64,000 nt of DNA from Utricularia gibba (lineage: Eukaryota > Plantae > Magnoliophyta), in NCBI GenBank assembly GCA_002189035.1, contig CM007991.1, positions 3,534,001 to 3,598,000 of the forward strand, read 5' to 3'. The notes beneath the pieces were generated by a model that saw only the letters and a list, made by a program, of their open reading frames with translations, was not told the DNA's origin and made no database searches. Both the position numbers and the translations under genes were made by a program. Positions 1 through 64,000 of the stretch are shown one piece after another (within the stretch, counting starts at the first letter, position 1; each line of letters begins with the position of its first letter).

Positions 1-40
1 TAAGCAAGCAATGGAGATTGAATTTGTTTGGTTCACACAG

Positions 41-121
41 GTCCTTGCTTCCAACTTGTTTTCCTTGATCTGGAACGTGATTCTCTCCTACAAAGCACAC
101 AAAGACGTTCTTGTGAAGTAG
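41..121 (+). CDS. Last coding exon of an Mpv17/PMP22-family membrane protein (gene begins left of the window)
   Basis: Acceptor cacacag at 34-40, then VLASNLFSLIWNVILSYKAHKDVLVK* (TAG 119-121), resembling the C-terminus of plant Mpv17/PMP22 proteins as I recall it. Confidence 0.7.
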   Translation, partial: VLASNLFSLIWNVILSYKAHKDVLVK

Positions 122-698
122 CAGCAGCCTCCTGTTTCTATATTTTTCCTGCATCAAATATTCAATTGTTCTATTTGCTTCACTCTTTCTTATGCTCTCA
201 TTCGACCCTGTCGGTCTGTGATTCTGTCAAATGGAGCCGGAGAAAGGCAGTGGCTTCTCAATGGCTCTTCAATCACATATACCGATTCTGTAACATCGGC
301 TGAATCCGACAGGCAATGTCACCGGCCGGTGGTATTTTTGGAGGTTGAGTCTGACGGCCAATGTCACCGGCCGGGGTGCTTTCAGAGGCAGGACCAGATT
401 GTTGCACATTCCTTGATCTTGAGGATTAAGTAGTCAGCTAGAGTGACTACCACGCTGTGGCTCCTAATATTCTAGTCAGCTTACAATATAAATAGGACTA
501 CTGTGTGTCTACAGAAAAGGTGTACAAGTGGCCGGTGAGAGTGAGCATGAGCATTTAAGGTTCAAAACTGCAGCATGAGCATTCCGAATTCGAATAAGCA
601 TATAAAGAGCATTCAGTTTAACAGCATAGTTTTGGAGGCAACTTGAAATCATCACATAAGAGAGAAGATGGAACCAGGGTACAATCACTGGACGTTCA

Positions 699-2937
699 TC
701 ACATGTAGAGCCCTTCAGGGACTCCCTCTTTCTTCTTGAACATGACCTTGTCTTTAGCCTTCTTGAAATCAGGATGAGTGACCTAATGACACGTGCAGGT
801 TGGATTCAAACACGTTAAGCTAAAGTTTCATACCACAATAGCTTAGAAATCTTTAAACCACTCGTAAAAAAGTAGATTTAATGCAAACGCATAATGGGAA
901 TGCCTTCAAAACTTATTATATAAAATCCCTCTGCAATGGCAGGTATATGATTTTCTGAACATGAAACGCACAGTCCACACCCGGATTTATGTTGAAAAGA
1001 GCACTCCAACATACGACACATAGATACTTTGCAATTTGAAGATGCATATAGTCAAGAGAGGTAGTTGCGTACCTTCATACGTCGCTCTCTTAAAGCAAGC
1101 AGACCTGCTTCAGTGCATATGGCCTTGATATCAGCTCCAGAAAACTCATCCTTTGTCATAACAAATTCTTCCAGATTTACGTCATCCGCTAATGTCATCC
1201 GTGACGTGTGTATCTAGGCATCCAAGAAAAAACTCAGCTACTAGTGACATCAGAAATAAAGCTCTGTCAAAAATCATGCAGTGTGTACCTGGAAAATGCG
1301 CCTCCTTGTTTTTATGTCAGGAAGAGGAAATTCAATTTTTCGGTCTATTCTACCAGGACGAAGGAGAGCAGGATCAAGACTCTCGATTTTGTTTGTAGCA
1401 AGAATTACTTTCACATCCCCTCTTGAATCAAAGCCATCTAACTGATTAAGCAGTTCCAACATAGTCCTTTGAATTTCTCTTTCACCACCTGAATGGGCAT
1501 CATACCTGAAGAAACAGATGCCAACAAGTCATAAAATAAATATTTACAATGGCAATAGAATCTAAAATGAATTACCTTTTTGTACCAACTGCATCAATTT
1601 CATCAATAAAGACGATTGACGGTGATAGGTCATCAGCAACTCTAAACAGCTCTCTAACTAATTTCGGACCATCTCCCAAATACTTCTGAATCAATTCACT
1701 TCCAACAACACGCAAGAATGTTGCTGATGTAGAGTTAGCCACTGCCTAAACAGTTCAAGGACAATTATACTTCACACACGATGATGAGAGCCAAAATACG
1801 AAATCAGGGAGAAAAAAATAGTTTCAACCGCATACCTTTGCAAGTAAAGTTTTCCCAGTTCCCGGCTCCCCATAAAGAATGACACCCTTCGGGGTTTAAT
1901 GCCAATATCCTCATACAACTCAGGATGTGTTAATGGCAGTTCAACTGCCTCCTTGATCTCCTGGATCTGAGCATCAAGACCACCGATATCAGCATACGAC
2001 TCCAACGGAGCTTTCTCAACTTTCATGACAGAAACCATGGGATCAACTTCATCTTGCAGTAGCCCAACAACAGAAAGCACCTAAAACGAGCAAGTTACAA
2101 AATGACAGACATCAGTTAACAATTGCAACAATCTCAAGCCACTAAAAATTACGAGAAACCCCATAGAAACAGTATCACCAACTTATTCAGCTATAGCCTT
2201 TGACATGATATTAAGCCAATTGAGGTCACCTACTCAATGAGGAGACTACCATAAGTAATGATTGAATTTACACATAAGTAAGAAATTATCATAAAAAAGA
2301 CAATAAATTTGAAAAGTGTTCCCATACTCAAAGGCAATACCTAAAATCTATCGGAAATAGCTTTGAGATTTCCAATGACCACTATCAGGAGCATCAAACG
2401 AGGCTAGAATGCCAAACTCCATGTGAAAACCTAATTTATTCAAACAATTGAAGGACACACCTTATTGTGCATAAGAATAGAGCATCCAGGTTCAAGTTGA
2501 TCCTTGTCCACAAATGACAAAATTCCGACATAGTACTCCGGCCCAACAGAAGATGAAACAATCGCATGATTCTCATCAATCAACTCTTCCAAATTGCCCA
2601 CACTCATCGGTGAGCCACGTAAATCATCGACCTTGGACCGATCCTCCTCCGTCTTCTCCTCCTGTGGCTTCAACCTCTCCTGATTCGTAACAAACTCTTC
2701 TTCCATAAGCAAATAGTCCTTTATTCTTTCTAGCTTCAAAAGACGAAGCTTGCACTTCGTCAGCGGCGTCACCGTAGGTATCCGAGCCGCAGCCTCGGGA
2801 CCCTTCTGCTTTCGCTGCTTCCGGCCAACTCGCGCTGGCGGCGCCGCCGGCTCAAATTTCTTCTCCTTCTTATCTCCGTCATTCTTCCGATCTCCTTGAT
2901 TCTGGCGGTTCAGCCCTCCCGGAGTTCCCTGACCCAT
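699..2937 (-). CDS. RPT2: 26S proteasome AAA-ATPase regulatory subunit 4 (multi-exon)
   Basis: [12 protein letters not shown] start (ATG 2937). Exons give [65 protein letters not shown] and [15 protein letters not shown], ending [12 protein letters not shown] (stop 701-699). Confidence 0.97.
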
Positions 2938-3004
2938 TTTCTCCTTTCTTTCTCCCGACTTGTTTCTCAAGCAAAAGTGAAACTCAAACGAAAGAACGCG
3001 TTCT

Positions 3005-3062
3005 TATGGGCGGATGCCCACGGGCAAACCAGAATGGGCTTTTTATGGCCCAATAGGCCCAT
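3005..3062. promoter_or_regulatory. Site II (TGGGCY/RGCCCA) cluster in the divergent promoter upstream of RPT2
   Basis: TGGGCT at 3035 and GGCCCA at 3047 and 3056, about 100-125 bp upstream of the RPT2 ATG. Confidence 0.55.
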
Positions 3063-3441
3063 ATCCTTTGAACGAAAACTACGCCATCACCCCGAAATTT
3101 GCAGTTCATCTTCATCTCCTGTACAAGATAGCATAATCTTCTATGTAAATCTGCAAAGTTTGTACGGTAGAACAATCGAAATACAAATGCCTGATGTGTT
3201 TGATACCATAGTAAGTCAACGCGATCTCTATTTTTGTTTTGTTTTAGCTATTATCTTTTCTCAGTCTTGCTTTTGTGTGAATTTCGTCTCGTTTCGTTTC
3301 GTATTCTGGGTCGCCCTGGGATTTGCTCTCTTCCCTGTTTAAAGAAACACAATTTTTAGCATATTGATGAGCTTTCCTTGAATTTTAATGGGTTCGTGTC
3401 TGTTGTTGAATTGTTGTATCCAATGCGGTGTCTAACCAGTG

Positions 3442-4005
3442 ATGCCTTGTTCAAGGTCGGAGCCTTTGGATGAAGATAAAGTTTGCACGAGTGCGGGTAT
3501 GTCCTGTTATTGTTTTGGGGTGAGTGTGATGTTATACACGCGCCAAAGCAGTGGAGATTTGGCAAGTTCCTGGTTGATATTGAAAAATCTGGCTTCTTTG
3601 GGTAAGCATTCTAGCGGTTGCTAGTTTGCTATTGATCTTCCTGTTTCCGTCTCCCTCATGCTTTTGTGGGTTGGCTTCTTCAAGATTGCAACTTCTTTTG
3701 ACTTTCTTCATACACTATCCTCCTATTAGATTTGCTTTTGGAGACGAATGATGGCAAACCATGTTATGTGGACGAGCAGGTCCCAACTGCAGTCTCTTGG
3801 TAGGTTCTTTTCATGTTGGATATATTTCTCATTCTTGTTTCACGGGGACCTTTCTCCTGGATGCAATTTTGCAACCAGACTCCCTCAAAGAAGAATGCCT
3901 TCATGTGTGTATGGTTCTACGTTGTGGATGCTACAGACAACCAGCTTATAACTGATCTAGTGCCTTTGCTAATCCTCTTGCAGCCTCATAATACGAAATC
4001 CGTAG
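3442..4005 (+). CDS. Tentative 3-exon small protein of unknown function (~48 aa)
   Basis: Exons 3442-3496, 3730-3799 and 3984-4005 join in phase through GT-AG sites to MPCSRSEPLDEDKVCTSADLLLETNDGKPCYVDEQVPTAVSCLIIRNP*. An upstream donor (gtaagt, ~3210) suggests a leader intron. No family recognised. Confidence 0.3.
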
Positions 4006-4392
4006 TATCATAAAGAAGAAGAACTGCAAAGAGTCATCCGCCAGTGCAGCCATGGACCAATTCTCCGTTAATGCAACTGAATCAGAGCAATGCTCTCTAA
4101 ATACTTAATAAGGAATCTCCAGGATCTGGAACAAGCCATGGAAGATGAATCAGTCCGGCATCTGGCTCAAAAGGTTACACAACTTTACTCACCCTTCCTT
4201 GCACAGCAGCACATTTGTCATGAATAGGAAGAGTACTTACAGTCAGTACATCCCATCCCCTTTAATGTCAGATCTTGGACGCTGTTGGTACTTGAGGCTT
4301 CTTCTCGAGTTATGACCATGTGCTTCCTACTCCATACAGTTCACTCTGTGCCACCTCACATGTACGGTGCTCTTCTTTACCTATAACCCCAC

Positions 4393-4430
4393 CGGGTCGG
4401 GGTCTGGGTCCGGGTCCGGGTCCGGGTCCG
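4393..4430 (+). repeat. (GGGTCC)n hexamer repeat, G-quadruplex-capable
   Basis: cgggtcggggtctgggtccgggtccgggtccgggtccg: six G3+ tracts with 2-3 nt spacers. Confidence 0.9.
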
Positions 4431-5241
4431 GCGTGTTTGACCCAGAAGAATATGCAGGCAGAGCTGATCAGGCAGGATAAGCCAGCCAGCCAGCCAGCCA
4501 GCCTCTTGAACACATTTACTGCTTCAACTTTTGGACAGTTTACATTGCTCAGGTGTCACGTGACATGTGGTTACTAACTGACCACTTGACTTGACTCAGT
4601 GTAATGTCGTTACGGGCCCTTGGGCCATCTCGTACGGATTGAATTGGCCCACCTTGATGACATGCTAATCCCTCATTTAAGTGTTCCTCTGTTTGGGTCT
4701 GGTCCACCAATGCTCTTCTTGCAAAGTGAGATAGCGCCTAGGGGCTAGGGGTAAACTTGGACTTTCATTCAAAATATATTTTCATAAATATTAAATATTT
4801 TTTTATAATTTTGAAACTTGAATATTAAACTGATTGAAACCTGAAGTGTTTTTCTTCTAATTTTGTATTATTTAAAAATACCAATTTCTAATTGCTTAAA
4901 AAAAGATATTATCTGTTTTACAATTTCAATAATACTTGTTTACCTGGTAATTTTATTTATTTATTTTCTTGGGAAATAAAGTATTATTTATTGTATATAT
5001 ATAAAAAAGGGCAAGTTGCAAAATTAAAAAAGATGGAAGGGGTGACACAGTGACAGAATATGGGTGTGGATGCGAGGCGTTGGAGCCCACCACCCATGTG
5101 CGTTCCTTTCTGTCTCCACCAGCCCCGCTGCTCCTTGTGCTCCTCTTCAATCAATCATTGCTCCCCCGCCCCCTTTCGCTTCCCAGTCTCTTCTCTTCTA
5201 TTTTCTCCTCCTCTTCGCGGCTTCCCCGGCCCCGCACCGCC

Positions 5242-5964
5242 ATGTCGACGTCCCCTTCCGATGGGCCACACGGCGGGGCTGGACCCACAATCCCATCAAC
5301 AGCCAATAAGAAGCCACCTGCAAAAGACAGGCACAGCAAAGTCGACGGGCGCGGCCGCCGTATCCGTATGCCTATTATCTGCGCCGCCAGGGTGTTTCAG
5401 CTCACCAGAGAACTTGGCCATAAGTCGGATGGCCAGACAATCGAGTGGCTGCTCCGTCAGGCGGAGCCCTCCATTATTGCGGCCACCGGGACTGGCACTA
5501 CTCCGGCCACTTTCTCCACTGTGTCCCCTTCTTCTACCTCGGATAACAATAAGCCGCTTTCCCATTCGCCCGCTCCATTCCTTCTAGGAAAACGCCTCCG
5601 CCCCGAGGACCACGAGGACCAGGAGCTCTCCAAAGACGACGTCAACGCCCCTCCTTCCTCTTCCCCTGCTCTTGGCCCTGCAGCAGGCTTCTGGGCTTTG
5701 CCCGCGCGCCCCGATTTCGGCCAAGTTTGGAGCTTTGCGCCGCACCCGGAAATGGTGGTTAATAATGCCTCTCATCTCACACACCCATCTTCATTGAGAT
5801 TCTTGCAGCAGCAGCAGCAGCCGTTAACGTTGAACGAGGCCTCCGCTGCGAGAGTAGGCAACTATCTACCAATTGCTCAAGTACAGGGGCACCACCTCAA
5901 TTTACTCGCTTCCCTCTCCGGCGGGACGCCGCAGTCCTCGGAACAACGAAGAGGCACAGATTGA
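5242..5964 (+). CDS. TCP: Class I TCP transcription factor (TCP7/21-like), intronless
   Basis: TCP domain [59 protein letters not shown], plus C-terminal RVGNYLP and LNLLASLS motifs. Confidence 0.95.
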
Positions 5965-6709
5965 TTGAAATCGAGCATCACCCACCCCTCCATTCGATCT
6001 CCACTGTTAATACCAATCCCACAATGGATGGAACAACAATCTGTCTACCTCAAATCGTGCTGCGTTTTTGCTGTTCTGGTTTGTTTTGTTTAGGACAATC
6101 CCTGTTCCCTGATCCCTCTCCCCTTGTTAGACGGGATTGCTGCTTGCTTCTCCTTCTGAGTTTGTGCTTTCGTTGTTCTGGTCTCGGTGAAACGATCGAG
6201 ATCCAGATGCAGTTGTCGTCTGTAGAGTCAGAGTGTTGCTTGAGGTATTGGAATCTGTTAGACAATAAATGAAATTGCTTCCCATCGCCGAATCAGTCTT
6301 CTTCTTCTCGAACACAGCCACAAGCTTCAGTCTTTGGATAATCCTCCTGCATCACTTCGCCTCCATTTTCATTTTGAAAAAAAAAAAGTAATTTTATTAT
6401 CAAATATGTATAATTTTTAATGTAAAATTGGGATTTTATTTCATATTTTAAAATTTATTTTGATTCTAAAATTGATGAATAAAAATGAATCTTTAGGACG
6501 CTGAACTCAATGAATGAAGCGAGGAAAGGAGGGCTTTTTTCTTGATTCTTTGGCAGCCATTTGATGTCGCGCTCGATTGCTTCTTTTTCTTGTATAGCTA
6601 AATTCTTGTCGATGTAGGACCAGAAAGCTCGAGTTCAAGATTTGTATTGGGATTCTTGATTCGTTGTGATTCCATCGTTTTGTCGATTGGGGGGATAGAA
6701 AATTAAGGA

Positions 6710-9422
6710 ATGGATTTGGACCAGTGGATCACTAAGGTGAAAGAGGGCGAGCATCTGTCTGAAGACGAGCTTCAGCTTCTCTGCGAATACGTATCTACTT
6801 GTTCTTCTTATCTTTTGCTATTTCACTCTACGTAATCGCTGGGCTGCTCTTCTACCAATTTCTGTAAAGCATATATTTTCCTGATAGTTGATGCATTTTA
6901 GTCGTTCGGGAGATTTTGACTTGACCTTTATTTCTGTTACTTGGGACTTTCCCTTCAATATTATGGGTTTTCGTGACTTGTACAATGAGCTGTGGTTGGA
7001 TTTTTAGGAAACTGATCAGTTGAGATGGGAAGACGTTTTAGATGGGTTTAGCGTATTTTTCATCTTTTCTTTTAATAAAAAAAGCCGATGCCAGAGAAAC
7101 GTTTTTTTTTTTTTTTGCAATACTCAAAAAAAACTTGAGTTAGCTCTTTCTTGAAATGTTGGATTTTTAGGAAACTGATATAATTTATTGTGTTAGCTCT
7201 TTCTTGAAATGATGAATCTTGTTCAAGAATGGCCACATAACACATCTATGGCTTCAGCTGAGTTTGTTGCTCCAAGCATGTCCAACCATCACGTTGCTCA
7301 TATTTAGTGTGGAATGCCTAGTACAGCTTTTAGAAGTACTCAAATCTAGTTGAATCCTGATTTTTCAGGTAAAGGAGATTTTGATTGAGGAGTCTAATGT
7401 CCAGCCCGTCAATAGTCCTGTCACAGTCTGTGGAGATATACATGGCCAATTTCACGATTTAATAAAACTTTTTCATACGGGAGGCCATGTCCCAGAGACA
7501 AATTACATTTTCATGGTACATTGTATTTGAATTGTTTTTTTTTTTCGTTTTATTTACACTTCTCCTGACATCTCTCTATTACCCCTGATTATATGGCATC
7601 TTCCAGGGGATTTTGTTGATCGTGGTTATAATAGTTTGGAAGTTTTCACAATCCTTTTGCTTCTCAAGGCAAGGTGTGTACATTTTCTAAATATTCGTTG
7701 ATAGTGTGTAAGTGTATGTTCTGCTCAGCAAATCAGCTTTTATACATATTTGAAAAATATTTTCGTAGCTCCATATTTTGTAGAAATCGAAGTCATTTTA
7801 GTTACTGGATATTGGAAAAATTTGCTCCTGTTATTTGATCATTGTGGGCCGCTTTTGGCAGAAGAAAAAATTCCCATCTGGCTGTTGTTAAAACAACTCA
7901 AATGATGTTTCTAGCTTCTCTTCCTTTTCTAAATCATGGTTCTTTCCTATGCACCCAGATATCCCGCTAACATAACACTCCTACGAGGGAATCATGAAAG
8001 TCGGCAATTGACGCAGGTGAAAATAGATGTTAACATAAATGTCCTTCCTGATAATCAAGATTGGCATGTTTTAATTTTTATGCCATGTCATTTGATCACT
8101 TATGAAGTAGGAGTTTGACTTTACAATTTGTCATTTTAATTAAAAAAACATTCCTTGGAGGTATTTTTTCCATTCATCCTGAGCCAAATCATCTGATGGT
8201 GAATATTCATGTCCTGTTGATGTTTTTTTGCTGACAGGTTTATGGATTTTATGACGAATGTCAAAGAAAGTATGGCAATGCTAATGCCTGGCGATATTGC
8301 ACTGATGTGTTTGACTATCTGACACTGTCAGCAATTATTGATGGAACAGTAAGCGTTTTACTTTTGTTGCAACACTTATTGTTTAATTTTTCCTCCCTAC
8401 CAAAACTGTGTTTCAGATTATTTATTATCTATTTTTTTTAGATTTTTTTATCCTGCTTTCACTTTATAATATTTCCTCTTTCAGTAGTAAATAACTAGGG
8501 TTTTCTTTTCTTAGGTCTTATGTGTGCATGGTGGCCTATCCCCTGATGTTAGAACTATTGATCAGGTTAGACTGTGACCTTTCCACATTTTTTTGTACGT
8601 GACGTGATTACACAATTTTAGGGGTTGATTTATATTGAAGATATTAATATCGTCAGATCAGAGTCATTGAAAGAAATTGTGAGATCCCCCATGAAGGACC
8701 GTTTTGTGACTTAATGTGGAGTGATCCTGAAGACATAGAGACTTGGGCTGTCAGTCCTCGAGGTGCTGGGTGGCTTTTTGGGTCCAGAGTTACATCTGAG
8801 GTGAGTCATCCGTGGTGGGTGTGGCTAGTGGCTGTTTTCTATATTTACTTAACATGTCCAGTTTTTTGTCAATTTCTCTGCGGAGTAAAAGTATCAATAT
8901 CGGTTTTTCCAGTTCAATCATATAAACAAACTTGACCTTGTTTGTCGGGCACATCAACTTGTGCAAGAAGGTCTAAAGTACATGTTTCAAGATAAGGGGC
9001 TCGTTACTGTGAGTTTCTGTTTCATCGAATGATTTGTATATTATCTCTAGAACAGCTGTCTGTTTTTCCCTTTTCTCATTTATGGTTCTGCAGGTCTGGT
9101 CAGCACCGAATTATTGCTATCGATGTGGGAATGTGGCATCAATTCTAAGCTTCAATGAGCATATGGTATGCTACAGGAATCCTTGGTTATCTTAAAACTA
9201 CTCTGAACTATCTCCCTTGGCCCTGATGGGTGCTTGGTCTTGTTTTTTTTTATTGTGATATTGTGAATATCGTGGTATTGATATATCCTTGTTATTCTAC
9301 ATCGCATTCATCTTAGATGTTTTCTGATGTATTCCCAGGAAAGATCAGTGAAGTTCTTCACAGAGACTGAGGAGAATAACCAGATGAGGGGACCTAGAAC
9401 CGGAGTTCCATACTTCCTTTGA
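6710..9422 (+). CDS. FyPP: Ser/Thr protein phosphatase 6 catalytic subunit (phytochrome-associated), 10 exons
   Basis: [13 protein letters not shown] start. PPP motifs GDIHGQ, GDFVDRG and LRGNHE, and C-terminal TGVPYFL* (stop 9420-9422). All joins are GT-AG and in phase. Confidence 0.95.
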
Positions 9423-10078
9423 TTGATATCCACCATTCCAGAACACATTTGACCATCTGTAGTGCCTCTGAATCAAGGGTGTAGAAAGATTGTTTTGGAT
9501 GAAGTAATGCTTAGCTAAATGTTCCCGCCTCTTGGTTACTGCTTAATTTCATTGTTGTCAGTGTTTATATACGTATCAGGTGGAGCTTTATATCTGTTGA
9601 CCGTTGCAACCATGGTGTTTTTTATTCAGAATCATTCCCAGCATGCTTGGGGTGCTATGATTATATTTGTTGATTCTCTGGTTTTTGTTCGAGCTTGTGA
9701 TGCCATGTAGCACATCTGTAGTAAGGCTATGGTGGTTTCTAGGCGTGTGCTGTGTATGTTCTTTATCCACTATCGATTGTGGGTAAATACCAAGGTAAAG
9801 AATCTCTGTAGCTGCATGTTTACATTTCCATGATCAGACATACAGACATATAGCTGAATTGTGTAAGGAAAAACCCGTCTTTGAAAACATAAACCTCGTA
9901 CAAAGACTAGTTGATGTGCTGTGAAGTAAGAACTATGCAAAATTCAAAAAAAAAAAAAGAGAAGAATATGTTTTGATGCTGCCCATGCTTATTCTTCAAG
10001 GTGTATGAATAGTGTACTGACAAACGAGGGTGTCTTTCTTCAACGGTTCTTGCTGTCATGAGATGATCAACTTCCACA

Positions 10079-13000
10079 TCAATTGGCTTGCGGCAGCAGA
10101 AAACTAAATCCCGAATTCTCACGGATGAGAGGGGGTGGATCGATGTCTGAAATATCAATCCGGTCCATTGATTTCGAAAGGTCATCTACAGAGAACGGTA
10201 TGCTGCAATACAAAAATTTAGATCGGGACACCTTAGAGAATAGAAAGGCAATCAGTAAGGATATTGTCCAACCTTGAATCATCGTCCAACAAGAAAGAAC
10301 TACTGACAGCATTGTTTGAATCCTCGGTCATCAAGATTCTCATATTGGATATTACCTGTTGATGGCGAGGTGTATGATGAATTGGAAGCTGAAGGAAACA
10401 TGGAGACAATCTTGCATGAGTAACAAGGGCTTACATCAGGAGATAAGCTATGTGTCCCATATTTGTCGTCCCAGTACATTGTGCTGATTCTATACAGCTG
10501 CTGGATACTTAGAACCTTTTAAAACCGTAAAAAGAAAATCAGATCAAATACATGATTAATCAAAGATTGTCTCCTAGAGATTAAGAATTTGGAAGTAACT
10601 GCTTACTGGGCAAAGGTCGTGACTGATTTCATCCAGAGTTTTCTTTGGCTTCTGATGGATAACCTGTTAGATGTTATTCGGAAACAGTGGGATTTAACGT
10701 AATCACTGGTTATATTTCAAGAGATTAATAGACAAACAAAAGTACCAGAAATCCGATAGCCTGCCTTATATGCTTGAGCTCATCCCAAGCAGTACCTGCA
10801 TACTGGATCCAGCTTCTGGTTAAGCAATGTAAATCGATGAAGAGAATGCTCTTAAATCCTATCTAGCATCCCACAGAAAATGATTTTGATGTGCTAGAAA
10901 AGTTACCTCATCAGTAGCCTTATAACACCAGTGTTCCAGCTCGGCCAACCCAGCCTTCACATATTCACCATTACTGAATGAGCAGCATTCCCGTCTAAGT
11001 AGGAGACTGAAAAGACAAGGTTCTAATTATGGATTATTATATGAAAAAGAAAGTGTAAAGTGACATTTAAACGGCCAAGTTCTGATTTTCGACTGATCTC
11101 TAGAATGGATGTGGACGTCAGCCCTTCTGGGGGGTTTTAGATGCGGGTAGATAGGCACCAGGAAGCATAAAGGTTAGTGTACAAACCTGTTGAATAACTG
11201 CACATTGATGAATGAGAATATTTGGGTGAATACCTTCCGAACCAGAAATGGGGGTACCTGACAACAGTTGAATGCTTGCTTTCATTACTCAATGATTGGT
11301 ATAATGAATGCCCCAGAGAGACTAGAAATGCTTTCTTACATGGTTGGTTTTTAGAACATTCAGGAAATTCACTAAACTCTTTACAATTCCTTGCCAGTGA
11401 GCTATCAAAATTTCCTGGGCAGCAGCATTTGCTAGAGTGCGGGCTGTCCCTCTGATTAAGTTAGCCCGGGATATTCTTGGTGCCTGCGCTGATAAATACA
11501 ATTTTAAGGCTTGTAAAAATGTGTGTAGAAAATACTAGCATTTACTACAAGCATTTTGTGATACCTGGATACATTGTCCGAGCACGGGAGAAATATCTTT
11601 CTTCAAGTTGTCCCGTATCATTCCATAAATTTTCTCTACATAAGCAGTGAGTTGTTGCTTGAACAACAGTGCAGGGTATTTGGCATCTACTTGGGATATA
11701 TTACTAGCAGAATCATCTGTCAGCAATGATAGATTGACTTCCTGAGGTGCACTTCGGAAACTCTAGGAGAAAGAAGATAAAATTATTACGTTCCCCAATA
11801 AAAGTTGAAAAGGAAAGCAAACATGACATTTACTTTTTCTACCTGAGTCATTCTCCCAAAAAGAGTTGCCGATGGAGATCGTCGATGTTGTGGAGCAGCC
11901 CCTGCACCCCCACCAGCTTTGAGAGTGCGTTGCAGTAGTAACAACAAGGTTGATGCGTTTGACAACCAATATGCCAAGAGATCAATCTTGTCACCACCAT
12001 TCTTCAGTTCAAAAGAGCAGCCACATTAAGGTGGCGGCAACATAAACAAGAATGATAAGAAAAATAGATTCAGGATTCCTTACCTCGATAGCATTGCCAA
12101 TTGCTTGTATCATGCGGTCAAAAATGCTTGTCCTTTCAACCTCAAATGAATGCCAATGCCTGAGACATTTATATATTATGCATGCAGCAACGGGTCTACC
12201 TCTGGAGAAGCCCAAGTGCTGAGCAATGCATCGTATAAGTAAATCATGGTACTCTTGTTGCTTGTCATTGAGTGTCTTCTGAGGTCTATCTTCCATATCT
12301 GATTGATCTCGTGTTTTCAAAGAAGAACTGCGGAAATCCTGCTTACCAACATGTTAGGATTGCAGGAAGATCGAATATAAGAAATATTGATTTTCTCATA
12401 GTACTGATACTTACAGCGTTGGATTTTGCACTTTCAGCTCTCTGATACATTGAATTAAGAAAAGCTCCAATCAATGTGCAAATAAGAAATCCGAGTTAGA
12501 AGAAATCAAGATCACATGGTTTTTGCACTTACTTGCATGATTGATCTTGAGCTTCTTGAGAGCAACTTGTTATTCTGTGCCATGGCCAGTGCTTGTTGAC
12601 GAAGAACTTTATTTTCTGATTCTACATTTGTTATCTTGTCTTCTACCCTATCTCCAGTAAAACAAATTCAATGAGCCAATAATGCTGTGTACCGGTTTAA
12701 ATAACGAACCAAGAAGAAAACCAAAAAAAAAAAAAAAAAAAAAAAAACACACACTCACAGATGTTGATGTAAATTACATGTAGAATATAACCCACCTGCT
12801 CAATGACTCCTGAAGTTGATTAACCTTTTTTTCAGTTTCTTCCAACTTCTGACTCTTTGCTTCACTTGCTTCTTGAATTTCAGCACATCTGCTTTCAGCA
12901 TCATCAGCTCGTTGTGTCTCGGAATGCAGCTTGTCCTAGAAATAGCAACAAAGGGGAGGGGAATATTTTGTGACTCATGCAAGATCCTTTGAAGTATCAT

Positions 13001-16000
13001 AACTAGCATTATTACCTTTAAATTTTCCAATTCTGCAGTAAGAGCTTCAATCTTGGCAGTATCCTCCACAGGAACGGGAGTTTCTTTGACTATTGCAGAA
13101 GCTTCTTCTATAGCTTTTTGAGCTGCCTCTCGTTCCTTGAGAAGCTGAGCATTTGTTTCATCCACTTTGCTTTGCATAGCTTCCAATGCTTGCTGTAACT
13201 TCATCATCTCCTGAGTCTTAGCTTCCTCCAAGTCACCCTGCGTACAAGAATTCTCCATTAGTTCGGGTTTCACCTTAAGATCTAAAGAGTGCAGGTTTCA
13301 CCAATGAAGTTGGTGTTATGATGGGAAACTATTCAACTAACAGGATCCGAATGTATATGAGGTGCTGTGCATCAAAGTTAAACAAAAATTCCTTTACAAG
13401 AGTTTTAAGAACTATAATTACCCTTCTCCTCTTTTCAAGCTGTAGCCGCAATGTGAGATCTTCAACCTGCTTTTCAAGCTTGTCCTTAGCTTCTTTAAGC
13501 GCACCAGTTTCCCGTGCAGCCTGAATAGTATTATAGTAGATAAAGGGTATAAAACTCGAAAAGAAAACTCAACTTTGTAGCAGTGTAAATAACCAACGCT
13601 TACCATTTTCAGTTTTCTAAGCTCTTTCCTCCCCACTCTTCCCCTCCATCTGCATTGTGTTACAATGGTTGCCCTTATGAGTCTCTTGAAATACAAATAT
13701 TCTCGATGACCACGCCATCTTGCCTGAGAATAAATAGAATTTCCCCCACCACGAGTCAGAATGCACCCATTTCTAACAGAAAATTTTTGGCCAAGCAACG
13801 AAAACTGCTTTGTCACCTGTATAACAGTAGCTGCCTTACTTCGCTTTTTATGACTGAAAGCACAACGGGCAGCCATCGCACGCATCCCTGCTTGTATTAA
13901 TATAACTGATGACTTAAGTCTAGAGTAGTTCCTCCGGGCCACATGTCCTCTGTGTTTGGTCTGAATTTTAAGAGAAGCCGCCTCCCTTTTTAGTTTAGTG
14001 AAAATTTTGAAAGCAAGCCTTCCTGGAATCAAAGGTGTATATGTGAGAAAACAAAAAACATCTCACACTTCATTTTATTTCTTCGAAAAACATTAAGTAC
14101 CTCTGCACACAGATTGCATAGATACTGCTGCCTTGTGCAAGGCAAAAAAGTTTTTCCTCGCAATGTGAGTTTTGATTTTTCTTTGAATAGTCTTTGCTGC
14201 ATTACTCAGTTTTAGAGCTCTTCGAGCATCTAAATCGGCCATCTGGCCAGCTCTCAGAAATACCTTTGTTTTCCCTATCTGTATATGGTGTAGTAGCGTA
14301 CGGATTATGATAGTGCAAGCACAGAAAAAAAAAAATTCATCTAGACTTGAGAATTGAAATGGCCAGTGAACCTGAGCCCCAGCAAGAGCCATCTTCTCCA
14401 AAAGCTTTTTGCAGGCAGCCTTTTCATCATTGCTGAAAGTTTAAAGAATTTATAAGTCAGTTAAGCATTAACTTATTAACAACAAGCAAATGTTCTGGAA
14501 CCTACTTTCCTTCCATGAGCTCCGGAGCAAGAATTCCAAATCGATTAAGAAATTCATAAAATGTTTTCCGGGTGGGATAACCAGCACAACTAATCCTAAT
14601 TGCTTCCAAAACACCCTGCCACAATTATAACAGGAGTTTCTTATTTATAGGACTTTCCAAAAGGTTATTAGCCCTTAAAGGGCTCAAACTAATATAAGAG
14701 AGGAAAAAAGAGCTTCAGCACTTACACCACACCGTAGTTGCTGGAGAATATTGGTATTCTCAAAAATAGAAGGCTTCAGAAGGTTATTAGGCTTGACACA
14801 TCTAATGTAGTGAGGCTCTGTAGAATTTAGTGTTTCCATCAGTTGTTGGAGTTGAGTCTGTATGAATAAGCTAAAAGATCAGCTTTCACCCTTTGGAATG
14901 AACGGCATGAATACCCCCGAAGCAGGAAAGTTGATGAGAGGAAAGCCAAAGTGCCTACCTTAAAGCGTGAACCTATTGATGAGAATTTCGAAGACTTGTT
15001 TGTCTTTGTGGTTTCTTCTGCAACAGGAGGAAAAAGTCCTGCCACAAACGAGCATTTGGAAGTGGAAAGCAGGTCTTGGTGTTCAGGGACAACATAATCC
15101 TTGTTTTTATCCAAAAATTGGTCAGACTGATACTGGACCTGAACAGCGCAAACCAGGTCATTTGACATGAAATCTCAGGAGTAAGAAAATAAATACATTG
15201 CATTACCTCTCCAGCATAATGACCGATGGTGAAATCAGTACGCGAAAGCTTTGGTTTGATGAAGCGCTTGTGGGATTTAAATGTCTGATACAGCTTATTG
15301 GAAAAAGTCTCATGCGTGGACTTCGGAAACATACTGCAAAAACAACATATAAACATAAAAGATGCTGCTGCTCAGAACTAAAAACCAAATATCATGCCTC
15401 ATCAAGAATAAAAGCTCACCATGCTTCATCAAGAAGAGCGATGATTCCTCCAGGCTTCTGCAGGAAGAAATTGAAAGAAGCAATGCATGAATTCATAACT
15501 CATTCCACTAGGAAAAGGTAACAAACACTAAACAAAAGAGTTAAATAATAGACCTTTTCAATAAGATCAAGGACATCTTGGTTATCAACAAATTCTATGT
15601 AGCTCCAATCAATTTCCTCTTTTGTGTATTCTTCTTGCTCCATCTTGAAAACATGCTGAAAGAGAAAATCTCAGAATTTCAGCACCCAATATCTGGAATA
15701 TGCTAAGCATGCTGAAACATTCTGATACCTGATTAAAATGTTGTTGTAGCTTCTCATTGGTAAAATTAATACAGAACTGTTCAAAACTAATCAAAAATCA
15801 AATTTAGTTTAAGCTAACAGCAGTTAAAGCTACGGTTTGATTTTGATTGAAAGCACTTTGAATTAGTGTTACCTGTTAGTCTTGAAGCTTTCAAAACCAT
15901 AAATATCAAGAACACCAATAAGACATTTAGAATTTGAATCCTGCCCGATTGATACGTTTATTTTGTCAACCAACCTGCACATTTTTGCTGCCTTGTATCA

Positions 16001-18234
16001 AGAATGGCATGAGATCTGGAAAATAAAAAGTCAATGGAAACTGATACCAATCAAACAAACGAGAGTATGTTGTCTTTGCTAAGCCATCCCTACTGACTGT
16101 GGCACCATCAGGATCAAGACTCCTCTTGATGACTTCTTCTGGAGTGACCATCACACGCTTCAACAGAGCATCTTCCAGGGCATTTGCGTCACACCTAAAA
16201 GATATCACAGGAATAGAGATGCTATTTCAACAAAATTCAGTACAATTTTTATAGTAGTATGAAAATTATACATGAGAAGCTCTGCTGTGGTTTGAAGATG
16301 GAATTTTGATTTGTCATCTTTGAGGACAGAGGAATCAATTTCTTGTCCCTTTGCAAATTGGATGTTACCAAGATGGAGAATAGCGGCCACCACTCGGAAA
16401 ATTGCCTCCTGGAGACCGGGGAACAATGACTGACTACATGGAGAATGTGTTTGTGACAAAACCGAAGGAATATTTTAACGTTACCTGCTCCTTTTGACTT
16501 ATTCCAACAACATCCATTGCCCGCCGAGTTGCCAAGTAATCATGAGCCTCATTCACACCAACAAGTTCAATACAGTTGGACTGGTTAAGGTAATGGAATG
16601 TTTTCGGGTGTCCAAGTTTGTACTTGTCAATTTCCTGGAATGACATACAAATAAGTTTTAAAATTCCAGTGCTATGAATTTTAAAAAATAAAATAAGTTC
16701 TGCATGAAACCAGAGATGAGGAAATTGACCTCTTGTGGAGCTGCACAAAGAAGGTAGAAACAGTGGTAATTGCGCTCTGGGTCTGAAATCTGGCACACAC
16801 GAGATCTCTCAAGAAGATATGTTCTAATGGCTGCCCCTGATATTCGTCCATGCTTGTCAAACTGAATCTCAACAAATTTACCGAAGCGGCTGTGCCAACA
16901 GAAAGAAAAGTTTTAAAAAAATTAAAATAAAATGTATACCGCCTTCACAGCTTGTTGACTAGTAGCTTCATAAAGCTAACTTAGGGCACCAATGTTCACC
17001 TTGAGTTATTATTTCTGACAGTTTTTGCATTACCAAAAGCCTCGAGTACTGGATTTGACTGCATTGAGACGCATAGAATACTCAGAATTTATAGCTATGT
17101 ATATGGACTTATACGCACATGAAAGAACGACACATTTTACCTCAAGAACTTGTTGTTCTACTGTGCGCCCTTCGGTTCCTTTCCTGCCGCCAAGATAAGC
17201 CAGGTATTGCATCAGCATCTTAGTAGTTTCCGTCTTACCAGCACCACTCTCTCCACTAACCAGTATTGAATTACTTTTTCCCTCATTTACCATTGCCCTG
17301 ATACAATGTATCAATATCATTGCTTGAATTTTCTAAAACTATAAAATCCCATCACGAATTATTCAGTCATACCTGAAGGCAATATCTGCTATTGCAAACA
17401 CATGGGGGCTTAACTCTCCAAAAGGCACTCCTTTGTATTGTTCCATCATGTGCAAATTATACAGGTGAGGCAGCCTTTGAAATGGATTGATGGCAATAAG
17501 AATGCTTCCTGTATAAGTCTGAACAAATGGATAAATGTCATGTTAGTATCATCGACTGCTATTTGAGCCTCCTCCCCCTAAATATTTCGACACCATTTTC
17601 TCACATAAATCTCATTCAGCTGATATCTGGTGGACAAATTCTGCAGGACACCAGGTTCATGCAAATAAGACAGTTTTGTCATATCATCGACTCCTCCGGC
17701 AGGTGCATCCTCATCCTTGGGATATACACTTGCCAATTTAGCAACAACCTGGTGAGGTACAAGAAGATGATGGAGTGTCATATATTGCTTAGCCATTTTT
17801 CAGTTAGTTTGGAAAACAACTTGCCTTCTTGCCATTTGTTGTTTGCACTTCAACTTCCTGTCCATCTATCCTCGTCACAAGTCCATCAACCCAGGCAATA
17901 TCTGGATCTTCAATCCAAACATGAGAACCTACAACGAAATTTACTTGGGTGGCCTGCATTTAAATTTTGATATACATTTTCCAGTGTCAGAGAGCATATA
18001 AAAAAGTATCCCAAGAAAACGAGTGCACATTGAACTCTAAAATCACAGGCATCATCTGAACACATCCAACCCAAAACACAAACTCGCTATCATCAACTGT
18101 GAGCGGCTCCCTCAGTAGATGTTCTGCATCAAAAATGGTATAATACTACACTACATTGATCATGATCCCAGAATTTCAGCTCCCAAAAACGTTTCACTAT
18201 ATACGAATACATGGACACATCAAATACTCACCAT
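10079..18234 (-). CDS. Myosin XI, full length (motor, IQ repeats, coiled coil, DIL tail), most like the XI-C/XI-E clade
   Basis: ATG-only first coding exon (ATG|gtgagt at 18234-18232), then [18 protein letters not shown]-loop [14 protein letters not shown] motifs, DIL exons ([30 protein letters not shown]), ending [19 protein letters not shown]. Confidence 0.95.
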
Positions 18235-18660
18235 CCTAATTCCAAAAACATGAAGTTCCCAACATATCCGCCAAAGAAAACAAGGAACATTCACTTATTC
18301 TGTCCCATCACCGAACCGGATCATCAAAGACCAAAAACAAAAACGTCCGAAGAAAATCCCAGAAAAAGAGGATTCGCCAATGTCTGAAACCCGGATAACG
18401 GTCTCTTTCTGGATCCCCTGAGTAACTCTTGGAACTCGAAAATGGAAATGCGAGTAATGGGAATGGATTTGTGGAGGAGAACGACATCCTTCGATCCCTA
18501 CGCTGTCGGAGTTGAACCCTTCCCTTCCTTGGGACAGCGGACTAGGAGAGAATGTGCGAAATGCGAAAACAATTTATATGTTGCCCATGGAGTGTATTTA
18601 TTATTATCATTATTATTATTAATTATTTTATTTCTTCCTTAAAATAAAACCGTTACCGTT

Positions 18661-18706
18661 GGGGCCCATAAGAAAGCCCATGGGTTTCCCATAGGGCCAG
18701 GCCCAA
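18661..18706. promoter_or_regulatory. Site II motif cluster in the myosin XI / kinase divergent promoter
   Basis: GGGCCCA, AGCCCA and GGCCCA within 46 bp between two head-to-head genes. Confidence 0.5.
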
Positions 18707-18961
18707 ATCTTGTCAGCCCCGAATACTTCATCATGCTTTTGCGTTTCAGTTGGCCGGAAAAATAGCTCCTCTCTTCTTCATTCCCTGGCTAGGCGTATTT
18801 GTGTTTGTGTTCTTTCTGCGGGCATCAAGGATAGAACCTATTTGCGGGTTCTCATCCGATGGGGAGAGATTGAAGATTCGCGAACCAGGGGAGCAGCATT
18901 TTCAGCCTGAAAACTGTTTCTGGTGATTCTTTTTCAGCTTGAAAACGTTCAGGCGCAAAGG

Positions 18962-20516
18962 ATGAGTTGTTTCTCATGCTTCTCCTCCAAGCGGAAGACG
19001 TCGAGGCATGGCGTCCGGGATAAAGCTGTACCTCAAGAGCCGTCTCCGCCGCCGTGTCCGCAACCCCGAGGTTCATCTACGCAGCAGCACCATCCCACTG
19101 GTAAAAGGGATCCCTTTAATTTCTTAATCACGTTCGTTTCTGGGCCTGATAACCTTCACCCCTTTTTAGAACATCCGGGGACGAGTGGCAAGCCCCTTGA
19201 AAAAGAAAACAATAACAACATTGCTGCTCAGACATTCACCTTCAGGGAGTTAGCATCCGCGACCAGGAATTTCCGGCCAGAATATCTCCTCGGAGAGGGT
19301 GGATTCGGCCGAGTTTACAAGGGCCGTCTCAGTAAAACAGATCAGGTTACCTGTCTGAATCTTAACCATTACATTGGAATTGATCATAAAACCAGGCATC
19401 ATTTTTTCACCGTCTCCAGACAGTGGCCGTGAAGCAATTAGACCGAAATGGCGTGCAAGGAAATCGAGAATTCCTCGTAGAAGTACTGATGCTTAGCCTC
19501 CTGCATCATCAACATCTTGTAAACCTGATCGGATATTGCGCCGATGGAGATCAACGCCTCTTGGTTTACGAATACATGCCTCTGGGATCTCTCGAGGATC
19601 ACCTTCTAGGTAAATCAATCATACTTCTCGTTAACTACTACATCCCTGTCTTGACATTTGCACATTTTTACGCCATCTTCAGACCTACCGCCAAACCAGG
19701 CTCCTTTACCATGGTTCACAAGGATGAAGATCGCCCTCCATGCCGCCAAGGGGCTGGAGTACTTGCACGATAAAGCGAATCCTCCGGTCATCTATCGCGA
19801 CCTGAAGTCTTCAAACATCTTACTTGACAGAGAATACAATGCCAAGCTATCAGATTTTGGGCTAGCAAAGTTGGGGCCAGTCGGAGATAAATCATATGTA
19901 TCAACCAGAGTAATGGGTACATATGGCTACTGTGCTCCTGAGTACCAACGAACAGGGCAACTCACCATGAAGTCAGATGTTTATAGCTTCGGTGTTGTTC
20001 TCCTGGAGTTGATCACCGGGAGGCGGGCCATCGACACCAGACTCGACCCTGAACAACAGAACCTGGTTGCATGGGTAAAAGAAAACAAAAGCAACAGCTA
20101 GTTGAGTTACCTGCTCTACTCCACTCTTCTGATAATGTCATCATCACCAGGCTGATCCAATTTTCAAGGACCCCAGCAGACTCCAGGAGCTATCCGATCC
20201 ACAACTCAAGTCCCAATTCCCAAAGAAGAGTTTCAATCAAGCAGTTGCTGTAGCAGCAATGTGTCTGCAAGAGGATGCTTCTGTTCGGCCTCTGATAAGT
20301 GACGTTGTTACAGCGCTGAGTATGCTTCCAGAGGAGCAGCCTGAAACAGGCCTCACACGGTCAGCCTCAACACCAGCATTTTCAGTGATGGAGAACCCTG
20401 AGACCCACAACGACACAACAGCCATGGAACGACAGAAGGCTGTCGCCGAAGCTATGGCATGGGGCGCCCACTCGAGGAGCAACAGCGTGCGCAGGAACCA
20501 AGTGAGGAAGTGTTGA
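18962..20516 (+). CDS. Receptor-like cytoplasmic kinase VII (PBL25/26-like)
   Basis: [10 protein letters not shown]-terminus (putative palmitoylation Cys). Kinase motifs [34 protein letters not shown] and [17 protein letters not shown]. Five exons in phase. Confidence 0.93.
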
Positions 20517-20578
20517 GTTTGGAGAGTGTAATCTGAATATAAGTGAATTTTGAATTTAATGACAAATATCAGCCACTT

Positions 20579-20651
20579 GGGGATGTAGCTCAGATGGTAG
20601 AGCGCTCGCTTAGCATGCGAGAGGTACGGGGATCGATACCCCGCATCTCCA
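20579..20651 (+). tRNA. trnA-AGC: tRNA-Ala (anticodon AGC)
   Basis: GGGGATGTAGCTCAGATGGTAGAGCGCTCGCTTAGCATGCGAGAGGTACGGGGATCGATACCCCGCATCTCCA (73 nt). Anticodon arm CTCGC-TTAGCAT-GCGAG, and a T5 Pol III terminator at 20672-20676. Confidence 0.97.
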
Positions 20652-20890
20652 AAGCTCTTCACGGTTTAGTGTTTTTGCTTATTCATCATTTACTTTTAAG
20701 GCCAGCATGCCCATTTCATCTAGTAAAAATTACTGTTGTGGTGGGTCATTTAATTTGTTCATGGTAAAAAGGTAACCGCAAAAGGGTAAAGATAATACAA
20801 CCAATCCTAATGATATGAAATGGGCGGTTCAATTGTGGACATTCCGCCATCCTCTGGCTTCATAGCTCAGAGGGACCACCATTCCTCTCA

Positions 20891-22263
20891 TCAGAGTCCT
20901 GCAGCATCACCATGTTCGATATTATGGTTTAAAGGCTCCAAATCCTCATCAGCCTCATTTCTCTCTGCTACTGTTGTTGCATCAAGCTTATCATTGTCTG
21001 GGATTTCATGGGGTTGCACAGCAGACATCACATCATTCTCACGAATTAAGTTATCATTATCCTCTGGTTCCACACGGCTTTCGATTTCGTTGTCTGAGTC
21101 ATTGTATAATGTGCTCTCAATCTCGCCTCTCTTCTCTTTTTGCTCCAGGCATTGCATTCTCCTTCTCAAGTCCTCAAACTCCCTCTCCATTAAGAACAGT
21201 CTTTCCTTCAAGATCAAGTTCTCCTCCTCCAGTTGTGCAATATGGCTATCATGGTCATCTACCCGGTTCTCTAATACATAATGCTGATCCAGAACAGAAG
21301 GGTTGTTCTTGGTTGGGTCGTAGATCATCTCAAACCGGCTCAAGTCATGGTCGAACCTCCGGGTCACTTCCACATGCCCCTCTCCATCGCTTTCACTAGA
21401 ACTTCCTCCATCTTCTTCTTCATCCTCATTAGTCTCCATTTCATGTCCCTGTGGTCTCAACCTAATAAACCCTTTCATTGATCCATATCCATCAACTCCC
21501 CATTCTTCCTTTGCCATGTCCACTACAACCTCTCGAGACGGGGAGAAAATAGGTGTGGGAATGATAGCAGGTGTCATTGGAGAAGGAGAAACCAATGGCG
21601 CAATACCCCCACTCTTCTTCGCCCTGATTATGAAGGAAGTAGTATTCCGAGGAGCAAAGGGTGCAGACATGTCATCACCAAGACGATAATTACTATTCCC
21701 ACCCATGCCCATATTAACAACACCACTTTTATTGAACTTCTTCTTCTGGAAGTATCTCCCTGTCTTCAACCTGTTATGATGCTGCAATTCACTTAGAGAT
21801 GGAGGCTGATAGCTAGTGATTTCCGGATTTCCCAAACCACCGACTTCCATCATGTTTACATTTCCAGGAAGGGATCCAGCCATTAGCGCTTTCAGCTGAT
21901 CATTTCTCCTTTTCTCTGTAAGATTACTACTCTTCTTCCCCTTCCAGTTATTCCTTGGCCCCAAAGACTTCTTGAAACCTGTCAAAGATGGTTTCACACC
22001 CCCAACTGCAGATTTGCTGCTTTGAAATTGTGATGGAGGCGGCCATACGCCATAGGATCGATTCATCGGAGGCATCTGCACGTCCTAAACAATAAGAATA
22101 CACAACTACAGAATACTTTGAAGGAAATTGATCAATTTTTTGGATTCTAGGGGACCACCTGAGGTTGAGGTTGAGTCATCTGGTTCATGCTCATCAAATT
22201 GTGGTTCATGTTCATTAATGGCTGCTGCTGCTGTTGGTTCATCATCACTCCCTGCTCTATCAT
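20891..22263 (-). CDS. PRL1-interacting factor A-like coiled-coil protein, 2 coding exons
   Basis: Exon 1 MIEQGVMMNQQQQ...QPQPQ splices to DVQMPPMNRSYGVWPP. Conserved-looking blocks APRNTTSFIIRAKKSGGIA and EEWGVDGYGSMKG, an acidic tract and a C-terminal coiled coil. Family name from memory. Confidence 0.75.
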
Positions 22264-23049
22264 CTCACTCCTACACTGAAAAAATAAGAACAAATTAGAT
22301 TGCACAATTCTGAAAATTGAAATGAAACAGCGTACCAGCTTCAGGATTCAAAATCTTCAAATCGCACCCCAAGAACACGTAAATACACGCACCTCAGACC
22401 ACAGAAGGAGAAATTTCACACATAAATCACTTCGAAGAGCTGAGAATTCAAGATGGAAGCAAGAAGAATCTCAAAGAACAACACGGTCCAGGCGAGTTCA
22501 ATCCGTCGACCAAACTCTCCCTAGTTTCGTTATGGTTAACCGCCCCGAGAAGCGGGCGCTAGGGCAGCTATATAGCCCAGATGTCCGGGTCCGGGTCGGC
22601 TTGGTAGACAAAAGGGGCGAACCTATTCAAAATTACAGATTTTAATTTATTTAGTTTTAAAAACAAAATATCACTCTTTTGTTTCATGTATTTGGGATTA
22701 AATATAACATTATTTTAAATATATATTTATAAAACTCACAATTTTAATTTTTACCATAATTACAAATAAATTAATTAAATATATTATTAATTAAATTATC
22801 ATATTAAACAGAAGATATATATACTCCATGCCAGATATTTGTGAATTTAATTAAATATTTTGATTTTCCAAAACTTAGATATTTATTTTCATAATAAATA
22901 TAAAGACGAACGTTTGAGGAACCCCCAAAGCTCACTTCGGCATCATTATTGGTAATAGATGACAACTCCTTCCAGAGTTCATATGGCGTGGACAAGATAA
23001 GGCGGCAGAGCAGAGGCGCGGCGGCTCCGGTGGGTTTAGCGGCGGCGCC

Positions 23050-24198
23050 TCAGAATTCGTTCTTGTACCAGTACACGCCCTTGCTCGGGGAATGCTCCTC
23101 CTTCTCCACGTACAGGCATTCTCTGGCCTCCCTCCAAAGCGCCTTGTGGACGGGGGTGGGATCAAGCTTGTAGTAAGAGCCAAGGACCGGCTTGATGGCC
23201 CTGGTGGCCTCCATGGCATGGTAATGGGGCATCGTGGAGAAGAGGTGATGCGCCACATGTGTGTCTGTGATGTTGTGGAACACCTTGTTCAGCACCCCGT
23301 AGTCCCGATCCACGGTGGCGAGAGCTCCCCGGAGCCAATCCCACTCGGAGGAATCGTAGTGGGGGAGGGCCGGATGGGTGTGCTGCAGGTAGGTGATGAG
23401 GACGAGGAAGCCATTGACGACGAGCAGGGGAGCTCCATAGATGCAGAAGAGCCAGAGGAAGCCATTGGAGATAGCAGCACGGTAGAGGGTGAATACAGCA
23501 GCAAGAAGGCCTGCATCGGAGAGGAAGATCTGAAGCCGCTCCCGGTCGTTGTATATAGGGCCGTAAGGGTCGAAATGGCAGGCGAAACGATCATACGGCC
23601 GACCGGAGACATTGAACGCCAGATAGAGTGGCCATCCGAGAGTGAGCTGGATGACAAGGCCGAGAAGACGGCCTGGTGGATTGTTCATATACTTGGAGAA
23701 CCAGGAGATGTCTGACTTGGGCTTTGGGACAAACACCTCGTCTCTCTCGAGGGATCCGGTGTTGGAGTGGTGGCGCCGGTGGCTGTATTTCCAGGAGAAG
23801 TAGGGAACAAGGAGGGAAGAATGGAGGATGAGGCCGACAGTGTCATCAACCCACTGATAGTCACTAAAAGCATGGTGGCCACACTCATGAGCAATCACCC
23901 AAACTCCGGTGCAGACACAGCCTTGAACAGCCCAATAAACTGGCCAGGCGATGTAGATGTAAGGAGCAGGAAGCAGATGAATGTAGGTCACTGCAATGTA
24001 GTAGAGAGCAGCTACTATAACAAGATCATGAACCACATAGGAGAAGGATCTGATGAGTGATCTCTGAAAGCAGTGGGGTGGGATGGCTTTCTTAATGTCT
24101 CCCAGAGTGAATGCTGGCTTATCAACAGGTGCTTTCTGCAGGGCATTCTTCTTCAGTTCATCTTCTGAAGATAGAGCCACGCGTCCACCAGCGCCCAT
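23050..24198 (-). CDS. FAD2: Microsomal omega-6 (delta-12) fatty acid desaturase, intronless CDS
   Basis: MGAGGR start and three His boxes HECGHH, HRRHH and HVAHH; C-terminal GVYWYKNEF. Confidence 0.97.
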
Positions 24199-24231
24199 CT
24201 CCACTTGCTGCCCCTCGCCCAATTCAGCTAG

Positions 24232-24905
24232 CTTGTGAACAGAAGCACACAGTTTTTAACAACACCAAACAGAATCTTTGCATCAATTAAAAATGACACA
24301 GGATTAAAAGCTTCACAGTCAATCACTCAATTACAAAAAGAGAAGGATTCTTTTATCCAGAAGAAAACTACACCAGTCAAGATACAAACTTTGGGCACCT
24401 CTACGCGTGCTCATAAAGTCCAGAGGAATCGACATCAATAAGGGATGCTGATTCCTCCAGATTCGCACCTCAAAAAGGAGTTCTTTTCCGAACTTTGGAA
24501 TAAAGTCATAAACCGCTGCATGGTAATTTCAAACGGCTGTGAAAATTCCCAGTAACAGGAATATAAAGAAGAATCTATCCATGGAGATCCTAGAGTATTT
24601 AGCCCTACATGCAACCCCTGAAGCGGAAAAAACTGAAATCCGAATCGTGGGTCTTGAATGGAAACATTTTCAGACTACAGGCATTCATCCTATGAACACG
24701 AATTCAACATGCAGATGATAAAGCAATTAGAGATTCAGGAACTCTTCAGATCTACTAATCTCGTAACAATGTAGCGCCCAAAAAATAGAAAATATGAAGC
24801 AGTTTCTGTAGAGACTATCAAGAAAGCACCTGTTGGGAAAAATAGACAGCAAACAAACAACAATGCAACGGGTGGGGGATCGGCGAAAAAGTGAAGTGGC
24901 GTTAC
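24232..24905 (-). promoter_or_regulatory. FAD2 5'UTR intron
   Basis: Donor CCG|gtaacg at 24905 and acceptor ttctgttcacaag ~34 nt upstream of the ATG. A 5'UTR intron is a known conserved feature of FAD2 genes. Confidence 0.6.
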
Positions 24906-25523
24906 CGGCCAAGAGCTGAGAGAGCCTCAAAGAAGAGGGAGGGGGAAAGGGAATCCATACCCTTTAAAGAAACCAGCCACGGATCTCCTCACGTGACGCA
25001 GAGGCCCTTGGCCCAGCCGCGACAACGAAGCTGAGTCCAATAAACGAATTTGATATAATTTTCACTTTTTGTATGGTGACGGAGAAGAAGACATAGCATT
25101 ACGTCGTGGCAGATCCTCCTCCACCGCCATAACCGCCCGCACCTCTCCCAACTTCCATTGGCAGCACGCTTGCATTTATGTTGGTGGCCGGAAGTGAAAG
25201 ATGCAGCGATCCACCCCGTCTTCTTCACATGCATTACTGAAGCATTGATGGAGGCCAGCCCGAATCCCTAACTCATGCGGAACCCAAAATGGGTAGGGCG
25301 AAATCCACAAGGAAGAGTCGAGGAATGATTAAGGAGACGTTTATTCCGTGTCCGAATTCTAAAACTCAAGAAACTTCTCCATAACTCAAAGAAGAAAGCT
25401 CGCATTTTCTACTGATTGTCTTGCAGATTATAGTTGAAGATGATCGAACCTTTTTGTCTTGTTTCAAGGATGTAATCTAAAAGGAAGCAACTTGGGTAGA
25501 TTACAAGTGAAAAGGAATCGTCA

Positions 25524-27204
25524 TCAGAAACCACCAAGCCGACGCAATTCCTCTGCACCATGAGCAAAGTGGCACCTCTCAGCAAAGGTGCAAGATCCTT
25601 TCGCGAAATTCTCGCACAGCTTTGTCTTGAAATTGCTGCTACCTACACCCGCTGATGGGTTCTTCAATCCTCCTAATCCCATGGACGGTGTACTACTGAC
25701 GCTCATGATCAGCTCCTGAACCATCTGGCTAGCTTCTTTGATCTGATCAAATGAGCCCTCCAGCTCGATGTTCCGGGAATTTGGGTCTGTACCGTGGTCT
25801 CTTACTGAAAGCCTGACACCGGTTAACCTGCATATTTGCTTTGAGTTCACCCCGCCCTTGCCAATCACAGCTCCGGCCAGTGAGGCATCAATGCTGATGG
25901 TGGCGGTGGCAGAGGCTCCAAAGCCTGCTGCGCCTTTATTTGGATCTCTGGCTGCAAATCTCCCAAGGAAACCACGAGCATCTTCGTGCACGGGGATGCT
26001 TGGCTTCCCAAGTTCCTCCTCACCATGTGCAAAATGGCACTTGTCCCCAAACTTGCAACCTTCTGGTGTGCCAAATCTGTTGCACAAGCGTGTCTTCACA
26101 GCTGGTGGGCAAGACAGATCTTGAAAGGGTGGTGCTCCTACAGAATTTCGATGAGGCACTTGAAGGGCAGGGTTACTGCCAAGCAGTTGAGTAACTGCTT
26201 TGAGACCACCAGGCACATAATGCAAGAAGTGGCATCCCTCCCCAAAAGGGCAGCCAGAAATACTGCAGGCACATAACACATGCACGATATGTTACAAGTT
26301 TACGGAAAAAGAGCCTAAAATGTTCGAAATTTAGTGCCTCAGAAAGACAAACCTAAAAGACATGATAGCTCAATAACAGTAGACCCAAATATAATCAACT
26401 TAGGAATGACTAAAATCCAAATTGATCTTCTCAGAAATCCATTCAAATCAATCATGGGTAATTCACTCTTCGAACCTCAGTGCCTTGCTAAAATCAATGT
26501 CAAACACCCGGTAAAAAAGCAAAAGCCGTCATTATCACATTGGAAGGGTCTACTGTGTAACAAACTCTGATTCCAACCTATTAGTAGTACAGATGTTTGA
26601 TACAAGTCATACCATAATCTTCATCCCACTTTTCTGCCATTAGCAAACATCAACTTGCTACTGATTTTTAGATGAGTTAAGATTAGAACCTGAAAAACTT
26701 TGTGCATGGCTTCGATTTGCTTCCTATACCACTTGTAAAGGACTCCATTTCTGTTGCAGAAAATTAATAATCTTCCTCAGTTTCTATTATTTTGAGCCGT
26801 TAACCTGAGCTAAATAAATTTGTCATCTTATCATGATTATTCGTTTTCAACCGTTTTTTCATCTCAGAAATCTTGCTTACAGGATATCGTCGCTCATTAT
26901 AAATCACAAGTGACAAAGATACATAAATTTACATAGAACTATGAACTCCGAACAAAAAAAGATTAAAAACCAAAAGAAAACACCAACAAAACATAATCAG
27001 CTTCATAAAGGAGTAAAGCGGCAACAGTTTTTGCATCCAGCAAAGAACCATTTTTGTCCCAAAAAACGACCTAATCCTTCGAATAAAAGGCGTATATAAA
27101 ACAAAAATGCAGTGAAAATAACCTGGCTTCGGTCTCTTGACACCACCATCTCCATTGAGCTCACTATCGTCCCTAGTTCGCTTTTTCTCCACGCCGAACT
27201 CCAT
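25524..27204 (-). CDS. KH-domain / triple CCCH zinc-finger RNA-binding protein (KHZ1/KHZ2-like), 3 exons
   Basis: KPCTKFFSISGCPFGEGCHFLH, KTRLCNRFGTPEGCKFGDKCHFAH, KH motif AGAVIGKGG, and KTKLCENFAKGSCTFAERCHFAH. Confidence 0.9.
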
Positions 27205-28707
27205 AGAAACAAAAAAAAGGAAAAAAAAAAACCTTCCTGCTCCAATCCAACAACACAACTCCTAAACCCAGAAAGCCACCAAGGAAGAACCGGTAACGCC
27301 GCAGAGTAGAAGAAACGGCCGGGAAGATATACAAAACAGAAGCCCTAGAACCTCCGCGTTACCCAAAGACGAATTTACTATTTGCCGCTTGGGCTTCCCT
27401 GGGCCTCTATTGGACTTCAATAAAGGATGTTGGGCCCACCGCCAGTCAATTCCAAATCCAGATTCCATCGAGTCCCAAAATCATCATCTTGGGCTTGGCT
27501 AATATTGGGCGGATGACAATGTGTTTTAATTTGCTAATTACTGAATAGTAATGTTAATAATTTATATAAAAATTAGTAATTTAAAAAATTATGATAACAT
27601 TTCATAATAATTTATTTAATAAATATTATTTATTACGTATTTAATAAAAAAATTATACTTATATTGATATACAATACTACTGAAATATTATAATAAATAT
27701 TTGAATTGAAATTTTTTGAGATAGAAAGAGAAAATTGTATTTTATTATCATCCTATCAACTAAATTAATCTGATAAATAGGTTTGTATTTCAAAATAAAA
27801 ATTTGTCTGAATATCTAATCCAACAACATTTTAACATCATACTAAGTGAACCCTTAATCCCGTTTAACATCTTTTAATTATATGAAAAATTCCAAGTTTT
27901 TATGAATAAAAAGATGAGGTAGGGCTGGACCAATGAATTGGAGCCACGTGCCAAGAGGATCAAAAACACCATTTCCACAACTTTTTATTGTGAGGAATGA
28001 GTTCCAAAGGAATTTCCATGCCCTCTATTTGACATTCAAGTTTAGGGGAAGAAACTATGGGTGCAAGGAGCCCTTCACTTTATGTTATACAACACATTTT
28101 AATCATATCTTGATAAGATTTATTATTCAATACTTTATATTAAGTTTTACTAATAAGTTTATTATTTAATTGTTAAATCATGATGAAAATTCATCTCCCA
28201 CATAAATTTAATTAATATCATTATTCAAAAAACACAATTATACTTCAAACACGATTAAAGAGTGATTGCTTTTTGGGAATATTTTTTAATTATAATGTTT
28301 TGTGTCAAATATATAATAATTAATATTTTTTAATAATATTCTTTATTATATTTATTTATTTATTTATTAAAACCAATGTAAAAATTTAAATTTTCTACAT
28401 TTCAATTATACCACCTTATAAACCAAGCACAGAGGTTTTCAAAGCGTTGACCTTATCATTTGACCCTTTTTAATTTAAAGTGTCCACGTGGTTAACCAAT
28501 AAATTAATTTTATTTTAAATAGAATATCCCGTATTTTTTTAACAAAAAAAAAAAACTGATTTAACTTCAATGAGTTTTTCACTAGGAACAAGAGGGGTAG
28601 GGTGCAGGTGTGTTCTTCAGTACATTTGATTGCACACACAAGCACTGCCATCCCTCACAGTGATGAGTCTTGGGGGTGGGGAAGGTGAACCCTCCCTCCA
28701 GGCGTCC

Positions 28708-29796
28708 TCAACTCCGGTAGCTTATCCTGGCCGAGCAGGAACACTTGTCGCGATCTTCACACAGGGACTGCGTGGAGAAAAGATGAGAAACCGATACAGA
28801 GAAGCCACTTTTGAGAAGGGGGAAGGAGGGAAGACGTACCTTAACTTGGGTTTGAAGATCCTTGATGTAGTCTACAGCCAGTTCCAGCATATCGCAGGTG
28901 TTGGTTTGCTGATACAGGATACAGTTTTGGAGGGTTGGATTCATGTGCAGAAATGGTTTAGCAGAAGAGTGAATGATTTGAGTGCGTGTGTGTGTACCTT
29001 GTCCATGTTGGGGACGAGCTCTTGCAGTTTCCTCATCCTCTCGCTGATCTTCGTTCGCCTGACTCTCTCTGCGATGCTTCGTGGGTGGGTCGCGCAGCCC
29101 CTTCTTGCTCGTATCTTGCACGGGACTGAATCTTGCAGCAGCTTTTCGAATGATTCTTTGGGAAAACTCAGGTGACGGGGTAAAGTCCCGGATTCACTTC
29201 CCTGCTACAAGATTCAATCTTTTTAGCGGATCCCGGAAAGTAAAAACACTAAGAATGGATGGATAACCGCGGACCTGATTGTCATCGTCTAAGAATCCAT
29301 TGAGAAAATCGTCTGATAACAGCAACGAATTCGAATTCGAATCTTCCCAAGAAAAGCGGTTGCCCCCTGTTCCTGTAGGGAAGGTTCCGATCCCTCTCAA
29401 ATGCCCCAGCTCTGTGGAGAGGCAAGAACTCAGTCTGCTTCATGATCAACAGAGAAAAAGGATGGATTTGGGGTTACCGTTTTCCAGGTTAATATCCGCC
29501 AACAGTCCCGCCGGCGAACTGCTATAGCGGATGAGACCAGAGGAGCCGCTCCCACTGCTCTCAACCTCGCTGCCCCAGAACGAATTCTCTCGAGGAATCA
29601 TCTGCGGAAGCGGCGGCTCCGTCTTTCGCGGAGGCGGCGGAGCGAACAACTCTGCTAAATCATCTGATTCATAGGGAGAATCCTTCCGGGGACTCCCTAA
29701 AAGGCTCACAAGATACGAACTTGGAGCAGAGCAGTAGCGCGTCAAACCAGAGGAACCCATCTGGGCACTTCGCTGATTCTCGTTGTTCATCATCAA
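28708..29796 (-). CDS. bHLH transcription factor, FBH/AKS (bHLH122/130) group
   Basis: N-terminal [11 protein letters not shown] motif and b[58 protein letters not shown]; C-terminal KCSC. Confidence 0.9.
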
Positions 29797-30496
29797 TGGA
29801 ACACAGGAAGAAGAAGAAGAGATGATGGATGAATCAGACTGAAACCACTTCAGTCACAAACAGAAACGTGAAGGAGCAAAAAAGTGGAGACAGCAATCAC
29901 CATAGCTTAGCTTAAAATGGATGGGTTCTGTGCATCTGCGATAACATCACAGGAATTAAAAAAAAAAGGAAAAAAAACAGAATTAAAGAAGAAGATATGA
30001 CTGTGTCAGAACGTTTTTATGAAGCGACAACACACACCCGCCAAAAAAAAAACATATTTTTTTTTACAAATATAACAGTTTTTCCAGAACACTTCTTTAA
30101 AAAGAATAATTGTGATATTATTTTAATATTTCACCAAATTGAATACAGGGCGACGTGGCGCGCTGTCCACCCCACATTTCTCGGATATGAATGAATATTC
30201 ATCCTGATTTTCTACCATGAAAAATAAAATAAAACAAATTAATTTTAGAAAAATATGTTGGATAAATAGATTCATTTCAATCTATTTATAGAAAGAGATT
30301 TGAGCCAGATACGATGGTCGGTGTGTCTTTGGGCAAGCCCAGGTTCATTCGACAGTGACTTTTACATTTTATTTATTTATTTTTATTCCAAACATAAAAT
30401 GTGTTAGAAAATACATATATTTGTGGAGGGGTTGGAAATGTATATAATAGTTATAAAAGTTTAATGAAGTGGGCCGGCCTCCTGAGTTAGGATAAG

Positions 30497-30892
30497 ATGT
30501 CCGGCCCATTCTCTGGGCCCACTATGCTGCGGAGGTGTGCACGCGTCGCGTCGATGGCGTCGGTATATAAAGGTGTCGTGACACGTCACCGGACTTTAAC
30601 GGAAAGCGTTCAGAGCTGTCGGGCCCCTAATTTGGATCTGTCGACGCCAGATCTCGGGCTCGATTCCGGCGTCCATGGGCGTCGTGAGATTTCTTGGGGC
30701 ATTGAATTTGATCAGAAAGCGTTGATCGGGGCGATCCCACAGTCGCCATTGGGCTCCGATAGAGTGAATCTAAGCAAAAATGGTCTCCCCGGTGGCATTC
30801 CGGACTTGTTCACGGCGGGGGAGAAATTCCGACGCAGCGTTCATCGGTTACTTGGACCACTTGTATGGAAATTGATAGGAAGACAGATCTAA
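30497..30892 (+). pseudogene. Degenerate plant-type leucine-rich-repeat fragment
   Basis: The ORF contains EFDQKALIGAIPQS and VNLSKNGLPGGIPDLF, matching the plant LRR consensus LxLSxNxLxGxIP. No signal peptide, transmembrane or kinase region is present. Confidence 0.4.
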
Positions 30893-30929
30893 ACGGCTTC
30901 ATTGGATTTGTATTCGTTCTTCAAAAGAT

Positions 30930-33900
30930 CTAAGAAGTAATGTTGAAATATACAGTGTAGGACTGATCAGTCAGGCTTAGGAGGGGGACGAGAACGAAGT
31001 TTCTCTGCATTCCTCTTGCCATAAAACTGATGGGGTGGTACTCCGCGAACCCTTTTCCGAAATCAAAACTCGCTGCCTTTTTGGATTCCTTGTCGCCCGC
31101 TTCCGCGATGCATTTCAATATGATTGTTGTTCCGTTGTTTTCGCTGTCGGTGGAAAAGTAGCAGCCTTTTTTATCAGCGGCCTCCAGCGAAACCCTTCCC
31201 TTCTGTCCGTCGATGCTATCTACCAATTCGAAAAGGGTGCCCTTTCCGGAACTTGTTTCTGGGTTTGCGATTTCTAGTTGATTGCCTTCCCCCAGATGAC
31301 TGACGGCGAGGCCCGGTAAATTGAATGGCTCTAATTGCACTTTTCGTCCGATTGGGCTATTGGGTTCCGTGAAATTCAATTGCTTTATGTCTTGCACGAT
31401 GAGCCTAAACGTGGCGGCAATGGCGGGATTGGTTTCGGGCTCAGGCAGGGTTTCCATTGTTAACTTGCCGCCGGAGTTTGTGAGGAAGAGATTGGAATTG
31501 GTGCGTGGTTGCGCTAGGGAGATCAATTGGGAGTTGAGTTCGCGAGGGATTGGAATGATCCAATCTGAAAATGAGGTGGCTGAGACTGCGTTTATGTCCC
31601 AATCGCCATCCGTCAGGCCAGCAAGAAGATAGGAGCCGTAGAGTAATGCATGGAGAGAAGCATACTCAGGGCGATCATCTGGGAAAAGGTAACCATCAAG
31701 AATTTCTTAAGCTATGGCTCAAATGAATGAAGCTACTCTTCCCGCATCAATGAATCCAAGAACTCACCTTTGATCGCCTCTGTTCTCAAGCTAATGGGAA
31801 ATTCCAACGACAGTTTGTCTTCCGGAACCCATTTCCTTGTCAGTTGAAGCGAGCTTCCTGCAACATGATGACGAGTCACGTTGTTTTTGGATTCTAGGAA
31901 TCGCGATCATATTTGAAACTCGAAATTTACCGGGTGATGGTAATGGCAGATCCTGGCCATTCAAGGTTGCTTTGGCGCCAGGGGACGCTGCCCAAATCGG
32001 TACACGAAAATTTACTGTTGCCTCCCTTGTCTCTGCTTTCTGTTGGTCATAAAAGATATATCTTGATCTTGGTAAACGTGAAGGGGAGATCTGAAAGAAC
32101 GAACCTCCATCCGGCTGAACGTGAAGGTGACAAGCAGACGAGGATTCCATGAAACCGAGGGATCAACATGCTGTGCAATTACCATGTTCCCTCCTCTCCA
32201 TTTGATGGTACTGCTGATGTACTGGATGATGTAGAGTGCAGGAACAGGCCCCTGTTCTTCAAAGTAGATCGAATCACCCAATTTCGAGAATGATTCCACC
32301 GCTGGTTCATATGCACATCAGAGTATCTAAATTTCTGCATGCTCAGTAGGTAACTTGCTCTCTGTAATTTTTTTTCAGACATACCAGTGCCATAGCAGCA
32401 CCAAAATGACTCAAATTTGGTTCCCCATTTGTGGTAGCTTACAGCCTTGGAGCTTCCAGGAGCAAGAGGAAGCTGGTAGAGTGTCACCCCTGGCTCTGTT
32501 CCCCGTTGAATGCTTAATATTCCATTCGTCAAAGCTCTCTCATAGTAATCAGCATAAGCCATCCCTTTTGTCCAGCGAAAAAGGTTCCTGGAAACCTGCA
32601 GTAGTTCATATGGAGTCAATCTCTATCATTCTTAAGTAGCTGAAAATGCTTTCAGAAAACCTTCAGCATGTTGTAAGTTGTGCAAGTTTCTTCATTCTCG
32701 GATCCTAAAGTATCAGCCAGATGCTTTGGCTCCGTCCTACATAGGATCTTCACTTTTTCAGAAGGTGATCAGGAGCATATACTTGTTGAGGTTTTCCCTA
32801 CCAGAATTCGCCCCTGGATGTTCCTCCTGTGGCGTATGAATGAGAGGAGTTAACTATTTCCATGAAGAATTCCCCAATTTCCTGGTGATGGTAGGCGCAG
32901 CAGCCAGCTCAGAACATGATATACTGTTGGATTGAAGTTGAAGAGATGAATGCAACCTTATACAGATGTTCCCCGGTGATTTCATACCGCCGTTGCGATC
33001 CGATAACAATCGGAATGTGGCTGTTGGCGTGGAAACCAGATAGCTCGTCGGTCTACACGGAAACACGAGAAATGCTTACACTAAGGATTGAGGAGTGTAC
33101 ATGAACAGGGAGATACCTTAAGAGCAAGCATTCCAAGAAAGCAGGGCTTGTCAAAGAGATGAGCCAATACCAAGTGCTTTTCATCTCCCTGTGAGGTCAC
33201 ATGCATACAACACTATATGATCAGTTTCAAGCTCAAGAGAAGGAGAGGTGAAAGAGTTGAGTTCTGCACCGTTATACTATACAGCCTGTAGAGGACATCG
33301 TTCATTCCTCCAAACTCTTCATTCAGGGTGTCCCAGTGCCTTTCAATGGAGTATCTGCTTATGACATTCTGCACGCGTGCGTAGAAGTAATCGACCATCC
33401 ATGTCACCATCTTTAGAGCTCCCTGGTTTCCGGCGAGGGTGTACTGGTCAATCAGGCCGGTCATGATCTGAAGAATGCTTCAGGTTACTGATCAGGAACT
33501 TGAGTTTGATATAGATGGAGTAGCATCTTGCCTTATGAACTGTATAGTATGGAGCCCAGACTGGCGTTAAAGCTTCCAGGCGATCGAAGAAATCGGAGGG
33601 GAAGGCGGAGAGATAACCTGTTCCAATCTTCTTCTGGCATTCAGATAAAGCTGAGACAACTGCATCCATCTTCTTCTTCAGGATGTTATTGTGAGTGCTA
33701 GCCCACATCATCGCTGTGGCGCTCATGTAATGGCCTTGAGAAGAAGGTACTTTTTAGAAAAACAGAGCAGAAACGAATTCCAAGTATGTGAAGGAAGCAA
33801 ACAAACAAACAAACAAACCAACGAAATGGCCGCGGAGTTCAATTTCCGGCCCCTCCCAGCCGCCATACGGCTCGGAGGGAGCTTCCAGGCCTGCGTTCTT

Positions 33901-34296
33901 CCTGAAACTCCACACCAGTCTGTCAACATCGAGCATCAAGAGGTACTCCAAGTTGGTATTCTGAGCACGACTGTGCATTGAATTGGGCTCCAATCTCACA
34001 TCATGGAGTGATATCTCTTTGAGCAGCCCACTTACAGGTGAGAACAGAAAAGAGTTCTTGATCTTCCTGTACACCATCGCCCAGCTCTGATCACTCTTAT
34101 CTTTCAGATTCTTCCTGGGAAGCAGATCCCTCCAAGTGGAATCTTCAGAAGGCGTTAGATGGTAATGTGACTGGGAATTAATCTCCCCTTTGAAAGTGTG
34201 ATCCGCCGTGAAAGTATTACTGCACTGTTTACACAACACAGATCTCCATATCAGGGATGAAGAGGCAAGCATCAAGAGCATTGCCCAAGATCCCAT
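30930..34296 (-). CDS. DUF1680 / GH127-146-type beta-L-arabinofuranosidase-like secreted glycoside hydrolase, 12 exons
   Basis: Signal-peptide-like MGSWAMLLMLASSSLIW. Motifs ELRGHFVGHY, GYLSAFP, WAPYYTVHK, EEFGGMNDVLY, HANSHIP, ENEETCTTYNMLK and FWCCYGT. Confidence 0.92.
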
Positions 34297-35561
34297 TTTT
34301 CTTGAGTGGGAACACACACCTCACGAGCCCCAGCTAAATCCTTTGTGAATCCAAACCACCAACTCTGGATTGAAACAAGACAAAAACCAGTAATGATAAA
34401 AAGCAAGAGAGAGACCAGCCGCGCGCGCGACAAGACAAACAAAGCTTTCTTAACTGGAACAACTCTTTTTTACTTACTTCCTTCGATTCTTACCGCAGTA
34501 ACAAAAGTGTTACTGGTTCGGCCGGAGTTGGTTCGGCCTTCTCTTTCAAGCGGGCCAGGATTCCCAGCATTCCGATGGGCACATGGAGAAGAGAATGCCA
34601 ACAGCGAATCCATGTTCCATGATGAACACGTCACTCAGCCTTTTTCATTTTTAAGTAATATCCCACTCATTTATTAAATTTTACCAAATATATTGAAACT
34701 GACTTTTATTATTATATATTTATTTTTAATAAATCATGTTTATATTGAAAAAGCACATGGTCTCAACTCTCAACTGTCACGGGTCCATTTCTATAGCAAT
34801 AATTGTGTAGGCTAATTAGGGTCACATGGGGGTAGCCTCACCAATAAAAGTTAGATGGCATAATTAATTAATTAATTTCAATTATCCAAATTTAATTGCG
34901 TGGTTTATTTTGAAAAATGATTATATTCAGTAATAATATTTTATTTATGTATGCGATATAAAAATTTATGAATGGTTATTTTTTAAACACCTATCGTGTT
35001 TCAATGATTGTGGTGCTTTGTTTGGTCGAATGAATTCCACAAACTAAAAGCTTAAGACAACTGAAATAAGACCAATTGAAGCCCGAAAGTTGAGAAAATT
35101 TCAGATTTCGGATTAAACCGAAAAGCCGAAATTTTGAAGGGATAGATCAAAAGTTATAGAAAATAATGAGAATTTTTATTTATATCATTTAGGTAGTGTT
35201 TGATTGATGGGAATTGCATAAAATGAGTTTAATTTGATTTGATTTAAATAAAAATAATATAGTGGAATTAAAAAAAACCCGTGTAATCTGGGATATATTT
35301 AAAACTATCAAGTAAATATACTATGATTTATAATTACATTTTTAGATATAGTTGACATTAAAATTTGTTTTGAATAAAAAGTATCTGAAATTTCGTGAAA
35401 TTTGAGCAAAATAAAAAAGATTAATTGGAGGAGGCAAAGCTTCTTGCATTTTGGCAACAGACGTGGAGTCTCAAGATCTGGGAGTTAAAAAAATGGATCA
35501 CGATGCTGGGAGATCCGGAAACCAGAGAGTTAAAGAGAACCAAGCACAAGCAGGGTAATGT

Positions 35562-37547
35562 TCAATGATTCCAAAAGGGGAAGATCTGAGGATTGGATCC
35601 ATTCACCGTGTCCGTGTCCGGCCACCCGGTGAAATGCGTCCCGTCGGCGGTGTCCATTTGCTGATCGTAGTCCACTTTCACGAGCGGCACCTCCGCCGCC
35701 GACACGGATCCTCCGGCATCCACCCAGTTTCCCAAGAAACCCGCATTGGTATCCATCAAGGCAGTAGCTGAGGAAGGAGAAGAAGAGGAAGAAGCCCCCA
35801 TGTTCATCAACCCATGCAGCAAGGCCGGGCTGCTGTGGAAGTACTGCGGTGGAAAATAGGCTGCATTCATGCTGTATGTTGACGGACATGGCTGCTGGTG
35901 CAGCTGCAGCTGTGTCTCCATATAGTTATGGTAGTTGCTGTACGGTTCTTGACTGTAGTATGGGTGAGGAATGAGCGGCGGAGCCTGCACGCCGTACTGC
36001 CCAAGTGACAGCATTTCTTCCCGTATCCTCGACGACTCGGCTTCTTTCAACCGCTTCGCCGCGCCACCACCGATCGGGAGGGTGCTGCTCTCGAGGATAG
36101 CTTTGACGTCGTAGCGGCTCATGTCGAAGTTCGTTACGGCGTTGAGCCCCCGGAACTTGATCGCTGCCACGTCGTACGCCTCCGCCGCTTCTTCCTCCGT
36201 GCCTGGTGCAGTTCAAGACATGCTGGTTTAGTGAAAATGTAATGAAGAAAATGGGATAAGGTGCTTTGTAGGTACTAAATGTTCCCAGGTAGAGATCCTT
36301 GTTTCCTGCAACACGCCCAATTCTTGCTTGCCACCTTCCATGCTGATGGTGTCTGATACACAGAGGCAACCCAAAGAGCAAATAAATACACAGAACACCA
36401 TGAAGTTAAACACTTTCAGGTGGCTTCACCTGGTTACTCCACGGTACATTGATGCTCCTCTAGAAAAGCCTGTACTTTTCCTGATAACAGAAGGAAACCA
36501 TTAGGACAAGTTAATGCAGTTTTATACTGTTCATCATCCTGGTTAAAGAAGGTGATCAACCTTCGAATAGATGCTACGAACTCCTGCCTAGTCATGTGTT
36601 TCATTTCTTCGATTTCCTTTTCATAGTTGCTTATCTGCACACGCAACCATTCATTAGAAGAAGATAAGAAAACTGGGGTCTGATTCCAGAAGAGAAGTAT
36701 CCCTACGTTGAAATTTGTTGTTGTAGAAGTTCCCCAGTACTTGAGTGCAGCCAAGTCATAAGCCCTGGCAGCCTTCTCCTCCTTATCATATCCACCTAAA
36801 TACACTGCACCGCGCCTACTGTTTCTCAGACAAACAAAACAAGAAAAGATATGTGATTCTGATTAGAGAAAGGAGTGACCTTGACGGCCTTTCCTAGACT
36901 GGCCTTCGCGTCTGCAACTGTTATCCCACAAATGGGCTTCGTACCTTCCTGTCCATCTGTGCCTGCTTTGACAAAAATGGCTTCCATTATTCAGTTTGTA
37001 ACTAGCTAAACAAACTATAATTGAGATATATAAGACAAGAAGCAGTATTCTTACTTGGTTACACCTCTGTATATCGAAGTTCTTTGGCCGAAGGTATCAA
37101 GGGTTCCCACTCTTCTGGGAGCCTCCACAACTGGACCGGTTTTCGTGCTATCGGTCTCAGTCGATGAGTCCTCGGTGCCCATCCCGAGTGTCAATTGCTG
37201 CATGTTGCTGGCTTTCGATGCAGCAAGCGTGTGATCCATGGAGCTGCTGGAAAACAAGTAGTCCCCAGCTCCCGTTTGGCCTTGAATTTGGGTATAGGGA
37301 AAGAACTCGGAGTCGTTTTCTGGTTTACTTAGCCCCAAGAAATCTGATGCCTTTGTAACTTGTTTCCCCTTCGCCACACTCATCTCAGCATATGCTGTGA
37401 GTTTCACAACAAAACTGTAGTAACAAACAGACGCACATATGTGGTACTAACAAAGTACTAACCTTGATCTTGAAATGGGGTTTCATTGATTAATCTTGAT
37501 GAAGAAGAAGAAGCACCAAATGCAGGGAACCAGTTGTTGGAATTCAT
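35562..37547 (-). CDS. PLT: Double AP2-domain AINTEGUMENTA-like factor, PLETHORA1/2-like
   Basis: MNSNNW start. [63 protein letters not shown] and [20 protein letters not shown]. Confidence 0.92.
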
Positions 37548-40475
37548 GGTCTCCCCTTCACCAAATGCAGAGAACCAGTTATCAGAATCCAGTCAAGAGA
37601 CCCCCATACTGCAAGAAGAGGGAGAGAAGAACCCTTGAGTGAGTTAGTAAAAGAAGAGAAGTTGGAGTACTGTATTGCAAAAGCGTGAGCATATCAAAGA
37701 GAAATCCGACAACATCAGATGGAAACACCCAAAAGACTGTCGGGTCCCAAGATAAAGAAAAGAAAAAACAAGGGTTTCACACGTAGAGAAATGAGAATGA
37801 AAAGGAGTTGTGTTGACCAAGGAATCAAAAACACACACAGTGAGTCAGTATCCCTTCAAAAGATTACTAGCAGTTTCGTGTTTGTTGTCTTGTGCACAGT
37901 ACTTGTCTCTCTAACACCACCCCATTCATTAACTCTCAGCAAACTTGTTTCCTACCACAACACTTTTGCTTCTGCCCGCCATCTTCAACCAGTAACTAAA
38001 ACATCGGGAACCACGATTTACGTTCTCATTTTGAGATTTAAAAGTAGACACAGAGAGATAAGGCCAGAGTTCAGTACGAGCAACGAAATGGGATGATGAA
38101 ACATCTGATCAAAACCCTAGAAAGCAATCTGGGGTTTGGAGGAAGAGCAACAACTCTGAAAAAACAAAGCAAGTTTTTAGGAATTACTCTGCTTCTTCTT
38201 TCGCTTCAATGGAGAAGCCCTTGCTTTGGCAGTACAATGAAATGGTGCCTTGTTTCGTATTCATCTATAACCTTGAAAATTGTGAAGTGGGGGGGGGATT
38301 TGGGGGAACTTGGTAAGTCGAAATGGTGACTTTTCCTCGTTTTTTTCCCATGGTTCATTGAATGCAGATCACTTTTCACAGAGGGACGCGCCGGTTGCGG
38401 CATCCTGCTTCCTTCTGCTGCCTTCACAAACCCTAAAAATTGCAACGAACGTCTGCTGATCCAACACGTAATTAATAACATTAACACCCGATTAATGAGA
38501 TTTACCATGGGATCCATCATCTGAATACTAATCATTCCCAAGGTGGCACCATTTACTCCTCAGGTTTACCACGCTGTGAAATTTCCTTTTACCTCTCCAA
38601 ATCACATTGCTACCTTGTTGCAAACATGCTCAAAGGTAATTCGAAACCAGTTAAAAAGACATCCCTAGAACATATGATTCATTTTTACAATGTTCGTTTT
38701 CGATACGATATTTTCTTAATTGTCATGATTTACACCGTTCACAATATTATTTCAAAGTACGTTTCGAGTCTATCACATTGAGCCATTAAAAGCCGTTCAT
38801 CTTTTTAATAAAATTATACGTTGATCTTTTGCATCTTTTTAAGTAAAGAATAAGTGTTTTTAAATTTTTTATTTTTGAAGTATAATTTTTCGTCTTTGGT
38901 AACCAAAACTGTTTTTGGAATATTTATAAATCTAAGAATCTATATGATACAATTCGTCTTTCAAAAAAAAAAAAAATCAAAAATTGCTTGATTATTAAAA
39001 ACGTGTAATTTATAGTCAAAACAGTGTGAATTTAGAAACTCAAAAGATTCACGGATTTTGAATAAACAAGCATTTAAACCCAAACAATATTATCATCAAA
39101 TAACATGTTGGGCCATAGGCCCATTTTGTGAACCGTAATGCGATCGGCCCAATTTATTCGCATTCATTCGAATTTTGATATGATTTTCCGATGCACCGTC
39201 ATCTCGACAATGCAAACAACTACCACTTGTGTTGTTCTAAGGTTCAAATGAAGCCATTTATCAATTGGAGGAACTGTGTTTTATGCTTCCTTTTATATAA
39301 TATCATGTTTGATAGATATATTTATGTATATAAATATTTTACATGTTGAAAATTATGTTTGTTTAATAGACATGTTATCTAATATATGACTCCGGATATA
39401 TTTATAAAACTGTTATATCACATGAAATTTCTTAATTAAAACATTGTTTTGGAAATTTTTTGAAATATATTTATATTTTTTAAAGAGTAAAAATAATTCT
39501 ATTTTAAAATAATATTAATTGTAAAAATAATTCTATCAAAAATATTTTTTAAATTATACTGCAAAAATTGTTTTTGGAAAAGTAAAAAGTAATTTACTTT
39601 TAATTCTTATTTCTAATTTTTTAAAATAATTTTAAAAAAAATAAAAATAAATTCCAAAATTTTTTCAGAATAATGCTTAAGTCAATATATATTCTTCAAT
39701 CTTGCTTCTTGAAATTTGTTAATAAAATAGAGGATGAATATTTTTAATTTATTAAAAATATAAATAACTCTAAATTTCTATATTTTTCTAATGAAATTAA
39801 TCCATGTTTGATAATAAACTAATCCAACACCTTTGCTCTTGGAAAAACTTTTCATTTTCAAAAACCAATTTCTATTTCATTAAATAATTTTATAAAAATG
39901 ATTTTTGAGAAATAGAATCAAACAACCCTATTTATAGATTATTTTTTCAGAAATTAAACATGATACAAACAAATCCTAAGTTTTTAATATTTTTATGTAT
40001 ATCATATATATATCACATATAATAATAAGCAAATATATTTGTAAAAATATTGGAAAATGTTTTTTTTTTTTTTTTTTTTTTTTTTGCAGTGTGATGTAAT
40101 GTTATGTTTATTACATAGACATTTTAAAAAAAAGTAATTTGGGTGAGGCGTACATCCATCCATCCATCAAGTGCTTGACATTTCAACTCCATACTTGTAC
40201 AAAAATAGCAGTCCTCTCATATTTCAATCAAGAAATCTGCTTTTCTTCTTTCCCATTTCTGTGCTTGGGAGTGCAGCAGCAGCAGCTCCAACTCTCCAGC
40301 TCCCTCCAACCTATTTATGCGTTGCTCTCCTCTGTCTGGGCAACTTCTTGATTGTTTTCAGAAGGAAACCCTAGAGGGAGGGAGGAGGAGAAGCAGGGGA
40401 TGGATCAGCGGAGAGTGAGTTGAGGGTTTTGTGAGGGAGATCTGGAAGATTTGTCTGTGTTTGGTGGATGCTGGA

Positions 40476-41049
40476 ATGGATCCGTCCTCCTTCCCGGATG
40501 TGGAGAGCTCCAACTCGGAGAACAGTAGCATCAAGACCGGTGGGGCGGGGGCGGAGCTTCCTCGTCCAGCGGCGGCGGGGCCTCAACGCTCAGCCGCTAC
40601 GAGAATCAGAAGCGGCGTGACTGGAACACCTTCGGGCAGTATCTGAAGAATCACCGCCCCCACTTTCACTCAACCGCTGCAGCGGCGCACACGTGCTGGA
40701 ATTCCTCCGGTACTTGGATCAGTTCGGGAAGACCAAGGTTCACACACAAGTTTGCCCCTTCTACGGCCACCCCACTCCCCCGGCCCCATGCCCGTGCCCT
40801 CTCCGCCAAGCTTGGGGGAGCCTCGACGCGCTAATCGGCAGGCTACGCGCCGCCTACGAGGAGAACGGCGGTAAACCGGAGACTAACCCTTTTGGCGCTA
40901 GGGCTGTAAGGTTATATCTCCGTGAGGTGAGGGATTTGCAGTCCAAGGCCCGCGGCATCAGCTACGAGAAGAAGAAAAGGAAGCGGCCACCTCCGCCGCC
41001 GGTGTCTCAATCCGATGCCCCGCCGCCACCGCCAACGGGTGAGATTTGA
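40476..41049 (+). CDS. LSH: ALOG-domain protein (LIGHT-DEPENDENT SHORT HYPOCOTYLS family), with two apparent -1 frameshifts
   Basis: [46 protein letters not shown] and [18 protein letters not shown] lie in three different frames, joined by adding one G at 40542-40551 and one C at 40657-40661. Confidence 0.9.
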
Positions 41050-42099
41050 TGATCATCGTCATGCTCACGTGAGCCGAGTGTCTGTATCTCAACTTATCTT
41101 CCTCCCCACTTGCAAGATTTCTTGTGTTCAGAGCTCATGGATTCAAGCTTCCCTTATTCTCAGTACTAAATTCCAACATTTTTTTTTTTTCTAAATGTTT
41201 CAGAGACGTACGCACCTATCAAGAACACGCGAGAACTACTCCGCTGGTGCGCAGTGCAGTGCACGCACGTTAACTACATAAAAAGCAAATTCAATCCCGT
41301 GAATTAATGGGATTATCCTTTTTTAATTAATGAAATTATTTTTCAGTAATTATCAACAGAATTACCACAAGAAGAAATTTTATTTATTTATTAATCCTTA
41401 TTTTTAAAGCACTAAAAAAGAAATTCTCTTTTATTATGGATGAAATATTTTTGTTTTTTTTTGGGGGTGGTGGGGGTGGCGATTAACCGGTGAATGAAGC
41501 AACAAAAAAGGGCCGTACTGGAGGAATGCCCACCCGGTCAATCTGATGAGACGGGTGGGGCCCAACGACCCGGACCCGATCCGAAGAAGGCGTAAGGTCT
41601 CACGTGCGAGCCTGGCGCACATGTCGGGGGCGACCCCACTTACATCCCGCCTTTCACCGGAGTGGGCCATCCCTCAGTAGTTTCACACAGTACCTGGGAA
41701 GAAAGAATGCAAGTTTAATAATTAATTAGCCATAAACAGTTAGCAATGGATTTTATTTAAAAAAAAATTAAAGCATTTGTTATTTTATTTAATTATTAAT
41801 ATTACTCAAAAACTAGTTTTCGAGAATCATAATTAATCAAAAACTTATTTTTACAAGTTAATTGTCCCATCCAATAACTATGCTGCAAGATTTAGCATAA
41901 CCCGGAGATCGAACCGCCTATCGGCCCGACCGTCAGACCGGGTTACTGAAGAATCAGAGCTTCGGAGCACTATCCAGTGGGTTACTTGGTGCCATGTCAA
42001 AACTCTTGGAAGTACATCACAAGCGAAGATGCAATGTAATACAACCAGTGAAGTGCAATAGAGGAACTGGGGGAATGCATGGAACTAAGCGATGATGAT

Positions 42100-43014
<915 letters not shown>

Positions 43015-43076
43015 TTTCGCTGACCGTCTTCCTCCCCAAATCCAACAGAAAAACTGACATAAATGGCGGTCAAGTG

Positions 43077-43125
43077 CATTATATAGCAATTCACATGGGC
43101 TAGGGTTTTCCCTCAATTGAGCCCA
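43077..43125 (-). promoter_or_regulatory. Telo-box + site II + TATA-like promoter module of RPL23
   Basis: AAACCCTA on the minus strand at 43101-43108, TGGGCT at 43096, AGCCCA at 43120 and a TATATAA-like element near 43080. This module is established for plant translation-machinery genes. Confidence 0.75.
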
Positions 43126-43194
43126 AACTACACAGACGCGTGTGTTTCAGCCCACAACAATACCATACGAATTACGTCAATAATATAATAATAT

Positions 43195-43216
43195 TATATA
43201 TATATATATATATATA
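43195..43216. repeat. (TA)n microsatellite
   Basis: Uninterrupted TA run between the SUVR stop and the RPL23 promoter. Confidence 0.85.
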
Positions 43217-43397
43217 AGGTATTTCATACCAGTCTTTACATGGTATGAAAACTGAGAATGAGTGAAGACTGCTTAAATGCAGTATCAGCTTCTAAGTCTT
43301 TGGGAAGTTTGAAGCCAAAAAAATGATGAGCCAGTGGTCATCTTCGGCAAGTTCTTGATCCTGGTTAAAGGGGAAGCAACTGTTCAGCATCATCCAG

Positions 43398-46300
43398 TTA
43401 GTTGCTCATTTGAGATATTGAATGACTGTTCTTACTAGTTCGCTTTATGCTCCGGCAGAACTTGCTGCCACATTGGCACTGGAAAGCCTTGATCGGGTGC
43501 TCGTGGTCATCAAAATCGATGCCGTAATCCTGTAAGTTGAAGAAGCTTTCGCAGGGTGAGGAAGATGAATAGGAAGGAAGTTGACAGGTTTTGAAACAGA
43601 GAGAGTGGAGTTAGCTACCCAAGTGAGCTCTTCCTTGGCTTTCACTTTTCTGGTAGTGAAGAAGGCCAGCTAGCAGTTGCAAAAAAAGAAGTCTTAGCTT
43701 CACCGGAAAACTTGAGTTGCAGAAGAAGAGGAGGCAATCATGGCTTACATGGTAGTAGTGATGATCCGGACCCTCCACTTCAACGGGTATCTCCACCAAG
43801 TTTGAGTCGTAACATCTGATTCAAAACGTGGGAAAAGTGGTCAGGAGGAGTGCTTGAAAATGTCCCCAGCGGGTGGCATGATTATGTACCTGTGATTGAT
43901 AAACCTTGCCACATTTCCGTAGTATGTAGCATCCAAACAAAGAGCTTCTTCATCTTTCAGAACACCTTCTACACACCAATCTGCATCAAGAAGCACAGGG
44001 TATGAATGTTTCTCCCCCTGTTGGCGCCGTGATACACGTTCAAATAGCTCTGCATTTGTTAAAACTTCTCCAACATATTCACACACAAATGCACCCTTTG
44101 GCAGGTCTTCCAGGGTGCGAAGACCCCAGCCTTTTCCTTCAGGAGTCATGAATACCTTAAGACAAATCATCCACAGTTTAGAAGCAAAGTTTCCAAGAGC
44201 CTGTGCTGTTAGGTTGTATATGAAGAAGTACCTGTAAATTGTGAGTGATTCCTCTCTGCACTACCCGGTTGCCACACTGTTTGCCACACCCACATTTCCG
44301 CCAACATTCTTTTATGAACTTCCTTACCAAATGCCCCTTGCAAGGATTCATGGTATCCTCGCACTTTGATCTCTCCAGAGGGCATTCCTTGCAGTAAAAC
44401 TGGGAGTGCTTCTTTGGATCCCGATTCATGGAAATGGACTCTTTAAGAAACTTGTCCTTAACAACACCATCAAGTGTGTACGCAAACTCACCTCCACTTT
44501 CAGCTGCACATGCACAAGGAAGCGATGGCAACAGACAATCCCCAGAACATGAAGCACAACAGTTATCGTCTCCAATTCGAGCCAGACAAAAATTAACATA
44601 TGCTTTTTCAAAAACTTCACTTTGGGGTATGTAGCAGAAGGATGGTGGCAACTCATTGTTCACTTCATTCACTATTGTAATCACAACCTTCTCCTGTCCT
44701 TTGGCGATATCAGAGATGCTACTCAATGGCCGACTACCTTCACGGGTAGCTTGGGGATTCTCGGTACACTCCAAAGTCGGCACTTTCAAGTCTTCGATGG
44801 ATATCTTTTGGCCACTTTCATTCTTCGCTACCTCAGAATTGACGTCCATGCTACTGGAAACTTGCTTGCACTTCCCATGAGGTAGCTCAGCCGCTGATGG
44901 AGAAGTAGAGCCATTCAAACGAGTATGACATGGACTGGGCGATCCATGGGAGTCAACAGCAGAACATTTTTTCATTGACCCATTCGCCTGAATCACATTT
45001 GAAGGTTTTGGTGACCCACTATTACAGCTACTTCTTAGCTTCGGAGGATCCCCTTGTATTTTCTTTTCTTGAACACCTGTGGCAGAACATATGTTCATTG
45101 TCTCATTGCTTGTGGAGCTCTTTACTTTAAGTGATAAACTGGGAGATGGCTCAACCTTAGTGTCTTTAAGGGTCACAGCGAGAGATGAACTACCTGGTGC
45201 TCGTCTCCTCTGCGTTGATGGCTCCGTAGGAGTATTCGATCCTTTAGCTCTTTCTCTAAGCGTCATTTTTGATCGGCCATCGTGTCGTTCTCTGATGATG
45301 TCACTAGGTTGGCCAGCATCAGAATTCTTCACTACGACTGAGGTTTTAGGAGAGTCATTTTGTCTCCCCTTCACCTTAGAAATCAAGTGTCCGGAGATTT
45401 CAGGGAGATTCATTACTCCATTTTCCGTATGTCCCTTTGTTGCCTCTGCAACATTACAAGACTCGTCTAGTTTTGAGAGAGTAGACTTTGGTTGAACATC
45501 CGGTGCTTCATTTATCCCAATAACTGAGGTCGTGAGCTTTCTGCCATGACGAGTTTTAGAAGATGAGATCCGACTATCATGAGATACCTCAGCCGCCGAT
45601 TGAGAGCTAGAGATATTCAAATTACTATAATGTGAACCAGAGAATTCTTGAGCGCCCCTGGCAGAAGATCTTTTCATTGATCCATTGGACTGAATCACAT
45701 CTGAAGGTTTTCTTGATCCACTATTAGAACTCCTTCCTAACTCTGCAGCATGCCTCTGCATTTTCATTTCTTGACCATTGGTGGCAGAAGATTTGTTCAA
45801 TGTCTCACTGCTTGTAGAGCTCTTTCCTTTAGGTGAGGAACTGGGAGGTGGATCAACCTTAGTGTCTTTAAGGGACACAGAGGGAGATGAACTCTCAGGT
45901 GCTCTCCTCTTCCTCACTGATGGCACCTGAGGATCAATCGATCCTGTAGCTCTTTCTCTAAGAGTCATACTAAATATCGCATTGTGTTGTTTTCTTCTGA
46001 CGGCACAAGGATGACCGGCATCCGAATCCTTCTCTAAAACGGAGGTTCTTGGAGGGGCAGATTGTGTTCCTTTCACTGTCTTATTTTCCCCATGCCCCCT
46101 CATCGCCCCAACAACGTCACAAGACCTTTCTAGTTTTGAGAGAGAAGGCTTTGGGACTGCATTTGCTTCTCCATTTAGTACAACAACTGAATTCCTGAGC
46201 TTTCTGCCACCAGACGTTTTAGAACCTGAAGCCTGGTCATCATCATGCTGCCCTGAACGTGATCTTTTCACCGGCCGTTGATCTGATTGAGCTTCTCCAT

Positions 46301-46645
46301 GCAAAGAATCCTCGCCCTATAAAGGAATGTGCCAAATTATCCACGGTCAGAAAAAGGGAAAGTATCCTACATTCAAATGTCTACATCGGAAGAGAAATGC
46401 AGAAGAGCACAATCATGCAAATATATACTCCTGGTTCATCTCTCTCAAATACAGCATCAGCAAGTACTCTATAATTTTCATCTTCTATAAGCTCCCAGTT
46501 TCTATCACAAGACATCAGCAAACTCGGCTTCACCTTGCCCTTAGGAATTCCAAGAGCGCATATTGTCGGAAAGGCGCTTGCAGACCTCACCCTCTTCTCC
46601 TTCTTCGCCACCCCGCCTGACTTTACCGTAAATTCAAAGCCTCAT
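43398..46645 (-). CDS. SUVR: SUVR-type histone H3K9 methyltransferase (WIYLD - long linker - pre-SET/SET/post-SET); start codon uncertain
   Basis: WIYLD-like [18 protein letters not shown], Cys-rich pre-[28 protein letters not shown] and post-[11 protein letters not shown]. Confidence 0.85.
44875..46220 (-). repeat. Two-copy tandem internal duplication (~660-700 bp unit) inside the SUVR large exon
   Basis: Copy 1 (46220-45575) and copy 2 (45557-44875) share GRKL..SV, LSKL, DAG, MTLRERA.GS, RRAP.SSS, LKDTKV.P, KSSTS.ET, SGS.KPS.VIQ.NGSMK and SAAE. Confidence 0.93.
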
Positions 46646-47275
46646 GTTCGCCTGAAAATCATACGATAACCAAAAAACAGCAGCACAACAAACATCATTA
46701 TGCAACTGTTTAACAAGGATATGAAGACTCGAGTGCGTACACAAGATGACACCTTTTCAAATTCGAAGTGGATATCGATTACCAGATCAACATACACAGG
46801 ATGCAGTTGGCAGACGCAGTGCTCAATCTTCTTGAGCATTCTTGAGTGGAGTGAAGAGAGCGCTGCATGAAGCCGAAAGCGTCAAGTGTTAAAATAGAGC
46901 AACGCTTGGTTGTCCATAGGGGACCCAACTTCAGGGAAGTTCTAGGGTTCCTCCTGTTGCCACTTGCGGCAGAAGTGATTCGGAGTCGGAATTGGAAAGG
47001 GAGGAGACATGCCACGTCATCCACAAAAAGCCGTAACCGTTTTTCTTTTCTCGTCAATTAATATACGAATATTCTTCCCTTTCTCGCTTATTTCAGAACC
47101 AGAAAAGGGAAGAGTCAATGGCGTCGCGGGAAGAAGAGCGGACGCCGCGGATTTGATGAAAATGCGTGATGTGTAAGTTGACCGATTGCAACGTACCTGG
47201 GATCTAGCTGTTTTTTGGATCTCTTTCTGGGTGAAAAAGCATCCGCCATTCGGTCGGCAGGAGGAGGAGGAGAAA

Positions 47276-49238
47276 ATGTTTGGATGTGAATGTGCCTTTT
47301 GGAAGAGAGTTACCGACGTTGCAAACAGCGAACCCGAACGTTTCTCCCTGCCCGCCCCAATTCCGAGATGGCCAAAAGGTATCAGTGGGCTTCTATTGTG
47401 TTCGCTTGGGTTGGTGAATCGCAATCGGAGGGATTTTTCAAAATTTGTGTCTTGCATCGGCATCGAAGTTTTTTTGGCAACTGGGTGGTGACTTATTTGA
47501 TGTTCAACTAATGCTGAATTGGCTGTGAAAATGCACCAGATAGGCTTGTTGATCTTGAGTTTTGCTCTCTGTTTTAGATAGTAACTGTTGGCTATGTTCA
47601 AGTTGAATGAAATTGACGTTTTTGTTTTGGTTTAATGAATGTGACGTAGGCGCTGGATTTGCTACTAAAGTAATCAAGCTTGGAGAACTAGAAGTATGCC
47701 AGGTAACTGAGTTTGAGCTCATTTGGAGCAGCAATTCCTCAGCAAAAAAGAAACATTGTGTGGGTTTCTACAAGCCAGTTGGAATACCTCCAGGATTTCA
47801 CTCTCTTGGTTATTACTGCCAGTCTCATAAAAAGCCTTTACGAGGGTTTGTTGTTGTAGCTCGTGAAGCAGCTACCACTCGCAAAGAAGATCATACGGGC
47901 AGGCCATCTCTCTCGAATCCAGTTGATTATGCGTTAGTGTGGAGTTCTGATGATGGGGGTGATGAAAGTTTCAACGAGAGAAGTTACTTCTGGTTGCCCC
48001 AGCCACCAGCGGGTTATAAGGCTTTGGGATTTGTGGTGACCAAATATTCTGAGAAGCCGGATCTCGAACAGGTGAAATGTGTTCGTGCTGATCTAACTGA
48101 AGTATGTGAAGGATATAGCTTGATCACAAAAATGTATTCGAAGCGTTCAACTTTGCCTCTAATGGTTTTCAATACTCGACCTGCCTTTAGAGGAATGTAC
48201 GAGAGGGGTGTTTCTGTTGGAAGCTTCTATTGCAGTTCCTCTCAGTTAGATAATGAAATAGAGATTGGTTGTCTAAAGAATTTGGATCCAAATTTAGAAG
48301 CAATGCCGAATGAGGATCAAATCCATGCACTTGTACAACACTATGGACCTACTCTGTTTCTTCATCCTGATGAGGTTTATCTCCCATCTTCAGTTTCTTG
48401 GTTCTTTGAAAATGGAGCACTCTTGTGCAGTGACGAGAACTCTAAGGGGCAGGTTATTCATCCTGATGGCTCCAATCTTCCCACAGGAGGGACAAATGAT
48501 GGTAGTTATTGGATCAGTTTACCATCTGATGATAAGAAAGTTAACATCAAGCATGGGAACTTGGAAAGCGCTAAACTCTACCTGCACATTAAACCAGCTT
48601 TGGGTGGTACATTTACAGATGTCGTTTTCTGGATATTCTGCCCTTTTAATGGACCAGGAACATTGAAGGTGGGTGTGGTTAACCTGGCTCTAGGGAAAGT
48701 TGGTCAGCATGTTGGTGACTGGGAACACTTCACACTCAGGATAAGCAACTTCACCGGAGAATTATGGGAGGTGTATTTCTCACAGCACAGCGGAGGTAAC
48801 TGGGTTGATGCGTGTGACTTAGAATTTGTCAGTGGATGTAACAAACCCATAGTGTATTCATCAAAAAATGGGCATGCTAGCTTTCCTCATCCTGGAAGTT
48901 ACCTTCAGGGATTAGAAAAGATTGGTATTGGAGTAACGAACGATACTGCTAGCAGTGACAAGTATGTTGACTCAAGCGCCCAATATGAGATCGTTGCAGC
49001 TGAATATCTTCGAGATGTTATTAGGGAACCATGCTGGCTGCAGTATATGAGGAAATGGGGGCCAACTGTGGAATACAACTCAAGAGCAGAGTTGGATAAG
49101 ATCATCACAATTCTACCCCCATTGATCAGGAACTCATTGGAAGGTGTTTTGAATAAGTTACCATTGGAATTGTATGGCGAAGAGGGACCAACTGGACCCA
49201 AGGAGAAGAACAACTGGATAGGGGATGAGCGCTGGTAG
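47276..49238 (+). CDS. DUF946 / Vps62-related plant protein, 2 exons
   Basis: MFGCECAFW...FSLPAPIPRWPK|GAGFATK start, with LFLHPDEVYLPSSVSWFF, HVGDWEHFTLR and GEEGPTGPKEKNNWIGDERW*. Confidence 0.9.
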
Positions 49239-49661
49239 TCCGGCTTGAATCAGGAGTCCATTTGAGGACTTCATAAAAATGCATGGAAGTCATTGCTTCA
49301 GAATAAATCTGCAATGAATATCAAGTGATAACCGAACTGCATAACAAGTGAATTTCAGCATCAACTTCAGACATGGAATTGTTGATGCCCTGTGGCACTC
49401 ACCCGGAGCAGCCAGTATCCATGGAAGTTTATCATCATGGACGATGATACAGGCATGATCTTGCCATGAGCAATATGATCCTAGTGAAGCGGTGTATAAT
49501 AGAGTAGTGAGATTAGAGTTATTTGTGGTTGGGATTGAAAAGAAACTCTCCCCAACTGTGTCTGATACAAGTCTTCTAAATGTAGATTACACAAGAAAGA
49601 GAAGAGACAAGTCAACTTCAGCTTTTCAAGCTCAAAGCAATGTTCCCTTTCTCTCCTACTG

Positions 49662-51719
49662 CTAGAAGCTTATCTCTGCTGGTAAGCTGCTCTGTAGAAA
49701 ATGCAGGCTGAAAAACAAAAACGAGTTGGTTGCATTTTTTTTCTATACCCAATAATATGATCTATAAATAGCTCTCTGAAGATTCCCTCTTCCGAGTACC
49801 TTGCAGACATGAAAGCCATTCCGAAGAAGACAGCTTTAACTGCTTGCCTTTGTCCGGAATAATCAAATGCAAGTGGTAGCATTTCGTGCAATGTTAGAAA
49901 TGCCATAACACCACCAACTGCAAACAGCCATATATCTCAGTGTTATATGTATGACACGATAAGCAGCAGTCCCCAGAGGACACAGGAACCGAACCTGAAC
50001 CAAGAAGCCCTTCCATGATTTCAGGGCTTATGCTCCTTGGGAAAAGATAAGCTGCAAGGTCAAGTGTGCAGTTATCATCAACTCCATTCTTATTAGCATC
50101 CAATCCACCATACAGAAGAGAAGAGGTTCCCACCTACAATGATCACACCCATCGGCTCGGCAAACCCTGTTAGAGTTGCTACCTTGAAGGCCTGCCATTT
50201 GCTGAAACCAAATGAAGATACTTCCATTGTTAGGCGAGTACAGTTTTTGCAACCAGCATATCAGTACATTGCATCTTCCACTTGTCAAAGTAAAGCTTGT
50301 TCTTCAACACTCACATTCAAAAGATATACCTTTGTGTGGCAAAATAAATGGAAGAGCAACTGCAACCCCCTGTAAATAAAACCATGCAATGCTTCTTCAA
50401 ACTCCAATTCCATGTAGAATGCAGCAGCCATCTGAGACGAAGGAAAAGGTACCTCAGGAATATTGTGCAAGGCGATGGCTAGCGCCAGGTTCAGACCAAC
50501 GCGCAGATCCTGAGAGAGATCAGAATATACATGTAAAGATAAGGCTTGTAGAGCACTTGGGCTGGCTACACTGCAGTAAGAAATTGTCCTGAGATGGATT
50601 GAGCTTAATGTGATAAAGAAGTGCTAAGGAGGTTGCTACCTTGAGTGACCCCAGAAACACAGCCATTCCTTCTGGGAAATTATGCAAACTTATACCTGAA
50701 AGAGGACGATGGATACGGTATAAATATAGAAATCATACCCATATCTACAGATGACTTGCAGTAAGTGATGATCAGTGCAGAGCTACTGAAACAGGCTACA
50801 AGTGATGATACAGGTATTGACCAATAGCAGTGATGACTCCACTAAGGAACACTTGACGCCGATGCTTCTTCATAACATCCTTGCCGCCATCATCATCTCC
50901 ACTCTGTTAAAAACTTCAATATTTAATGAAGAAGAAGGATGACTATAAGTTGAGAAGGATTAAAACAAAACCTTTATGTTCGAAAGAGGGCCAAGATTTG
51001 GTTCAGGGATGAAGTGAGAGATTAAGGCAAAGAAAACTACACCTGCAAAAAACTGATGAACCAATAAAAAGAATTATCACAGGTAACAGAGAGTAAAACA
51101 TGTAGCATAGAACTCACAGCAACTTACCCATAGGTTCGCCTTCAAGAATCCAATGGAATTTATTGCGTTATGTGCCAAGTCAAAGAAAGATATGCTCAGC
51201 ATAAGCCCAGAAGCAAATCCCTGAGAGAACCATTGAACAAAAGAAGCAACTATTACAAGTCAAGGGAAAATAAAAAACCAGCTACAAGCCTACTAAACAA
51301 ACAAAAAAACATTTTTTAATTTGGAAATGAAAACAATTCATACCTGTAAAATGCCAAGCATCTTTAAATTTGGAGCCTTATAGGCGACCACAAAAAGTGC
51401 TCCTGAAAGCATGTTAGTTTGTATTGAAAACAAGAATTTGAAACCATATTTACAGTCTAATTTAAGTGGGAAGATGACGCAATAATAATCATGATAAGGA
51501 TGAACGACTCAGACAATATCTTCGGATTCAGAGACTGCAGTCAAGTAGATGCATATGAATAATACAGTAGAATCAATAGCCATGCCGTTCAGCAAGACAA
51601 AAAATCTTTTTTTAAGGCAAGAACCCATATTGCGAACTCGACTCACCAACAGAAGTACTGAGGCCGCCAAGTAGAGAAAGCGCGAAAGCCACCGCAACCT
51701 GGGAATCAATTAAACCCAT
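49662..51719 (-). CDS. ZTP29: ZIP/ZupT-family zinc transporter ZTP29, with one apparent -1 frameshift
   Basis: MGLIDSQVAVAFALSLLGGLSTSVG start, GISLHNFPEG, AIALHNIPEGVAVALP, FAEPMGV and MAFLTLHEMLPLAFDY. The exon near 50330-50370 is one base short. Confidence 0.92.
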
Positions 51720-52925
51720 TTCCTGCGAGTTGAATAAACCCTGGAGGCAACCCAGGGAGTATATATAAAACGGAAAAGGGGAACGATCATAATCATAAAC
51801 GAACAAACGCTCTCGCTGTACTGCAAGCAGGATGAGAAGAGAATGGGAATACGGTTCTTCAGCGCCCCAGTCGCTGTCCTAGATGCATCTTAAATATGCG
51901 ATTTACCTTTTCAGGATTATTCACCAATGAGTCTGATGAAGCAACGAATATACAATCGAGGAAAGAAACAAAAGCGGAAGCTCTTTCCCGAGCATTTGCT
52001 TTTGATCCATTCAAAGCTTTTCGCTTTCGCTCAAATTCGGTCAACTGGGGTTATGAATCTTTACATGGTGTTTTCTGGAGATGGGTTTGGCAACATTCGT
52101 ACATTTGGAAGTCGACGAAACCACTTCCCCCATAGAACCACTACCAAGCATCATTTAATGTCATTGGAAAGAGAATCCAGCTTCCCTTGCCCACAACACT
52201 CAGTTTAACGTTACAGGGGAGCAAATTTTCAGAGGCACACACGATATTACATCAAGGAGATGGGAGAAAAAAGTAGAATGCTGTGAAATTGGTTACCTTT
52301 ACATGCAAATGGTTCTGAGAGTTGAGCATGCATTACAAGTAACTGTTGGTGCATTATGTTTCTCAACATACTTCGCACGTTCACAGTTATACCTGCATTA
52401 CTTGTCTCAAGATACGACTTTCGATCATTTTTGACAAACTTGTGCTGAAAAACCAGTTCTAAAACATGGAGATTATCAATTTAGCAGTCAGTGTAATGAC
52501 CCTGATAAGTACATATGTGTTGCAAGTGAGGCCTCTAGCTAATGAGACATGAAATTACTCCATGACTCATGTGATTCACACAATCACACACCAGCAACTT
52601 TAGCAAGATGAAAGTATGAATCTTGTTGCTAGCAGAAACTAAAGCCACAGCCCAGGAATCAGATAAGCAATAAAGAAAGGTTAGACATATGCTAATCATA
52701 AGATCATAGAGACAAAGATGCAAACAAGGCATTTATTCATTCACCAGTAACCTCAACTTCAATTTGTTCTCGGGGAAGCAACAAAAGTTTCTAGGCAAAA
52801 ATCCTCTCCTAGACTCTTCCCATGCTAATACCCAAAAAATGTATGTCTAATGAAATCCTTTGCCAGTAACATTAGCAAACAAGCCAACACAATAAAAAAT
52901 TTCCCAGCTATGGAAGATTGGGAGA

Positions 52926-53743
52926 TTACTCTTTGGTCTGTCCAAGGTTAATACTTGCAATGGCATCAACCGCCCCAGCTTCCCTTGTCTTCTTTTCTTC
53001 CTCGATCAATTTTTTATTCTTCTCAATTGCAGCCGCCACCTCCGCCGGCATGTATTTCTCGTCGTGCTTAGCCAAAACTTCCGTTGCTGCAAAATAGCAG
53101 CCTAAATTTCTTGCCTTTTCGGTAACCTCCAATTTGCTACTGCTCCCTAGTGACGCCTCATCCTTCTTCCTGATCTCCTCATCAACCGGCTTAACAAAAC
53201 CTTCCACCACCACAGAGTGCCCCTCGCGAAAGAGATCGGGCAGACTTCCTGTATACTTAACTAAAATATCGGTGACCAAATCGGTGATCACGAACTGGGT
53301 TTCGGGGACAAGGGAACATGGACTACACTATTCTCGAGAACAAGTCCACCTAGGCGAAACTTGGCCTTCGAAGGATTGGAGTTGTATTTCTCCAGAGCAT
53401 CGGTAGGGGTTATATAGAAGACTAACTGATCCTGGAATTGGTTAAGAACGATAACAATGAACCCTGCGATGCAGCTGAAGGATAGGGCGTAGCCCCAAAG
53501 GCGCCGAGTTTGTAGCTGACGAGCACGGGCGCCGATGTCGACCTTCTTCGTGCCGTTGCGAGTTGACAAAAAGCGATATTGGAAAAAGCGGGGGCCAGGG
53601 TTAGGATTTCCGAGTCTAGGGTACCGGTGAGAGCTGAAGAAAGGGGGCAAGGGATTAGGATGATTAACACTACGAGTGGAAACTAAGACGGCGGCGCCGC
53701 GGCGGATATGGGAAAGGAGGCGGGAGGAGATTCGGGAAGCCAT
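52926..53743 (-). CDS. CCME: Mitochondrial cytochrome c maturation haem chaperone CcmE, with one apparent -1 frameshift
   Basis: Transit-peptide-like N-terminus, [36 protein letters not shown] and haem-binding [10 protein letters not shown]. The frame breaks at the G4 run 53304-53307. Confidence 0.93.
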
Positions 53744-53829
53744 TGAAGAGGCTCGGTCGGAAAGCACAAAACTTTCTCAATGCCCTATATATGTATATAT
53801 TCCTTTTAGAAGGTAAAATACACTTTTCA

Positions 53830-54040
53830 TGGGTAAAAAGGAGGCGTGAGGGTGAGGGTTTCCAAGTCTACGGTACCGGTGAAAGCTGAAGAAAGCGGGC
53901 AAGGAGTGGTAGCCATGACGGCGGCGCCACGGTGAGATGGGATAGGAGCCGAGATTAGGGAAGCCAATGATGACGCTCGGTAACCAAAGATAGCTCGATC
54001 GGAAAGCCACCCTCGTGACAAAACTTTCTCAATGCCCTAT
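53830..54040 (-). pseudogene. Decayed tandem duplicate of the CcmE 5' leader and transit-peptide region
   Basis: Identical 22-mer CAAAACTTTCTCAATGCCCTAT at 53767 and 54019, and GTACCGGTGA[G/A]AGCTGAAGAAAG at 53621 and 53872 (offset ~252). The ATG GCT TCC CGA ATC start reads TTG GCT TCC CTA ATC in the copy. Confidence 0.8.
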
Positions 54041-54675
54041 CCATATGTTAGGTAAAATACACATTCCAGTACATCACTCACATTACGCCGATTGGAATCC
54101 TTGATTTACTCCTGTAATCTTAACAACGTAAATCAGGAGAAGCTTTGCTTGCGACAGAAATTCATCTTTTTGTAGTGCTGGTTTTTGCTTTCACTTCCAT
54201 GGATGATTTATCTCGTTGCATGAGTACCGTGGCTGTTTTTTTCGAGTTACAGTTCGGGGAAGCTAGGGGAAAGTAACTTCTGACTGGCGTGAGGGAAAGG
54301 GTAGTTTCTCCGAATCCAAGCTTCCATCTTTTGGGATCGGTAAAGGTATGATTTAGACCCTTACCAAAGATTGTTCGTTCCCTTATGGGTATGCAATGGT
54401 AGCTACTCTTGCTGCTGCAGTTATACTTTGGTATTTCTCATCGTTGTAATGAACTGATTGTCACTGTGTGTTATGGTGTGGTGAATCTGCTTCGTTTCTT
54501 CAAGCTTAGATGGGCTTATTCTTCTTTCCCATATTTTTCTGCTCAGTTTTGATGTAACTGTTTTCTGCAAACTTATGTAGGTTGGAAAGGTTCCAAGAGC
54601 TTGGAATTTGAAGTTTTTATTTCCCGGTAGTATCTTCCTGTTGAAGGTGTTTTCCTTATCTCTGCACCAGCAAGA

Positions 54676-55755
54676 ATGAGCAAGGGACGGCCTCCTGGTC
54701 CTGTGTCGGTTCTAAGAGGTCACAGGGCTTCAGTTACAGATGTTTCCTTTCATCCCACTAGAAGCATGTTGTTCACGGGTTCAGCGGATGGTGAGCTGCG
54801 TATTTGGGATACCCTGCAGCATCGGACGATCGCAGCTTCCTGGCTGCATAGTGCTGCTCATGGCATTATGGCTGTTGCTGCTGATGGAGAAACTGGAGTT
54901 ATCAGTCAAGGAAGAGATGGAACAGTCAGATACTGGGATATTGGCCAAGGTGGATTCTCCAGAAGTCCATTGGCTACAATCAAAACCAATTCCTACCACT
55001 TCTGCAAGCTTTCTATTCTGAACAAGCAGCACGCTGTGCTTCAGCCAGAAGAAACAGTAAGCGGGGATAAGCTTCAATGCTCTGAGGAATCGAAAGGAAA
55101 TACATACATTGCTGTTGCTGGAGAGGATTTATCAGCGATTGAAGTTTGGGATGTGGGTAGAGTCCAAAAGTTGGCACAGTTACCTTCCCAGAAAGCAAGA
55201 GGAATGTGCATGTCTATTAAAGCATTTTTACCTGCACAACATGAAGGTTTTATGAATATTATTTCTGGCCATGAGGATGGATCCATGCTTTGGTGGGATG
55301 TGAGGAATCCAGGCTTGCCATTGACATGTTTGAAGTTTCACAGTGAGCCAGTTCTAAGCTTGTCCGTGGACAGCATCTGTAAGGGAGGGGTTTCTGCATC
55401 TGCTGACAGTAAAATTGCAGTATTTACGTTGGACCCTCCATCAGGCGCCTGTGTTATCAAGAAGGAAATCACTCTGGAGCGTCCTGGGGTGGCTGGAACT
55501 TCAATCCGACCAGATGATCGGATTTTTGCAACTGCTGGTTGGGATCACAGGGTGAGGATATACGGCTACCGCAAAGTAAACGCGTTGGCTATCTTGAACT
55601 ACCACCAGGCAACGTGCAACGCAGTATCTTTCGCTCCAAACAACAGGATGTTGGCTTCATGTTCAGAAGACCACACTGTGGCATTGTGGGAAATATATCC
55701 ACCAACTCAGAAGTTCATGGGTTCCATTGCTGCTCCATCTGTGCAACAGCATTGA
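54676..55755 (+). CDS. DSE1: WD40-repeat protein, GNB1L/ASA1-like (DSE1/TANMEI/ALT2-like), intronless CDS
   Basis: PVSVLRGHRASVTDVSFHP, TGSADGELRIWD, SQGRDGTVRYWD, HFCK, ATAGWDHRVRIY and LASCSEDHTVALWEIYPP in one uninterrupted 359-aa ORF. Confidence 0.85.
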   Translation: MSKGRPPGPVSVLRGHRASVTDVSFHPTRSMLFTGSADGELRIWDTLQHRTIAASWLHSAAHGIMAVAADGETGVISQGRDGTVRYWDIGQGGFSRSPLATIKTNSYHFCKLSILNKQHAVLQPEETVSGDKLQCSEESKGNTYIAVAGEDLSAIEVWDVGRVQKLAQLPSQKARGMCMSIKAFLPAQHEGFMNIISGHEDGSMLWWDVRNPGLPLTCLKFHSEPVLSLSVDSICKGGVSASADSKIAVFTLDPPSGACVIKKEITLERPGVAGTSIRPDDRIFATAGWDHRVRIYGYRKVNALAILNYHQATCNAVSFAPNNRMLASCSEDHTVALWEIYPPTQKFMGSIAAPSVQQH

Positions 55756-56342
55756 AGAGGGACGTTGAACTCTTCAGATCAGGCAGTTTTGAGAAGCGGT
55801 CAAGAATGACATGGTAAGGAGTATAAACAATTAACTAGCTCATGAAACTATGAAGTTGGAATCTTTGTTTACTGGGATGTTGCTCTATATTTCAGGCATT
55901 TGTTTGCCGATGTATCGAGGGGATCTGGGCTGTGGACAGGCTGCAGAGGCTGGGGATCTCCCATTACTTTCACACCGAGATTGATGCAGCGAGTTTCTTC
56001 AAGTCCATCCCCAGATATTGGAATCAAGCCCACTCTTTATTCAACTTGACATCGGAAAAAAATGTAAAGCAAGAACCTTGGAAACATTAGGCTTTCCGGG
56101 ATGCAGCACATCAATGACCTAGAGCAGTCGAAGAAATCACCAGAATGTAAAGGGGAGCAAAAATGGAAGAGCAAAAGGAGGCGACTTTCTATAAAAGAAC
56201 ACGTTGGATCATACAAATTGCTTTGTCGACAGGAGGCGATTTGTCATAAACTTCCCCTGATAGCAAAGTGGTTATCTAATACAAGAAAAGAGGAGTTCCT
56301 CTTAATCTTCAGAAGCAAACAAGTGCAAAAAGTGGACCTTTT

Positions 56343-56909
56343 CTATTCCATAACTGCAACCCCTCCAACAAGCTTGATCTTCTCAATTATGGTATTCGCC
56401 TCCTCTTTAGTAACCTGCTGCTTGAGTATAACAGGTACTTTCTCCACCAAGTCCTTGGCTTCCTTCAATCCCAGATCAGTGAATGAACGGATTTCCTTTA
56501 TAACCTTTAGTTTTGCACCTGCATCATACTTCTCCAACTTCACATCAAATGTGGTTTTCTCAACCTTCTTTTCTTCAGCCTTAGCAGGAACACCCTGCTG
56601 TGCACCAAGATCAACTCCTTCGACGTCAATGGACTCGAGCTTCGGATGCATTACCCTGTCTCTCAGAGCTGGTCCGATTTGCATTCGCTCATCGGCAGGG
56701 AGGGAAGCGATTCTCTCAGCGAGCTGTATTATCTTGTCGGAAGGTGGAGGTCTTGGCCCATATGGATCATAAAAATCAGGGTATCTATACTTGATTGGCT
56801 TTGTATTCGGATCCCTTGGAACATAATCATGTTGGAAAAACCGATACTGGGAAAGGCTGCTTCTTTTGCTAGCAATGCGAGCAATTTGATACAGAGAACC
56901 AACTTTCAT
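56343..56909 (-). CDS. Organellar (probably mitochondrial) ribosomal protein L7/L12-family protein
   Basis: [25 protein letters not shown]-domain and C-domain [42 protein letters not shown]. Confidence 0.9.
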
Positions 56910-57588
56910 TATCTTGTTCTTCTGTTCTTCTATGAAAACAAGAAGCCTCTGATCTTCCTCCACTACAAACGGAGGAAATGAACGGCGTCAGCAAATTCAA
57001 AACGCAAACAGAAAAATCCACAATTTCCCAGAAATAAGAAAGATGAAAACATCGACAGCGGATTTGACAAAACCAATTCCATCGGATACAAACCATTCAT
57101 CCAGAAAATAGCTACCAACAGAAAATTAAAAAATCAGAAGAACCGAATCTTGAAGAACCATTCAGCGGCGAGTAAAATGAATGACCACTCACCAGTAGCC
57201 AAGCACGCAAACGATGAACGCCGGCCGCGGCGGAGAATCAGAAACAGACCCAAGCTCAGAGGGGTAGACGGCGGGTCTACGGTTTAGTGCCAAAAAAATC
57301 AGTAATTGGGCCTAACCTTAAGAAGCCCAGGTAGAGTAGTATGCATCACGAGACCCATTTTGAGCCCAAATTTGATAGCTACCTACCAAAATATCTTTCA
57401 TTATATCTCGAACCTTCTTACGGCGCATGGTTTCCATTCCATTCCCAGATATTTTTCTCTTGGCGATCGCATCGAAGCGATGAGATACAAGTTGCTGCGC
57501 CCACAGCATAGCGCTCGCCGTTTCGATTCATCATTGGCGCCCTGAATCGTCGGCCGTAGGGGGAAGGGTTTGAGGATGCGGAGGTCAT

Positions 57589-58442
57589 ATGGATCGGCAG
57601 GGGGAGTCCGACGTGTCTCCGTGCTACTATTCTGTTCTAGGAATTCGTAAAGACGCCTCCGTTGCTCAAGTTCGGTCGGCTTACCGGAAACTCGCCATGG
57701 TGAGTATTGCTTTCGTCTTCTCAAATCGATCTGTGCTTTGCTTCCGTGTTAATCGTTGAAACTGGATGGGCGGTTCTTTGATTTTGTTCAGAAATGGCAT
57801 CCTGACCGGTGGGCTAAGAACCAATCAGCTGCGGGAGAGGCCAAGCGCCGCTTTCAGAAAATCCAGGAAGCCTACTCAGGTCCTTGATTAGAAATGAATA
57901 AACAATAAGAAAGAGACAAAGAAATTAACTAATAAAAAATTCTCCCTCGTGTGATTAGTGTTGTCCGACCAAGGGAAGAGATCAATGTATGATGCCGGGT
58001 TTCTCGATCTCCTCGAGGAAGATGAGGTTCGTGTGTTCACGCGCCCCCCATAATGTCCAGTTGATCTGCTCTTTTCGTCCCTTCATTAGAGTAGTTGTGA
58101 ATTTGGGTGGTTGTTCAGGGAATGGGCGATTTCTTGCACGACCTGATGAATATGATGGATGAACAGAAGAGTGGAGGTGGCCATGTCGGTGAAACGATTC
58201 TTCTTCGTTTTCCTCTCCCCAGTGGCTGGTTACATTCCCTCCCTTGCTTAACGTTATTGTTTTGTGTTTCGCAGAGGGAGGAAAGCTTAGAGGATCTGCA
58301 GAAGAGTTTCGTGGAACTGTTCGGCGATGATCTGGCCAACATGATGCAGCACCACCACGACCCAACGGCGTGGAGGAGCAGAGAGGAGGGCGGCAGTGCA
58401 CGAGTCACCCCCATCCGCAAGGGCAAGGACTCCCGCCCCTGA
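57589..58442 (+). CDS. Small DnaJ (J-domain) protein
   Basis: [24 protein letters not shown]...YRKLAM|KWHPDRW...[10 protein letters not shown]|[12 protein letters not shown]. The last intron boundaries are uncertain because the phases are ambiguous. Confidence 0.88.
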
Positions 58443-58686
58443 TAATCTAAGCCTGCCCGCTGTCCAGCCAAACCCCCAAGCACTGGTTCGACCATTGAAT
58501 ACTTGATCTCCTTGATTTTACTGTTGACAAACTAGTTGAAACCAAACTCTATTCTGGAATTAAGAAGGATTTGAAGTTATGCCGTGTCTGAAAGAGTACA
58601 AACTACAAAGATGACTGAACTTCCATGTTGTAGGGGCTTTACTCAGCTGCGATTGAATGTAAAATCTCATGGTTTTTGGAAAACCG

Positions 58687-60964
58687 CTACTGGCTGGAAT
58701 AGGAAACGAATGCTGAGAGGATGTTCTTCTTTAAGGTGAACTCATCAGCCTTTGCAGGGTTGATAGACTGCACCATTCCAACACTAGCATCAGTAGCAGT
58801 AAAGATGACAGATACCAAGGTTGATTCCCCACTCACCTTAGCAAGCAAGCGCCCTAAACGCTCAACCTCAGTTTTAGCATAACCTGAGCCCTTGTCCAAA
58901 CTGCCCTTCGCAGCTTTAACATATATCTTGCCGTATCTGCAGAACATCCAGCATTTAAACAGAATCCCACATGAACTGCATTGTAGGAGACCTACCTTGA
59001 CGCAGAGCCCTCCAGGTTATCTGCTTCCTGCTCCAAACGTTTGAATACAGCTTGTTTCTCCTCGGCTCCGGTAGAGGTGACAAATTCCTTGACTAAGTTA
59101 TCAAGGGTGCCAACGATCCCAGCCTAGAATCAAAGAAGTAGAGTAATTTTTAACATTGGTAAGAATGAAGAGGATGAAAGTATGCAACTTTTGAGGTGGT
59201 GCACCTTGGATGTCAACTGGCCCTTTGAATCGCGGCTGGTTCCACATTTTTCATTGATGAAGGAGACAAAGTCATCTAAATCTCTGCCGCCATCGTAATC
59301 CTCACCATCCTTGTTGTTCTTTGGGAAGAATTTCAGCGTTGGAAATCCACTCACACCGTATCTGCTCAAAAGAATGTAGTTTAGCTGTAGCATGCATAGA
59401 CTGGCTTCTTAATGGAAGATGGAAGGATGTGCAGTGCGGATCTTACTTCTCAGCGAGATCCCTGTGCTTGTCAGCATCAATATTTGCGATGACCACCTCT
59501 TCGTCCTGCTTGAATACTGTTGCCACTTTTTCATAAGTCTACATTTACGAAGAGTGGCAAGATCAGCAAACAGAAGCCTCAATCACATAAGGTGAAAACT
59601 GGATAATCAATGAGTTGACACTGCACTCACAGGAGCAAGGCTCTTGCAGTGACCGCACCTGGAAAGCAAAGGAGCAAGTTAAGTGTAAGGATTATACAAT
59701 AGTCATGGTCTTCTAATAATCATATAGTAGATTAAAAAACCTCAAATCACTACGCATAATCTTACCAAGGAGCATAGAACTCAACAAGGACATCCTTTTT
59801 CTGATCAAGCACAATCTCATTGAAGTTATCAGGGGTAAGAACAAGAACATTTGATGGTATAGCTGCAATTTTCACATTGGTCCCTGAAACAGAAAACAAA
59901 TGGGTCATTCCCGCTTCCAGCTCACAAGTATCTATTACTTTTAACAGAATGAATTTAACTTATTGCAGTTATGAGTTCAGAGAACACTCCAACCTGCTTC
60001 ACCGTTGACAAAATCAGCAAGGGCTTCGACAGTTCTTGCACCCTCATATCTAATTAAATTAAAATCATATCACAATTTTATAAGGTGGGAACTGCAACCT
60101 AGTAGATGACTCGTTCAAAGTGAAGGTCGTTGAATAAAACTCACTTTTTCGGCTCCAGGGATCCCTTAGGAAACCACTGGATAGTAGGATATCCAGAAAC
60201 CCCGTACTTACTGCAAAGGCTCTTATGCTCGTCACAGTCAACCTATCACAGGATCAAGTATATCATGACCATAGAAGCTTTTTGATGCCTAAACATTACC
60301 CAAACCACACTATTTAATTTGAATTCCTAAAGGAATTACACCACAGAGTCCAGAACATCGATAAAAAAACAAATCACAGGCCTCTACAAACAAGAAAAGG
60401 AAGCAAATTGTGACACATAATCTGATGGTTCACTTAAGAAAGATGAAGCATAAAACAAACACCAAAAATGAATTTGAACACTAAAAACCATAAGAATCTT
60501 GCCTTGGCAATCAAAACAGACTTTGCCTTCTTGAAACTTGCACCTAACTTTTCATACTCCGGGGCAAGCTTTTTACAATGCCCACACCTATTCACGAAAA
60601 AAAAAAAAAGAACATGAGTTTCTCCAATTCTAATAAAAGAACATGAACATCTAAAATGCTTCCTCATATCTATCATCACCAGAAATCATAAAAAAAAAAA
60701 AAAAAAAAATTCTTTCTGTCAAGTAGCATCGGAAGCTCCCTGAACCCGGAATCATAATTTAACCTAAGGAAATCAAAAAAGAAGAGCTTGGGAAGTCTGA
60801 TCTCCGTACCAGGGAGCATAGAACTCAACAAGTGCATCCTGATCTTGGCCCACCTGTTTCTCGAAATTCTCCTCGGTTAACACCACTACATCATCCGCCA
60901 ACACCGAAGCAACCAACAGCGACGTAAAGATTACAAAGAGGAGACAGATCCTTGATCCGGTCAT
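58687..60964 (-). CDS. PDIL2-1: Protein disulfide isomerase-like 2-1 type (a-a'-ERp29c), 11 exons
   Basis: Signal peptide, two FYAPWCGHCK active sites and a helical C-terminal domain ([10 protein letters not shown]...KKNILSAF). No KDEL, as known for this class. Confidence 0.95.
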
Positions 60965-62417
60965 TCTCAAATTCCCAAAATTTTGCCCAAAAATATCTAT
61001 ACACAACGACTTCAGGTTCTCCTTCCCTTTGGGAGCTGCGTCTTCAAACTCGTAGACAAATGCTTGGTTTAAGCGCATAAATCGTACTTTATATGCGCGT
61101 TGAATCAGTCTCGCATAGTTCTGTCACAAGGGCGTCGTTCACCCAATCAGAAAAACACACGTGTACTCCGTTTTATTATTTATGATAAATGATAAATTAC
61201 ACAAAAACCATTTTAATTTAATAAAAAAACACATCAACAGACAGTAAGATTGGTGTACCATCCAAAGTTATTCAATTTCAATTCTAAAAAATTTAACGTA
61301 ACCTATATCACGAACAATTCATATTCTAAAACGATTTAATCATTATTTTTTAAATAATATTTAAAAAAAACAGATCAGATACCATATATAGAGTTTTTTC
61401 CAGTACCATACCATCATCATCAATGCATCAAATTCTATCATACTTTCCAAAATAAATGTTTTTGGATGCTTATTTTGTTATAGTGGTGATCAAAGATAAA
61501 AATTATCCTAAAATAAACAATCAAAGTTTATATTGATTATATCCAAGATTGGGTTTTCCTATTCAAACAGCTACTTGTTTAAATTTTTATTAAAATTATT
61601 TTGAAATGATTTTTTCAAAAATGAAAGTTATGTATTAATAGTCTTCTAAAGTTACTTTGTTTAATTTTTGAGTATTCGAATTTCTATTAAAAACAAAAAT
61701 TCAAATTTTATGATTAATTTTAAAAATTATTAAATAGTTATTTTAATGATTAAATAAGATATTACTTAGGAAAATTATATTATTCAATTATTATTATTCT
61801 CAAAATATATTTACATCATAATATTGAATTATGTAATAATTTAATATACAAAAAATTTTTAACGTATGATTTATTTTATTAAATTTTATAGTATAATTTT
61901 GTATTATTTCACAAAACAATTTTACAATATCAAAATCAATTGTATTCACATAATCTCAAAATTAATTATATTATACATAATCTAAATCATACCTTTATAT
62001 CGCAGACCCATGGAATGCAATTTTGATTATTTTTTTAATATTTTTAAAATTGTAAAATAAATATTTGTGTATAATAATAATTTATATTAATTTGTTGAAA
62101 CGATGAATGCCTCCCCCTCACCACCTCTGTGCATTCCCGTACCACCCATCAAAACTTCGGCGTCGTTAATCGCCGCCGCGATCTCGTTTTGCAGGCGCAA
62201 CGCAACTTCGTTTCGTTAACCGGCGATTTGGTGTTTGATTTTAGGGTTTTTCTTTGAAAACAACTACTGTCGCTCTGGGGCTTTTTTTTGTTTTTTCAAT
62301 TGTGAGGGGATTGAATGAAGACGGTTTGGGAAAGGTTGGGGATAAAGATGACAAGAAGAGAATGGGTAGTTCAAAGAGGGGAAGATTGATCAAGGAGGGG
62401 AGGGTTCAGCGTTCGGC

Positions 62418-64000
62418 ATGGGGATACGGGAGAGTGACGGCGATGAAACTGAGCGGCGGAGGTATTTGACTTCTAAACTGAGGGAGATTGCCATGAAGGA
62501 GGAGCGTTTGAAGTTAGATGCTGAAGAAGCTGATAAGAGGGAGAAGAAATTAGCAATGGTTATAGGTACATTGGATGGGCGAATAAACGCTGTTGAGGAG
62601 AGGGAGAAAGCTCTTGAATTGGCTTTGCGTAAAAATATTGAAAACTTGAGTCTGAAGGAGCAGCAACTGGACATGAAAGCAGAGATCTTTGCTTTGGAGG
62701 TGAAAAAGGCTGAGGAGAGGATTCTAAAGCAGTTCGAGAAGGAGAAAGAGGAATTGCATTTTTTCCTTGAGGAGGGTTTGAAAGACTTGGGTCTGAAAAA
62801 GGAGACATTTTGGAACAGGGTGGAGGAATTAACTGATAAGGTTAAACAGGTGCAAATGGTAAATGAAAGGCAGAAATCAGGGCATGGGAGTTCTGTGAAG
62901 AGGCCGAGAATGGCTGAGAATCAAGTCAAGCATCGGAAAGTGGCTGCAGAAGGGAGACTGATGGTGAGTAAGACACAGTTTCAAAAGGAGAAAGAGGAGT
63001 TTGGTTTCTTCCTTGGGGAGAATATGAAGAAGTTGACTTTAAAAGAGGAGCTGTTTTATAACAAGGTGGGGGATTTAACTGATAAGCTTCAACAGGTGCA
63101 AAGCGTATTTGAAAAGCAGAGGATATTAAGTGAGAACAGTATGAAGAGGCTGGAGCTTGCTGAGGATAAAGTTGAGGTTCTGAAGGTGGTTGTAGAAAGG
63201 AGATTTATGACGGTTGAGTCACAACAGAACACAAGTTTCCAATCTCTATATGAGGTTTTGAGGGAAGCTGAAATGATCAAGGAATCAGCAGAGAAGAAGC
63301 TTGAGGAGTTTGAGAAGATGAAGCAACAATTTGATGCTTATCAGGAGGGAGTGAGAGGACTGGAATTGAAGAAACTGCACCTTGTTGCAATGTATAAGGA
63401 TTTCAATGGTAAGTTGATTGACAAAGAAGGGGCGGTCAATCAGCTCATCGACACCTTGAATTTGAAACTGATTAACGTAGAGGGAATATGGAAATCAGTT
63501 CAAGACACCTGTGAAAGGAACAGACTGAAGGAGACTGAACTTAGCACATTAAGAGATTGGGTTGAGAAGAAAATGGAGGAGGCAGATTCTAAACAAGCGG
63601 AGTTGAAGGAGAGGGAGAAGTTAATCATGTTGAAAGAAGATTCATTGATGGTCAAAGAAAAACATCTCATAATGAAGGGAATGGCTCTGATGACTCAGCA
63701 GAGGGATCTTGAAAGGAGGCAGGGAGAAGTTGATAAAGCTAAAGAACAAAATGAACAAATGTCAGCACTTCTGGAATGGAGGGAGAAGAATCTGAACTCT
63801 GTAAAAGAATTTACGCGCAAGTGTTTCCTTGAGCATCGTGCAATGAAGAAAGAACTGGTTGCTGAAAGAAAAGCTCTAGAGAAACGTGCTTTTGAACTGC
63901 AACACAAAGGAATGAACAGAAATACAGATGACTCTGGGGCTGAAAATTCAATGGTGTCCATGGATGAGGAAACAATGCAAATGCTGTTGGACAACCCCAA
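62418..64000 (+). CDS. Long Glu/Lys-rich coiled-coil protein, 3' end outside the window (possibly the long N-terminus of a FRIGIDA-like protein)
   Basis: Hand translation from ATG 62418 stays open for about 527 codons to the window edge, so it is absent from the ORF track. Heptad-like E/K/L composition. Family and start codon are uncertain. Confidence 0.75.
   Translation, partial: MGIRESDGDETERRRYLTSKLREIAMKEERLKLDAEEADKREKKLAMVIGTLDGRINAVEEREKALELALRKNIENLSLKEQQLDMKAEIFALEVKKAEERILKQFEKEKEELHFFLEEGLKDLGLKKETFWNRVEELTDKVKQVQMVNERQKSGHGSSVKRPRMAENQVKHRKVAAEGRLMVSKTQFQKEKEEFGFFLGENMKKLTLKEELFYNKVGDLTDKLQQVQSVFEKQRILSENSMKRLELAEDKVEVLKVVVERRFMTVESQQNTSFQSLYEVLREAEMIKESAEKKLEEFEKMKQQFDAYQEGVRGLELKKLHLVAMYKDFNGKLIDKEGAVNQLIDTLNLKLINVEGIWKSVQDTCERNRLKETELSTLRDWVEKKMEEADSKQAELKEREKLIMLKEDSLMVKEKHLIMKGMALMTQQRDLERRQGEVDKAKEQNEQMSALLEWREKNLNSVKEFTRKCFLEHRAMKKELVAERKALEKRAFELQHKGMNRNTDDSGAENSMVSMDEETMQMLLDNP

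Follow-up and report, generated by a model that had tools for sequence, protein, structure and literature searches.

Animal HEXIM1 and HEXIM2 (Pfam PF15313) are 7SK-dependent inhibitors of P-TEFb (CDK9-cyclin T). They contain an arginine-rich basic region, which binds 7SK RNA and lies upstream of the inhibitory motif, and a C-terminal coiled coil, which binds cyclin T. The level of active P-TEFb, which in animals is set by the HEXIM-7SK particle, is one of the main controls on their gene expression. In plants the kinase is CDKC with CYCT1, and it plays a part in flowering time, the circadian clock and virus infection. To our knowledge, neither a P-TEFb inhibitor or reserve complex nor a 7SK RNA is known from plants.

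[quoted passage not shown] 2024, bioRxiv 10.1101/2023.02.19.529146), and CDKC;2 is the plant P-TEFb CTD kinase (Chivu et al. 2024, bioRxiv 10.1101/2023.02.19.529146; PMC12973403). HEXIM orthologues are found in animals and their unicellular relatives, and HEXIM-like sequences occur patchily in CRuMs, glaucophytes, cryptophytes, Picozoa, stramenopiles and others; the same eukaryote-wide survey has no Chloroplastida among its HEXIM files and infers that HEXIM arose close to animals (Chivu et al. 2024, bioRxiv 10.1101/2023.02.19.529146).

The gene described here is located on the minus strand of the window, i.e. the whole stretch of 64,000 nucleotides of Utricularia gibba DNA that was analysed. 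It has three exons and is spliced and polyadenylated, according to the sequence and public RNA contigs. The features of the gene are:

22393..22520, minus strand: exon 1, 5' untranslated (spliced contigs of runs X1, X2 and X5)
22276..22392, minus strand: intron 1, 117 nt, GT..AG, inside the 5'UTR (joint 22275/22393 in three runs)
22159..22275, minus strand: exon 2, with the ATG at 22263, coding for a Q/M/N-rich N-terminus of 35 residues (sequence, ORF list, contigs)
22076..22158, minus strand: intron 2, coding, 83 nt, GT..AG, phase 0 (joint 22075/22159 in three runs; sequence)
20760..22075, minus strand: exon 3, with 394 further codons, the stop codon at 20893..20891 and the 3'UTR (ORF and contigs)

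The CDS (22263..22159 plus 22075..20891) starts with the ATG at 22263, ends with the final base of the stop codon at 20891 and codes for about 429 amino acids. As the coding intron occupies 22158..22076, the protein reads from QPQPQ directly into MPPMNR at this joint. Spliced mRNA pieces (22520..22393, 22275..22159 and 22075..~20760) were identified in public contigs of three runs from two studies, and a contig from a third study (run X6) ends with a poly(A) tail near 20754, its loose poly(A) end placing the poly(A) site near 20754-20781. Given spliced mRNA in three runs and a poly(A)-tailed contig, the gene is real and transcribed. The X5 and X6 contigs differ from the window in several single bases (20930 and 21061-22490), and the X6 contig also has one extra A behind 20930, within the region coding for the C-terminal tail; all of this may reflect allelic or strain differences or a contig error.

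Three neighbours of the gene were recorded. A tRNA-Ala (anticodon AGC; ARAGORN, Rfam 60.3 bits) is located on the opposite strand at 20578..20652 (+), about 100 nt past the poly(A) site. The ORF pieces at 19658..20516 (+) correspond to the C-terminal half of a serine/threonine protein kinase, with motifs such as DLKSSNILL, stop just before the tRNA, and are probably exons of a gene for a receptor-like cytoplasmic kinase. An intronless ORF of 390 amino acids at 23050..24222 (-) has three histidine boxes (HECGHH, HRRHH and HVAHH) and, judged from the ORF list alone, looks like a FAD2-type omega-6 fatty acid desaturase.

The original prediction had quoted, in order, the basic segments PRNNWKGKK and GRYFQKKKFNK, the motif APRNTTSFI, an acidic tract (EDEEEDGGSSSESD) and a coiled coil (IAQLEEENLILKERLFLMEREFEDLRRRMQCLE). 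All were found in the long minus-strand ORF 20891..22081, which contains all of the motif segments, and the position given for APRNTTSFI (21655..21629) agrees exactly with the sequence. Residue numbers used below, e.g. P145, start from position 22084, as in the alignments. The segments of the protein are:

21932..21958, minus strand: basic tract 1, PRNNWKGKK, with a W-K-x-K core that is invariant in angiosperms (ORF, angiosperm alignment)
21728..21811, minus strand: Y-x-P-P...L-Q..N-R-L-K helix, followed by basic tract 2, GRYFQKKKFNK (alignment, AlphaFold)
21614..21661, minus strand: HEXIM-type motif P-F-A-P-R-N-T-T-S-F-I-I-R-A-K-K (conservation, hhalign, HMM)
21455..21502, minus strand: family-specific block W-G-V-D-G-Y-G-S-M-K-G-F-I-R-L-R, with G-S-M invariant across Streptophyta (alignment)
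21386..21427, minus strand: acidic tract EDEEEDGGSSSESD, net charge -9 per 20-residue window (ORF, charge scan)
21320..21352, minus strand: D-H-D-L-S-R-F-E-M-I-Y block, a possible counterpart of HEXIM R-D-F-x-E-x-Y-E (alignment)
21143..21262, minus strand: C-terminal coiled-coil helix with L-E-E-E-N-L-x-L-K-E-R-L (AlphaFold pLDDT 80-92)
20894..21142, minus strand: variable acidic C-terminal tail (alignment, charge scan)

Within the motif (APRNTTSFII, 21655..21626) the Pro, Asn, Thr, Thr and Phe of HEXIM are kept and Tyr is replaced by Arg. In the AlphaFold model the family core is mostly disordered (mean pLDDT 51), with the exception of a short helix before the motif and the confident terminal helix; the former, at core residues 58-72, is the sole N-terminal segment predicted to be helical.

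The protein belongs to a family annotated as 'PRLI-interacting factor A' (E = 5.9e-138; 64% identity to Sesamum and other Lamiales; 817 hits) and carries every conserved block of that family. An exhaustive profile search collected 227 clusters at 50% identity, and those whose taxonomy was looked up, among the best 150 of the 227, were all streptophyte. Members are known from angiosperms, the conifer Cryptomeria, Physcomitrium, Sphagnum, Marchantia (two distinct protein clusters), Chara, Closterium and Mesotaenium. The core is highly conserved in angiosperms and includes W-K-G-K-K, Y-K-P-P-x-L-x-E-L-Q..N-R-L-K, the motif block, an SP-rich stretch, Y-G-S-M-K-G-L-I-R-L-R, the acidic tract, D-H-D-L-S-R-F-E-M-I-Y and the coiled coil. 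Across Streptophyta only seven columns are invariant: the A, P and N of the motif, G-S-M, and one leucine of the coiled coil. A144, P145 and N147 (A-P-x-N) are unchanged in 22 streptophyte sequences, and the motif takes the family-wide form P-x-A-P-[R/Y/F/L/C/H]-N-[T/D]-[T/S/N]-S-[F/Y]-[I/L]-[I/M]. The pattern AP.N..[S/T][F/Y] is present in about 100 of the 109 cluster representatives and the exact APRNTTSF in 58 of them; some mosses have the animal form A-P-Y-N, and in mosses the equivalent of Thr205 is Asp. Across streptophytes the motif is thus better conserved than any other part of the protein, and conservation of PRNT, on which the original prediction depended, is borne out. The family name was found only in lists of candidate genes. 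The literature search yielded neither a functional study of the family nor a paper documenting an interaction with PRL1, and searches for an Arabidopsis gene identifier and for CDKC/CYCT interactome data for the family returned nothing usable. The family consists of mostly disordered, nuclear-type proteins, is streptophyte-wide, and is annotated but uncharacterised.

The plant family was compared directly with genuine HEXIMs. The reference set consisted of 19 proteins retrieved with a HEXIM from a metagenome locus (L010, see below), all of which match PF15313 and 18 of which carry the animal APYNTTQF. With hhalign, the streptophyte-wide alignment matched these HEXIMs over 19 columns with 85.7% probability (P = 5.5e-6), and the narrower angiosperm profile with 37.7% (P = 3.4e-4). 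A greedier extension with 109 plant sequences gave a collinear alignment of 183 columns from the basic tract to the coiled coil (76%, P = 2.3e-5), in which the per-column confidence is low outside the motif. The hhalign score of 45.3 compares with 14.4 ± 2.6 for 120 column shuffles (maximum 24.9) and with 21.7 for the reversed control. The plant-family HMM scored 15 of 18 independent PF15313 HEXIMs at 16.5-22.4 bits (per-sequence P = 4e-9 to 3e-7) and reversed HEXIMs at no more than 0 bits; a second stretch paired the L-x-E-E-N-x-x-L-K coiled coils in the right order, at a non-significant score. The reciprocal HEXIM HMM performed more weakly, with a maximum of 12.8 bits, P < 1e-3 for 29 of the 109 plant proteins, and 5.9 bits for the protein of the window, reversed plant sequences reaching up to 4.3 bits. 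The residues that match between the two families are exactly those that are invariant in both.

Searches that were not directed at HEXIM named the same family. Among 24,736 Pfam families, HEXIM was the sole one matched outside the coiled coil, and for two members it was the only family reported. PF15313 matched 18 of 26 members (9 of 16 angiosperm cores and 9 of 10 divergent streptophytes) with E = 0.0024 to 3 and 8-19 bits, so that all matches remain below the gathering threshold of 29 bits, which none of the 26 members reached. These matches start at the helix and basic tract 2 segment (21728..21811; profile positions ~11-37) and always join the segment that ends with the motif to profile positions ~11-53, once to 90. 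The protein of the window on its own gave no HEXIM match in Pfam at E <= 10, its single-sequence searches of Pfam, NCBIfam and PDB yielded coiled-coil noise only, and a PDB search with the angiosperm core profile yielded no HEXIM1 chain at E <= 10. In the ESM Atlas, no named family came closer to the whole protein than HEXIM (0.78), which also headed the list for the motif-free residues 215-320 (0.75); scores below 0.9 are leads only in this resource, and 0.75-0.78 is reached by shuffled proteins about one third of the time.

These results bear on the explanation that the likeness is accidental, i.e. that an unrelated, fast-evolving, disordered coiled-coil protein mimics HEXIM with a short peptide and low-complexity charge blocks. 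Every Pfam HEXIM match is sub-threshold, the Atlas scores lie within the range of shuffled proteins, the reciprocal HMM scores are weak, and basic, acidic and coiled-coil segments are common in disordered nuclear proteins. Chance would nevertheless have to account for an hhalign score of 45.3 where the best shuffle gave 24.9, for 15 of 18 independent HEXIMs scoring 16-22 bits with the plant HMM when none rises above 0 bits in reverse, for HEXIM being singled out from all of Pfam as the only family outside the coiled coil, and for a match made up of the very residues that neither family varies. We consider this explanation improbable. As far as sequence comparison can tell, the resemblance of the motif to HEXIM exceeds chance, because A-P-x-N is invariant, unbiased scans name HEXIM, and the profile tests beat their shuffled and reversed controls.

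The similarity is nevertheless narrow. The significant plant-HEXIM alignment spans only about 17-20 columns, so the profile similarity to HEXIM that the original prediction had asked for is present at the motif but is confined to some 20 residues there. When the motif was cut from both alignments, the N-terminal basic parts displayed no similarity in hhalign (P = 0.53), and the ESM Atlas found nothing for the N-terminal part without the motif; the suggestion that the basic region is the counterpart of the 7SK-binding region of HEXIM thus finds no detectable similarity in its favour. Rfam found no 7SK RNA in the window. The C-terminal parts without the motif aligned coiled coil to coiled coil (P = 0.002; score 25.8 against 12.2 ± 2.2 for shuffles), and since the reversed control scored 18.5, this signal is mostly that of a generic coiled coil. 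The coiled coil predicted earlier is modelled as a terminal helix, but its likeness to that of HEXIM is barely above the control. A pairing of the block D-L-S-R-F-E-M-I-Y with HEXIM R-D-F-x-E-A-Y-E was confined to an alternative hhalign alignment, which is weak (P = 0.036), and the plant equivalent of HEXIM Tyr271 is not securely aligned.

The order of the segments was the central claim of the original prediction, and order and approximate spacing do agree; beyond the motif, however, the agreement is one of charge blocks and landmarks. Relative to the motif, the protein of the window has its basic tracts at -24 to -120, the acidic tract at +77 to +96, D-L-S-R-F-E-M at +103 and the coiled coil at +141. 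In two genuine HEXIMs the basic tract is found 25-64 residues before the motif, the acidic tract at +29 to +95, D-F-x-E-x-Y at +59 and +85, and E-N-x-x-L at +128 and +169. The acidic net charge is -9 at residues 221-240 of the protein of the window and -7 and -8 in the two HEXIMs, a likeness in composition only.

The narrowness of the match suits a different reading, in which the motif likeness is real, by descent or by convergence, and the plant protein acts on another partner, either a different kinase or a non-kinase protein, for example in a PRL1/Prp19-type splicing complex, as hinted by the database name, or in nuclear transport. Significant similarity is limited to the motif, the basic region does not resemble the RNA-binding region of HEXIM, the annotation refers to PRL1, and the family's own invariant YGSM.G.IRLR block and SP-rich segment, which have no counterpart in animal HEXIM, suggest additional or different interactions. 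Against this reading, the ten-residue match P.AP.NTT.F[LI][IM] is far longer than typical convergent linear motifs, it is exactly the kinase-inhibiting element of HEXIM, and the orthologous kinase is kept in plants. The shared ordered architecture and the protist intermediates with N-terminal features of HEXIM type, described next, also fit a conserved function. We regard another partner as somewhat unlikely, though it deserves to be kept in mind.

Protist proteins provide forms between the two families. INTERMEDIATE forms were found in about 20 published protist HEXIM-like proteins with APRNTTQF (supplement of Chivu et al. 2024). Like the plant proteins, these have arginine in the motif and are below or near the Pfam threshold, and at least one has F-G-S-M-H-G-V-L-K-K-P-L-V-R, which by eye resembles the plant Y-G-S-M-x-G-x-I-R-L-R. 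Unlike the plant proteins, they keep the W-[K/R]-P-Y...T-W-E-E-K block of HEXIM. A metagenome scan for back-translated APRNTTQF gave 11 loci. One of them, L010:3139-4065 (-), encodes a genuine HEXIM (PF15313 E = 1.1e-29, 103.9 bits, full model) with Arg in place of the canonical Tyr (APRNTTQF), and the R form therefore occurs within bona fide HEXIMs. Four others (L001, L006, L007 and L008) encode HEXIM-like proteins that are sub-threshold in Pfam, and the comparison of plant and protist profiles covered these four ORFs. The L006 protein has H-G-S-M-F-G-F at the same place as the plant GSM block and scored 22.5 bits with the plant HMM and 30.6 bits with the HEXIM HMM; a word-index search with it found itself alone. 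L001:2422-2775 (-) and L008:4830-5153 (-) are located on contigs of 18% G+C and code for short, very basic proteins. Their motif, A-P-R-N-T-T-Q-F-I-I-R, is near the plant form, their source is an AT-rich eukaryote, and they scored 24-25 bits with the plant-family HMM against about 15 bits with the HEXIM HMM. Because the plant-HMM alignments to L006 and L008 end after the motif, the 'GSM.G' likeness is a visual one only.

The preferred reading, to which we give an even chance, is that the plant family is a very distant relative of HEXIM with the kinase-inhibiting peptide as its core and is a candidate inhibitor of CDKC-CYCT. The plant protein would dimerise through its coiled coil and use the same coiled coil to dock on the T-type cyclin CYCT1. 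The PRNT motif would then occupy the catalytic cleft of CDKC;1/CDKC;2, which in plants corresponds to CDK9, and plant P-TEFb would thereby be kept in reserve in an inactive state. If HEXIM is a guide, the basic and acidic tracts might shield one another, a state that would end once the basic tract is bound by a partner, which could be an RNA. We infer docking on CYCT1 and a block of CDKC by PRNT because the motif contains residues that HEXIM1 needs for inhibition and because CDKC;2 has been retained in plants. A further-reaching proposal is that P-TEFb control of the HEXIM type did not originate in animals (holozoans) and was already present in the common ancestor of animals and green plants, if not earlier, with the streptophyte descendant sequestering CDKC-CYCT under licence of a 7SK-like scaffold RNA; we rate it as doubtful.

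The literature search found no paper on a link between plants and HEXIM or on a plant protein inhibitor of P-TEFb. A family that has the inhibitory peptide of HEXIM as its most conserved element is a credible candidate for the missing brake on plant P-TEFb. If this is true, the origin of the HEXIM control layer moves much deeper in eukaryote evolution and the search for a plant 7SK-like RNA is opened. If it is refuted, the family would instead be a striking example of how a motif of ten residues, together with the complete order of segments, can evolve twice.

Plants do have small, largely disordered inhibitors of cyclin-CDK complexes that use short conserved motifs, namely KRP/ICK and SIAMESE/SMR. 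They target the cell-cycle kinases CDKA/CDKB and not the transcriptional CDKC, and they are not known to have a sequence relation to the family described here, a PRNT motif or a coiled coil. They do resemble it, in its candidate role as a CDK inhibitor, in being largely disordered and in relying on a short conserved motif.

Animal HEXIM is the closer comparison. Its W-K-P-Y...T-W-E-E-K block is unrecognisable in plants, which have Y-K-P-P-x-L-x-E-L-Q instead, and it does not have the conserved insert of about 55 residues that follows the motif in plants (SP-rich stretch and YGSM.G.IRLR); the YGSM block is without a clear counterpart in animals. In other respects the two families are alike: both are mostly disordered, and both have a basic tract, the motif, an acidic tract and a terminal coiled coil with L-x-E-E-N-x-x-L in the same order. 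The motif itself, A-P-[Y/R]-N-T-T-x-F-[L/I]-[M/I] (P-M-A-P-Y-N-T-T-Q-F-L-M in animals, P-x-A-P-R-N-T-T-S-F-I-[IM] in plants), is nearly identical and is the conserved core of both families.
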